In this document: positions 1 to 64,000 of the stretch, piece after piece | Layout: each line of letters begins with the position of its first letter | How positions within the stretch are numbered: the stretch's first letter is position 1 | Assembly (NCBI GenBank): GCA_030390025.1 | Contig: CM059431.1 | Span: 110,424,001 to 110,488,000, forward strand | DNA: 64,000 bases | Source of the DNA: Squalus acanthias | Taxonomy: Eukaryota | Direction of reading: 5' to 3' | Notes under the pieces: model-generated | What the model was told of the DNA's origin: nothing | The model's database searches: none | What the model saw: the letters and a program-made list of their open reading frames with translations, nothing else | Position numbers and translations under genes: made by a program

Positions 1-500
1 TGCAGGACGACGTCCCGAATCAGTGCAGCCCCCATAGTCTCTTCTAAATCGATGTAAGGAAGGTCAAATCAAAATGAACCTGCAAAGTGCTGATCAGTAC
101 CCAAAACTCCTTCACACAGCGTTAAATCTCTCCAGAAGTCTCTCTCTCTCTTTCAGAATCTTTCTCTCTCTCTCAGAATGCGTGGCGCAAAAATGTCGCC
201 GACAAAAAAAGGCAGGAAGCGGCCGCCTTTAAATAGCGCTCCCCCAGCCCCTTCCCGACTGCAAAACGTTCCCCTCTACCTGTCGTTGCTAGCGGCAGGC
301 GGAAAGGCAGGGGGCGCCACTCAATATCCGGTCTGGGGCACTACCGGGGCATTGCACACTCGACTGACGTCACAATCTGCGGGCGCAGGAGATCATGGCG
401 GTAGTGTTTAGCGCCGCCGAAAAATGTCTGGTGAATTTCGCGAGCGGCGCGAACATCGCCACGCCCAGGCGCTAGTTGCTTTGCGCCCTGCTAGTGCCCT
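1..500 (-). mobile_element. PIF/Harbinger transposon, transposase-side end (element continues off the left edge)
   Basis: Reverse-complement similarity to 49840-50340. ATG at 35(-) reads MGAALIRDVVL vs MGAALIGCVVL in the intact transposase. Same (GA)n tract and TTAGCGCC motif. The terminal TIR is missing at the CR1 junction. Confidence 0.85.
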
Positions 501-2255
501 CATCAATAAAAAAAAGGAAGTTTGGGATGGGAATAGGGCCATTAAGGGATAGACAGGCAGCGATAGAGAGATGGCAGAAATATTGAATAATTATTTTGCT
601 TCAGTATTTACCAGGGAGATAGAACAGGTTGACATGACATTGGATCATGAGATTAGTAATGAGGTAAGTGCATTTAAAATAAAAAGAGGGGATATATTAA
701 ATAAACTAATCAAACTCAAAGAGGATAAAACCCCTGTTCCGGATGGATTGCATCCACGCATTTTAAAATAATCCAGGGAAGAGATAGCAAAGGCATTACT
801 ACACATATTTAATAATTCATTAGAAAGAGGACTGGTGGATAGCTAACATAATACAGTACCTATATTTAAGAAGGGGGATAGAACATGACCAGGGAACTAT
901 AGACCAGTCAGCTTAACAGCTTAACATCGGTGGTAGGAAAAATAATGGAATCCCTACTAAAGAAGAAAATAGAAGAACATCTAGAAACCAAAAACATAGT
1001 AATGACTAGTCAGCATGGATTTCAAAAGGGAAAGTCTTGCTTGACCAACCTCATTGAATTTTTTGAAGAGGTATCAGAGCGAGTAGACAATGGTAATGCA
1101 GTAGATGTAATTTATCTGGATTTTCAATAAGGTACCCCATGATAGACTGATGAACAAGGTCAGAGAACGCGGAGTCAGGGGACAAGTAGCAGAATGGATA
1201 GCTAGCTGGCTTCAAGGCAGAAAGCAGGGAGATGGGGTAAAAGGTAGCTATTCACAGTGGCAGAAGGTGGGTAGTGGTGTTCCACAAGGATCAGTGCTGG
1301 GACCACTGCTGTTCACAATTTATATTAACAATTTAAACTTTGGAATCAAAAACACAATTTCTAAATTTGTGGATGACACCAAATTGAGGGGGATAGTCAA
1401 TACTGAGGAGGACTGCAACAAATTACAGGAGGACATTCATAAACTTGCAGAATGGGCATATAATTGGCAAATGAAGTTCAACACAGATAAATGTGAGGTA
1501 TTACATTTTGGTAGGATGAATAGGGAGGTCACTTATCACTTGGAGGGTGTGTGTCTGGGTGGGGTAGAGGAGCAAATGGATCTCGGAGTACAAATACACA
1601 AATCACTAAAAGTTGTGACACAGGTAAGCACGGCCATAAAAAAAGCAAACCAAGCACTAGGGTTTATTTCTAGAGGTATAGAATTGAAAAGTAGGGAAGT
1701 TATGCTAAACCTGTGTCGAACCTTGGTTAGACCACACTTGGAGTATTGTGTACAGTTCTGGTCGCCATATTATAAAAAGGATATAGAGGCACTGGAGAGG
1801 GTACAGAGAAGATTTACAAGGATGATACCAGAAATGCGAGGGTATACATATCAGGAAAGCTGAGGGTGACCTATTAGAGGTCTTTAAAATTATGAAAGGT
1901 TTTGATAGAGTAGATACAGAGAGAATGTTTCCACTTGTGGGGAAGAGCATAACGAGAGGCCATCAATATAAGACAGTCACCAAGAAATCCAATAGGGAAT
2001 TCAGAAGAAACTTCTTTACCCAAAGAGTGGTGAGAATGTGGAACTCGCTACCACAGGGAGTAATTGAAGCGAATAGTATAGATGCATTTAAGGGGAGGCT
2101 AGACAAGCATATGAGGGAGAAGGCAATAGAGGGTTATGCTGATAGATTTAGATGAGGAAAGACGGGAGGAGGCTTGAGGGAACATAAACGCCGGCATGGA
2201 CTGGTTGGGCCAAATGGCCTGTTTCTGTGCCTTATACCCTATGTAATCCTATGAT
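500..2255 (+). mobile_element. CR1 LINE, 5'-truncated, disrupted ORF2 (RT) plus 3' UTR
   Basis: ORF pieces with [48 protein letters not shown] and RFTRMIP. Ends in CCTATGTAATCCTATG tail. Confidence 0.95.
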
Positions 2256-3089
2256 TATATCATTAAGCAAGGAAGCAACAACTGCAGTTACTGTAGGACA
2301 AATGATTGCAGCCTTCACTTTGCCACACAACACGTAACTTCCGGTTTAAGTAATGTAAACATCAAAGTCAACTAGCTCCAGACAAAACAAATCGATGACT
2401 TAACATTGCAGTCTAAATCAATTTACTGTCCCGCAAAAAAACTCCCGCTGTTATTCAGCAGAGACACAGGTTCGGTCCTGCACAATGCTGCGTGTTTAAA
2501 AATGTTGAGCGTGTCAGTACTAAAATGTTTTGCTTGCATAGTAAAGCTCGGTTTGTGCAATAATTATAACTTCCATGCGCATCCATCAAAATTTCACTTT
2601 CTGTGTCAAGTCGAGATGCATGGAAAAGTGTGGAACAAAGCCAAACCAAAATAAATACCAGTCACATATTTTATTTATGTCTGACTACAGTTTATGAACA
2701 CATAATGGTACCGTAACCTCTGATACAATTACATGGCAGTCTTTTAGCCGCAGATTAATTGGCACTAGATATAAGCCCCAATTTTACAAGGTTCTGCCAG
2801 GGGCCCAATTCTTGGTGTGCCCAAATTCAGATCGCACGTCTCAGGGCATTTTTGTGTGGCTTTGCTACCAGCATGTGTGGAGCTTATTGGGAACTTATTA
2901 GGAAACAAAGGAGTAAACATATGGAAATGAGTAAAATCAGGTCCCATGCCAAATTTCAGAAGTTTGGGTGAGGCTCTGCTCGTAGCACTAGCCTTGGGCA
3001 TGAAAACTGAGACCCTCAGTGCGCTGCGCAGGTGAGGCCTGCTCAGATACCAGTGTCCAGCCAATTCGATTCACTCCACTTGATGTAAG

Positions 3090-3400
3090 AAGCAGCTGAG
3101 AGCACTGGAAACAGCAATGGCTGTGGGTCTTGTCAACATCCCTGTGGCAGTGTTGAAGACCTGTGCACCAAAGCTAGCCACTCCCCCTGGCCAAGCTATT
3201 ACAGTGCAGCTATGACACTGGTACCTACCAGACAATGTGGAAGATTGCCCAGGTATATCCTATCCACAAAAAAAAAGGACAAACCTAACCCTCCCAATTA
3301 TCATCCGACCAGTCTCCTCCCGATCATCAGTGATGGATAGAGTCATCAAATAGTTTCATCAAACAACACCCACTCAGCAATAACCTATGCACTTATAGCA
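3090..3400 (+). mobile_element. Degraded non-LTR RT fragment (second LINE family)
   Basis: Translates LKTCAPKLATPLAKLLQCSYDTG..MWKIAQVYPIHKK..PNYHPTSLL, typical of the N-terminal RT region. Confidence 0.7.
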
Positions 3401-3755
3401 ATCCAGTAACATGTAGGCAGTTTCTGACCACAATGATGTCATCCTGGATTTGAATGCTCATTATCCAGGAACTATCCAGCTGTCCACAGTGCCTGCATTG
3501 TTTAAAGGTGTCAAGAGAATGAGTAAATAAAGGGGAAGTTCGAGATCACAATATTCAGCTGGGCCCAACTGCTCCCCCTCCCCGGATACCAATTCAAGTT
3601 CTCCCAAGTATTCTGGGGTCACAAAATTAATTCAAATGGAGCAAAATCAGACAGATTCCTTTTCAGGCGCTCGCTCTAACCTGCTTGATTTAGCCAGTGT
3701 TCAGGAAATTCGATCCGCCCGACTGTAGACCCAAGAGAATCTCACTTCTCAGGCA

Positions 3756-5603
3756 GTCAGGATAGCCGAATGGTCTAAGGCACTGTTTTTAAGGGCTGGA
3801 TTTAACCAACCTTGGAGGGTCCAGGGCGGGCGACGTCGGTGGCGGGTCCCGGCCTCGCTGCTGGCTCCAGCCCGCTGTCCAAAATGATTTTCCCCTGATT
3901 GGGCTTGTTAAGCCCGCCCAGCGCGTTTGCTGGCCAATTGAAGGAAGCGGGTCTGATGACATCATTCGATGACGCGTCATCAGCCGGTTTCCTAAAAGGG
4001 ACCATGCGCAAATTAATTTTGACATTTGTGCTGTCAGTGCTCTACAGCATTGAGGTGCTGCAAACACTGACAGGCACTGCACAGAGGTGCAGGGCTGCAC
4101 ACAGGCTCTCCCATGACTCCTTCCATATGCTTATGGAGGGAGTTACAGAACGCAGGGAGGTTCTCTTCCCTTCCAATGGACGGAAGAGACCTCCGCAGGA
4201 GATCAACACAGCCTGGTTGCACATTGCACAGGAGGACACAAGCAGGGATGTCGTCAGGAGGACCAGGCTGCAGTGGTGCAAACCTTTCAATGATCTCAGT
4301 AGATCACGAAACGTTGCTGCAAAGCCACAGTCAACCTCATCCTGTTGTGCCACTCATCACATCCCCATCACTCTGCCTTCCCTACCTTACTCCTGCACAT
4401 CCTTACTCACATCAACTTATCTTGCACCTCCACCCATCCCTCTCTAATTATATTATCACTTCCTCATCTCACTAGTCACCGCTCACACTCACCCTCATCC
4501 TACTGCAAGCATACCAACTAACAACACACAAGGGTAGGCAATTGTGTGTTTCAGCCAATGTTCATGTGAAGTATCGGTTAATATGCTGTCAAACATTGAA
4601 ATCTTTATTTTCAACATTCTGAGTTCTTGGACAGATTTGTGTGCACCTTTGGAAGTGGCTTAGTGAGTTGCAGTGAATGGTGAGACATAACGGTACCCCC
4701 CACAATGCTGATGAATGTGAAAGGAATGGCTTGGGCATTGTAGGGATGCTTTATGGTGTCGGTGTAGGGTGGTGCCAACCAAACGCATCATGTGGCAGCC
4801 AGGGTGTATAGCGTCAAGTGAAGTAAATCTGGCCATGGTGAGGCCATCCCTGGTGTCCCGGGCAGCAATGTGGTCGGGTGCTGATGCCCTGTGTCCTGTG
4901 CAGCATCAGGTGATTGCGGAGAAGGTTTGTGTTGTTGTTGGTGCTGCTGGTGTACCTGGTGCTGCTGGTGTTGGGGCTGATCGTGGTGGGATTCTGAGGA
5001 CCAAGCTGAAACAGTATAAACCGTACCCATTCTGATGTAATAGATGGCAGGTGAGGTTGAGATGACAGAGGCGATCTGTCAATGGTGAGAGAGGTTGTTC
5101 CAATGAGGTGACACTGGATAGGGAGTTTGCTCCAAACACTTGCAACCTGCAGAAAGCTCAATCTGTCTTCCAAATGCAGTAAGCAACAGCTTCTGAGCTT
5201 GGAAAGTAAACAGCTGTGAGATGCGAGCTTTTATAGCACATTTGCAGCTGTCAAGTAATGAGGTGATTCCATGGCCATTCAGCTCCAGCCCTGCTTACCT
5301 GACATGATCCCCGAGCAGCGTGGACCCCGTGGGTGACCTGGTAAACTCTGAAGTTGAGCTGAAAATAGTTCTTAATCCTCTGTTAATAAAGTCGTAATGA
5401 CCTGAATTGCCTCCCCCGCTGCTGCGTGTCAGGTCTGCTCAGCGATGACAGACCCGACATTTGGGAAAGGCATGTGGTGGCAGGTTGACAGCGAGGTCCC
5501 AACCCACTGTCAAAAAAAACATCGCGCCCGCTAAACCCCCGCAAAATTTCCCCCTAAGTCTCGGTCTCACCTGGAGGCGCGGGTTCGATTCCCACTCCTT
5601 ACA
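3756..5603 (+). pseudogene. tRNA-Leu(CAG)-derived pseudogene split by a Harbinger insertion (5' half 3756-3792, 3' half 5558-5603)
   Basis: Rejoined halves give GTCAGGATAGCCGAATGGTCTAAGGCACTGTTTT-TAA-GTCTCGGTCTCACCTGGAGGCGCGGGTTCGATTCCCACTCCTTACA, collinear with vertebrate tRNA-Leu(CAG) including A box, variable arm and B box. Confidence 0.85.
3793..5554. mobile_element. Internally deleted PIF/Harbinger element
   Basis: TAA TSD at 3790-3792 and 5555-5557. Ends GGGCTGGATTT / AAAATTTCCCCC. Myb/SANT remnant on + (~4075-4310, ..ERREVLFP..AWLHIAQE..RTRLQWCKPFNDL). Transposase 5' region on - (~4880-5035), similar to 18800-18960. Confidence 0.85.
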
Positions 5604-5634
5604 CTCGGTGCTTCTAATCTTACACACAGAACTA

Positions 5635-5793
5635 TTGATCGATAGATTTTTGGATGCTAAGGGAATCAAGGGATAAGGGGATAGTGCGGGAAGGTGGAGT
5701 TGAGGTAGAAGATCAGCCATGATCTTACTGAATGGCAGAGCAGGCGCGAAGGGCCAAATGGCCTACTCCTGCTCGTATTTCTTATGTTCTTAT
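5635..5793 (+). mobile_element. CR1 3' end fragment
   Basis: IDRFLDAKGIKG end, GATCAGCCATGATC 3' UTR motif and TTCTTATG tail. Confidence 0.85.
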
Positions 5794-6389
5794 AATGGTT
5801 ACCATTACATCTTCTGCTGAAATCTATGTAATGTTCAACAAGTTATTTCATGGATATATTGTGGTGACTTCATGTTTTACTTGCAAAAGGTTCACTGCTC
5901 ATAGAATATAACTTGTGTAAACATGTCACAGGTTGACCTGGGTGTAGGAGTTTCGTAATGTTGAAATGTAGAGGAAAAATACAAAAAGCTTTGTTTGAAA
6001 GATTATCTCAGTCTACTTCCTTACCTTCAGCCATGAACCCATGCAAAAATATCTTGTTGTCTCACTATTATATAGTGAGAGGGTCTGGCACTATGCGCTC
6101 CTAAACAAGTCACCATCTTATGAGCTCTCACCATCTCGCTCTGTCCATGGTGTAGTTGGTGGCTTTTGATCTGGCTCCATCTCCATTAACTGAGGAATTC
6201 GCTAAGGCTCTTCCCTCTCTCCCACTTTCTGCACTTCAGCTCAACCTACTGCTGATGATTCCACTCTACAGTCATTGATTTCCTGTGGATCGTACAGCCT
6301 TAGAGTGAGCACAACTTTTCAGTTCTCTTGCAGTGTAATAACACAATCAGCGCCCCTTGATTTCCTCCATGCCCATCAAGGGTTGTTTC

Positions 6390-6912
6390 TTTCAGTTCTT
6401 AACCCACCCCGCCCGGCGGGAGCGGGGCAGCCAAGCAGTGCAAATGGCCACCCGAAAACCTACCGCTCCATTCCACGAGCTTAACTGGGCCCTTTTTTTT
6501 TGGATGGCCGAGGCGCCCACCTGACTCAGGTAGGAGCCTTGTTCATACATGCAAATTGGAGTCCTAAGATGTTATTAGGACCCCGATGGCATCTTAACCA
6601 TGCAGCTGTAAGCAGAGGCCCGAACAGATACGCTTTACCTCCAAGCCGCGCATGGAAAGTCTAGGCCTCTTCTGCCCTGGACTTTTGCCCCTTCCAACCC
6701 GCGAGACCCTGCCAACTCCCCCGCCGCGACTTATCTGCCTGTAGCCAGTTGCCTCTTTACGCCCGTTTCAGGTGGGCCGCTGGCCGGTAGGATGTCAATG
6801 AGGCCCAGGAGTTAAAATAGCCCTGGCTTCAAATTGACGCCACCAAGGGGGTTTGACGTTTTGCCCCACGCCCCCACCTGCCCGAAACCCGCTCCCAGTT
6901 AAAATCCCACCA
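6390..6912. mobile_element. Degraded Harbinger-type MITE
   Basis: GC-rich CCCGCCC subterminal motifs and an AAAATCCCACC-type right end like the other Harbinger ends here. No clear TSD. Confidence 0.45.
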
Positions 6913-7079
6913 GCAGTTTCATGTCTCCCACAAGTCTAGCCAACGAGTACCACCTCTTTAATGGTTCTATTCTTAGTCTTTCTTCAACAACTGATTACCT
7001 CCTCTGACCTCAGATGGAACTCTCACTAATCCATATTGCTAGAGCTGTCTCCAAGAAGCTTGGTTCACTGTTTCATGCC

Positions 7080-7205
7080 TAACACATAGGAACATAGGAA
7101 CAGGAGAAGGCCATTTACCCCCTCGAGCCTGTTCCGCCATTCAATGAGATCCTGGCTGATCTGTAACCTAACTCCATATACACGCCTTTACCCCATACCC
7201 CATAC
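7080..7205 (-). mobile_element. CR1 3' end fragment
   Basis: (CATAGGAA)2 tail and reverse CR1 3' UTR. Confidence 0.8.
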
Positions 7206-7525
7206 CCCATAACACTATTCATTTCAACAATTCCTGGCTTTCTCTAAAGCACCTTGGGATGTTTTACTACGTTAAAGGCGCTATATAAATGTAAGTTATT
7301 GTTGTTGTTATAAAGCCCCAGTCCGTCCATTTACTAAAGATTTGTTAAGTAGTTACAAACCAAGGGTTTGATTTTCATAATGAAACTCTTTATTTATCAT
7401 TTCAGTGTTCTGCAGGAGCTAGATTATTGTTTCAAGGGACAAAGGGTTCTGAAGATTTATCAGTAAGTTAAATATTTCTTGGAAGAGATGACTTATTAAC
7501 TAAGGAAGTAAGTATTTAATGACGA

Positions 7526-9691
7526 GGGTCTAGAAATTCCCTACCTTACCGCCGACCGTTAGTGCCATATTTCTCCAAAAATAGGCGGCCGCCTCGCTTC
7601 CACTCACTTCTGGCGCAGGACACAACTCCCCTTTCAGCATTAGTCCCACACCTTACCTTCCCTCTGTTACTGACCATCACAGCGTCCTCTTGGACACAAA
7701 AAGTATTATTGCAAGAGGTATGGAGTATAAAAGTAGGGAAGTTTTGATGCAACTTTACAGGGCGCTGGTGAGACCGCACTTGGAGTACTGCGTACAGTTT
7801 TGGTCTCCATATTTAAGGAGGGATATACTTGCATTGGAGGCAGTGCAGAGAAGGTTCACTAGGTTGATTCCTGGGATGAAGGGGTTGATGTATGACGAAA
7901 GGTTGAGCAGGTTGGGCCTATACTCATTGGAGTTTAGAAGAATGAGAGGTGATCTTATTGAAACATATAAGATTCTGAGGGGGATTGACAGGGTGGATGC
8001 TGAGAGGATATTTCCCCTAGTGGGGGTATCTAGAACTAGGGGGCATAGTTTCAGAATAAGGGGTCGCCCATTTAAGACAGAGATGGGAGGAATTTCTTTT
8101 CTCAGAGGGTCGTGAATCTTTGGAATTCTCTACCCCAGAGAGCTGTGGAGGCGGAGTCATTGAATATATTCAAGGCGGAAATTGACAGACATTTGAACTA
8201 CAAGGGAGTCAAGGGGTATGGGGAGAGAGCAGGAAAGTGGTGTTGAGGCCAAGATTGGATCAGCCATGATCTTATTGAATGGTGGAGCAGGCTCGAGGGG
8301 CCGATTGGCCTACTCCTGCTCCTCTTTCTTATGTTCTAATGCTGAAATAAAAGCCACCACAAAGCAAACATTCCAATCCAACTTTATCCATATATGCATC
8401 CAAAATGACATCAAAAAATCAACTCATCACCCTTGTGCATTCCCTTATTGACTGTCTTGTGTGTGCCTTTGCCTATCCTACTGATGTCACGCAGTGCTAC
8501 CCCAGTGGCTTCAGCATGGCTGGTGGAAGGCTGCTGATTTTCAGTGGGGGACACTGCAGATGGCCTTGCAGGACAACCTTGAGGAGCTGGTGGCTGGGAG
8601 TGTGCAATCGAGTGACGGTGTTTCTTCTTCTTCTTCACTCTCCTCTCCCGCTTCTTGGTCAACCACTGGCTGGGCAGACTGCATTTCTTGGGTGTCTGAA
8701 ATGAGGAAGGCACAAGGGTAGGGTTGTGGTGAGGGGAGGGCAGGAAAGCAAGAGCTGCATGCTTACGCCATGTGCAGCTTGTACATCAGAACAGATTGTG
8801 GGATGAGGGGGAAGTGGGATGTGAGAAGGCGGATAACATATCAGGATACCAGCATCCTGTACTCTTTCAGCCCCACCACTGGCCAAGGGCTCAGCCATGC
8901 CCCTGCCAAGAATGGTCAGTACCGTCTCCTCCAAGGGGGTGAGGTGAAGCTAGGAATGTGAGGTGTGCCTCGTGTTTGGTAGAGATTGTTGGTAGGTGAG
9001 TGATGGGGGGGTCGTACATTGAGCAGTGTGTGAGGCTAGTTGGTAGGAGACAGCTTTTGAAGAGGCATTCACTGACCTTGACCAGTGATCTGAGCTCATG
9101 AAACTTCTTTGGGCACTAGAGCCAGGTCCTGGAGGCAGCACTGCTGGCAGTGACGGCCTCGGCGATCTGGTCCCACAACCTTCTTTCTGGAGGGCCTCCT
9201 GGCCCCCTGTGGGTAGAGGACATCTCTTCCAGTGTTGACCCCCTGCACAAAGCTGGAGTGCTGCATGCGAAACCCTGGGTGCCCCTTCCCTGGCCTGTTG
9301 AGCCATTTGTGTTAGTGCTGAAACACTTTTACCGTTTTTTCCCTGCAGAAGACAGTTCAGCTTTAAGAACTGAAGACTGCCTAGTTTGGAATGATTTTTA
9401 ATGGTTTTTTTCAGAAGGCAGTTCCCCTTTAAGAAACTGCTTTCTAAGATGACAGCCTTGCTTTAAGAAAAGGCAGCCTCGCTCTAGGGACACTCCAGCC
9501 ACGCTACATTGGTCCTCCTGCTGAGCGAACAGCCTGAAGCAGCGCGCTCGTCGCTCGGCTGTGCGCTCCAATCATTCAAATCAGCAGGTAGCGCCAAAAA
9601 AAGGCGCTGCCTGCAAGATTTTTATGGGCGCGAGCAAATCTCACCCCGCGGTAGCACCGCTTGTTTTCGGGCCTTATCGGATTTCTAGGCC
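7526..9691. mobile_element. Degraded Harbinger with Myb/SANT gene remnants (-), interrupted by CR1
   Basis: Termini GGGTCTAGAAATT / ATTTCTAGGCC. Minus-strand MAQQAREGAPRVS.. (9306) and ..QQPSTSHAEATG.. (8411-8713) resemble the Myb gene at 51710-53757. Confidence 0.7.
7688..8340 (+). mobile_element. CR1 LINE 3' fragment
   Basis: [31 protein letters not shown], plus CR1 3' UTR and tail. Confidence 0.95.
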
Positions 9692-10084
9692 ATTTTCTCT
9701 GCCTCCTATAGGTTACTGGACTATCATGGAGTCCTCTTGGGTAGCAGACATGAATGCTCAGACAGTGCAATCGAAATGAAGTGAATCCTGAGGCAAAAGC
9801 AATTCCTTCCGACTGTTTTCAATGCCATAAGGAATCCACCATGATTTCCCAGTTTCAAAAGTTCCAAGGAGGCTAAGAATAAAGATTTTGGGGTTGATTT
9901 GGCCTCGTTACCACTGTCCGTTCAAAACCCACAGAGCCTTTGTGATCTCACCTCTTGCAGGACTAATTTGCGCACATTTGCAGATCCTTTGGAATCAAAG
10001 ATGTTGAAACACTCACAGTGCAGTCAGATAAAACATCAAACCCCATAATCACAAGGATACTTCTGGCTATTTTCTAAAATATTA

Positions 10085-10195
10085 GTACATAGTTACATAG
10101 AATATACAGCACAGAAACAGGACATTCGGCCTAACTGGTCCATGCTCCACACGACCCGCCTCCCACCCCTCTTCATCTGAGCCTATCAGCATAAC
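10085..10195 (-). mobile_element. CR1 3' end fragment
   Basis: ACATAGTTACATAG tail and reverse of the 3' UTR seen at 2150-2255. Confidence 0.75.
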
Positions 10196-10416
10196 GTTAG
10201 TTCTCAGTTAATCATACTTCAAATAATAAATAATTAAAACTGACGTTATAAGGGAAAACAGTTAACAAAATGCATTTGGCATACCCTGTTTTGTTTGCTA
10301 AATACTCAACATGATGTAACTCAATTCGAAGAGACGCTGTATGTGACATTAATGTGACAAAAAAGTATTTTGGCTGTCCTCCCTCATAAACAAAAAATGG
10401 TTTGTCAAGCATATTC

Positions 10417-10925
10417 CCATGAACTCCGCTGTCCGTGTCCTAACTCGCACCAAGTCCCATTCACCCATCACCCCTGTGCTTGCTGACCTACATTGGCTCC
10501 CGGTTAAGCAATGCCTCGATTTCAAAATTCTCATCCTTGTTTTCAAATACCTCCATTGCCTCACCCCTCCCTATCTCTGTGACCTCATCCAGCTCCACAA
10601 CTCCCCCGAGATATCTGCGCTCCTCTAATTCTGCCCCCTTGAGCATCCCTGATTATAATCACTCAACCATTAGTGGCCATGTCTTCTGTTGCCTGGGCCC
10701 TAAGCTCTGGAATTCCCTACCTAAACCTCTCCGCCTCTCTACCTCTTTTTCCTCCTTTAAGACACTCCTTAAAACCTACCTCTTTCACCAAGCTTTTGGT
10801 CACCTGCCCTAATTTCTCCTTATGTGGCTCGGTGTCAAATTTTTTGTCTTATAATACGCCTGTGAAGCGCCATGGGACGTTTTACTACGTTAAAGGCGCT
10901 ATATAAATACAAGTTGTTGTTGTTG
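10417..10925 (+). mobile_element. L2-clade LINE 3' fragment
   Basis: NSAVRVLT..HSPITPVLADLHWLPV..KLWNSLP..FKTLLKTYLF. Tail AAAGGCGCTATATAAATACAAG(TTG)n. Confidence 0.9.
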
Positions 10926-11050
10926 AACACCGTACTCCAGTGCAGTACTGAGGGAGTGCTGCACTATCGGAGGTGCTATCTTTTGGATTAGACGTTAAAC
11001 CGAGGCTTCATCTGCCCTCTCAGGTGGACATAAAAGATTCCATGGTACTG
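10926..11050 (+). mobile_element. SacSINE1-like SINE fragment
   Basis: CTCCAGTGCAGTACTGAGGGAGTGCTGCAC..CGTTAAACCGAGG, reverse complement of 24365-24480. Confidence 0.75.
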
Positions 11051-11054
11051 GCGA

Positions 11055-13228
11055 TCAGAATTGTATGTAGTACTCCAAGTGTGGTCTAACGAAGGATCGA
11101 TACAAGTTTAGCATAACTTCACTACTTTTCAATTCTATCCCTCTAGAAATAAACCCTAGTGTCTGGATTGCTTTTTTTTATGGCCTTGTTAACCTGTGTC
11201 ACTACTTTTAGTGATTTGTGTATTTGTACTCCGAGATCCCTTTGTTCCTCTATCCCACCCAGACACGCACCCTCCAAGTAATAAGTGACCTCCCTATTCT
11301 TCCTACCAAAATGTAATACCTCACATTTATTTGTGTTGATTTTCATTTGCCAATTATATGCCCATTCTGTGAGTTTATTAATGTCTTCCTGTAATTTGTT
11401 GCAGTTATCCTCACAATTAACTATCGCCCTCAATTTGGTATCATCCGCATATTTAGAAATTGTGTTTTTGATTCCAAAGTCTAAATCATTAATATATATT
11501 GTGAACAACAGCGGTCCCAACACTGATCCTTGTGGAACACCACTACCCACCTTCTGTCACTGTGAATAGTTACATTTCACCCCTACTTTCTGCTTCCTGT
11601 CTTGAAGCCAGCTAGCTATCATTCTGCTACTTGTCCCCTGACTCCGCATTCTCTGACCTTGTTCATTAGTCTATTATGTGGTACCTTATCGAAGGCCTTT
11701 TGAAAATCTAGATAAATTACATCTACTGCATTACCCTTGTCTATTCTCTCTGTTACCTCTTCAAAAAAATCAATGAGGTTGGTCAAGCAAAACTTTCCTT
11801 TTTGAAATCCATGCTGACTATTCATTATTATATTTTTGGCTTCTAGATGTTCTTCTATTTTCTCCTTTAGTAGGGATTCCATTATTTTTTCCTACCACCG
11901 ATGTTAAGCTGTTAAGTTGACTAGTCTATAGTTCCCTGGACATGTTCTATTTCCCTTCTTAAATATAGGTAATATGTTAGCTATCCGCCAGTCCTCTGGC
12001 ACTACATCTGTTTTCTAATGAATTATTAATTATGTGTAGTACTGCCTCTGCTATCACTTCCCTAGATCCTTCTAAAATGCGTGGATGTAATCCATCCGGA
12101 CCAGGGATTTTTTTCCTCTTTGAGTTTGATTATTTAGTTTGATTAGTTTATTTAATATATCTCCCCTTTTTATTTTAAATGCAATTATTTCATTACTAAT
12201 CTCGTGATCCAATGTCATGTCCACCTGTTCTATCTCCCTGGTAAATACTGAGGCAAAGTAATTATTTAATATTTCTGCCATCTCTCTATCACTGCCTGTG
12301 GTATTATCCTATCCATCCCTTAGTGGTCCTATTCCCTTACCAACCTTCCTTTTTTTTATTGATGTGCCTGTAAAATATTTTACTATTTTGTTTTATGTTC
12401 CTTGATAATTTCATTTCATAGTTCTGCTTTGCCTTCCTAATTGTTTTTTTGACTTCTTTCCTAATCTCTTCGTATTCTCCCTTATCTTGCCCTCCCCTGC
12501 TGTCCATGTACTTAATGTATGCCTCTTTCCTTACCCTCAATTTTTCCCTTATGGCTTTATTCATCCATGGAGTCTCATTAGTAATTAGCTTGTTCTTGTT
12601 TTTTAGGGGAATATATTTTTCCTGGACTCTGTTGAACACTGTTTTAAATGTTCCCCATTGCTGTTTTACGCCACTGTTTGCCAATATCGTCCATTTTATT
12701 TTCCCAAGTTCGATTCTCAGCCCCTCAAAATCAGCTTTTCTCCAATCTATTAACCTGGTGTTCGTCATACTTATGTCCTTCTCAATTATTATTTTAAAGC
12801 GTATTATATTATGGTCACTATTGCCTAGATGTTCCCCTACTTTTACTTCTCTTATCTGCTCTGGTTCATTCCCCATTACTAGATCCAATAGCGAATCCTC
12901 CTTTGTTAGACTTTTTACATATTGGGTTAGAATAGAGTCCTGTACACATTGTAGGAACTCCATTCCCTTATCCCCTTTACCTACTTCTTCTGCCCAATTA
13001 ATATCAGGGTAGTTGGAATCTCCCATGATTATTATTCTATGTTTTTTACTAATTTCCCTAATTTGTTTGCAAATTTCTTCCTCCACTTCGTTTCCACAAT
13101 TAGGTGGCCTGCAGACTACATCTATTAATGTGATTGGTCCTTTATTATCTTTAATCTCTATCCGCATAATTTCTATTTCGGTCTTGCTGATAGCTGCATC
13201 ACTTTTTTCTACTGCCATTATGTTATCC
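11055..13228 (-). mobile_element. CR1 LINE fragment (endonuclease part plus RT), same subfamily as 500-2255
   Basis: VCRPP, IMGDSN, LGNSDHN endonuclease motifs; QHGF and YADD RT motifs. Near-identical translations to 571-1863 in opposite orientation. Confidence 0.95.
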
Positions 13229-13722
13229 TGAATCGGGGGCAGAACGGTGGGGATTGGTGGGGAGGGAGCGGTGGCAATCGAGGGGGAGGGGGAGCATTGG
13301 CGGGCAGCAGTTCGCGTTTTTTGAATGGGGGGTCGGGAGGAACACTCCTGATTCTCCCGATTCCACATTCAGGTAAGTATATGTTAAAATCTTACCTTGT
13401 CGGCTGCGGCCTGCAACGGTTCCTTTAAGGGCCACCCGTTGGACCGCATGTCGACCTGGTTTTCCTGAGTGCAACTGGCGCCTGCTGCCTCAGGGCAAAC
13501 CAATCTTGTGGTGGGGGCCTCAAACAGGCACTAGGCCCCTTATTTGCATATAAAAAGGACCTAATGCCTGTTTCAGGCGTGGGCAATGCACGCCGATTTT
13601 TTTGGCCTTTACCGACATAGTGTGTACCATAATGAGCGTGCGCTTCCTGCCCGCCATAATGGAGTCTTAGGATGGCGTTTAGCGCCCGAAAAATGGGGGC
13701 TGCACAGCCGAATTTCTAGGCC
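13229..13722. mobile_element. Harbinger-type non-autonomous element, one end
   Basis: Ends AGCCGAATTTCTAGGCC, the reverse of the GGCTAGAAATTCGGCT end at 28447. The other end is lost at the CR1 junction. Confidence 0.65.
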
Positions 13723-14446
13723 TTCATCTTGGTGTGTGGCCTTTGAAAAGCCAAGATGTCTGATGTAATTCTGTATCGCCTATTTGTCTGTATGTTGCTG
13801 CATTTTTACTTTACTGAAAACAAAACTTCTGAAGAATTTTTTTAAATATTACTTCCGAGCAACTTTAAGCACTGGCGTTTGTTACACTCAAAGATTAACT
13901 CCACATTGATTTGGCAAATACTGCAAGCCTTGGATGAAAAAATGTGCACAGCTAGAGCTTTGCCCTCTGCTTGTCTCCTCATGTGTTTCTTTAAGTTATA
14001 TTTTTGCTGTTTATAGCTCTTTTTATTCTCTATTGTTTTCGTCAACACAATCGTCTTTAGCTGCAAGACCAGTTGAATGGGTCACAGGCTTCTGCATGAC
14101 TTCCAGTGCCAATGTTGCTTTGTGCTGGGTTACTGGGGCGAGACGGCCTATCCCGGTTACCCCTTGCCACCCAGAGCAAGACATTTGTTTGCGGCAAAGC
14201 ATCATTCCCAGTGTTGCAGCTGAGATCTGCCCAAAGCAGACCCGACAAATTCGATTATCCACTGTAGGGAACTGAAGTGACTTATTTATTGTTATTTTTC
14301 TGGTCTGTACACATATGTTTGGTGGGATAAATTAATAGAAGCAGAACTAGGTATAAGCTGTTCAGTTTGAAAGAACTGGGACCCTGAACCTCCACAGGGC
14401 CATTTACGCCAATGTTGCTGTTCTGAGCTGGGACGTCTCCCTGCCA

Positions 14447-15077
14447 TAAATAGAGGTATTGAGTACAAAAGTAGAGAAGTTATGCTGAACCTTTATAAAG
14501 CGCTGGTTAGGCCACAACTGGAGGATTGCGTCCAGTTCTGGTCACCACACTTTAGGAAGGATGTGAAGGTCCTTGAGGGGGTGCAGAGGAGATTTACCAG
14601 AATGGTGCCGGGGATGGTGGATCTTAGCTACAAGGACAGGTTGGAGAAGCTGGATTTGTTTTCATTAGAGCAAAGGAGGTTGCGGGGTGATTTGATAGAG
14701 GTGTACAAGATTATGACGTGTTTGGATAGGCTAGACGGGGAAAGGCTGTTCCCACTAGTTGATGGTACAAAGACTAGGGGACACAGATTTAAGGTTTTGG
14801 GCAAGAGATACAGGGGGGGATGTGAGGAAAAACTTTTTTACGCAGCGAGTGGTGAGGACCTGGAACTCGCTGCCGACGGATGTGGTGGAAGCGGATACAC
14901 TCAATGTTTTCAAGGGGAGACTGGATAGGCACTTGAGGGAAATAGACTTGCAGGGCTACGGGGATAGGGCGGGGGAATGGGACTGACTGGATTGCTCTAC
15001 AGAGAGCCGGCACGGACTCGATGGGCCGAATGACCTCCTTCTGTGCCGTATGACTTTATGACTCTATGATTCTATGA
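14447..15077 (+). mobile_element. CR1 LINE 3' fragment
   Basis: LVRPQLEDCVQFWSP, RRLRGDLIE; ATTCTATG-type tail. Confidence 0.95.
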
Positions 15078-15419
15078 CACTGTTGCCAACCCCGATCCTG
15101 TTGTATATTGTGGGGTCAGCTTGTCTTAATATCCATTGGTGATTGAGTAATGCAACTGCTGTGAAACGTGGGAGTAGTGTGCTGGGCGGGGAGGGGAGGG
15201 GGCCTTGGAAATTAGAAGCGCAGCCTTTAAAAAGGCCACGAATGGCTGAAGTTTGCAGCAGCAGGCCAGGGGAGCAACAGGTAAGCAGGAGAGTGTTTGA
15301 CATGGTGTGTTGGCTGTAACATAGCTATAATGGATGACTCATGTGTGATTTTGTTTCACTTTTTAATCAGGCCTTCAAGTGAAGGACTTGGCAGCAACAG
15401 CCAAAAATAAAAGAGAGTG

Positions 15420-15660
15420 GAACATTGTAAGGAGGCAGAAAAGAGGAGCACATCATTTCAATGAGATCGACCATCAAACGTTCCTTTATAAGATACAACA
15501 AAGTAGAGCAAGACTGCTGGGCGCCCATGAGAGGACACCACAGGGAAATATCTCACATGCCATATTGGTGGAGGTGGCAGTGGCACTGAGTGGCCCCTCT
15601 CTAACTCACAAAACTGCAGACTATTGCCGGAAAAAGTTCAATGGTAGGCAAGGTAACGGA
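15420..15660 (+). pseudogene. Harbinger Myb/SANT-like gene remnant
   Basis: KRGAHHFNE..LVEVAVALS..KTADYCRKKFN matches the trihelix pattern of the 53757 exon (..WREVAQSVS..QCRKKFNDL). Confidence 0.6.
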
Positions 15661-15694
15661 CCAGCCGCAGTACCTTTTTTTCCTTGGGCACCAT

Positions 15695-15895
15695 GAAAGA
15701 AAGAAAGACTTGCATTCAGATAGCGCCTTTCACGACCACTGGACGTCTCAAAGCGCTTTACAGCCAATGAAGTATTTTTTTGGAGTGTAGTCACTGTTGT
15801 AATGTGGGAAACGCGGCAGCCAATTTGCGCACAGCAAGCTCCCACAAACAGCAATGTGGTAATGACCAGATAATCTGTTTTTGTTATATTGATTG
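15695..15895 (-). mobile_element. SacSINE1-like SINE 3' half
   Basis: Near-identical to 24115-24300; L2-type tail. Confidence 0.85.
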
Positions 15896-16089
15896 GCACC
15901 AACTCACTGGTCACTGTCTAAAATAAACAGCTGCACAATTAACCGTTCAGACTGAACTGTGGTTAAGGAGGTCGCTAACTCAGATACTTACAATATATGT
16001 CACCATCTCCCCTAACAGCAATTACCTGCATGCAGAATTTTACAACTCCTTCCTCCACAGGGTGATATCAACAATCCTATTACATCATA

Positions 16090-16464
16090 GATACTGAGGG
16101 GGTTTGACAGGGTAGATGCTGAGAGGTTGTTTCCCCTGGCTAGAGAATCCAGAACTAGGTGGCATTGTCTCAGGATAAGGGGTCAGCTTTTTATGACTGA
16201 GATGAGGAGGAATTTCTTCACTCAGTGGGTTGTGAATCTTTGGAATTCTCTACCCCAAAGGGCTGTGGATGCTCAGTCGTTGAGTATATTCAAGGCTGAG
16301 ATCGATAGATTTTTGGAATCTGGAGGAATCAAGGGATATAGGGATTGGGCAGGAAAGTGGAGTTGAGGTCAAAGATCAGCCATGATCTTATTGAATGGCA
16401 GAGCAGGCTTGAAGAGCCGTATGGCCTACTCCTGCTCCTATTTCTTATGTTCTTATGTTCTTAT
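16090..16464 (+). mobile_element. CR1 LINE 3' fragment
   Basis: RRNFFTQWVVNLWNSLP; (TTCTTATG)n tail. Confidence 0.9.
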
Positions 16465-16896
16465 CAACTGTCCGATACTACCTGGGAGACATCCCTCAAA
16501 TGCTAGCCCTTACTCAATCTTGCTACTTGCCCACAATGCCTGTGAAAGGTAAGCGACCAGAGGGACCATTCCAAACATCAGAAAGCTGAGCAACCTGAGC
16601 TGCTGAGGAGGCACTTTGCTCCAGCCATGCGAGATGGCAAGATGGGTGCATACCATTTTACGTTTGTCATGTTTATTTCTAGTGTATTAAAGATATGCGA
16701 TGTGAATGATTCAATGCATTGACTTATGTGTACTTAGAATTGGAATTGGCACAGTGAGGGGGGAGGGCGCCTTTCATCTGCAGTGATGGTGGGGAGAGTG
16801 ATAGGAATGAATAGTTCATTGTACAGACGCTGTATTGTGTGGAATGGAGGTCCTGCCAACCCTCATGTGCCAGCCACATGTATGTACAGCGTAAAG

Positions 16897-19486
16897 TTAC
16901 GCGAATCTGGCATGGATTAGTCCATCCCTTGCCTGACGGCCAGCAATGAGGTCGCGTGCTGGTAGCACTGGGACAGCCGTCTCCACAAGATGTTCCTCAT
17001 CTGCAGCCTCATTCGGCTCTTCCTCCTCCTCCTCCTCCTCTGTAGATTTCAAAAAAACCCTGTACAATAGCAAAATGCTGGAAGCCTGTTTGGCCCAGTG
17101 GTAAGGGCATGATACAGTTAAACCTAGAAGCACAGACACACCTGTGAGTTTTAATTTAACTTTGGAAAAGACATTTACTTTGGACAATGAGCGTCTCGAT
17201 AGGTGATTTAACGGTGAATAGGTGATTTAACTTTGGATAATGAGACTTTGTGTTTTAACGGGTTTCGATGGATCTTCAATGGATAAGACAACGATACCAG
17301 TTTCGCTGGAACAATGGACTTCCTGGCCTCAATGGAAAACACTTTAACCTTGGGCAAAACACATCAGTAGTAAGACTAAATCACATTAAATATGTACCAC
17401 AGTGGGGGAGGTGGGGGGGAGACAAGATAAGGAAATGTCTTCCATCCCTTAGCCCTGTACATATCCTGTGGTTTGGATTACTAGGTGTGTATTGGAAAAC
17501 AAGAGTTGGGGGAAGGCCCAGACTCGAAAAGGCATGACGGAAGAGCTGTAAAAAGGAACCACACCACAGCTCTCTCTCTCTCAGAAACTAGCTCTGACTA
17601 CAGCAACTGCCAGGTGTAAGAAGGAAGGGAAGACGGTCATCTCCAGCTCCCAGCCTGCAATCGACGTCGGCCACGACCAGCCGTATGGGTGATTGTAAGT
17701 TTCAGCCAAATCTCAACAGGTTTTTGTCTGTGTTTTGTTGGTTTTAATAAAGTAACAGTTTTGGGTTGAACCTAAACCTTTGTTCCTGTAAAACCCAGAG
17801 TCAAAGAACCCTTGTAAGGACGAGGAAACCAACCACCTTACACCTCTGAGGAGGAGGATGTGCGCTCTGCCACTTGTTCCTCAGGCAGCGGTAAGCCACG
17901 CTGTAGTGCGATGTTGTGCAGGGTGCAGCAGACCACGACGATTCTGGACACCCTGGCTGGTGCATACTGAAGGGCTCCACCAGATCTGTCCAGGCATCTG
18001 AAGTGCATTTTGAGCAAGCCGATGGTTTGCTCTATGATGCTTCTGGTGGAAATGTGGCTCTCATTGTAACGCTCCTCAGCTTCGTTTGATGGCCTCCTCA
18101 TCGGTGTCATTAGTCACGTTTTCAGGGGATAGCCGTTGTCTCCAAGGAGCCATCTGGAAAGTTGGGTTGGTGGATTGAAGAGCTGAGGCACAGTGGACTG
18201 CCACAGGATGTACGAGTCATGGCAGCTGCCAGGGAACTTTGCGTACACATGCATAATGTTCTTCTTGTGGTTACACACCAGCTGCACGTTAAGGGAGTGG
18301 AAGCCCTTGCGGTTCACAAATACAGCTGGGTAGTGATGAGGTGCCCTGATGGCCACATGTGTTCAGTCGATGACGCCCTGCACCCTTGGGAAGCCTGCCA
18401 TATTGGCAAACCCAACCGCCTGCGTGGTAACACTTGCTTCATCCGTTGAGAAGTGGATGTAATTGGCTGACTTATCAAACAGGGCATCGGTAACCTGCTT
18501 TATGCATCTGTGTGCAGCCGACTGGGAGATGCCGCTGATGTCTGCAGCTGATCCCTGGAAGGACCCTGACGCGAAGAAATTGAGGGCGGTGGTGACTTTG
18601 ACAGCCACTGGTAAGGAGTGTCCACCCGCTCCTCTAGGCTGCAGGTCTTGGTGTAGCATTGTGCAGATGTCAGCGACTACCTCTCGCGAAAGTCTCAGCC
18701 TCCTTTGGCACTGCTGCTCAGCCATGTTGAGGAAGCTCATCCTCTGCCTGTAAATCCCGTGTTGGGGGCATCTCCTGCGGCGGGGTGCAGCCCTGCGCTG
18801 ACAGCCTCTGCCCAGTGCAGCATCAGGTGGCTCAGGAGAAGGTTGGCGCTCTTGTCGTCGGTGCTGCTGGTGTGCCTGGTTCTGCTGCTGCCGCGGCTGC
18901 TCGTCCTTCAAATCAGGGCCATGATGAGAGAGTATCAATGGTTCCCATTCTGCTGGTAAAAATCTCACTTGAGGATGAAATGTTATAAGCGGTCAGTGGA
19001 GAGAGGTTATTCCAAGGAGGTCACTGTGTATATAATCTTAACACACACTTACAACCTCAAAACACCTGAACAATGTCTTCAACATCTTGCAATCAGAAAC
19101 TTCTGGCTTTTGAAATTCAGCTAAAGTGTCAGGTTAGCTTTAATGCTGCACTTGCAGCTGTGAACTATTCAGCTTGTTGGAACACCCGACACACTCAGCT
19201 GCTGTGTTCTTGAAACGCCGTGGAACACGCTGAAAATGTTGCAAAATTGAAAAGCCCTCTCAAAATAGGATTAACTCAAAGCCCTCTCAAAATAGGCTGT
19301 TAACTACCTTAACTTGCCTCTCCCGCCGCTTGGTGTCGGGTCTGATCAGGAGGCACAGACCCAACACCTTGGAAAGTCACGTGGAGGTGGGTTCGTGGCG
19401 GGTTCGCAATCCGCCGTCAATCATCTTGGATTTAACTCCGGACCCGCCTCCAAACCCGCCCTCTGAGCACTGGCAAAATCGTGGCC
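16897..19486 (-). mobile_element. Harbinger element with transposase pseudogene (two in-frame stops, LTR insertion)
   Basis: Consecutive in-frame ORFs 18968-18363, 18356-18114 and 18110-17838, plus 17040-16897. They give [53 protein letters not shown], acidic tract and RDGLIHARF. Right end AAAATCGTGGCC. Confidence 0.9.
17041..17842 (+). mobile_element. Solo LTR (802 bp)
   Basis: TGTAG...CCTTACA termini, 4-bp TSD CCTC (17037-17040, 17843-17846), AATAAA at 17746. Interrupts the transposase acidic tract. Confidence 0.85.
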
Positions 19487-21230
19487 TTTGTGTGTAGAAG
19501 TGTTTCCTAATTTCACTCCTGAAAGGTCTGGCTCTAATTTTAGTCTTAGGGGGAAAAATTGAGTTGCGCCCACTTTGGGGTGCTAACTTCACCGGGGGCG
19601 CTACTTTTAGCGGCCTGAAAAAATTAGCGCCCCCGCGGCCAAAATTCATCGGTAGCGCCCCAAGAGGGAAGCGGGGCACTAACGGTTACCGCCGCCGCTA
19701 ACCTCCCGCTGAATTTCGCGGGAGGCGTTGGTGGCACCGCACCCGGGTGCTAGTTGCTTTGCGCCCCATTAGCGCCCTCTTAGGGCGGTAACGGGAGGTG
19801 CAAAGCAACCACATTTTTCCCACTTAGAATCTCCAACCAGTGGAAATAGTTTCTCTCTCTCTATCCTATCTGTTCCCCTTAATATCTTGAAAACTTCGAT
19901 CAGATCACCCCTTAACCTTCTAAATTCTAGGGAATACAGCCCTAATTTGTGTAATCGCTCCTCGTAACTTAACTCTTGAACTCCAGGGTATCATTCTGCT
20001 AAACTTACGCTGCACTCCCTCCAAGACCAATATATCCTTCCTAAGGTGTGGTGCCCAGAACTGCTCACAGTACTCCAGGTGTGGTCTAACCAGGGTTTTG
20101 TATAGCTGCAGAATAACCTCTACCCCCTTGTATTCTAGTCCTCTAGATATAAAGGCCAGCGTCCCATTAGCCTTTTTGATTATTTTCTGTACCTGTCCAT
20201 GACATTTTAATGATCTATGTACCTGAACCCCCAAGTTTCTTTGGACCTCCACTGTTTTTAGTCTTTCACCATTTAGAAAGTACCCTGTTCTATCCTTTTT
20301 AGGTCCAAAGTGGATGACCTCACATTTGCCTACATTGAAATCTATTTGCCACAGTTTTGCCCATTCACTTAATTTGTCGATATCCCTTTGTAATTTTATG
20401 CTTCATCTACTCTGCCTACAATTCCACCTATCTTTGTGTCATCGGCAAATTTGGATATATGACTTTCTATGTCATCATCCAAGTCGTTAATAAATACTGC
20501 GAATAGTTGAGGCACTAACACAGATCCCTGCAGGACACCACTAGTCACAACCTGCCAATGAGAGTACCTGCCCATTATCCCTACTCTCTGTCTCCTGCCG
20601 CTCAGCCAATTTCCTAACCAGGTCAATAATTTGCCTTCAATTCCGTGGGCTTCTACCTTAGTTAAGAGTCTCTTACGTGGGACTTTATCAAATGCCTTCT
20701 GGAAACCCATATAAATAACATCCATAGACATTCCCCTGTCCACTACTTTAGTCACCTCCTCAAAAAATTCAATCAGGTTGGTCAGGCATGACCTACCTTT
20801 CACAAATCCATGCTGGCTCTCTCTGATCAACTGAAAATTTTCGAGGTGTTCTGTCACCCTGTCCTTAATTATAGACTCTAGCAATTTCCCGACAACAGAT
20901 GTTAGGCTAACTGGTGTATAATTCCCTGGTTTCCCTCTCTTGCCATTCTTAAATAGCGAAGTGACATGCGCAATTTTCCAATTTAAGGGAACGGTTCCTG
21001 AATCGAGAGAACTTTGGAAGATTATAGTTAGGGCATCTGCAATGTACTCACTTTCCTTTAAATCCCTGGGATAGAAACCATCTGGTCCTGGGGATTTGTC
21101 ACTCTTTAGTGTCATTATTTTCTTCACTACTGTTATTTTACTTGCATTAATTTTATTGAGTCCCTGTCACTGATTTAGTTTCGTGGGATGTCTTGCATGC
21201 TATCCTCTTCCTCTGCTGTAAATTGCTATC
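19487..21230 (-). mobile_element. CR1 LINE fragment (RT)
   Basis: KSPGPDG, QHGF, FADDTK and LVRPHLEYC motifs in ORFs 20396-21127 and 19920-20252. Confidence 0.95.
19549..19823. mobile_element. Harbinger MITE (275 bp) related to the 49793-54115 element
   Basis: TTA TSD (19546-19548, 19824-19826). Left end GGGGGAAAAATTGAGTTGCGCCC. Both halves resemble the subterminal regions of the full element. Inserted in CR1. Confidence 0.9.
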
Positions 21231-22077
21231 CTCTTCCTCTACTATAAATTGACAGGCCATCCACACGGCCCATGAAAAAGCAATCGCTGGCGCAGAGTTG
21301 GGCTATTGGCCCACCGACTGGCCAGCAATTGCGCACAGAAATGTTACGGTTGATGCAAACTGGTGCAGGGCCTGTTTGCATCAGTGTAAGGGGATACCTC
21401 AGGCATGACTTAAACATTTTCATATTGGAAATTATACACATACACTGTATCAAATGAGTTTCTGAAAATACTGCCCGGACTAGAGTTTTAATGATATCGA
21501 AAATTATCAAAAATTGCAATTTTTAGTGAGGTTGCTGGAATGAAGGTAATTACGAATTAAATTTCAGTTCTATAAATTGTATTAGATCAGATTTCGGGAT
21601 TCTATTAAATCTCATTACGGGATTCCCTTCGGAAATGATTAAAATTGAATTCTGTTTTGTGATTGGAGGACCAGGCCCATGTGAACCCAGGTAGGCTTCT
21701 GCACTGCCTCTGACCCCGGGATCTGTGGGCCATTACGCTGCCCTCCACCTCGAAGCCTCAGACCGCAAGTTTTTGCCGCCTCGCCGCCATCAGATAGGTG
21801 CGTATTCCTTTCACAGATCAGAGGCGTACTCAAGAGGTACGCCTCCAACCGCAATTTTTGGCTCCATTGTACTTTGCATTAGACATTAAACTGAGGCACC
21901 ATCTGCCTATTCAGGTATGTTAAAGATCTTTTGGAAAAGTTCAAAAAAGGATGTAGGTTTCTTCCAGTGTCCCGGTCAACAATCCACCATCAAAATCACT
22001 AAACAAACGCAAATAACAGACAGGAAAAGACCCACTGGTCTATCGATCCTGTCCCATATAGTTGTGATGCCTAGTCC

Positions 22078-22952
22078 ATCACAATGTTCAGTGCCATTCA
22101 CAACTCCTCAGATAATAAAGCATTCCATGCCCGCATGCAACAAGACGTGGACAACGTTCAGGCTTGGGCTGATAAGTGGCAGGTAACATTCACGCCACAC
22201 ACATGCCAGGCAATGACTATCTCTAACAAGAGAGAGTCTAACCACCGCCCCTTGACATTCAACGGCATTACCATCGTCGAAGACCCCACCATCAACATCC
22301 TGGGGGGTCACCATTGACCAGAAACTTAACTGGACCAGCCATATAAATACTCTGGCAACAAGAGCAGGTCAGAGGCTAGGCATTCTGCGGTGAGTGTCTC
22401 ACCTCCTGACTCCCCAAAGCCTTTCCACCATCTACAAGGCACAAGTAAGGAGTGTGATGGAATACTCTCCACTTGCCTGAATGAGTGCAGCTCCAACAAC
22501 ACTCAAGAAGCTCGACACCATCCAGGACAAAGCAGCCCGCTTGATTGCAACTCCATCCACCACCTTAAACATTCACTCCCTCCACCACTGGCGTACCTTG
22601 GCTAAGTGTGTCCCATCTACAAGATGCACTGCAGCAACTCACCAAGGCTTCTTCGGCAGCACCTCCCAAACCCGCGACCTCTTCCACCTAGAAGGACAAG
22701 GGCAGCAGGCTCATGGGAACACCACCACCTCCAAGTCACACACCATCCTGACGTGGAAGTATATCGCCGATCCTTCATCGTCGCTGGGTCAAAATCCTGG
22801 AACTCCCTCCCTAACAGTGCTGTGGGAGCACCTTCACCACACAGACTGCAGTGGTTCAAGAAGGCGGCTCACCACCACCTTCTCAAGGGCAAATAGGGAT
22901 GGGCAGTTAATGCTGTGACGCCCACATCCCATGAACGAATAATAAAAAAATA
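22078..22952 (+). mobile_element. Second non-LTR family (CR1/L2-group LINE) 3' fragment
   Basis: AWADKWQVTF, LNWTSHIN, AAPTTLKKLDTIQDKAARLI and SKSWNSLP; A-rich tail. Confidence 0.85.
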
Positions 22953-22954
22953 AA

Positions 22955-23570
22955 CATTCCCCACCCACCCGGAGTTGTGTAATCTCTTAGGAGAGTTAAA
23001 AAATCAGATAAAAATCCAGACCAATTGAGGAAAAGAATCTGGAAAATTCCTCTCCAATCACTGTAGGTGATCAAAACTGGTCCAGGAGATCCCACAGACC
23101 CTAATTAACATTACAGGACACCTACCTCTTCTACGATGTGATCTCCGACCCAGTCAGAAACAGGTCCAGCTCCCTCTTGAAGGAATTCAGCGAATCAACG
23201 TTCACCGCGCGAGCTGGCAGCCTGTTCCACAGTTTCGCTATTCTCTGGGAAAAGAAGAACCGCCTAACATCTAACCTAGAGCTGCCCTTACATAACTTGT
23301 ATGCAGAGCCCTGGTCCTTCCTAACCTATCCAGTTGAAATAATTGATCCACATAAACACAATCTAGTGCCTTCATTATTTTATAAACCTGGATCAAATCG
23401 CCCGTGACTCTATGCTTTTAAAAGTGTACAAACCCAGCTCTTTGAGCCTATCTGGGTAGCTGAGGTGTTTTAAACTGTACCCTTTCCAGAGCCTCAATAT
23501 CCCCCACTATGTGAGGAGACCGAAACGGGACATAGTATTCTAGCTGAGGCCTAACCAAGGCCTCGCACAT
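22955..23570 (-). mobile_element. Divergent CR1 3' fragment
   Basis: EALVRPQLEYYVPFRSP..ALERVQ and a reverse FFFSQRIAKLWNRLP-type region. Confidence 0.75.
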
Positions 23571-24114
23571 GGACAAAACAACCAAAAATACCACTAAAAA
23601 TAAATTAAACTGGTCATTCATCTCACTGCTTTTGGTGGAACATTGCTGCAACAGAATGGTTGGCACTCTGGCTTGTCATAGCAACAGTCAATGCACTAAA
23701 GTAACTCAGTGAAGCACTTTGAGATATTTCAATGATGTAATAAGGCACTATATAAATTCAAACATTATTCTGTATTTCTTATTTTAATAAGAATTGAGAG
23801 AGGAGCAATATGTAATTCTCTGTATCTGGAAAGGATATGGCCTACTGTTTCCAGGTAACAGCTCGTACCAGGTTCTGTTTGAATTTTGGATTATCTTAAT
23901 ATAAACATCAATATTTTACCAGAAAATATTCACTTTCTTGGAATAAGGGAGTACAGCTCGTTCCTTGTTCCGGGTCTGTCCACAGATTTGACCGTTAATA
24001 ACTTCCAGTCTGCGTGAATCCTATTTTATTGTTATGATATACAGATTCTGCAAATGATACGAGAATTAAAGGTGTAGAACTCCCCATTTATCGCAGCCAA
24101 GCTATTGCATATAA

Positions 24115-24565
24115 AAAGAAAGACTTGCATTTATATAGCACCTTTCATGACCACCAGACGTCTCAAAGCGCTTTACAGCCAATGAAGTACTATTTGGAGT
24201 GTAGTCACTGTTGTAATGTGGGAAACGCGGCAGCCAATTTTCGCACAGCAAGGTCCCACAAACAGCAATGTGATAATGACCAGATAATCTGTTTTTTTGT
24301 TAGTTGAGGGGTAAATAATGGCCAGGACACCGGGGATAACTCCCCTGCTCTTCTTCGAAATAGTGCCATGGGATATTTTACGTCCACCTGAGAGAGCAGA
24401 CGGGGCCTCGGTTTAACGTCTCATCCAAAAGACGGCACCTCCGACAGTGCAGCACTCCCTCAGCACTGCACTGGAGAGTCAGCCTAGCATTATGTGCTCA
24501 AGTGCCTGGAGTGAGACTTGAACCCACAACCTCCTGACTCTGAGGCGAGAGTGCTACCCACTGAT
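24115..24565 (-). mobile_element. tRNA-derived SINE (SacSINE1/DeuSINE-like), near full length
   Basis: Head CAGTGGGTAGCACTCTCGCCTCAGAGTCAG..GGGTTCAAGTC on the minus strand (A and B boxes), conserved core, and an L2-like 3' tail matching 10875-10915. Confidence 0.85.
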
Positions 24566-26227
24566 ATATAGTATATAGAGCTGTCCTTTACTGTAAGAAG
24601 TTTTAAAGTTCGGGAACTGCCCTATTCACTGAGTGAAGAGTCAACCCAAATAAAAGGTTACCAGAAGGAACAGGAGATTTAGAGAGTTTGACGTTTGCTT
24701 ACAGGCTTAAGGCAATTAAAAGGGACATTGAACATTTCATTATAGGAATGTAAATAATAATTCACAGTACTGCAATAATGAACTAAAAAACTAACATAAT
24801 CAAACATGATTACACAATCAGGTCTTAGAAAGAGTATTAATGATATAAAAAGCCATGAGAAATCACATTATTCCTGAAATGATGCAGTCAGTTCCTCTAA
24901 TTCGTAACTAAGACCTTCAATTGAAAAGTCCCTCTCAACTCAAATGACTGTGCTCAAGATTTAGCTTTCTAATTCGTAATTCAATCCCTAAATTGGTACA
25001 TGGGAAACTCGTGGAAATGTTTCCTAATCGACTTGGTTTCATACTAATAATAAAAACTGGACAAATGACTTGTAACTGATGGGTCACTTACTAAAAAAGA
25101 ACATTATGACACCAGGATTTCAAAAACCACAAGCCTGAATCACAGGGTATGTGGTACTCATTGATATACTGTGTTCAGTAAAACCAACTCTCATCATTGT
25201 CAGCTGTAGATCACATTTTATCGTGGAAATAGTAAGCAGTGGCTTGAGCGAGAAGTAAACCATCGATGAGGTCACCACAACTGCGAATCACTTGGTGAAT
25301 GCCATAGCTGAGACCCAGCCTTCAGTAGGTCAGGGATTAGGCTGAAATGGAGGGAGAGAAGTTCGCTACCAGGCACTCTCCCCTCCATTACAACACGTCA
25401 GGGCCTTCCCACCATTACCCCGGGGGACTATCACCAGGCTTCACCCGACAGCTGCTGGGTAAGAAGAGTGCTCCTGAGGGAAATGGGCCTGGAATTTGGG
25501 ACCCAGCCAGAATTTGCACGCGTTGGATGCGTAAAAAGGGTCGCCGGCGGCAGTCCCAGCAGGAGCGGGGGATGGGGATGGGGTGGGGGGTGGGGCGCGC
25601 GGAAATTAAGGTCGGGGGCCGGCAGGCTGCGGTAGGCCTTGTCACCCAATTTTCCCCACTGTATCTCACACCTTGTCCCACCCATGCAGCAGCATGTCCA
25701 CTAGGCCAGGCAGCAGAGGGCCAGGTCCTGCACCACTATGTCATTTGCCCACAGATTCTACCACATACCTGTACATTCAGTTCGCTTTCCCTTTCTTTTG
25801 GCCTCCCATTTCTTTCCCCCCCCTCCAGCCTTTGGAAAGGCTACCCATGCACACTTAACCTTTAAGTGGTCGTATTCCTTTAAATTTTCCCAGAAGCCCT
25901 TAAGGACTGTTGGGTCCTGCTGGATATCTCATCCATGCTTCAACTCCGCTCCCCGCATCTGGGCCAATGTGTATAGGGAGTGTGTGCGAATGATTTAAAT
26001 AACCTGACCTAATAAACTTAGGTGAGATCAGGCCACTTGTGTGATGTGCACCATATGTAGAGCCCCATACTCTTAACGTGTGGACTTAGGGGTACATATC
26101 ACCTTTGATCATTTGAATGCAGTGCAACTAAAGAAAAACAATATGCATTAAAATAAAATAAAAATTATTACACTGTGAATGCGATGTAGGGCAAGTGGAG
26201 TGTGTTTCAGGGGGAGAACATCTGGGT

Positions 26228-27210
26228 AATAGAAACATAGAAGATAGGAGCAGGAGTAGGCCATTCGGCCCCTCGAGCCTGCTCCACCATTCAATGAGAT
26301 CATGGCTGATCATCCAAATTCAGTACCTTGTCCCTGCCTTCTCTCCATATCCCTTGATACCTTTAGCTTTAAGAAATATATCTAACTCCTTCTTGAATAT
26401 ATTTAATGAATTGGCCTCTACTGCCTTCTGTGGTAGAGAATTCCACAGGTTCACCACTCTCTGGGTGAAGAAATCCCTCCTCATCTCAGTCCTAAATAGC
26501 TTACCCCTTATCCTTAGACTGTGACCCCTGGTTCTGGACTCACCCGCCATCGGGAACATCCTTCCTGCATCTAGTCTGCCTAGTCCTGTTAGAATTTTAT
26601 AAGTTTAAATGAGATCCCCTCTCATTCTTCTAAACTCTAGCGAATATAAGCCCAATCGACCCAATCTCTCCTGATACGTCATTCCTGCCATCCCAGGTAT
26701 CAGCCTGGTGAATCTTCGCTGCACTCCCTCCATGGCAAGAACATCCTTCCTCAGATAAGGCAACACGGTGGCATAGTGGTTAGCACTGTTGCCTCACAGC
26801 GCCAGGGACCCGGGTTCGAATCCGGCCTCGGGTGACTGTCTGTGTGGAGTTTGCACATTCTCCCCGTGTCTGCGTGGGTTTCCTCCGGGTGCTCCGGTTT
26901 CCTCCCACAGTCCAAAGATGTGCGGGTTAGGTTGATTTGGCTATGATAAATTGACCCTTAGTGTTAGGGGGGATTAAATACGTGGGGTTACGGGGATAGG
27001 GTGGGATATGTGTCGGTGCAGGCTCGATGGGCCGAAATGGCCTCTATCTGCACTGTGGGGATTCTGTGATTCTGTGAAGGCGACCAAAACTGCACACAAT
27101 ACTCAAGATGTGGTCTTACCAAGGCCCTGTACAACTGCAGCAAGACATCCTTGTTCCTGTACTCGAAACCCTTTCCCTACGAAGGCCAACATACCATTTG
27201 CCTTCTTAAT
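26228..27210 (-). mobile_element. CR1 3' fragment, interrupted by HE1-like SINE
   Basis: RRDFFTQRVVNLWNSLP. Sequence resumes in register (..GATAAGG|CGACCAAAAC..) across the SINE. Confidence 0.9.
26759..27076 (+). mobile_element. V-SINE (HE1-like)
   Basis: tRNA head GGTGGCATAGTGG..GGGTTCGAATCC, V-domain-like TGTGTGGAGTTTGCAC..GGGTTTCCTCCGGGTGCTCCGGTTTCCTCCCAC, CR1-type tail (GATTCTGT)2. AAGGC at both junctions. Confidence 0.9.
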
Positions 27211-28440
27211 AGTGATCATAATATAATTAGGTTTAAAGTAGTTATGGAAAGGGACAAAGAAAAATCATTGGTGAAAATACCCAACTGGAAGAGAGTCAGA
27301 TTCAGTGATTTGAGAAGGGATCTAGCACAGGTGGACTGGAAACAAAGATTGGTCAAGAAAACAGTAAATGAGCAATGGCAGGCCTTCAAGGCAGAGATAG
27401 TTCGGGTACAAACCAAGCATATTCCCATAAGGAGGAAAGATGGGGCATCCAAAGCTAGAGCACCCTGGGTTACAAAGGAAATAGAGGTTAAAATAAAACA
27501 GAAAAAGGAGATTTATGACAAATGTCAGGTACAGAATACAACTGAAAATCAGGCAGAATACAGAGAGTGCAAGGGGGAAATTGAAAAAGGATATAAGGGC
27601 AAAGAGAGAGTATGAAAGTATGTAATTGGCTGAGGGGTATGAGTAACATAAAAAGGAACCCAAAAATCTTTTATAAACATATAAAAAGTAAAAGGAGAGT
27701 TAAAGGAATGGTGGGGCCGATTAGGGACAAAAAAGGAAATCATCTCGTGGAGGCAGAGGGCATGACTGAGATACTGAATGAGAACTTTACATTTGTCTTC
27801 ACAAGAGAAGAGAATGAAGTTAATGTCAGTAGAGGAAAGGGGAGTAGAGATATTGGATAGGATAAAAATAGATATAAAGTGGGTGCTAAATAGGTTGGCA
27901 TCCCTCAAAGTTAACAAGTCACCCAGTCCAGATGGGATGCATCCTAGGTTGCTGAGGGAAGTTAGGGTAGAGAGGAGGTTTACCAGGATGATACCAGGGA
28001 TGAGGGATTTCAGTTCTGTGGAGAGATTGGAGAAGCTGGGATTGTTCTCCTTAAAGCAGGGAAGGTTAAGGGGAGACCTAATAGAGGTATTCAAAATTAT
28101 GAAGGATTTTGATAGAGCAAGTAGGGAGAAACTATTTCTCTGGCAAGTGGGCATGTAACCAGTGTCCCTAGATTTAAAATAATTGGCAAAAGAACTAGAG
28201 GTGAAATGAGGAGACATTTCTTCACACAGAGGGTTGTTAAGGTCTGGAATGCATTGCCTGAAAGGGTGGTGGAATCAGATTCCATTGGAACTTTAAAAAG
28301 GCAATTGGACATATATTTGAAGAGGACTAATTTGCAGGGTTTTGCGGAAAAAGCTGGGGTGTGGGACTGAATTAAACAGCTCTTTCAAAGAGCCGGCACA
28401 GGCATGACGGGCCAAATGGCCTCCTTCTGTGCTGTAAGAT
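27207..28440 (+). mobile_element. CR1 fragment with large internal deletion
   Basis: SDHN endonuclease end to SPSPDGMHPRLLREV, jumping directly to RFTRMIPG near 27968 (RT core deleted). Confidence 0.9.
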
Positions 28441-28445
28441 ACTAT

Positions 28446-29151
28446 AGGCTAGAAATTCGGCTCCGTAGCACCCGGTTTGTCGGCGCTACAGACGCTGTTT
28501 TTGCGTCCAAAATGGTGTCTGCGCCGCGCGCGTGTAATTCTGGTGTGGGCCGTGCCAGTCGCCATCTTTGTAAAGGCCAAACAAAAGTCATCCTTTACCC
28601 ACGTCTGAAGCAGGCATTAGGCTATTAACATGTGCAAATAAGGGCGCCTAACGCCTGCTTCTGCTCCCTCTTGCAACTTTGGTTTGCGTTTGAGGCAGCC
28701 AGCGCCAGTGCTGATTGCCTCCAGGAAAACCAACGCTAAACAGCACGGAATTAAAAAAAGAGTAAGTAATTACCATAACCACTGCCATTCCCGGCCCCCC
28801 TGATCTCCCCCCCGGCCCCAGCCCCAACCTCCTAGCCCCCACCCCGACAGCACTCCTGATCCCCCAACAATACTTCAGACCGTTGCAATCTTCCTCCCCG
28901 ACCCCCAACAGCCCTCCGATCGCACTCAAGGCCCAGCCGTTCCTCCTCCAGACCCCCCCACGATCTTACCCAATCACTTACCTGAAAATTGGCGCACGAA
29001 CCTGTGTGGGCTCCTACCGCTGCACCATCTACATGATAATGAGGTCCGAGATCCAAAGTTCTGGGCTCCTCCGACCTCCCCATTTGAGTGCGGGCTGCTA
29101 GCACTCTGTGGGTAAGGCTTCCAAAAATGGACGCTACTGAATTTCTAGGCC
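28446..29151. mobile_element. Harbinger-type non-autonomous element
   Basis: TIR-like AGGCTAGAAATTC / GAATTTCTAGGCC; flanks TAT and TGT. Confidence 0.7.
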
Positions 29152-29185
29152 TGTGCTAATTAGTGACAGAAATAAATGAGACTCT

Positions 29186-29929
29186 GGCCCGTATTTTCCG
29201 ATGCCTACGGGTGGGTACGAGCTGTGTACACACTCGTAGGGACATCGGAAATGCCGGTTTCGGGCATGCGAAGCGCATGCCCTGAAAACCGGCATTTCCG
29301 ATCTGTTAAGAATGCTCTTGACAGATCGGACACCTGCCCTGGAGAAGGGCCTCTGCGGGAGGAGAGTTCCGCTTTCTGCAGAACCTCTGCCCGCAGAAAA
29401 CCCTTAGAAATCTTACGCCTGGTAAAAGCAGTGTAAGGCTTGCTTTTGCCAGCATAAGAGTTTAAAAAAGTAAAAAAAAAAATATTTTTTCACTCATTTA
29501 TAATTTAAAAATACTTTTAAAAAAGGTAAGTTTATTTTTAGCCCTGTAAAAAACTTTAATTATTTTTTTCAAAATGTTAAATTTTTGTTTCAAATATTTA
29601 ATTTAATGTCATTTTCACTAATTTTAAAAATGTGATGTTTAAAAAAAATGTATTTAATGTTCTAGTGTGTTTTTGAGGTGATCCCCATTCATATATTTGA
29701 CAGGTCTATTTGTCCAAAGTATGAAGGGAGATCCCCTTCTTTCATTGGCTGGCCTGGTCCACGTGATCCCAGGGACGCTTGCGAACCACCTGCGCCGCTG
29801 GGATACGTGGGCCCTGCGCATTTCGACTGTGGAGAGGCCCAGCATCGGAAGTGTCCGGACCTCGGGAGCCCTCAGGTAAGTGGGTAGATTTTTTTCCGAT
29901 AGGGAGCCTCCAATCGGAAGTTACGGGCC
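29186..29929. mobile_element. Harbinger-type MITE
   Basis: 17-bp TIR GGCCCGTATTTTCCGAT / ATCGGAAGTTACGGGCC (15 of 17 match) around an AT-rich core. Confidence 0.8.
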
Positions 29930-30304
29930 ATTGTCCGCACACAGAGCAAACTTGGTGTCATAATAATGGTTCTTTTAACCAAATAACAACCCAACAATTC
30001 CCTGAAGAAATAGCAACAGTTAAATAATAGAGACGGGGAAAAATGAGCGATGTGGCTGAGTCAGGAACAAGTTGCAGTTTATGAATGATGTCATTAGATC
30101 AAACATTTACTTCTTTAAATTTGTATATAAGTTGGAATTTGGATCCATGTCTGGAATTATGAATAATCTTGTATCCGAATTACTTACTGCTGCAAGTCTT
30201 CAGACTAGTATCTATCACAGTGACAGTGATTTATGCAATAAAATTCAGTCATGGTCTGTTTAAAATTATTATTTGTACCAATAAGAAGATTTAAAGCTTG
30301 TCTT

Positions 30305-31598
30305 TGTAGGGGGTGGTGTGGTAGGGGTCAGCCTTCACCTCTGACTCAGTGAGCGGTTCGAATCGCTCCCACGCCCCTGGTTCCAGACCTTGGACTTATT
30401 TAGGGGTTGTGAATAAAGATGCAGTAGACAACAGGTTCTGATGAAAGAATTTTGACTTTATTAAAAGAAAAAGGTAACAAACTTAAAACACACTTAAATG
30501 CTTAAACACAGGTTGGGGAACATGCGGTACAGGCGAGGGAAATAACCTTAGAAGAATACTTCACCCCTTCCAATCCCACTTCACTAGCTAGGTTGGACTC
30601 TGGAGAACCAGGGATAATGCTCACCAAACGAATCCTTGACAGTTGAGAGTTAGGGTTTAGAGTCTTTTGAGTAAAAGGTTTTGTAAGGCCCTTGTTGCCG
30701 TGAGGTGTCCGATGGTCACTGAGGCAGTCGCTCTGGTTTCTTCTTGCGTGTCGGATTGCTTGTGAAGCTGTTGGCCTTCTTTGTTGAACTTCTTGCTGTA
30801 ACTCTGCCTCTGTTTAAACTGTCTTCTTCCGAGCTGTGGAACTGCCTTCTTGCAGAACTGTGGAAACTGCCTTCTGCCTGCTTGTCCTGAACTCTGTAAC
30901 TCTGAAAACAGGCTTTTCGATTGAACTGCAGAACTGCCTTCTGTTGAACTTGAACTGTAACTGGAGAACTGTAACTCCCTTCTTACTGAAACTGTTGTAA
31001 CTGCTTGATGGGCCTTCAATTATATTAAATTGAAGTGGCCTTGTCAAAACCAACTCAAATCCTGGTCATTGTAAGACCTCGTTAACAGTAACGACTTTAC
31101 TAAGTGTCAAAATGGCTTGCGTCCTGTCGATCTCTTCGGTTGATTACAGGTGATTGGTGGGGTAATGGGTGTACTGGATGTTTTATTGTTTTCAGGCTTC
31201 TGGCACCCTGTTTGCGCCTGGGAATTTCAAAAGGGGTCTTGGATTATTCATATTTGGATGTGTATGTGAGGTTTTGGGTGAGGCTCTTCTTGGTTGGATT
31301 GCAGTGCAAACAATTCCCAAACAGCTTGACTGGGCCCCAATACCCAAAAGCTGTCCATTGCCTCGCCACACCCCTCCGCAGCCTGTCTTGTCTCTGTGAC
31401 TGTGAGGTTTCCCAATAGTAACATCCAAAGTCATTTTCCTCAGGGGTTTTCTGCCCTGGTCCTTAAGAATGTCCAAAACTGAGGTTTTTACCTCAAATAC
31501 TTCACTCAGGTCCCATCATCCCAAATTTGTATGAAAAATCAAAAATCACCCCTTTTAGGGTTCTGTTCGAGTTTCTGGGGGATTTTGCAAAGCCTACA
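30305..31598 (-). mobile_element. Solo LTR (1294 bp), same family as 41971-43261
   Basis: TGTAGG...CCTACA termini; flanks TCTT/CCTT (4-bp TSD, one mismatch). First ~850 bp match 41971-42830. Confidence 0.9.
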
Positions 31599-32056
31599 CC
31601 TTTAAGAAACACCGGTTGACTTTGTACTGGGAAAGTTATTCTGAAGACAATCTAGGTTGTCACTTTTATGGTTTAATTACCAGCACATACTGTTTTATGA
31701 TGTTAGTAGAAACTTGATATAATTTTCCTTTAGGTGAATTGAAACGAAAAGTAAAACTGCGGTTTTACTGTGTTGGAAAAATGTGTGGTAATTAGAGCCA
31801 TCTGGGACGCTGCAAATTTGGAGCAGGTCAACGCTCTGAATTGTTAACTGTGTTTCTCACTCCACAGATTCTACCTGACTTGATGAGTATTTCCAGCATT
31901 TTCTGTGTTTTTGTGAAATGATGTGGTTGCATTTCTTCAGTCTTGCTCTGGCCTTGGGGATCTCTTGTTGGTGCTGTTCAGACTTCTGTCGCTTTATTCG
32001 GGTTGTGCCCTGTAAGCACAGGCTACTCAAAAAATTCTGTCTCTGTGATTTGGGAT

Positions 32057-32497
32057 GAAAGAAAGACTTGCATTTATATAGCACCTTTTCCGTCCTCAGG
32101 ACATCCCAAAGCCCTTTACAGCCAATGAAGTATTTTTAAAGTGTAGTCACTGTTGTAATGTAGTAAACGTGGCAGCCAATTTTGCACACAGCAAGCTCCC
32201 ACAAACAGCAATGTGCAGATAGCATTTTTAGTGATGTTGGTTGTTTCTGTTTTAGTGACGTTGGTTGTAGGGATAAATATTGGCCAGGACACCAGGGAGT
32301 ACTCCCCTGCTCTTCTTCGAAATAGTGCCATGGCATCTTTTACGTCCACCTGAGAGGGCAGACGGGGCCTCGGTTTAACGTCACCTCTGACAGTGCAGCA
32401 CCCCCTCAGATTTTGTGCTCAAGTCTCTGGATAGGAACTTGAACCCACAACCTTCTAACTCAGAGGCGAGAGTGCGACCCACTGAACCAGGTCTGAC
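32057..32497 (-). mobile_element. SacSINE1-like SINE
   Basis: Collinear with 24115-24565. Confidence 0.85.
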
Positions 32498-33111
32498 AGC
32501 GGATGAGATCAAAGCTAGGTCACAGGGGGCAGCCACAATTCCAACAGGGCCTCCAGACTTTGGGAACTAGAAATAAACCTTATAGCCCTTCCCTGCACTA
32601 CCTCCTTGGTGACCAGTCCAGAACCCAATACTCATGGTGTACAGTATCAGTATAATGATACTGACCTATACTCGACTGATTTGGCAATATAGTTTAGCAT
32701 TTTGTTAGCTTTCGGATTGCCACCCTACCACGACCTTACATGCTAAGTGTTGATCTAATACTCCCAGATCAGAAAAGTCAAGGCTGACAGAAGCTTGCCC
32801 TTCTGTAACCATGGCGACTGCCATTTACTGGGCTATTATAAAACACTTTATGATTCGGGTTTGCATAGTATTGAATTTCATCACTTTTTTTTTGCAACTT
32901 AGCTTGAACCAGTGCACTAACGTTTTAATTACTAACAGTAATTTCTTTCTTTTTGTCTTATTATTTTCTTTCAACTTTCTTTCTCTAACTGGTTCCCGCG
33001 TAACAGGCAAAGGTAAATAGGAAAACTGCTGAGCAGCGAGGCAATCTGCTGTGAGGGGGGAATGGTCTGAGGCCCATGAAACTAACCAGGGCTGTTTTAT
33101 TGCAGTGTAAT

Positions 33112-33440
33112 TGCCATTCACACCTCCTCTGGACCCGTCTTTTGTTTCTTAACTTGTCCCATTACCATCCCCTTTTGCCTTGCACCATCATCCCTTTTGT
33201 CATTTAATCTCTCCTGCCTTCCATCCTATCACAGACCTTCCCTTTTGTTCTTTCCTCCCACACTCACCCCACCTTTTCCCTGCCCCTGCACTTGCTTAAA
33301 ATCTGTTACATCTCCAACTTTTTCCAGTTCTGATGAAAGTTCATCGACCTGAAACGTTAACTCTGTTTCTCGCTCCACAGATGCTGCCTGACCTGCTGAG
33401 TGTTTCCAGCATTTTCTATTTTTTTTTTAAATTTCAGTTT
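33112..33440 (+). mobile_element. Penelope-like element 3' end (pseudo-LTR region)
   Basis: Highly similar to 58090-58420, which follows a GIY-YIG C-terminus. Carries a hammerhead motif. Confidence 0.85.
33326..33362 (+). ncRNA. Minimal type I hammerhead ribozyme motif
   Basis: AGTT-CTGATGA-A-AGTTC ATC GACCT-GAAA CG TT-AACT: intact core, stem I AGTT/AACT, stem II with one mismatch. Confidence 0.75.
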
Positions 33441-33599
33441 CATATGTCAGCATGTTGGATTATTTTGTAATTCTGATACCCATGTTGATATTAAACTCGG
33501 TTCAAGTAGCCTCACAGGTTTCTGATATGACGTGTAGCATAACAGGAAAAGAAAGAATTGGTCCCTCACCCAGGGAAGTTGTCAGTGATTGGACAATAG

Positions 33600-33760
33600 C
33601 TAACATAGAAACATAGAAAAACAGGAGCCGGAGTCGGCCATTCGGCCCTTCAAGCCTGCTCCGCCATTCAGTATGATCAGGGCTGATCCTCTATCTCAAT
33701 ACCATATTCTCGCTCTCTCCCCATACCCCATGATGCCTTTTGTGTCTAGAAATCTATCTA
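33600..33760 (-). mobile_element. CR1 3' end fragment
   Basis: (CATAGAAA)2 tail and reverse 3' UTR. Confidence 0.8.
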
Positions 33761-33779
33761 TGCCCCTCCCATGGGACCA

Positions 33780-35105
33780 ATGCAACTCGCACGGGGCTAC
33801 GTCTCAGCACTGCCACTGTTCTGCACGACAACAGACTGCATGTGACGGTTTGGAAGCCGCTATCCATGCATTCCTTCACGCTGAGCAAAACTGGAGGAGA
33901 TGGTGGAAACCATAGGCTTCATAACTGAGGGCCCCACTGCAGTGTGTGTAGCGGTGACCACATGCTCTATGGTTGACTGCATTGATTGAATACCATCCGT
34001 GATGGGCCCATACAAGTTGGAAGTGGGTCTTCAACACTATTTGACATTATGTACAGGCTCCCTGGAAGGCAGTCCAAAGCATTAAGCAGTTGATGGTGCA
34101 CAGCCATCAGTCTTATTATATAGGCTGGACCCTGGAGATATTCATATGTGTTTTCTGCAGAACAGATCTAAGAGGTGACCTTGGCTTCCAGCGAGCTGGT
34201 TTCTGGGTTGTCCTCTTCCCCCTGTTCTTGCTCCTGCGCACTTGTGCTCAGTGAACCTCCCAAAGCAGACCAAAGGTGCATGGGGTGCTGATTTCTGAGC
34301 TGGGGCTTGCAAGGGTAAGAGTGAATGATGGTCCTTCTCTCTCTCTCTGCTCCAACTAGAGAGAGGGACGAGGGTTAGCAACTAATGGCGAGGTTTATTA
34401 GAAGCAGCTCAGTGGCAGGTCAAAGTGGCACCAGGTTGTCATGCGGGATGTGTGAGGGAGATAGTTCAGTGAGAAGAGAAAATGGGTAAGTTGGCCAAAC
34501 ACCTTCCCGCCCCACCACCTGCCACATGCCTGGCTCGCTCTGTGCCCGTTACATCAATGGCGGCCTCTTCCTTTGTGGACAACACTTTGAATGGTGGTGG
34601 CTCTGCTCCTGTGCACGCCTGCTCCCTCTTATTGTGTGGCCAACTTGTCCTACAAGATAAAAAGGGATATATTAGTGTGTGTGGCCTGCTGAAGGGATGT
34701 GAAGAAGTGCATGTCAGGGCAGGTGAGTTGGATAGTGTATGTAAAATGTCACAGGTTGTGGGGGCAATGAGGAGAGTACAAGTAGCAGCAGAAGGAGGTG
34801 CAGTGAAGTGTGCTGCTGTGATTGGAGGAGAGGAATTGGAAACGGGGAAGGGTAGGCTTGTGAGTGATGTGGCGACAGGTGATTCAGGGCTAAGCAGAGA
34901 GTGAGAGAGTTGTGAGTAGAAGTCTTACTTTAGCAGCTCTGGCCATCATTGAATTTCCTTCAACATTGATGTGAGGTCCTCAGCACAATCTTTTGTGCAT
35001 TCACTTGCTCAGTCACCTCTGCCCACTGTTGCTGTGCTATTTATCTTGGCACCCTTCGTCCATCAGCCAGAAAAAGACCTCCTTCCTCCTGCTGCCCTCC
35101 TCTAC
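33780..35105. mobile_element. Highly degraded Harbinger internal region
   Basis: Weak transposase-like remnants on +. Myb-exon-like remnants on - (34500-34650, 34930-35100) in the convergent layout. Confidence 0.35.
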
Positions 35106-35109
35106 ACGG

Positions 35110-35850
35110 TGTAAGATTTGGATCACAGGTCACACACAGATTACCCAAAGGATCTTAGGAGTTGTAAGACTTTTTATTAGAGAGCTACAGTTTAAGCATA
35201 ATCAGATATTACTACATGCGATTGAAATAGATACAGTAGACATACAACCCGTGACAGATGAGGGTGATCTACGGCCCTGAAACGGAACAAAACAACCGGA
35301 TGGACAGATAGTGAGGCAGTACGGTGATCTCGGATTGGGCGATTCCTGCAGTCTATGGCAGCGGTCACTTCTGTTGGGTCGTCCCTCGAGCTGTTGGAGG
35401 TATTAGGCCATCAGCCAGCATTGATCCACCTCAGAGGCTAAACTTGACCAAGGTGTTAGGCCATAGCCACCTCGGGGAAGCCTTCGCCCCTAACTGCCTG
35501 TTTTCCTCTCTCGGTCGCCTGTTTTCATAACTTATTTCGATGGGCTGGTGGATTCCTGGTGTCAATCATTTTTACCCATCCCATCGTCCAATTACAAGGG
35601 CGAGGCTACCTATGACAGCCCCCTCCCAGCCTCATGAGATCATTTTCCTCCTTATCTCTGTTCTAAAGGTCTTGTTGCCCTCTCGTAGACAGCTTGTTTA
35701 TCCTACAGCTCCTTGCTGCATCCCTTATCAGGCCTAGCTATGCCCACTCGAAAGCCTGTTTTTGTGTTCTGACCTCGTAATTCAGCTCTCTGGACAGCTA
35801 TTTTTAGGACATGACTGGAATCTTTCTGTGTCATCAACTTAGGCAAACTG
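35110..35850 (-). mobile_element. Probable LTR fragment
   Basis: Starts TGTAAGA with TTTATT ~60 bp inside (poly(A) signal on -). Far boundary and TSD not found. Confidence 0.4.
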
Positions 35851-35854
35851 CTGT

Positions 35855-37192
35855 GTGAAGGAATAAGCCATAAAACCTATTCAGAAAAATACATAATTCT
35901 ATGAAAGAATTCTGGCCTTATTAAAACATGACAAACTGGGTTTGGAAATCTAAAAACCTAACAATGGAGAAGCTGTATTGTTAACAGCATTCTGGCTATG
36001 GGGATGGGATGGTTGTTGACACTGAATCAATAACCTTGTTGAAACAGAAGGTTGGAGGCTCCCGACGGTCTGAATCTTTGGAAAGAAGACAATGGTGCAT
36101 CCTGGTTAAGGTGTCCTAAATTACACTTTGGAAAGAAACACATAAAATTAAGAAACATATGCCTAAGTAAAAATGACATCAAATAGAAACACCTGCTGTC
36201 ACACCGTTTTTGTGTTAAGCTTAAAACACCTACACAGGAGACATAATTCTGTATTGCAACCAGCTGAGGTGACTAAAGAATTGCATAGATCACCCTGGTT
36301 GAGGTGTTCTAATTTACACTTCATAAAGAGACACAAACAGAAGGCCTTGGTAGAGATGACATCAAGTGAAATGCACCTGCTGTTACACCATTTTTTATGG
36401 TGAGCTTCGAACACCTAGGGTAGAGACATAATTCTTAATGCTACCAGCTGATCTGACTGTAAGAATAGCAGGGGTCAGCAGAAAAATGACTAGAGATAAT
36501 TAGCTTACATCAGCAGAAAACTTCAAAGGAAATACCACTGAAAAAGAATATAAATATTGAACTTTCAAGTGGGATGTTAGTCTCACTGTAAAGGGGCAAA
36601 GCGATTTTCAGGCTTCAGAGGCGGCTCTGTAAGTCTACAACTCTTTGTACCTTGGGGATCAAGGTACTGTACTGTATTTGATTTTGGTGGATATCCTGGA
36701 ATAAGACTAAGAACTGTAAAACTGTAGCGAAGTTAAGATCTGATAATAAGAATTGTAAGCTTACTCTTTTTGGAACTGTTAATGTTGCGATTGAAATACC
36801 TATTGTAATTACATGTCGGTTCTTTAATAAATCTATATATTTTTAGAATCGTCTCACATAGTACTTCTGTATCAAACTCGCGAACTCAATCTCTGTACGC
36901 TCTTTGGTGAGGAGTTGCAGAATTCTGGGGGGGTTTTCATAATGTCCGGAAGGTTACAGTCTAGCTAAACTTATTAAAAGTGCTATCTGGAGGACGGTAA
37001 CATCTTCAGGTTGTTCCTTTCCTTTAGGGAGAGATAGTCCGGACCTTTCGACCCAATTAAGCGTCTTTAGGATTCGGCTACCTCAAACTTTAGTTGAAAG
37101 TGAACGTCTGGGGAATACGCCTGATCTGAGGTAGCCCTAAAGGGGCTAGGACTAGTAATTATCCCTTCAGCTGATCTAGGGAACCTGTAACA
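35855..37192 (+). mobile_element. LTR (approximate 5' boundary), with an inverted partial copy at 47795-48320
   Basis: Ends TGTAACA. TATAAATA near 36549, AATAAA near 36826, and a ~190-bp internal duplication (36101, 36294). Confidence 0.7.
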
Positions 37193-37689
37193 GACTATTA
37201 TTTCTTTCAATCCACGATTTCTTACAATGGAATTGTCCGAAATTCAAGGGATCATTGCAAAGCTCATTGAGGTTTGAAGTCTCCAGCATACAGCACAGGC
37301 AAAGTGCATTTTCCCTTTAAGACTTGTAGGCTGCTTTTAAATAGGTGCCTTTTCTGCCTGAATTCTCGCGCCCCCAATGGGAAAGCTGCCATAACCAGTG
37401 CAAGTAGTGCTGACCGCTCACCCATCATAGGAAATGAGTCACAAACCTGAAAGTGGTTCCTGCTTCTCACCCATGTCATCACTGTAGACGCCATGCCCAC
37501 TTTGTAGCCATTTTGAACGCAGGTTAAAAATTGCCTGCAAGATTTAAGCTCAACTTGGCTCCATTGATAGTCTCTGAATGTGAAGGTTGTGGGTTCAAGC
37601 ACCAGTCCAAGACTTGAGCACATTATTTAGGCAGGCACATTGGTGCAATATTGAATTATTGCTGCATTGTCTGAGCTGCTGTCTTTTAG

Positions 37690-38017
37690 GGCTATGGGGC
37701 GAATGCAGGGCAGTGGGATGAGTTTGGGATTGATACAGTGGTATAGGGAGAGAGGGGCAGTGGGATTAGTTTTTGATTGGTACAAGGCTATGGGGAGAGA
37801 GGGGGGCAGTGGGATTAGTTTTTGATTGGTACAGTGGTATAGGGAGAGAGGGGGGCAGTGGGATTAGTTTTTGATTGGTACAAGGCTATGGGGAGAGAGG
37901 GGGGCAATGGGATTAGTTCTTGATTGGTACAAGGCTATGGGGAGAGAGGGGGGCAGTGGGATTAGTTTTTGATTGGTACAAGGCTATGGGGAGAGAGGGG
38001 GCAGTGGGATTAGTTTT
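37690..38017 (+). repeat. 49-bp G-rich minisatellite (~6-7 units) inside an old SINE (37560-38232)
   Basis: GGTACA recurs at 37779, 37828, 37877, 37926 and 37975. Unit GGTACAAGGCTATGGGGAGAGAGGGGGGCAGTGGGATTAGTTTTTGATT. Confidence 0.95.
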
Positions 38018-38640
38018 CAATTGATAGTGCTATCAATCAACTCCACTAAAAACAGATTAACTGGTCATTTATTTCATTTCTGTCTGTGGGACCTTGCTGT
38101 GTGCAAAATGGGTGTTGCATTTGCCAATATAGCAATAATCACTCTACTTCAAAAAATGATTAAATTAAATATGAAGTATTTTGGGATGTGCTGACAGGTG
38201 TGATTGGGCTCTTTAAAAAGCAAGTTTCTTCCTTCCATAATTCCGTAATAGGAAGTTGGAGAAAAAAAATCTACTTTAAATAGAACAAGATTCAGCAATT
38301 CCTTTATAAAGTATAAGCCCCGATGTTCCTCTTCTGTGCGTCCAAGGAAAGCTCGGTTCACAAGTGCAAAGGAGAGGGAAAAGGGCGGAAATCTAGGAAT
38401 CCAGGGTCTCCATCCTCTTTACGTTGACCAGGGATTTCCTCAGGTCACCTGAGGCCAGAGTGGGTGCTCACACCTGGAGAAGGCACAAGCTTGGGACAGT
38501 GATGGAAATGAAGTAGGAGCGGCCTAATGGGGCCTTCCAACTCATTGTCTTCCAGGTATACCAGGTGGGTGTGCATTCGGAGAGTTGCAGTTGAAGTTGG
38601 CGGCAGCCTTTACCTCTGTATCCTTGGGGCTGGAGGCCTT

Positions 38641-38914
38641 GGGCTGGATTTTCATTGACCCATGGAGGCGGGTTTGGAGGCATGTGGGGGGTTAAAATTG
38701 CGAAAACTGGCGGGCAGGCACAAGTCCGCCTCCATGCAATTTTCATTAAATCGTGTCTGCTGGTCCCGACTCCGTCCCACCTTTAAGAGGTGGGATAGGC
38801 TGTTAAGGCCCTTAACAAGCACTAAATTGGTTCTATAGTGCCATCCTTTGTGATTTTAACCCTTTTTCTACGTGAAGCACGCCTGTTGTGAACCACGAAT
38901 GTGAAACCTGGCTT

Positions 38915-38947
<33 letters not shown>

Positions 38948-39357
38948 ATGCATGGATGGATGCATGGATGGATGGATGCATGGATGGATGCATGGATGGA
39001 TGCATATATGGATGGATGCATATATGGATGGATGGAGAGGAGACATATCTGGGAGTGGTGGTGTAAAAATATCTGGGAGCAGACTTAGGGCTACTGCTGC
39101 TCATTTTGCATCCAGGTACTCTCACAGCAAAGGCCAGGCAGTGTTTGAAGACCTTCAATGCAGCAGCAATGATGACATCATCAGAGGCGACTTTCTGACT
39201 GAAAACACTAATTGGTTCATGGGTTACCACATGCTGGAACTCAATTGCCCAATTAGGTGAAAATTGCATCAATCTCCCACATCCAATTGCAGTCGGGTGG
39301 ATAACACGAAAAGCGGATGACACGACCCCAACCCGCCCCAGTATCAAAATCCAGCCC
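38641..39357. mobile_element. Harbinger-type MITE
   Basis: Perfect 12-bp TIR GGGCTGGATTTT / AAAATCCAGCCC. Confidence 0.8.
38909..39035 (+). repeat. Compound microsatellite (GGCT)n(GGAT/GCAT)n
   Basis: Directly visible tetranucleotide runs. Confidence 0.95.
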
Positions 39358-39714
39358 ATAGTGTTTGCTGCTTTTGGACAGCAGCCAAAGGCCCCAAATC
39401 TGCCAGCCATACCCGCTGCTCTATGCCCTTAAGGCCTCCAATTCTACATGCAGGCACATAGCAAGGGTGGGCCTGTGGCTGGGGAATTATGCGTCAGTGT
39501 TAATAATCTGAGGCTGGAAATCCGGATGGGTTCCGGATATGTTAGACAAAGTGCAGTTTGGGCGTGTTATGCCTGATACAGACCCAGTTGAGGGGGAGGG
39601 ATATCGGGGCTATATTATCAACACTGACCTTAATTGCTAGACCAAAGGAGCAGTTTGTTTAATATGGAAAAAAATAACTATTTAAAACTGTGGTCTATGG
39701 TTATTTTGCTGAGT

Positions 39715-39958
39715 ATGATACAGCACAGAAGGAGGCCATTCGGCCCATCATGCCTGTGTCAGCTCTTTGAAAGAGCTCTCCAATTAGTCCCACTAACCTG
39801 CTTTTTCCCGATAGCCCCTGTAAATTTTTCCTCTTCCAGTATTTATCGAATTTCCTTTTGAACGTTACTACTGAATCTGCTTCCACCACCCTTTCAAACT
39901 TTGCATTCCAGATCACAACAACTTAGAATCATAGAATCATAGAATTGTTACAGTGCAG
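39715..39958 (-). mobile_element. CR1 3' end fragments
   Basis: IWNA..ERVVEADS..FKR and (AGAATCAT)n tail. Confidence 0.8.
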
Positions 39959-40159
39959 TATGTAGGGGGTGGTGTGTGGGGTAAGCCTTCACCTCTGACT
40001 CAGTGAGCGGTTCGAATCACTCCCACGCCCCTGGTTCTAGACTTTGGACTTATTTAGGGGTTATTAACAAAGATGCAGTAGACAACAGGTTTTGATGAAA
40101 GAGTTTTGACTTTATTAAAAGGAAAAAAAAGGTAACAAACTTAAAACACACTTAGATGC

Positions 40160-41968
40160 TTAAACACAGGTTGGGGAACACACGGTACAAGCGAGGGAAA
40201 TACCCTTAGAAGAATACTTCACCCCTCCCAATCCCACTTCACTAGCTAGGTTGGACTCTGGAGAACCAGGGATAATGCTCACCAAATGAATCCTTGGGGA
40301 CTTCTTTGCTAGGCTATCCTTCCAGGGATTCCTACAGTCCTTTCTCCAGTGCCCACTCTTCCCGCACCCTGAAGCAGTTACGCTTTGTGTCGGAGGTTTA
40401 CCACCTTCCTGGTGCCACTCCTTCTTATCCTGACTGGGCTTTATTTCATGCACCTTTCCTTTTGGTGGGGGCTCTTCAGCCCCCCTACCGTTCCGGTAGG
40501 CCAGGTTCAGCTGCCTGATCACTGCCTCCTCGGTGACCCGGGGGTCTTTCGGGTCAAACCAAAGCTCAGCCTTGGTTTTTATTCGTGGCAAGCTGTTTGC
40601 CACTAGGCTACGGAGCCAGTGGGCCAGCTCGTCCCTGTTCAGGTTAGCTCGGTCGAGATCCCCATTACAAGCACCCCTGTACACAGGCCACAGCCTGTCT
40701 GCGAAAGCCTGTGGGGTCTCCCCTGCGAACTGCACTGTCCTCTCCAACCGGGAGAAGGGACTACCATCATTCATCCCCATAGCCTCTAAAACCTCCTCTC
40801 TGACGGCAGCATACCCATTCTGCCCTCTCTTGCTCTCGGCAGAGAGGGACTGGTATAGCTTGCCATCTAGTGAGAACAAGAGCATTTTTGCCATCTCAGC
40901 ATCATCACAGTCGTTGATGCCTGCTCCCTGTTCCACTTCCATGAAGTGGACTGAGGGGTCCCCCTTTTGTGTAAGTTTACTCAGGTGGCTTACCATAGCC
41001 CTAAGCTGTTGTGTAACGTGGGGAGCCACAAATTGATTTTCAAGGGGTCCCTGACCTCCACCACCTGTGGGCGGGCCAAACTTTTGCTCTCATGCTGGGC
41101 ACATCGGCCCCGGCTCCGACCTCTCCTGCATCGGTTTGCCCCCCTCTCCCCGCTGCCAGACCGAGTCAAAACTCAGCGCCACAGGTGGTGGTGTGCACTC
41201 CCTGTCAGCCTCACAGATTGTCTGCCCCTCCTGCTGCCTAACCAAGCTTCTCCTTGGCGCCACAGGTGGTGGTCGAACAGTTTCCCCTTGCTCTTCCAGG
41301 TCTACCTGGGCCGCACCCAGGCTTATCAGGCACACCATGCCTTTTGCCTTGGACAGAGCAAGGTTCAGACTCTCAATCTGCTGCTGACAGGGGCCGTGGT
41401 CCCCTACCTCAAACCCCCTAGTGCTGGCTACTCTGTAAGCTGTCTGAACGTCTTTTAACTTCTCTTTAAATTCCCTTAATTGCTTGGCAGGGCGGGTGTT
41501 CTCTTCCCGTAATGCCAGTTCACTACTTTTGGCCTCGGTGGCCTGACACTGGAGGTATCCCTTACTGGCACGGTGTTGCTCTATTATCTGCAACTGTTCC
41601 TGATCTTTTGAGGTTAGCTCTGCTAACAACCTCTCCCCTGCTATGGCTCTGGCATGGGACAGTTGGCTTTCTTCCCTTAGCTCTTCTGTGAGAGTCTGAA
41701 TGCGCTTCCCCATAAGCTGCATCTGTTTCTGGGAGCAGACCAACCATATGGCCTTTTCCACAGACTTTTTATATTCCTTGCTCTCAGTCCATGTAGCTGC
41801 AGCGTCCATAGGACATTCAGCATGCCACAGCCTGAGTACCCATTTCTTGGTTATATTAACCTTTTTGTACACATAGGATGACATCCTCTCTTCCATTTTT
41901 GTTCTCTCCTCAAAACCAGCGTTTACTGCTTCACAACCCTTTTGCCAAGGTTCCGCCACGGTCGCCAT
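40160..41968 (-). pseudogene. gag: gag with one in-frame TGA (41090-41092) and eroded CCHC zinc knuckle, fused to LTR sequence
   Basis: ORFs 41968-41090 and 41029-40160 are in the same frame (60 nt apart). Coiled-coil region, capsid-like helical region, then CGKSGHWRKDC. Confidence 0.8.
41955..41967 (-). promoter_or_regulatory. Primer-binding site, tRNA-Arg(TCG)-like
   Basis: TGGCGACCGTGGC is complementary to ..GCCACGGTCG-CCA, which resembles vertebrate tRNA-Arg(TCG) 3' ends (from memory). Confidence 0.65.
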
Positions 41969-43554
41969 TTTGTAGGGGGTGGTGTGTGGGGTAAGCCTTC
42001 ACCTCTGACTCAGTGAGCGGGTCGAATCGCTCCCACGCCCCTGGTTCTAGACCTTGGACTTATTTAGGGGTTGTGAACAAAGATGCAGTAGACAACAGGT
42101 TTTGATAAAAGAGTTTTGACTTTATTAAAAGGAAAAAAAAGGTAACAAACTTAAAACACACTTAGATGCTTAAACACAGGTTGGGGAACACATGGTACAA
42201 GCGAGGGAAATAACCTTAGAAGAATACTTCACCCCTCCCAATCCCACTTCACTAGCTAGGTTGGACTCTGGAGAACCAGAGATAATGCTCACCAAATGAA
42301 TCCTTGACAGTTGAGAGTTAGGGTTTAGAGTCTTTTGAGTAAAAGGTTTCGTAAGGCCCTTGTTGCCGCGAGGTGTCCGATGGTCACTGAGGCAGTCGCT
42401 CTGGTTTCTTCTTGCGTGTCGGTCTGCTTGTGAAGCTGTTGGCCTTCTTTGTTGAACTTCTTGCTGTAACTCTGCCTCTGTTTAAACTGTCTTCTTCCGA
42501 GCTGTGGAACTGCCTTCTTGCAGAACTGTGGAAACTGCCTTCAGCCTGCTTGTCCTGAACTCTGCAACTCCAGCACTGACTTTTTGCTGAAAACAGGCTT
42601 TTCGATTGAACTGCAGAATTGCCTTCTGTTGAACTTGAACTGTAACTGGAGAACTCGAACTTGTAACTGTTGTAACTGCTTGATGGGCCTTCAATTATAC
42701 TAAATTGAAGTGGCCTTGTCAAAACCAACTCAAATCCTGGTCATTGTAAGACCTCGTTAACAGTAACGACTTTACTAAGTGTCAAATGGCTTGCGTCCTG
42801 TCGATCTCTTCGGTTGATTACAGGTGATTGGTTTCGTGTTTTGGGTTTCTAGGCTGGACTCAGGTTTTTCTATAGAATGTTCCTGAGCGATTTGAATTAT
42901 GCATGGTTTTGATGGGTCTGTGATAGGTTTTAATGGGCCTGTGTTTTGGGTGGGGCTGCCTTCTCCCAGGGTCTATTGTCCAAATGTTAATGCTTGCTGG
43001 GGCTTGAGTGAGGTCATCCTGATTCCCCAGACAATGTAAGTTAACTGCAATACCCAAAATTGCTATTACAGAGGTCGAGCCCACCTCCTGTGCAGCCTTT
43101 TCTCCCTTACAGGTCCAGACATGTCTTTTTAAAATGCCAAAACTTGGTTTTTGGTCTTAAATTCCTTATGTTAGGCCCAAATGCATTTTTATCACTCTGG
43201 GGTAGTTCCAAAGTCCTTTTTCCTTAGGTTTTGGGGATCTGCAAATTTTGGAAACCTTACAGACCCCCCTTCGATACTTTCAGTTCACTACAGTATCGTC
43301 CTGGGTGGACAAAATTCCTGATCCCAGAAAGCCAACCTTCCCCTGTATTACCTAAACTAAAAACCCAAACATACATTCCCCTTTAAATGTGGTGTTTCAG
43401 GTACATACAGGTAAGAATCAATAATACATACACTTCCAAGCACGGAGGGGGTCCAACACCCCTACACCACTTGGAAAACTATAGTACATACATAGTAAAA
43501 TAATACATGATCACAAACTTTATTCATTTTAATAAAAACAAATTAGGGCTCGCC

Positions 43555-43704
43555 TTAAACCTGGCCATAGGCTTTATTGCAATGCTGGTCCCATGCTTTC
43601 TCATGTCGGGACCGGAGCACTCTGTCCTTTCCCTTGCATTTTGTGCACAACAAGTCACCGATGCTCACCCCTACCAGGGCGAGCAGGAGCAGAACCTTTC
43701 TCAT
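43555..43704 (-). CDS. Putative 49-aa signal-peptide ORF in the 3' internal region of the LTR element (env remnant or accessory gene)
   Basis: MRKVLLLLALVGVSIG-DLLCTKC..., 13 nt after acceptor-like TGTTTTGTATGTCCCTACAG (AG at 43719-43718), upstream of the PPT. Confidence 0.35.
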   Translation of the reverse strand: MRKVLLLLALVGVSIGDLLCTKCKGKDRVLRSRHEKAWDQHCNKAYGQV

Positions 43705-43929
43705 GCCGATTTCCTTTCTGTAGGGACATACAAAACAGACAGCCATGTCCCGAGAAGGTTCTCTGGCTGGACAGGTGATCGATTCTTGAGAAACTTTCAA
43801 ACTTACTCACTAAAATCCTTAATTCTTAAAAATCCTAAAACTACCAAACTGTAAAACACTTAAAAACGAAAACTCTGTACATTCGCCACCCATCTCCGAG
43901 CGGCCAGACTAAACCCTATTCGGGCTCTG

Positions 43930-44577
43930 CCTTTTGCTTCAGGTACTTATCTAATTCCCTTTTGAAAGCCACGATTGAATCTGCTTCCACCACCCTTTCA
44001 GGCAGTGCATTCCAGATCATAACCACTCGCTGCATAAAAAAGTTTTTCCTCATGTCGCCTTTGGATCTTCTGCCAATCACCTTAAATCTGCGTCCTCTGG
44101 TTCTCGACCCTTCTGCCAATGGGATCAGTTTCTCTCTATCTACTCTGTCTAGACCGCTCATGATTTTGAACACCTCTATCAATCTCAGCTCAATCTTCAC
44201 TGCTCGAAGGAGAACAACCCCAGCCTCTCCAGCCTATCCATGTAACTGAAGTCCCTCATCCCTGGAACCATTTTTGTAAATCTTTTCTGCACCCTCTCTA
44301 AGGCCTTCACATCCTTCCTAAACTGCGTTGTCCAGAATTGGACACAATACTCCAGTTGAAGCCGAACCAGTGTTTTATAAAGGTTCATCATAACTTCCGT
44401 GCTTTTGTACTCTATGCCTCTATTTATGAAGCCCAGTATCTCGTAAGCTTTTTGAACTGCTTTCTCAACCTACCCTGCCATCTTCAACAATTTGTGCACA
44501 TATACCCCCAGGTCTCTCTGTTCCTGCACCCCCTTTAGAAGTGTACCCTTTAGGTTATATTGCCTCTCCTCGTTCTT
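43930..44577 (-). mobile_element. CR1 3' fragment
   Basis: [17 protein letters not shown] and RKNFFMQRVVMIWNALP. Confidence 0.9.
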
Positions 44578-47120
44578 CATAGAATCATAGAATGGTTACA
44601 GCACAGAAGAAGGCCTTTCGGCCCGTCGAGCCCGTGCCCGCTCTCTGCAAGAGCACTTCAGCTAGTCCCACTCTCCCACCCTTTCCCCGTAGCCCTGCAA
44701 ATGTTTTTCTTTCAGGTACTTATCCAACTTCCCTTTGAAAGCTGTGATTGAGTCTGCCTCCACCACCCTTTCAGGCAGTGCATTCCAGATCCTAACCACT
44801 CGCTGATTAAAAAGTTTTTTCTTATGTCGCCTTTGGTTCTTTTGCCAACCACCTTAAATCTGTGCCCTCTGGTTATCGACCCTTACGCCAACGGGAACAG
44901 TTTCTCTCTATCTACTCTGTCCAGACCGCTCATGATTTTGAACACCTCTATCAAATCCCCTCTCAATCTTCTCTGCTCTAAGGAGAACAACCCTCGCTTC
45001 TGTAAGCATCAGCGCAGGCCCCAAGGATTTTTTTTGTATCGGACATTTTGTATGATTGTTGCTGCTGATTGACCAGCAGCCTGTTTGGAGAAGATGGGAG
45101 GGGCCCAGGTGTTCGTGATGGACAGGAGATTCCAGCCAGGCCGACAAACTGATTACGGGAGAATGTCTGAGCAGACAGAGTTCTCTGGGAAACAATGAGA
45201 TAGCCCCAAAAGGTGGGAACCGGACAAAGGAGGGCCATTGGAAACTAATGGGAAACCACTTAACCCGGGATCGGGTAAGAAGTGCAGCCCATCATCTGCC
45301 ATTAACACTAGCACCTAGATGGGATAGCCCCGAAAGGCGGGAAACCAGACAAAGAAGGGTGATTAAAAAGACATCACTGCACTACACAGACCTTAATGAA
45401 CTTTTAGGGTATAAGAGAAGGCAGCTTTGGCCATTCTCGCTTTCTCTCGCTTGCTCTCGCCTTCGCGTGCCCTCATCTCTGTACCAAGAACCGAGCACTC
45501 CGTCCGGGACGGAGAGAAGAAACCACCACGAGCGACAAGAGCCTCGCCTTGCTCTTCGACTGTAGGAATGAACCTCGAAACTGGGACTTGGATACTGCAT
45601 CGGCGATATGGAACCAGGAGACACGCTCTACACAGGGAAGCAGCGAGCAAGAAAACGGACAATCGGGGTGAGCATTGTCCAAGCCCACGCATCCTTAAGA
45701 CCACCGCTACTGTGTGAGGGGGTGTTGTGTGTCCCAACCAATCCAGAGGGGTTTAGTGGGGAGGTTCTGTGTGTATTATATAGTGTATGTTCCGGGGTTT
45801 GTGGGACAAGTCCATGTTATACTCTGTATCGCAACACAGTGTGATTTTAGGCATCTTAATACGAGACAGGGGCCTGTTCGACGGGCCAAGTTGTATTGTT
45901 GTACTGTTTGTTTTACGCCACCAGGCATTTTACGTACTGGAGGCGGGTGTGTGTGTTAACCTTATTAAACACCGTACGGTTGAGTCTGAAAAGCTTGTCT
46001 GTGTTCCAATCCTGTTCACCGTAATTCCTGTCGTCTAGAACTAAGTAGGAGAGGTGATTCGAACCACCAAGGCAAACCACCTACACTTCTCCAGCCTATC
46101 AACGTAACTGAAGTCCCTCATCCCTGGAATCATTCCACTTCCAAAATGTATCACTTTGCACTTTTCTGCGTTAAACTTCATCTGCCACGTGTCAGCCCAT
46201 TCCACCAGCCTGTCTATGTCCTCTTGAAGTCTATCCCTATTCACCTCACTGTTCACTATACTTCCAAGTTTTGTGTCATCTTCAAATTTTGAAATAGTGC
46301 CCTGTACACCCAAGACAAAGTCATTAATATGTATCAAGAAAAGCAGTGGTCCTAGTACTGGTTCCTGGGGAACACCACTGTATACCTTCCCCCAGTCCGA
46401 AAAACAACCGTTCACCACTACTCTCTGTTTCCTGTCACTTAGCCAATTTTGTATCCATGCTGCCACTGTCCCTTTTATTCCATGGGCTTCAACTTTGCTG
46501 GCAAGCCTATTATGTGGCACTTTATCAAACGCCTTTTGGAAATCCATGCATACCACATTAACCACATTGCCCTCATCAACCCTCTCTATTACCTCATCAA
46601 AAAATTCAATCAAGTTAGTTAAACACGATTTGCCTTTAACAAATCTGTGCTGGCTTCCCTTAATTAATATACACTTGTCCAAGTGACTGTTCATTTTGTT
46701 CCAGATTATAGTTTCTAAAAGCTTCCCCACCACCGAGGTTAAGCTGACTGGCCTCTAGTTGCTGGGTTTATCCTTACACCCTTTTTTGAACAAGGGTGTA
46801 ACATTTGCAATTTTCCAGTCCTCTGGTACCACCCCTCTATCTAAAAAGGATTGGAAGATTATGGCCAGTACCTCCGCAATTTCCACCTCTACTTCCCTCA
46901 GCATCCTAGGATCCATCCCATCAGTCCTGGTGACATATCTACTTTAAGTACAGTCTTTCAAGTACCTCCTCTTTATCAATTTTTATACCATCCAGTATCT
47001 CAACTACCTCCTCCTTCACTATGACTTTGGCAGCATCTTCTTCCTTGGTAAAGACAGATGCAAAGTACTCATTTAGTACCTCAGCCGTACCCTCTGCCTC
47101 CATGCGTAGGTCTCCTTTTT
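44578..47120 (-). mobile_element. CR1 fragment with internal deletion, interrupted by solo LTR
   Basis: CATAGAATCATAGAAT tail at 44578. RT motifs in 46041-46733. Sequence resumes across the LTR. Confidence 0.9.
45001..46085 (+). mobile_element. Solo LTR (1085 bp)
   Basis: TGTAAG...CACCTACA termini, 4-bp TSD CTTC (44997-45000, 46086-46089), TATAAG near 45410, ATTAAA near 45965. Confidence 0.9.
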
Positions 47121-47793
47121 TAAAAATTTGTTTATGGGGATATGGGCATCGCTGGCAAGGCCAGCATTTATGCCCATCCCTAATTGCCCTTCGGAAGGTG
47201 GTGGTGAGCCGCTTTCCTGAACCGTTGCAGTCCGTGTGGTGAAGGTACTCCCACACTGCTGCTAGGGAGGGAGTTCCAGGATTTTGACCCAGCGACGATG
47301 AAGGATCGGCGATATACATCTAAGTCAGGATGGTGTGTGACTTGGAGGGGAACTTGGAGGTGGTGGTGTTCCCATACGTCTGCTGCCCTTGTCCTTCTAG
47401 GTGGAAGAGGTCGCAGGTTTGGGAGGTGCTGCCGAAGAAGCCTTGGCGAGTTGCTGCAGTGCATCTTGTAGATGGTACACACTGCAGCCACGGTACGCCG
47501 GTGGTGGAGGGAGTGAATGTTTAAGGTGGTAGATGGGGTGTCAATCAAGCGGGCTGCTTTGTCCTTGATGATGTCGAGCTTCTTGAGTGTTGTTGGAGCT
47601 GCACTCATCCAGGCAAGAGGAGAGTATTCCATCACACTCCTTACTTGTGCCTTGTAGATGGTAGAAAGGCTTTGGGGAGTCAGGAGGTGAGACACTCGCT
47701 GCAGAATACCTAGCCTCTGACCTGCTCTTGTTGCCACAGTATTTATGTGGCTGGTCCAGTTAAGTTTCTGGTCAATGCTGACCCCCAGGATGT
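47120..47793 (-). mobile_element. Second LINE family 3' fragment
   Basis: TIYKAQVRSVMEYSPLAW..SKSWNSLP; same family as 22078-22952. Confidence 0.9.
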
Positions 47794-47794
47794 T

Positions 47795-48320
47795 CTGAAA
47801 GGATTTTTACTTGTCCTAGCCCCTTTGGGACTATCCCGGATCAGGCGTATTTCTCAGATGTTCACTTTCAACTAAAGATTGAGGTAACCGAATCCTAAAG
47901 ATGCTTAACTGGGTCTAAAGGTCCGGGCTATCTCTCCCTAAAGGAAAGGAACAACCCAAGAATGTTACCGTCCTCCAGATAGCACTTTTAATAAGTTTAG
48001 CCAGACAGTAAAGTCTCGGATATTATAAGGGTCCGGGGATTTCCTTCAGATATGTAACTCTCCACCAAAGAATGTACAAAGATTGGGTTCGCGAGTTATT
48101 GATACAGAAAACTTATATGAGACAATTCTAAAAATATATAGAGATTTATTAAAAAAACCGACATGCAATTTACAGTTGGTGAACCAGTCAATCGCAACAT
48201 TAACAGTTTTAAAAAGAGAAAAACTACAATCTTATTCTTAACAGAGAATCCTACTTATAAATCTTAACTTTGCTACAGTATTACAGTTCTTAAACTTGTC
48301 TATTACAGGATATCCTTCTC
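47795..48320 (-). mobile_element. LTR fragment homologous to 36690-37170
   Basis: Collinear reverse-complement match, e.g. GTTACCGTCCTCCAGATAGCACTTTTAATAAGTTTAG. Confidence 0.8.
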
Positions 48321-48324
48321 TTGA

Positions 48325-48641
48325 GTGCCGGGCTCTTTTGCCGGCATTCCGATCCCCGGTGGTCCAATTGGACCCCGGGTCACGCTGCGCAAGGCCCCTT
48401 CCCTTTAAGAAGGGAAGGAAGGCCAGCAACACTGCCTGCATGGCGGTGCGGCATGTAGCACCGCGATATTCCCTCACAGCTCCCCAAGAGGGTAGCGGGG
48501 CATTTCCAGTAGCGCCCCGCTTCCCTCTTGGGGCGCAACCACTGAATTTCGGCCGTGGGGACGGTAATTTTTCCGGGGCGCTAAAAGTAGCGCTCCGGCG
48601 AAGTTAGTGCCCCAAAGGGGGCGCGACTCAATTTTTCCCCC
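48325..48641. mobile_element. Harbinger end fragment (Myb-side terminus)
   Basis: Ends GGGGCGCGACTCAATTTTTCCCCC followed by TTA; matches 54091-54115 and the reverse of 19549-19680. Confidence 0.8.
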
Positions 48642-48987
48642 TTAGGGTCTTCTGAACTTCCAGTTTTAAGATCCTCTACTGACATACTCAGAGTACAGAC
48701 TGGCACTATTGCCTTACTCGTGTGTGGTAGAATGACAGTAGCTTCAAATTGTTTTCCCAAGGCTAGAAGGATGATCTGTTGTCTGTGTAGAGAATATATA
48801 ACGGCCAATGATCCATAGCTGTATATTTGACTGACAGAATAACTCGTGAACACTGAAATCCCAAAGTTGTACTGAGTTTTGGGGGGGCAATTTTAACCCC
48901 CAAAAATGGGTGGGTTGGGGTCAGGTGGGAGGTTAAAGTATTAAAAATGTGAATCCTGACTCCAACCCACCACTTCGGGGTTTAACA

Positions 48988-49792
48988 TATCCAAGTACTT
49001 TTTAAATGCGATGAGGGTTTCTGCCTCTACCACCCTTTCAGGCAGTGAGTTCCAGACCCCCACCACCCTCTAGGTGAAAAAAGTTCTCCTCAAATCCCCT
49101 CTAATCCTTCTACCCATTACTTTAAATCTATGCCCCCTTTTTATTGATCTCTCTGCTAAGGGAAATAGGTCCTTCCTATCCACTCTATCGCTGCCCCTCA
49201 TAATTTTATACACCTCAATTAAATCTCCCCTCAGTTCCAAAGAAAACAACCCCAGCCTATGCAATCTTTCCTCATAGCTAAAATTCTCCAGTCCTGACAA
49301 CGTCCTCGTAAATCTCCTCTGTACCCTCTCTAGTGCAATCACATCCTTCCTGTAATGTGGTGACCAGAACTCTATGCAGTACTCTAGCTGTGGCCTAACT
49401 AGTGTTTTTTACAGTTCCAGCATAACCTCCCTGCTCTTATATTCTGTGCCTCGGCTAATAAAGGCAAGTATCCCGTATGCCTTCTTAACCACCTTATCTA
49501 CCTGTCCTGCTACCTTCAGGGATCTGTGGACATGCACTCCAATGTCCCTCTGTTCCTCTACACTTATCAGTATCCTACCATTTATTGTGTATTCCCTTGC
49601 CTTATTAGCCCTTCCCAAATGCATTACCTCACACTTCTCTGGATTGAATTCCATTTGCCACATTTCTGCTTACCTGACCAGTCCATTGATATCTTCCTGC
49701 AGTCTACAGCTTTCTTCCTCACTATCAACCATGGGCCCAATTTTTGTATCATCTGCAAACTTCTTAATCATGCCCCCTACATTGAAGTCTAA
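48988..49792 (-). mobile_element. CR1 fragment hosting the Penelope and Harbinger insertions
   Basis: KFADDTK, WQMEFNPEKCEV and RRFTR motifs. A short continuation (GTCTAAATCATTGATAT) lies at 54340-54356. Confidence 0.9.
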
Positions 49793-50303
49793 GGGGTAAA
49801 AATTCAGTTGGTTGCGCCTCCCGTTAGCGCCTTAAGAGGGCGCTAATGGGGCGCAAAGCCGCTAACGCCCGGGCGCAGCGATGTTTGCGCTGCTCGGGAA
49901 CTTAACTAGAGATTGTGCGGTGGCGCTAAAACTTACCGCTGTGACCACCTGCGCGCGCAGATTGTGACGTCATTCCATGGTGCAACACCCTTGTGGCGCC
50001 CCGGAGCGGAAATTGAGTGGCGCCCCCTGCCTTACCGCCTGGTGCATCCAACGACCGGAAGACTGGAACGCTATCAATCGCTGTGGGGCTGGGGGGGGCG
50101 CTATTTAAAGGGGGCCTCTTCCTGTCTTTTTCTGTGGTCGACATTTTTGCACCACTCATTCTGAGAGAGAGAGAGAGATTCGGAGAGAGAGAAAGAGAGA
50201 CTTCTGCATTGACTCAACGCTTTGTGAGGTAGTTTTGCCTACTGATCCTAACTTCGCTGGTACTTTAGTTGCTGTCCTTCATTACTTTGCTTGCAAAGAG
50301 AAT

Positions 50304-51464
50304 ATGGGGGCTGCACTGATTGGGTGCGTCGTCCTGCTCCAGCTGAATCGGAGGATACAGAGACGCAGAGAGAGAGTGGCAATGATGGCCAAACGGAGGA
50401 GGGCCAACAGGCGTATGTACAGGAGAGCTTACCCTCCCAGGGTATATCGTGAACAGCTCTCCTACATTCATATGTCTGAGGAGCTGTGTTTGCGAAGGCT
50501 GCGATTCAGCAAGGAGGTGGTCACTGAGCTCTGCCACCTGCTGCAGCCAGATCTGCAGCCTCAACTGAGGTCCAGGACGTCTCTGTCGGTGGCAGTGAAG
50601 GTCACAGTGGCTCTCAACTTTTACGCTACTGGCTCATTTCAAGCTGCTGCTGGGGACCTCGCCAATATCTCCCAGTTCGCGGTGCATTGCTGCATCCGGC
50701 AGGTCACAAATGCCCTCTTTAAAAGGAGACGAGAGTTCATCTCTTTCCCCATGACCCCAGACAAGCAGCGTGACCGCGCTCTGGGCTTTGCGAGGGTAGC
50801 GGGCTTCCCCATGGTGCAGGGCGCCATTGACTGCACGCATGTGGCTTTGCGTGCTCCGCATGAGAATGCCGAGGAATTCCGGAACAGAAAGGGGTTCCAT
50901 TCCTTGAATGTTCAGTTGGTCTGTGACCACAGACAGCTGATACTCGCTGTCAATGCCCACTATCCTGGCAGCTGCCACGATGCTTTTATCCTGCGCCAGA
51001 CTACTGTGGCAGAACTTTTCGAGGCACCGCATCAGCCAGTTGGTTGGCTTCTCGGGGACAAGGGGTATGCATTGAGCACCTGGCTGATGACACCGCTCCG
51101 TACGCCCAACACCCCTGCTGAGCTGCGGTACAATGAGAGCCATCAAGCTACCAGGAACATAATTGAGCGCACAATCGGCGTGCTGAAGCAACGGTTCCGC
51201 TGTCTCGACCATTCTGGAGGAGCCCTGCAGTACTCGCCTGAGCGAGTATCCAACTTCGTAGTCGTGTGCTGCATGTTGCATAACATGGCAATCGTCAGGA
51301 CCCAGCCAATGCCACCAGGCCTTGGAGCACCACCAGAGGAGGAGGAGGAAGAGGAGGAAGAGGACGAGGAGGATGATCATCAGCAGCACCAAGGCGGGAG
51401 GGCGGCCCACAATGGTGAAACTGCAAGGGCCGTCCGTCAACGGCTAATAGCAAGCCGCTTCTAG
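50304..51464 (+). CDS. Harbinger DDE transposase (HARBI1-like family), 386 aa, intact
   Basis: ATG at 50304. ALNFYATGSFQ helix-turn-helix region, [57 protein letters not shown]. No stops. Confidence 0.95.
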   Translation: MGAALIGCVVLLQLNRRIQRRRERVAMMAKRRRANRRMYRRAYPPRVYREQLSYIHMSEELCLRRLRFSKEVVTELCHLLQPDLQPQLRSRTSLSVAVKVTVALNFYATGSFQAAAGDLANISQFAVHCCIRQVTNALFKRRREFISFPMTPDKQRDRALGFARVAGFPMVQGAIDCTHVALRAPHENAEEFRNRKGFHSLNVQLVCDHRQLILAVNAHYPGSCHDAFILRQTTVAELFEAPHQPVGWLLGDKGYALSTWLMTPLRTPNTPAELRYNESHQATRNIIERTIGVLKQRFRCLDHSGGALQYSPERVSNFVVVCCMLHNMAIVRTQPMPPGLGAPPEEEEEEEEEDEEDDHQQHQGGRAAHNGETARAVRQRLIASRF

Positions 51465-51709
51465 GGCCCCTGCTGTGGAAATGGCTTCTGCCATTGCTAA
51501 CAACATTAATGAACCCAGCACGCAACCCCTAAGCCAGCCAAGGCACCAATAATTCCAACCACCAACCATGTATATTTTGAATACAGAAACTTATTTATTT
51601 TACAAACTCTGTGTGTGTCAATTCCTCATGACAAACTCATAGAAATAAACACAAAAAAACAGTCAATAACATAACTGGTTCTCACAACCTGGAGATAATG
51701 TCCAAAACA

Positions 51710-53757
51710 CTAAACAAAAGTTGGACCACGAACCTCGGCCTTTAATAAAAAAATGACCAGCATTTTGTCACACCTCCGACTTTTTGCCCTTCGAGGGTGA
51801 TCTCCTTCCCTTGCGCACTTCCCCCCTTCTAACAATACTGCTCCTCCGTAATGGGACCTCAGTGGCTGCAGCAAGGCTGGTGGAAGGCTGCTGCTCGTCA
51901 GACCCTGACACTGCAGATGCCCCTGAAGGACGGCCTCAACCAGTTCTGGGTTGGAGGGCCCGGCTGCAGACTGCACCAACTCTGCATGGGCGGCAGCAGT
52001 CTGTCCTACAGGCGGTGGCAAGTGCAGTGGAGAAGTGACAGTGTTGGCAGCAGGAATGCTGTCATCGTGAGAGAGGACAGCAACTCCCTGCTCGCCCGAC
52101 ACACTGGCACTCCCACGGGGCAGCACTTCAGCATCCGGAGCAATCTGCTGGAGAACAGATTGCTGGCCTGCTGCGGCGCGGTGACAGCCCCGGGGACATG
52201 TGCACGAACCATCGAGGTTGGCAGCAGTCTGTGCTCGCGTGGCCTCAATCTGAGTCTGCATGAGAGCAGTCAGAGATGGGATCACGGCAGCCAGTGACTG
52301 AATTGCAGCACTAAGCGTTAGTGTGGCATCCGCCTGTGCTACAGCGAAGTGCTCCACACTCCTTGCCAGTGACTCAATGCATTCGGGCACCCTTCCCACT
52401 GCACCCATGAGCTCAGTGTGCATGCCCACCGCCTGGGTGTTCATTTCTGCGATCAGCCGCTCCTCCTCTGCGTCCATTGCAGTAGGAGTGTCTGGCATAC
52501 TCTCCCTCTGGGGAGAAGGCCCCCGTTCTTCCCTACCCCCATGGCGTTGCTGCAGCCCGCTGGGTCCTGGAGCTTCACCCTCATCAGACCCTTCCCCCCT
52601 GCTCCCCTCCAGGGAAGGCGTGTTCCCAGTGTGGGCATGGGCTTCCTCGGGAGAGGGTGGCACTGATGCTCCGGCTTCCTCTTCCTCCTCGGCTGCAGCA
52701 TCACTCCCAGTGGCAGCTTCAGGGCCCGTCTCCTCAGCTGGTGAATCACCATCTGAAAGCAGGGAGGTACAAGAGTGGCTTTAGCGTGAGGACAGGGTGG
52801 CAGTAAGGGAGGAATAAGTGCAGCGAGTTAGCAAGTTGGATTGAAAGTGTCAAAGGCTGGTGTTGTGAGGGACAAGTGGAAGGACAGAGGACAAAAAGGT
52901 GATGACCTTACCATTGCTGTCCAGAACGGGATCGGCGTCTCCAGTGGCGACGGGACCGATCACCCGGCTTGCCACAATCCTGTGGACGCGCTCCTCAAGA
53001 TCGCTGAAGGGTTGCAGCTGAGGCCGCCCTCCACCTGTCCGTTGCTGCTGTCTCCGATTATGCGCCAGCTTGGCCTGTAAGAAAAAGGACAGCATCTGAG
53101 TAAATATACAGCCATGGTCTTGCCTGATGTGCCTCCCATAGGTGAATAGCCCTTACTGTATGCAGCCATGGTCTTGCCTGATGTGCCTCCCATAGGTGAA
53201 TAGCCCTTACTGTATGCAGCCATGGTCTTGCCTGATGTGCCTCCCATAGGTGAATAGCCCTTACTGTATGCAGCCATGGTCTTGCCTGATGTGCCTCCCA
53301 TAGGTGAATAGCCCTTACTGTATGCAGCCATGGTCTTGCCTGATGTGCCTCCCATAGGTGAATAGCCCTTGCTGTATGCAAAGTGTGGAATGTGTGTGTG
53401 TGTTTCATGAAAGGGCCATAGGTGTTGGATGAGTGTTGTGCATTGGTGTTTTAAGACCCTCTGGCCATAGAGTGAGGTTGAGATGGAGGGATGGAGAGGT
53501 ATTGAGAAAAAGCCACTCACCCTGACGACCCGAGTGAGGTCGTTGAACTTTTTGCGGCATTGAGTATGGATCCTGGGCACCATGCTCCTGGAGGAGACGC
53601 TCTGAGCCACCTCCCTCCACACTCTTCTGAACTCGCGTGGCAAAGGCCTCCTGCCACTCTCAGGGAAGAGTATACATCTTCTGCGCTCCACCGCGCCAAC
53701 CAGAGCATCCAAGGCCCGCTCGGTGAAGCGATGAGCTCGTTCTCTCACCCTCTCCAT
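51710..53757 (-). CDS. Harbinger Myb/SANT (trihelix) DNA-binding protein, 3 exons: 53757-53521, 53074-52912, 52752-51710
   Basis: Exon 1 RAHRFTERALDALV..WREVAQSVS..QCRKKFNDL. Introns GTGAGT..TTCTTACAG (phase 0) and GTAAG..GCTTTCAG (phase 1) keep the frame, giving 480 aa as read. A frameshift near 51945 is probable. Confidence 0.85.
53109..53378 (+). repeat. 54-bp tandem repeat x5 in intron 1 of the Myb gene
   Basis: CAGCCATGGTCTTGCCTGATGTGCCTCCCATAGGTGAATAGCCCTTACTGTATG at 53109, 53163, 53217, 53271 and 53325; nearly perfect. Confidence 0.97.
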
Positions 53758-54121
53758 CCTTGGCAGCAAAATGGATTCACAGGTCTCTCCAGGCCGAGAT
53801 TCAAGGCTGCAATGAGCAGGGTGTGGCTGGGGAGCAAGTTGGCCCCCCCCGCTTTAAGAAGTGGCCGGCGCCAGTGTGTCTGTGTTCCCTCGCTAACTGG
53901 CAGCAGCTGCGCTGCGCTCGCGCGCTGAGTTAGCGCCTCACTGCTCGGCCTTTGCGCCTTAAGACAGGTGTGCAGCGCCTGATTTAGCGCTCCACTCACC
54001 TCCCGGGGCGGTAAAAGTGAAGTTTCCAGTCAGTGCCGATAATTAGCGCCAGGCGCTAATATTTGCGTCCAGACGATATTTGCGCCCAAATGGGGCGCGA
54101 CCTAATTTTTCCCCCTAAATC

Positions 54122-54339
54122 TCTTAATGTCTCTACTTACCATAGTATTCCCTCCCCCCAGCCTCCCCCTTGCATTTTTATCTGTTTCATTTCCTGCTCC
54201 TTTCTCAGTTCTGATGAAGGGTTTCGACCTGAACCGTTAACTCTGTTTCTCTCTCCACGGATGTTGCCTGGCCTGCTGAGTTTTTCCAGCGTTTTCTGTT
54301 GTTATTTCAGATTTCCAGCATCCGCAGTATTTTGCTATC
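54122..54339 (+). mobile_element. Penelope-like 3' end with degenerate hammerhead (54207-54242)
   Basis: AGTT-CTGATGA-A-GGGT TTCG ACCT-GAAC CG TT-AACT. Downstream matches 58345-58442. Flanked by a GTCTAAATC duplication. Confidence 0.8.
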
Positions 54340-54379
54340 GTCTAAATCATTGATATTGGCGAGATGAGGAGAAGTAGAG

Positions 54380-54630
54380 ATGAGATGAGGAGAATTTTTT
54401 TACGCAGCGAGTTGTCGCGATCTGGAATGCACTGCCTGAAAGGGTGGTGGAAGCAGATTCAGTAATAACCTTCAAAAGGGAATTGGATAAAAATTTGAAG
54501 GCGTAGAATTTGCGGGGCTATGAGGAAAGGGCAGGGGAGTGGTTCTAATTGGATAGGTTTTTCAAAGAGTCGGCACAGGTATGATGGACCGAATGGCCTC
54601 TTTCTGTGCTGTATCATTCTATGATTCTAA
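54380..54630 (+). mobile_element. CR1 3' end fragment
   Basis: RRIFFTQRVVAIWNALPE; ATTCTATG tail. Confidence 0.85.
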
Positions 54631-55049
54631 GCATGTAGAGGATTGTGAAAGCAAAGTTACATCCTACGGCTCTAGGCCCTATCATGTTTGGCTCCAGCAT
54701 ACTACAACCATTAGGATTTAATTCCTAACTTTTATAGTGAATTCCAGACATTCAGTTGGGATGAAAGTTACTGCAAGCAGTTCTTTATTGTACGGTCAGC
54801 TGTTAGGTGAGCATTTTATTTTTCCACTGCAGTCTGGTTTGAATTTGATTGCTCCCATTAGAAGTCAGTGTTGAATTTATTAACTCGCGTACAGCAGCCA
54901 GAACATTAATAATTATTTCAAAATCTATTGTTTGAGATTTAATTTGTATGCTGCCAAAGATTGGTATGCAAATTCTCTGGGGGAGAAAGTTTCCCGTTGT
55001 CTTAAATGTTTCCAGGGGGGTCTATTGGCATTTAGAAAATACAACACAA

Positions 55050-56432
55050 CTACAGGCCAGTCAGTTTATCCTCGGTAGTGGGGAAGCTTTTAGAAACAGT
55101 AATCAGGGACAAAATCAACAGTCACTTGGATAGGGCTGGATTAATTAAGGAAAGCCAGCACGGATTTGTTAAAAGCAAATCGTGTTTAAACAACTTGATT
55201 GAGTTTTTTGATGAGGTAACAGAGAGGGTTGATGAGGGTAATACGGTTGATGTAGTGTACATGGATTTCCAAAAGGCGTTCGACAAAGTACCACATGATA
55301 GGCTTGCCAGCAAAGTTGAAGCCCATGGAATAAAAGGGACAGTGGCAGCATGGATACGAAATTGGCTAAGTGACAGGAAACAGAGTAGTGGTGAATGGTT
55401 GTTTTTTGGACTGGAGGAAGGTATACAGTGGTGATCCCCCGGGGTCGGTTCTAGGACCACTGCTTTTCTTGATATATATTAATGACTTGGATGTGGGTGT
55501 ACAGGGCACAATTTCAAAATTTGCAGATGACACAAAACTTGCAAGTATAGTGAACAGTGAGGAAGAGAGTGATAGACTTCAAGAAGACACAGACAGGCTG
55601 GTGAAATGGGCAGACACGTGGCAGATGAAATTTAATGCAGAAAAGTGTGAAGTGATGCATTTTGGTAGAAAGAATGAGGAGAGGACATATAAACTAAATG
55701 GGACAATCCTAAAGGGGGTGCACGAACAGAGAGACCTGGGGGTATGTGTGAATAAATCATTGAAGGTGGCAGGGCAGGTTGAGAAAGCAGTTAAAAAGGC
55801 TTACGGGATCCTGGGCTTCATAAATAGAGGTACAGAGTGCAAAAGTGTGGAAATTATGATGAACCTGTATAAAACACTGGTTCGGCCCCAAATGAAGTAC
55901 TGTGTCAAATTCTTGGGCACCACACTCTAGGAAGAATGTGAAGGCCTTAGAGAGGGTGCTGAAAAGATTTACAAGAATGATTCCAGGAATGAGGGACTTC
56001 AGTTATGTTGATAGACTGGAGAAGCTGGGGTTGTTCTCCTTGGAGCAGAGAAGGTTGAGAGGAGATTTGATAGAGGTGTTCAAAATCATGAGGGGTCTGG
56101 ACAGGGTAGATACAGAGAAACTGTTCCCACTGGCAGAAGGGTCGAGAACCAGAGGACACAGATTTAAGGCGATTGGCAAAAGAACCAAAGGCGACATAAG
56201 AAAAAACTTTTTTACACAGCGAGTGGTTAAGATCTGGAATGCACTGCCTGAAAGGGTGGTGGAGGCAGACTCAATCTTATCTTTCAAAAGGGAGTTGGAT
56301 GAGTATCTGAAGGAAAAAAAATTGCAGGACTACGGGGAAAGGGCAGGGGTGTGGGAATAGCTGAGAGTTGGCACGGGCTCGACGGGCCGAATGGCCTTCT
56401 CCCGCGCTATATTCTATGATTCTATGATTCTC
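55050..56432 (+). mobile_element. CR1 LINE, 5'-truncated, frameshifted RT
   Basis: QHGF, FADDTK and RRLRGDLIE; (ATTCTATG)n tail. Confidence 0.95.
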
Positions 56433-56864
56433 TGAACACAAAATGCGATGAAGCAGTCATCTACTGAAGATGGAGTTTATAAGTTTCTTGAATGACTTTC
56501 CAAAGCTGTTGACCAAGTTCCAATTAATGTCATTAACTGGTGTGTGGAACCAATTGAAGAAGATCAGCCATGATCTAATTGAATGGCAGAACATGCTCGA
56601 GGGGCTGAATGGCCTCCTCCTGTTCCTATGTTCCTAAGTCCGCATGCAAGTTTACAGTTCCGAGCTACTGCTCACAAGACAGAGAATTCATAAAACTCCA
56701 AATGACCTCATGAGCCATAAGCCATTGTGGCTACCGCCATCTGGTTGAGGCAGAATGAGAAGTATGGACACGTAGAACTCCAGAAGGAGAGGGTGCACAA
56801 GAAATATCTCTCCTCCATTATCTTATCTAGGATTTCCTGGATTATGGATGGCCTTTGTCTAGTT

Positions 56865-57600
56865 TTTTTTAATTCATTTGTGGGATGTGGGCGTCGCAGG
56901 CAAGGCCAGCATTTATTACCCATCCCTAATTGCCCTCGAGAAGGTGGTGGTGAGCTGCCGCCTTGAACCGCTGCAGTCCGTGTGGTGAAGGTACTCCCAC
57001 ACTGCTGTTAGGGAGGGAGTTCCAGGATTTTGGCCCAGCGACGATGAAGGATCGGCGATATACTTCCAAGTCAGGATGGTGTGTGACTTGGAGGGGAACT
57101 TGGAGGTGGTGCTGTTCCCATGCGCCTGCTGCCCCTGTCCTTCTAGGTGATAGAGGTCGCGGGTTTGGGAGGTGCTGCCGAAAAAGCATTGGCGAGTTGC
57201 TGTAGTGCATCTTGTAGATGGTGCACACTGCAGCCACGGTACGCCGGTGGTGGAGGGAGTGAATGTTTAAGGTGGTGGATGGGGGGCCAATCAAGCGGGC
57301 TGCTTTGTCCTGGATGGTGTCGAGCTACTTGAGTGTTGTTGGAGCTGCACTCATCTAGGCAAGAGGAGAGTATTCCATCACACTCCTTACTTGTGCCTTG
57401 TAGATGGTAGAAAGGCTTTGGGGAGTCGGGAGGTGAGACACTCGCCGCAGAATACCTAGCCTCTGACCTGCTCTTGTTGCCACAGTATTTATGTGGCTGG
57501 TCCAGTTAAGTTTCTGGTCAATGCTGACCCCCAGGATGTTGATGGTGGGGGATTTGGCGATGGTAATGCCATTGAATGTCAAGGGGCGGTGGTTAGACTC
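56865..57600 (-). mobile_element. Second LINE family 3' fragment
   Basis: LNWTSHIN, TIYKAQVRSVMEY and KSWNSLP. Confidence 0.9.
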
Positions 57601-57957
57601 TAGTTGTTTTCTTGAACATTGTGGTCATGTTTCTGATATGTACATCCATCTGAATTGGCAGCGGTTCAATTTCTCGTTGGGATCGGCAGGTTGATTGCTT
57701 GCTGGTTGAAGGTTTTAAACCATGATTATTGTGGCTTGCTTCTCTTGGTTACTTTAACTTAACAGCGAGTATCACAAACCTGCCATGAGGAAACTATGCC
57801 ACACATATGTCCATTAATTGTTTGCCTTGTATAAACAATTATTTAATTAAGGACCGTAACAGATGACATGTTTCCTGCTCCCGGTTGAATTCATAAATAT
57901 GGTTAGATTTCCCAAAAGTCAGCCCAGCCTTTTTGTTTAACTCAGAAGCAGGTAGTC

Positions 57958-58450
57958 CACGTAAGCTCGAGGAACAGCACCTTATCTTTCGATTAGGCGC
58001 TTTACTGCCTTCTGGACTCAACATCAAGTTCAACAATTTCAGACCATAACCTCGGCCCCTATTTTTTCACATGGCAGCTGTTGATGTTTCTGCCATTCCC
58101 ATTTACACCTCTTCTAGACCCATCTTTTGTTTTTAACTTGTCCCATTACCATGTCCTTTTGATTTGTACAATCATACCTTTTGTCATTTAATCTCTCCTG
58201 CTTTCCACCCTTTCCACCCTATCACAGACCTCCCTTTTGTTCTTTCCTCCCCTCCCCCCTTTCCCTGCCCCCTGCACTTGCTTAAAACCTGTTACATCTC
58301 TAACTTTTTCCAGTCCTGACGAAAGGTCATCGACCTGAAACGTTGACTCTGTTCCTCTCTCCACAGATGCTGCCTGACCTGCTGAGTGTTTCCAGCAATT
58401 TCTGTTTTTACTTCAGATTTCCAGCATCCGCAGTATTTTGCTTTTGTATT
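57958..58450 (+). mobile_element. Penelope-like element 3' end with GIY-YIG endonuclease C-terminus
   Basis: 57960-58049 translates RKLEEQHLIFRLGALLPSGLNIKFNNFRP*, with the E..I..L....P.GLN ending of PLE GIY-YIG domains. Pyrimidine-rich UTR and hammerhead follow. Confidence 0.88.
58312..58348 (+). ncRNA. Minimal type I hammerhead ribozyme motif (best copy)
   Basis: AGTC-CTGACGA-A-AGGTC ATC GACCT-GAAA CG TT-GACT: intact core, perfect stems I and II, palindromic ACGT stem III. Confidence 0.8.
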
Positions 58451-58965
58451 AGTCTTTTTTTCATAGTCCCTCTGACTTTCAAATCTTTCTTCCTTCTCCT
58501 TTATATCTTTTCAATTTTCTGCTTGTTTTTCTTAGCCCTAGATTTGTCATATGGCTCTTTTTAAAGTCTTATTTCAATGTCATTTGATAAGGTGTCACAT
58601 AGCATGATTATTAATAAAATGAAGGCATTCTCTTATTAAAAGCACTCTGGCTAGGTAGCTGCACCCCTTGACTGGTGGAATATCTCTAATAATGTCCTGC
58701 ATAAAAACATTTCCCATTGTTTGCCTACTGCCTTATCTGCCACCTTTTTCTAATTCTTCCGGGCTATTTAAAAAAAATATATTTGAAATTTGCTTTTTTT
58801 CCCACTCAAGTACCTTTATTTCTCACTGTTCCCTCCCCTTTTCAATTTATATATCAAACCTAATTATCTCACGGTCACTGTTTCCCCAACCTCACATTAC
58901 CCATTTGCTGTAGTCCTTTTCCTAGGACTAAGTCCATCACTAAGTCTCATCATCACTAAGACTAA

Positions 58966-59075
58966 GGGCTGGATTTTGAAGTTGGAGTCGGGACCCCCGA
59001 ATCTGCAACTTTAACCACCCCCCCCCCACCCTGACTCCAAACCCGACTCTCCACGGGTCATTCAAAATCCAGCCC
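58966..59075. mobile_element. 110-bp Harbinger (Tourist-like) MITE
   Basis: Perfect 15-bp TIR GGGCTGGATTTTGAA / TTCAAAATCCAGCCC; TAA TSD (58963-58965, 59076-59078). Confidence 0.92.
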
Positions 59076-59834
59076 TAAGTCTCCTTCCTTGTTGGACTAA
59101 AAGCATTCTGATTCTGATTCTGCATTCATGAGCTTCCATCACGTGAATGATTTCCACAACCCTTATCCCATTCCACTTCATCAACTATTTAACAGGATCA
59201 TTTTCTCAGAAGCTTGTTCAAATTTCTATCTCGTTTTTTCAGGAAATTTGTCAAAAGGATCAATGTCCTACATAGTTGCACTTCTTTCCGTTTGTATAAT
59301 TTCCCTCCCTGCCCCCACCCCCAAATTATTATTCTTTTCATTCCTATCTCCCTCTGAAAATTCATATGAAAGGATTGATGTCACACTTAACTCTCCTGAC
59401 CACATACCAACAATACTGCTCTCCTGTTTATTTTTTCACAAACTGTTCGACAGACGTGGTTTTGTTGAGTTGGGTTACAGAGCGTGATTTGTTCCTGGGT
59501 GTTACCTCGTTGGCGATTACTGCTGTTCATTTTGGGGGTGATTGTTCTCTTTCTGTGTCTGCTTGCTGCCAGTGTTAAAAAAAAAACATCTTTTACCACT
59601 GACATTAATAAATACCACTGCCCAGATGTGATTCCTTTCCATGTGAAGAAGTGAGAGTAACTTTCTACGGATGCCATTTAACTTCCCACCACAATTTAGG
59701 GTTCTATTTCCTAGCCACAATTGGATCTGTCTGCAGCCGGTGGTGATTCTGTAAAGTGGATGGAATTCTTGGCACAGCTGCTTGTCCTTCAGAAATGGCA
59801 GACCAGCACAAGGAGAGCAAGCGCTGGACTCAAT

Positions 59835-60270
59835 TTTTTTTATATTCGTTCATGGGATGTGGGCATCACTGGAAAGGCCAGCATTTATTGCCCATCCCTA
59901 ATTGCCCTTGAGAAGGTGGTGGTGAGCCGCCTTCTTGAACTGCTGCAGTCCGTGCGGTGAAGGTACTCCCACAGTGCTGTTAGGGAGGGAGTTCCAGGAT
60001 TTTGACCCAGCGACGATGAAGGAATGGCGATATATTTCCAAGTCAGGATGGTGTGTGACTTGGAGGGGAACTTGGAGGTGGTGGTGTTCCCATGCGCCTG
60101 TTGCCCTTGTCCTTCTAGATGGTAGAGGTCTCCGGGTTTGGCAGGTGCTGCCGAAGAAGCCTTGGCGAGTTGCTGCAGTGCATCTTGTAGATGGTACACA
60201 CTGCAGCCACGGTGCGCCGGTGGTGGAGGGAGTGAATGTTTAATGTGGTGGATGGGGTGCCAATCAAGCC
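59835..60270 (-). mobile_element. Second LINE family 3' fragment
   Basis: Collinear with 47120-47550 and 56865-57295. Confidence 0.9.
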
Positions 60271-60659
60271 AATCAATTTTCATGACTTGCTGTTCATATT
60301 TTTCTTCCTCCTTCCTCTATTATGATGCTTCTTTGTGGAAAGGTGAAAGGAACTGTTTCTGCTTTTGGGGAAGCAACATTGTCCTCAGTGTGCACAGGTT
60401 CAGAGGGAATTGAGGCGCTGCTGGCTTCCAAATAGAAATGGCCAGAGCTAGACTTGCATGAGGTCTTGTAGAGTGACACTCTATCTGTGGGGGGTGGGGG
60501 GGGGGGGTGATGATGGCTTGTGCTGGTCAGTAATCCAACCAGAGGTCCGATTTTTCTGGTTGCTCCCTGAGATTGCAAGAAGCTGGGTTAAAGCCCATCC
60601 TTTCTAAAGCCGGTAGTAGCACCAACATGTGCCAATTTAGATTCAATCCTCTGTAAGGT

Positions 60660-63600
60660 GGCCTCTGTTCGAGTGCGAGTCAGCAGAGAGTGCTGAGTTT
60701 GGGTAAGTGTGAGAGTTCTTTAATTGTTAGTTCTCTTTAAATCGATCTTGATAAGAGTACTTAATCAGTTTAAGTGAAGGGGAAAAGTTAAATATTTGGG
60801 ATTCTGTTGGTTTAAGAAGAGTAAAACAAGGTTACACTGCAGTAGGAGTAAATTGGCACAGCAGGCAGTGGAAACCAGTTTTCTAATCAATCAGCAGGGG
60901 TGACTCATTTGGCTGTAAACAAACAAACAGTATAAAAAGACCAGTGCTAGTGCGAGCAAGCACTAAGTGCGAGTCAGCAGAGAGTGCTGAGTTTGGGTAA
61001 GTGTGAGTTCGGGTGAGTGGGGTGTAGGGTGCTCTTTTCAAACTTTAACTCTGTGGGTTGTAGTTAATAAGGCCTTTCTGGTGCAGAGTGACTGTTGGTA
61101 AACCATTTAACTGGTGTAATTTAGAGGGATTGATTTTCCAATTAATTAGAGGGGATACTAGCATCTATAATCGGGCAGAGAGTGTCCATAACTAACAATA
61201 AATAAAATAATTAATTACATAGAATGGAGCAGGTGATGTGTTACTGTTGCGAGATGTGGGAGCTGGTGGACCCCATTGAGGCTCACGGTGATTACGTCTG
61301 TGACAAGTGTCTGCTGCTACAGGAACTCCAGCTCCGTGTTGATGAGCTGGAGTCTGAGCTTCAGACACTGCGACACATCAGGGAGGGGGAGAAGTACCTG
61401 GACTCTGTGTTTCAGGAGGTGGTCAAACCTATGAAGTTAATTAATTCAGATGTAGCCCATGGTCAGGGACAGGACGGTGTGACTACGAGTGAGGCAGGTA
61501 CGGGGATCCAGGAGGTAGTGTTGGAGGAGCCGCAGCCCTTGCTCTTGTCCAACAGGTTCGAGGTTCTTACTCCCTGTGGGGACAGGAGCAGGGACTGCAG
61601 GGAGGATGAGCAACCTGGCCACAGCACCGTGGAACGGGGGACCATTCAAGAGGGGGGAGTAAATAGAAATGTTGTCGTGGTAGTATTATTAGGGGGATAG
61701 ATAGAGTTCTCCTAAGAGAAGGTCATAGACTTAGGTAGCAGTGGGGAAATTAAAAACCAGAGTGTGTCAGGAAGGGGCAGAAGGTATGGAGTAAAAGGTA
61801 AAGTAATAAAAAGGGCAAAAGCAGGAACTAAGTGTCACAAAACATATTTGAAAGTTCTCTACCTGAATGCACGTAGCATTCGTAACAAAATAGACGAGTT
61901 AATGGCACAAATAACTACATATGGGTATGATCTTGTGGCCATTACAGAAACATGGCTGCAGGGTGACAATGCCTGGGAATTAAACATACCAGGTTATTTA
62001 ACGATCAGGAAGGACAGGCAGGAAGGAAGGGGAGGTGGGGTGGCTATGTTAATAAAGGAAGGAATCACTGTAATACAGAGAAATGATATTGGGTCAAAAG
62101 ATCAGGATAATGAAACAATTTGGGTAGAGATAAGGAATAATAAGGGGAAAAAAACACTAGTGGGCGTAGTCTATAGGCCTCTGAACAGTTGCAACTCTGT
62201 TGGACGGAGTATCAATCAGGAAATAGTTGAGGCTTGTAATAAGGGAACATCTATAATTATGGGGGATTTTAACTATCATATTAATTGGACAAATCAAATT
62301 GGACAGGGCTGCCTTGAGGATGAGTTCATTGAGTGTATTAGGGATGGGTTTCTTGAGCAGTATGTAACTGAACCGACCAGGGGGCAAGTAACCTTAGATC
62401 TGGTCCTGTGTAACGAGACAGGATTAATTAAAAATGTCCTAGTAAAGGATCCCCTTGGAATGAGTGACCATAACATGGTTGAATTCCATATTCAATTAGA
62501 GGGTGAGAAGGTTGGATCTCAAACAAGCGTGCTAAGCTTGAATAAAGGAGACTATGAAGGTATGTGAGCGGAATTGAGTAGAGTGGATTGGGAAAATAGA
62601 TTAAAGGGTAAGACGATACATGATCAGTGGTGTACATTTAAGGAGTTATTTTACAACTTCCAAAAAATATATATTCCACTGAGAAGAAAGGGGTGTAAAA
62701 GAAAAGACAGTCATCCGTGGCTAAGTAAAGAAATTAAGGATAGTATTCGACTAAAAACAAGGGCATTTAAGGTAGCCAAATCTAGTGGGAGGATAGAGGA
62801 TTGGGAAAACTTTAAAAGACAGCAAAAAATAATAAAAAGATTGATTAAGAAAAGGAAGATAGATTATGAACGTAAATTAGCAAAAAATATAAAAACAGAT
62901 AGTAAGAGTTTTTATAGTTATATAAAAAGAAAAAGGGTGGCTAAAGTAAATGTTGGTCCCTTAGAGGACGAGACCGGGAAATTAATGGTGGGTAATATGG
63001 AGATGGCAAATACACTGAATGAATATTTTGTATCAGTCTTTACAGTAGAGAACACTAAGAATATCCCAACACTGGACAAACAGGGGGCTATAGGAGGGGG
63101 GGAGGAGCTAAACACGATGAAAATCACTAAGGAAGTGGTACTTGGTAAAATAATGGGACTCAAGGCGGATAAATCACCTGGACCTGATGGCTTACATCCT
63201 AGGGTCTTGAGGGAAGTGGCGGTAGGGATTGTGGATGCATTGGTAATAATTTTCCAAAACTCCCAGGACTCAGCAAAGATCCCGGCAGACTGGAAAACTG
63301 GTAATGTAACACCCTTATTTAAAAAGGGCAGTAGACAGAAGGCTGGAAACTATAGACCGGTTAGCCTAACATCTGTGGTAGGTAAAATTTTGGAGTCCAT
63401 TATTAAGGAGACAGTAACAGGACATTTGAATAATCATAATTTAATAGGACAAAGTCAGCATGGTTTTATGAAGGGGAAGTCATGTTTGACAAATTTGCTG
63501 GAGTTCTTTGAGGAAGTAACATACAGGGTGTATAAAGGGGAACCAGTGAATGTGGTGTATTTAGACTTCCAAAAGGCATTTGACAAGGTGCCACACAAAA

Positions 63601-64000
63601 GATTATTGCTTAAGATAAAAAATCACGGGATTGGGGGTAATATTCTGGCATGGATAGAGGATTGGCTATCTAACAGAAGGCAGAGAGTTGGGATAAATGG
63701 TTCATTCTCAGACTGGCAATCAGTAACTAGTGGTGTTCCGCAGGGGTCAGTGCTGGGTCCCCAACTCTTTACAATCTATATTAACGATTTGGAGGAGGGG
63801 ACCGAGTGTAACATATCAAAGTTTGCAGATGATACAAAGATGGGAGGGAAAGTAGTGAGTGAGGAGGACATAAAAAATCTGCAAGGGGACATAGACAGGC
63901 TAAGTAAGTGGGCAGAGATTTGGCAGATGGAATACAATACTGGAAAGTGTGAGGTTATGCACTTTGGCAGGAAAAATAGTAGAGCAAGTTATTATCTTAA
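60660..64000 (+). mobile_element. 5'-complete CR1 LINE (5' UTR, truncated ORF1, ORF2 running off the window)
   Basis: Duplicated 5' UTR block (60671, 60966). ORF1 61224-61700 with CYCC..CDKC zinc finger and coiled coil. ORF2 endonuclease (YLNARS, ITETW, GGGVA, MGDFN, SDHN), TGA at 62565, then RT with FADD near 63822. Confidence 0.95.

Follow-up and report, generated by a model that had tools for sequence, protein, structure and literature searches.

The Hammerhead Motif and its Carrier Element

Within the 64-kb window (the whole stretch of Squalus acanthias DNA that was analysed), a minimal type I hammerhead motif with all core bases is found on the + strand by direct reading and by a structural descriptor, inside a 5'-truncated end-piece of a Penelope-like element; the coordinates of these and related features are collected in Table 1. 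Stem I is formed by AGUC (58312-58315) and GACU (58345-58348) with four of four standard pairs, and stem II by the arms 58324-58328 and 58332-58336 with five of five standard pairs and a 3-nt loop, while a single unpaired base, the A at 58323, stands between positions 9 and 10.1. The GAAA is followed by C-G, then U-U, and then the 3' arm of stem I. The palindrome ACGU replaces loop III, and four intermolecular pairs (helix III of a dimer) are predicted for it. According to hammerhead numbering, the cleavage site would follow 58344, in the triplet GUU. The pair at positions 10.1-11.1 is A-U and thus departs from the consensus trend of G10.1-C11.1; since A10.1-U11.1 occurs in 3 of the 56 representatives given by Cervera and De la Pena (2014, PMC4209133), the absence of the G-C pair is not exclusive to this copy.

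Table 1. Features of the hammerhead locus and of the related copies in the window
Feature	Position	Strand	Basis
Hammerhead motif, minimal type I, core complete	58312-58348	+	sequence reading, strict descriptor
Core C3-A9 (CUGACGA, 58316-58322) and extra A (58323)	58316-58323	+	descriptor
Stem II, 5 bp, opening pair A10.1-U11.1 instead of the usual G-C	58324-58336	+	folding
GAAA (58337-58340), palindrome ACGU (58340-58343), predicted cleavage after 58344	58337-58344	+	descriptor, folding
5'-truncated Penelope-like end-piece (endonuclease C-terminus, 3' repeat, hammerhead, tail), about 488 bp	57958-58445	+	contig depth, family-piece starts, loose ends
Last 29 codons and stop of the element's RT + GIY-YIG frame	57960-58049	+	translation, protein homology
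Optional 35-nt tail between the two fixed 3' ends of the family	58411-58445	+	loose-end pile-ups
Second copy; hammerhead 33326-33362, core intact, U.C mismatch in stem II; short end	33110-33435	+	sequence, self-comparison, descriptor, folding
Third copy; hammerhead 54207-54242, GAAC for GAAA; reaches long end	54150-54336	+	sequence, self-comparison, descriptor, folding
Fourth copy, degenerate; 5' half of core lost; short end	31825-31919	+	self-comparison

When a strict minimal-hammerhead descriptor was run over both strands of the 64 kb, the motif at 58312 was the only match, and none of 300 dinucleotide shuffles contained any. Relaxing the descriptor by one core and one stem II mismatch added only the copies at 33326 and 54207. 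The loose pattern CUGANGA...GAAA was matched 10 times against 4.83 expected, which is weak by itself. The complete minimal hammerhead that the first-pass annotation had placed at 58312 is therefore borne out by the strict descriptor, and its assignment to the minimal type I hammerheads and its placement in a Penelope-like element's 3' repeat are supported by the descriptor, by the published consensus and flanks, and by peptide homology.

The stop codon of the element's frame (58047-58049) precedes stem I by 262 nt, in agreement with the earlier estimate of about 260 bp after a GIY-YIG C-terminus, and the motif has the expected terminal-repeat location behind the RT-EN frame. A phmmer search with the window peptide returned six matches, five of which share the peptide, four of these near their C-terminus; the sixth (P0001), an unrelated Ig-repeat protein, was dropped. 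One match led to three proteins in which RT motifs are followed by a GIY-YIG-like region, and Pfam GIY-YIG was detected in two of these three at E 0.047-0.048, under the curated cut-off. The window peptide aligns to the end of P0009 with 63% identity (E 2e-10). P0008 leads on to P0012 and P0013, in which RVT_1 scores above the cut-off and GIY-YIG just under it (E 0.0003), and the relatives reached include an RT protein of Chiloscyllium punctatum. No direct alignment of the window peptide to full-length P0013 was obtained, Pfam gave nothing on the 29-36-aa window peptide, and a word-indexed search with a 49-aa query scored none of 31 candidates. On the strength of this peptide kinship to RT + GIY-YIG proteins, we assign the element to the EN+ Penelope-like retrotransposons, its putative RT + GIY-YIG frame being read through a chain of homology from the last 29 codons, the only ones in the window. 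A CX2-5CxxC linker between RT and EN is a feature of the Neptune clade (PMC8557442); it is seen in P0013 (889 aa, RT plus GIY-YIG), and the closer, shark-like P0007-P0009 as well as P0012 are without that stretch. The element is possibly of Neptune type, and its named relatives point to a cartilaginous fish as the likely source of the genome. In the gene models P0004 and P0006 the endonuclease tail of the element is fused to host proteins (a VKOR-domain protein and a skate neuromedin-U receptor, respectively), probably as a result of annotation read-through into the repeat.

Family Size, 3' Ends and Tail

Contigs of four public runs (X5, X7, X16 and X19, i.e., 4 of 24 runs; X5 was covered to about 55%) were aligned to 57700-58700 at 80% likeness, and 48,694, 90,927, 222 and 4,365 contigs were matched, respectively. 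Depth was in the tens in the flanks and 10^5-10^7 inside the element, with peaks of 7 million (X5) and 16 million (X7); contig depth gives no copy number and contigs drop rare variants, and the Penelope-like family is very large. Family pieces start at 57958-57963 and contig sequence continues upstream of that point, which marks the window copy as 5'-truncated there. At the other end, loose ends pile up at 58410 (441 contigs in X5, 781 in X7) and at 58445/58447 (362/366 contigs in X5, 526/573 in X7). The family thus has two fixed 3' ends 35-37 nt apart, at distances of 66 and 101-103 nt downstream of the predicted cleavage site; two of the four window copies stop at the short end and two at the long end. 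The interval of 35-37 nt agrees with the optional 30-40-bp 3' tail that Penelope-like elements carry (PMC8557442), and the tail of the Anolis element is described as lying between two reverse-transcription start sites (PMC11167929).

Several contigs switch strand inside or just after the motif (58316-58360), which suggests fold-back insertions with junctions clustered at the ribozyme; such opposite-strand joints fit the inverted end-pieces known for the Penelope-like group. Just 5' of the element (within 57892-57957), the bin 57904-57937 had zero cover in all four runs, including that of organism A, which bears the same label. Pattern scans for further copies gave none in viral_contigs and none in genome_contigs, and the 48 loci from metagenome_contigs were rejected as chance matches, the motif or the family flanks being present in 0 of 48.

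Related Copies and the Stem I Double Change

Three further copies lie in the window; the fourth copy of the set (31825-31919) had been missed previously. The core CUGANGA...GAAA...NUH is present at 58312 and 33326, and absent from 54207 (GAAC) and 31825; the stem II mismatch of the second copy is U.C at 33340/33348, and only the 58312 hammerhead is intact (one of four). In the third copy A15.1 is replaced by C at 54234, and the resulting GAAC both loses A15.1 and breaks the ACGU palindrome. This core-broken copy is the nearest to 58312, at 4,105 nt upstream, and the next spacing is 20,881 nt. The string GAAA-CG-UU, earlier ascribed to all three hammerhead copies, thus holds for 58312 and 33326 and fails for 54207. 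Nor does stem II stay paired among the copies as had been stated: 33326 has the U.C mismatch, and the stem II differences of 54207 are one-sided.

The first-pass annotation had also pointed to a double change in stem I and had read it as compensatory covariation under selection. The change itself is real, i.e., U-A in 33326 and 54207 and C-G in 58312. It is the only two-sided change among the four window copies (pair 58315/58345), stem II having none, and the observed covariation count was reached by 127 of 500 shuffles. In the contigs, T at 58315 makes up 99.43, 98.99, 100 and 99.82% of depth in X5, X7, X16 and X19, respectively, from which it follows that the C-G stem I pair is rare in the family; C at this site amounts to at most 0.57, 1.01, 0 and 0.18% in the same runs. 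At 58345, A accounts for 95.9, 76.2, 89.0 and 95.5% of depth and non-A for 4-24%, so that C at 58315 is at least 7 times rarer than non-A at 58345 in every run. With one such cell, a count equalled by 127 of 500 shuffles and a C that is rare in 4/4 runs, the claim of covariation as a sign of selection is not sustained.

At no fewer than 11 of the 26 element sites listed, 94% or more of X5 depth has a letter other than that of the 58312 copy, and five of these 11 near-private sites are T-to-C or A-to-G. For five A-U pairs, the chance of a double change in one of them is about 0.1-0.65% per copy, a rate similar in order of magnitude to the ceiling on a C-bearing sub-lineage. As the contigs drop rare variants and carry no linkage between 58315 and 58345, two origins of the pair are not separable: the C-G pair is likely to represent either two substitutions of the 58312 copy's own or a very small sub-lineage. 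By either origin, it is not covariation between the main subfamilies.

A different reading would make the C-G pair the mark of a distinct master subfamily, with a compensatory stem I mutation under selection for catalysis. The change does keep pairing and falls in the only fully intact copy, a chance double change of the above rate is unlikely, and in organism C as much as 24% of depth at 58345 is non-A (a figure not split by letter); a G at this site would give a U.G wobble, a plausible intermediate. Against this, a C-G subfamily would align best to 58312, and non-T at 58315 is still no higher than 0.57, 1.01, 0 and 0.18% in the four runs; variants at the subfamily level do show by the same contig method, as at site 58388 with 23-67% of depth; and the shuffles equal the window covariation as often as stated. 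We therefore regard a master subfamily as unlikely and favour the origin within this copy or a very small sub-lineage. Selection on the master elements is plausible by analogy with the hammerhead class generally, and the C-G pair does not show it.

Predicted Folding and Cutting Ability

In context, stem II of the 58312 copy is predicted to form with a pair probability of 0.83-0.84, and a competing helix between G5-G8 and C15.2-U17 with a probability of 0.71-0.83; in the latter, core, triplet and palindrome would all be buried. For the active dimer, the skeleton is calculated at -14.3 kcal/mol versus -25.7 kcal/mol for the best cofold, i.e., 11 kcal/mol higher, in a nearest-neighbour model that leaves out the tertiary energy of the hammerhead core. 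The hammerhead skeleton energy of this copy is -8.1 kcal/mol, and those of the other two copies are +0.8 and -3.5 kcal/mol. Because a competing helix is predicted and the nearest partner is both 4,105 nt away and core-broken, cutting of read-through transcripts by the 58312 copy appears unlikely on this modelling. The earlier suggestion that these copies could act as cleavage sites in any + strand transcript through the locus is accordingly weakly supported at best, with one of four copies intact, a core misfold predicted, no intact neighbour, and published motifs of the class failing to cut as monomers or in the absence of element protein. Taking all lines together, the locus holds a complete minimal hammerhead within a truncated, 488-bp end of a Penelope-like retrotransposon of very high copy number, and this copy is likely a passive relic that has lost the ability to cut RNA, a reading that we consider highly probable as a whole.

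It is very improbable that the host has co-opted the 58312 copy to cut a + strand transcript, either in cis or in trans with other transcripts of the family. Such use would accord with every core base being intact, with a stem I stronger than in the other copies, with weak hints in contigs of organisms C and F of an old, shared insertion, and with the presence of family sequence in run X19, which is guessed to be RNA and may be DNA. It is opposed by the predicted misfold over the core, by the distance to the core-broken nearest copy, by the poor in vitro cutting of the hammerhead class, and by the finding that, of 385 non-repeat frames, none of the 150 longest holds a host exon.

Only a remote chance is given to a more elaborate proposal, in which an insertion apparently common to related species would have kept its catalytic bases and gained a stronger stem I through host use as a transposon-dose-sensing switch, by trans-pairing of ACGU with family RNA. 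As to the age of the insertion, contigs of organisms C and F continue past the 3' flank into the tail by 18 and 25 nt, extents that fall under the 31-letter bar of the contig method, and the flanks differ from organism C at 8 of 192 and 16 of 272 positions; these data hint weakly at an insertion that is old and shared across species. An orthologous motif was found in none of the contig pieces listed.

Finally, a chance look-alike within the repeat, devoid of ribozyme-derived structure, would be in keeping with the lack of an Rfam hammerhead family match at E up to 5 and with a fold z-score of only -2.07 (6 of 200 shuffles equally good), but this is next to negligible given the empty shuffles of the strict descriptor and the fit of the extra base between 9 and 10.1, the palindromic 15.2-16.2, the U-rich 5' flank and the Penelope-repeat location to the published class.

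Other Features of the Window

The window is repeat-rich and self-similar over 41% of its length, and its repeats include LINE RT and endonuclease frames as well as a Harbinger-like transposase and Myb frame. The 150 longest non-repeat frames, among which short exons could escape detection, matched in Pfam only two LINE endonucleases. In the Harbinger-like element, an open 451-aa DDE_Tnp_4 frame (50109-51464, + strand; E 9.6e-40) faces a Myb/SANT frame (52960-53853, - strand), and a near-perfect tandem repeat with a unit of about 54 bp occupies 53105-53380. A possible right end of this element (54085-54117) is located about 90 nt before the 54207 hammerhead and does not coincide with the cleavage triplet of that copy; on the left side, the best candidate agreed at 18/35 and was no match. 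On the - strand, two adjacent frames of 302 and 309 aa (40160-41998) gave no Pfam match and are flanked by direct repeats at 30303-31158, 39961-40296 and 41969-42832 (93-97% identical); together they resemble an LTR element's gag region and long terminal repeats.

Two coincidences within the motif were also followed. Core positions A6-N7-G8 read AUG in 33326 and 54207 and ACG in 58312, and the frame set by them is open through the element end in 58312 (58319-58447, 43 open codons) and in 33326 (33333-33434); a core AUG opening the next frame is unsupported, since 17% of 5000 shuffles were as open. Between 58343 and 58366, a pentamer resembling a branch point shares bases with the 3' arm of stem I, and after it come a pyrimidine tract and a CAG that directly precedes an ATG. 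This arrangement was rejected as a branch point and splice acceptor since it arises in 60% of 2000 shuffles of the pyrimidine-rich stretch, and no splice joint was present there among the 15 of 228 contig joints listed.

Comparison with Known Systems

Minimal hammerheads (min-HHR) in the terminal repeats of metazoan Penelope-like elements were described by Cervera and De la Pena (2014, PMC4209133), with an anatomy of CUGANGA plus one base, helix II, GAAA, a palindrome for helix III, NUH and a short helix I. In that account, most copies are solitary and derive from truncated elements, and the genomes of coelacanth and Xenopus each contain thousands; the monomer tested did not cut, and dimers cut weakly. 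The 58312 motif shares with this class, as presented there, the type I topology, the extra base, GAAA, the two-base palindrome, NUH, the 4-bp helix I and the U-rich 5' flank; it differs in having A10.1-U11.1 where the consensus is G-C. Neither Table S1 nor Fig. S3 of that paper (PMC4209133) contains a cartilaginous fish. In all, the 58312 hammerhead is an ordinary member of a class known since 2014.

The second system is PAc, a Poseidon-type element of Anolis carolinensis, for which Frangieh et al. (2024, PMC11167929) report that the hammerhead cut only with the element protein and that uncut RNA was the main insertion substrate. As far as PAc is described there, the family studied here resembles it in having the hammerhead just upstream of two fixed ends with a 30-40-nt tail between, and in the whole, uncut motif of inserted copies. 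PAc is intact and was assayed, whereas the 58312 copy retains 29 frame codons only; PAc is of Poseidon type, whereas the relatives of the present element are possibly Neptune-like.

Animal non-LTR retrozymes, whose type I hammerheads are related to Penelope repeats, are the third system (Li, Clavereau and Pollet, bioRxiv 10.64898/2026.07.22.740005), and hammerhead retrozymes are reported in that preprint from one chondrichthyan genome, the one sampled. As characterised in it, such retrozymes form tandem arrays with a motif per unit, in contrast to the solitary window copies, 4.1 and 20.9 kb apart. We rejected a non-LTR retrozyme identity on the spacings of 4,105 and 20,881 nt and the presence of one intact motif. 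A literature search returned no paper devoted to hammerheads in shark Penelope elements, by which absence from print is not established. A study by Lunse, Weinberg and Breaker (RNA Biol 14:1499), judging by its title, reportedly treats small Penelope-associated hammerhead variants that cleave as dimers.

Proposed Mechanism and Significance

By analogy with these systems, we infer double-hammerhead cutting by active elements in tandem: two motifs would pair via their ACGU palindromes into a double hammerhead which, probably with the help of the element protein, would cleave the RNA of the element itself after GUU. The start of reverse transcription was likely 66 or about 101 nt past the cut site, on a template left uncut, and an early stop would then have produced short dead copies with whole ribozymes; the motifs would be whole in such copies because copying starts downstream of the uncut site. 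For Penelope-like elements, copying from an antisense template has likewise been put forward in print, and it would explain the whole motifs without uncut sense RNA.

The finding adds to the class described in 2014 a cartilaginous-fish family with an A-U closing pair, and agrees with the 2024 model of insertion from two fixed points downstream of an uncut ribozyme. As it stands it matters little, and it would matter more only if one copy cut host RNA. With its great size, the family lends itself to a real covariation test and to the question of what maintains in these elements a ribozyme dispensable for insertion in vitro.
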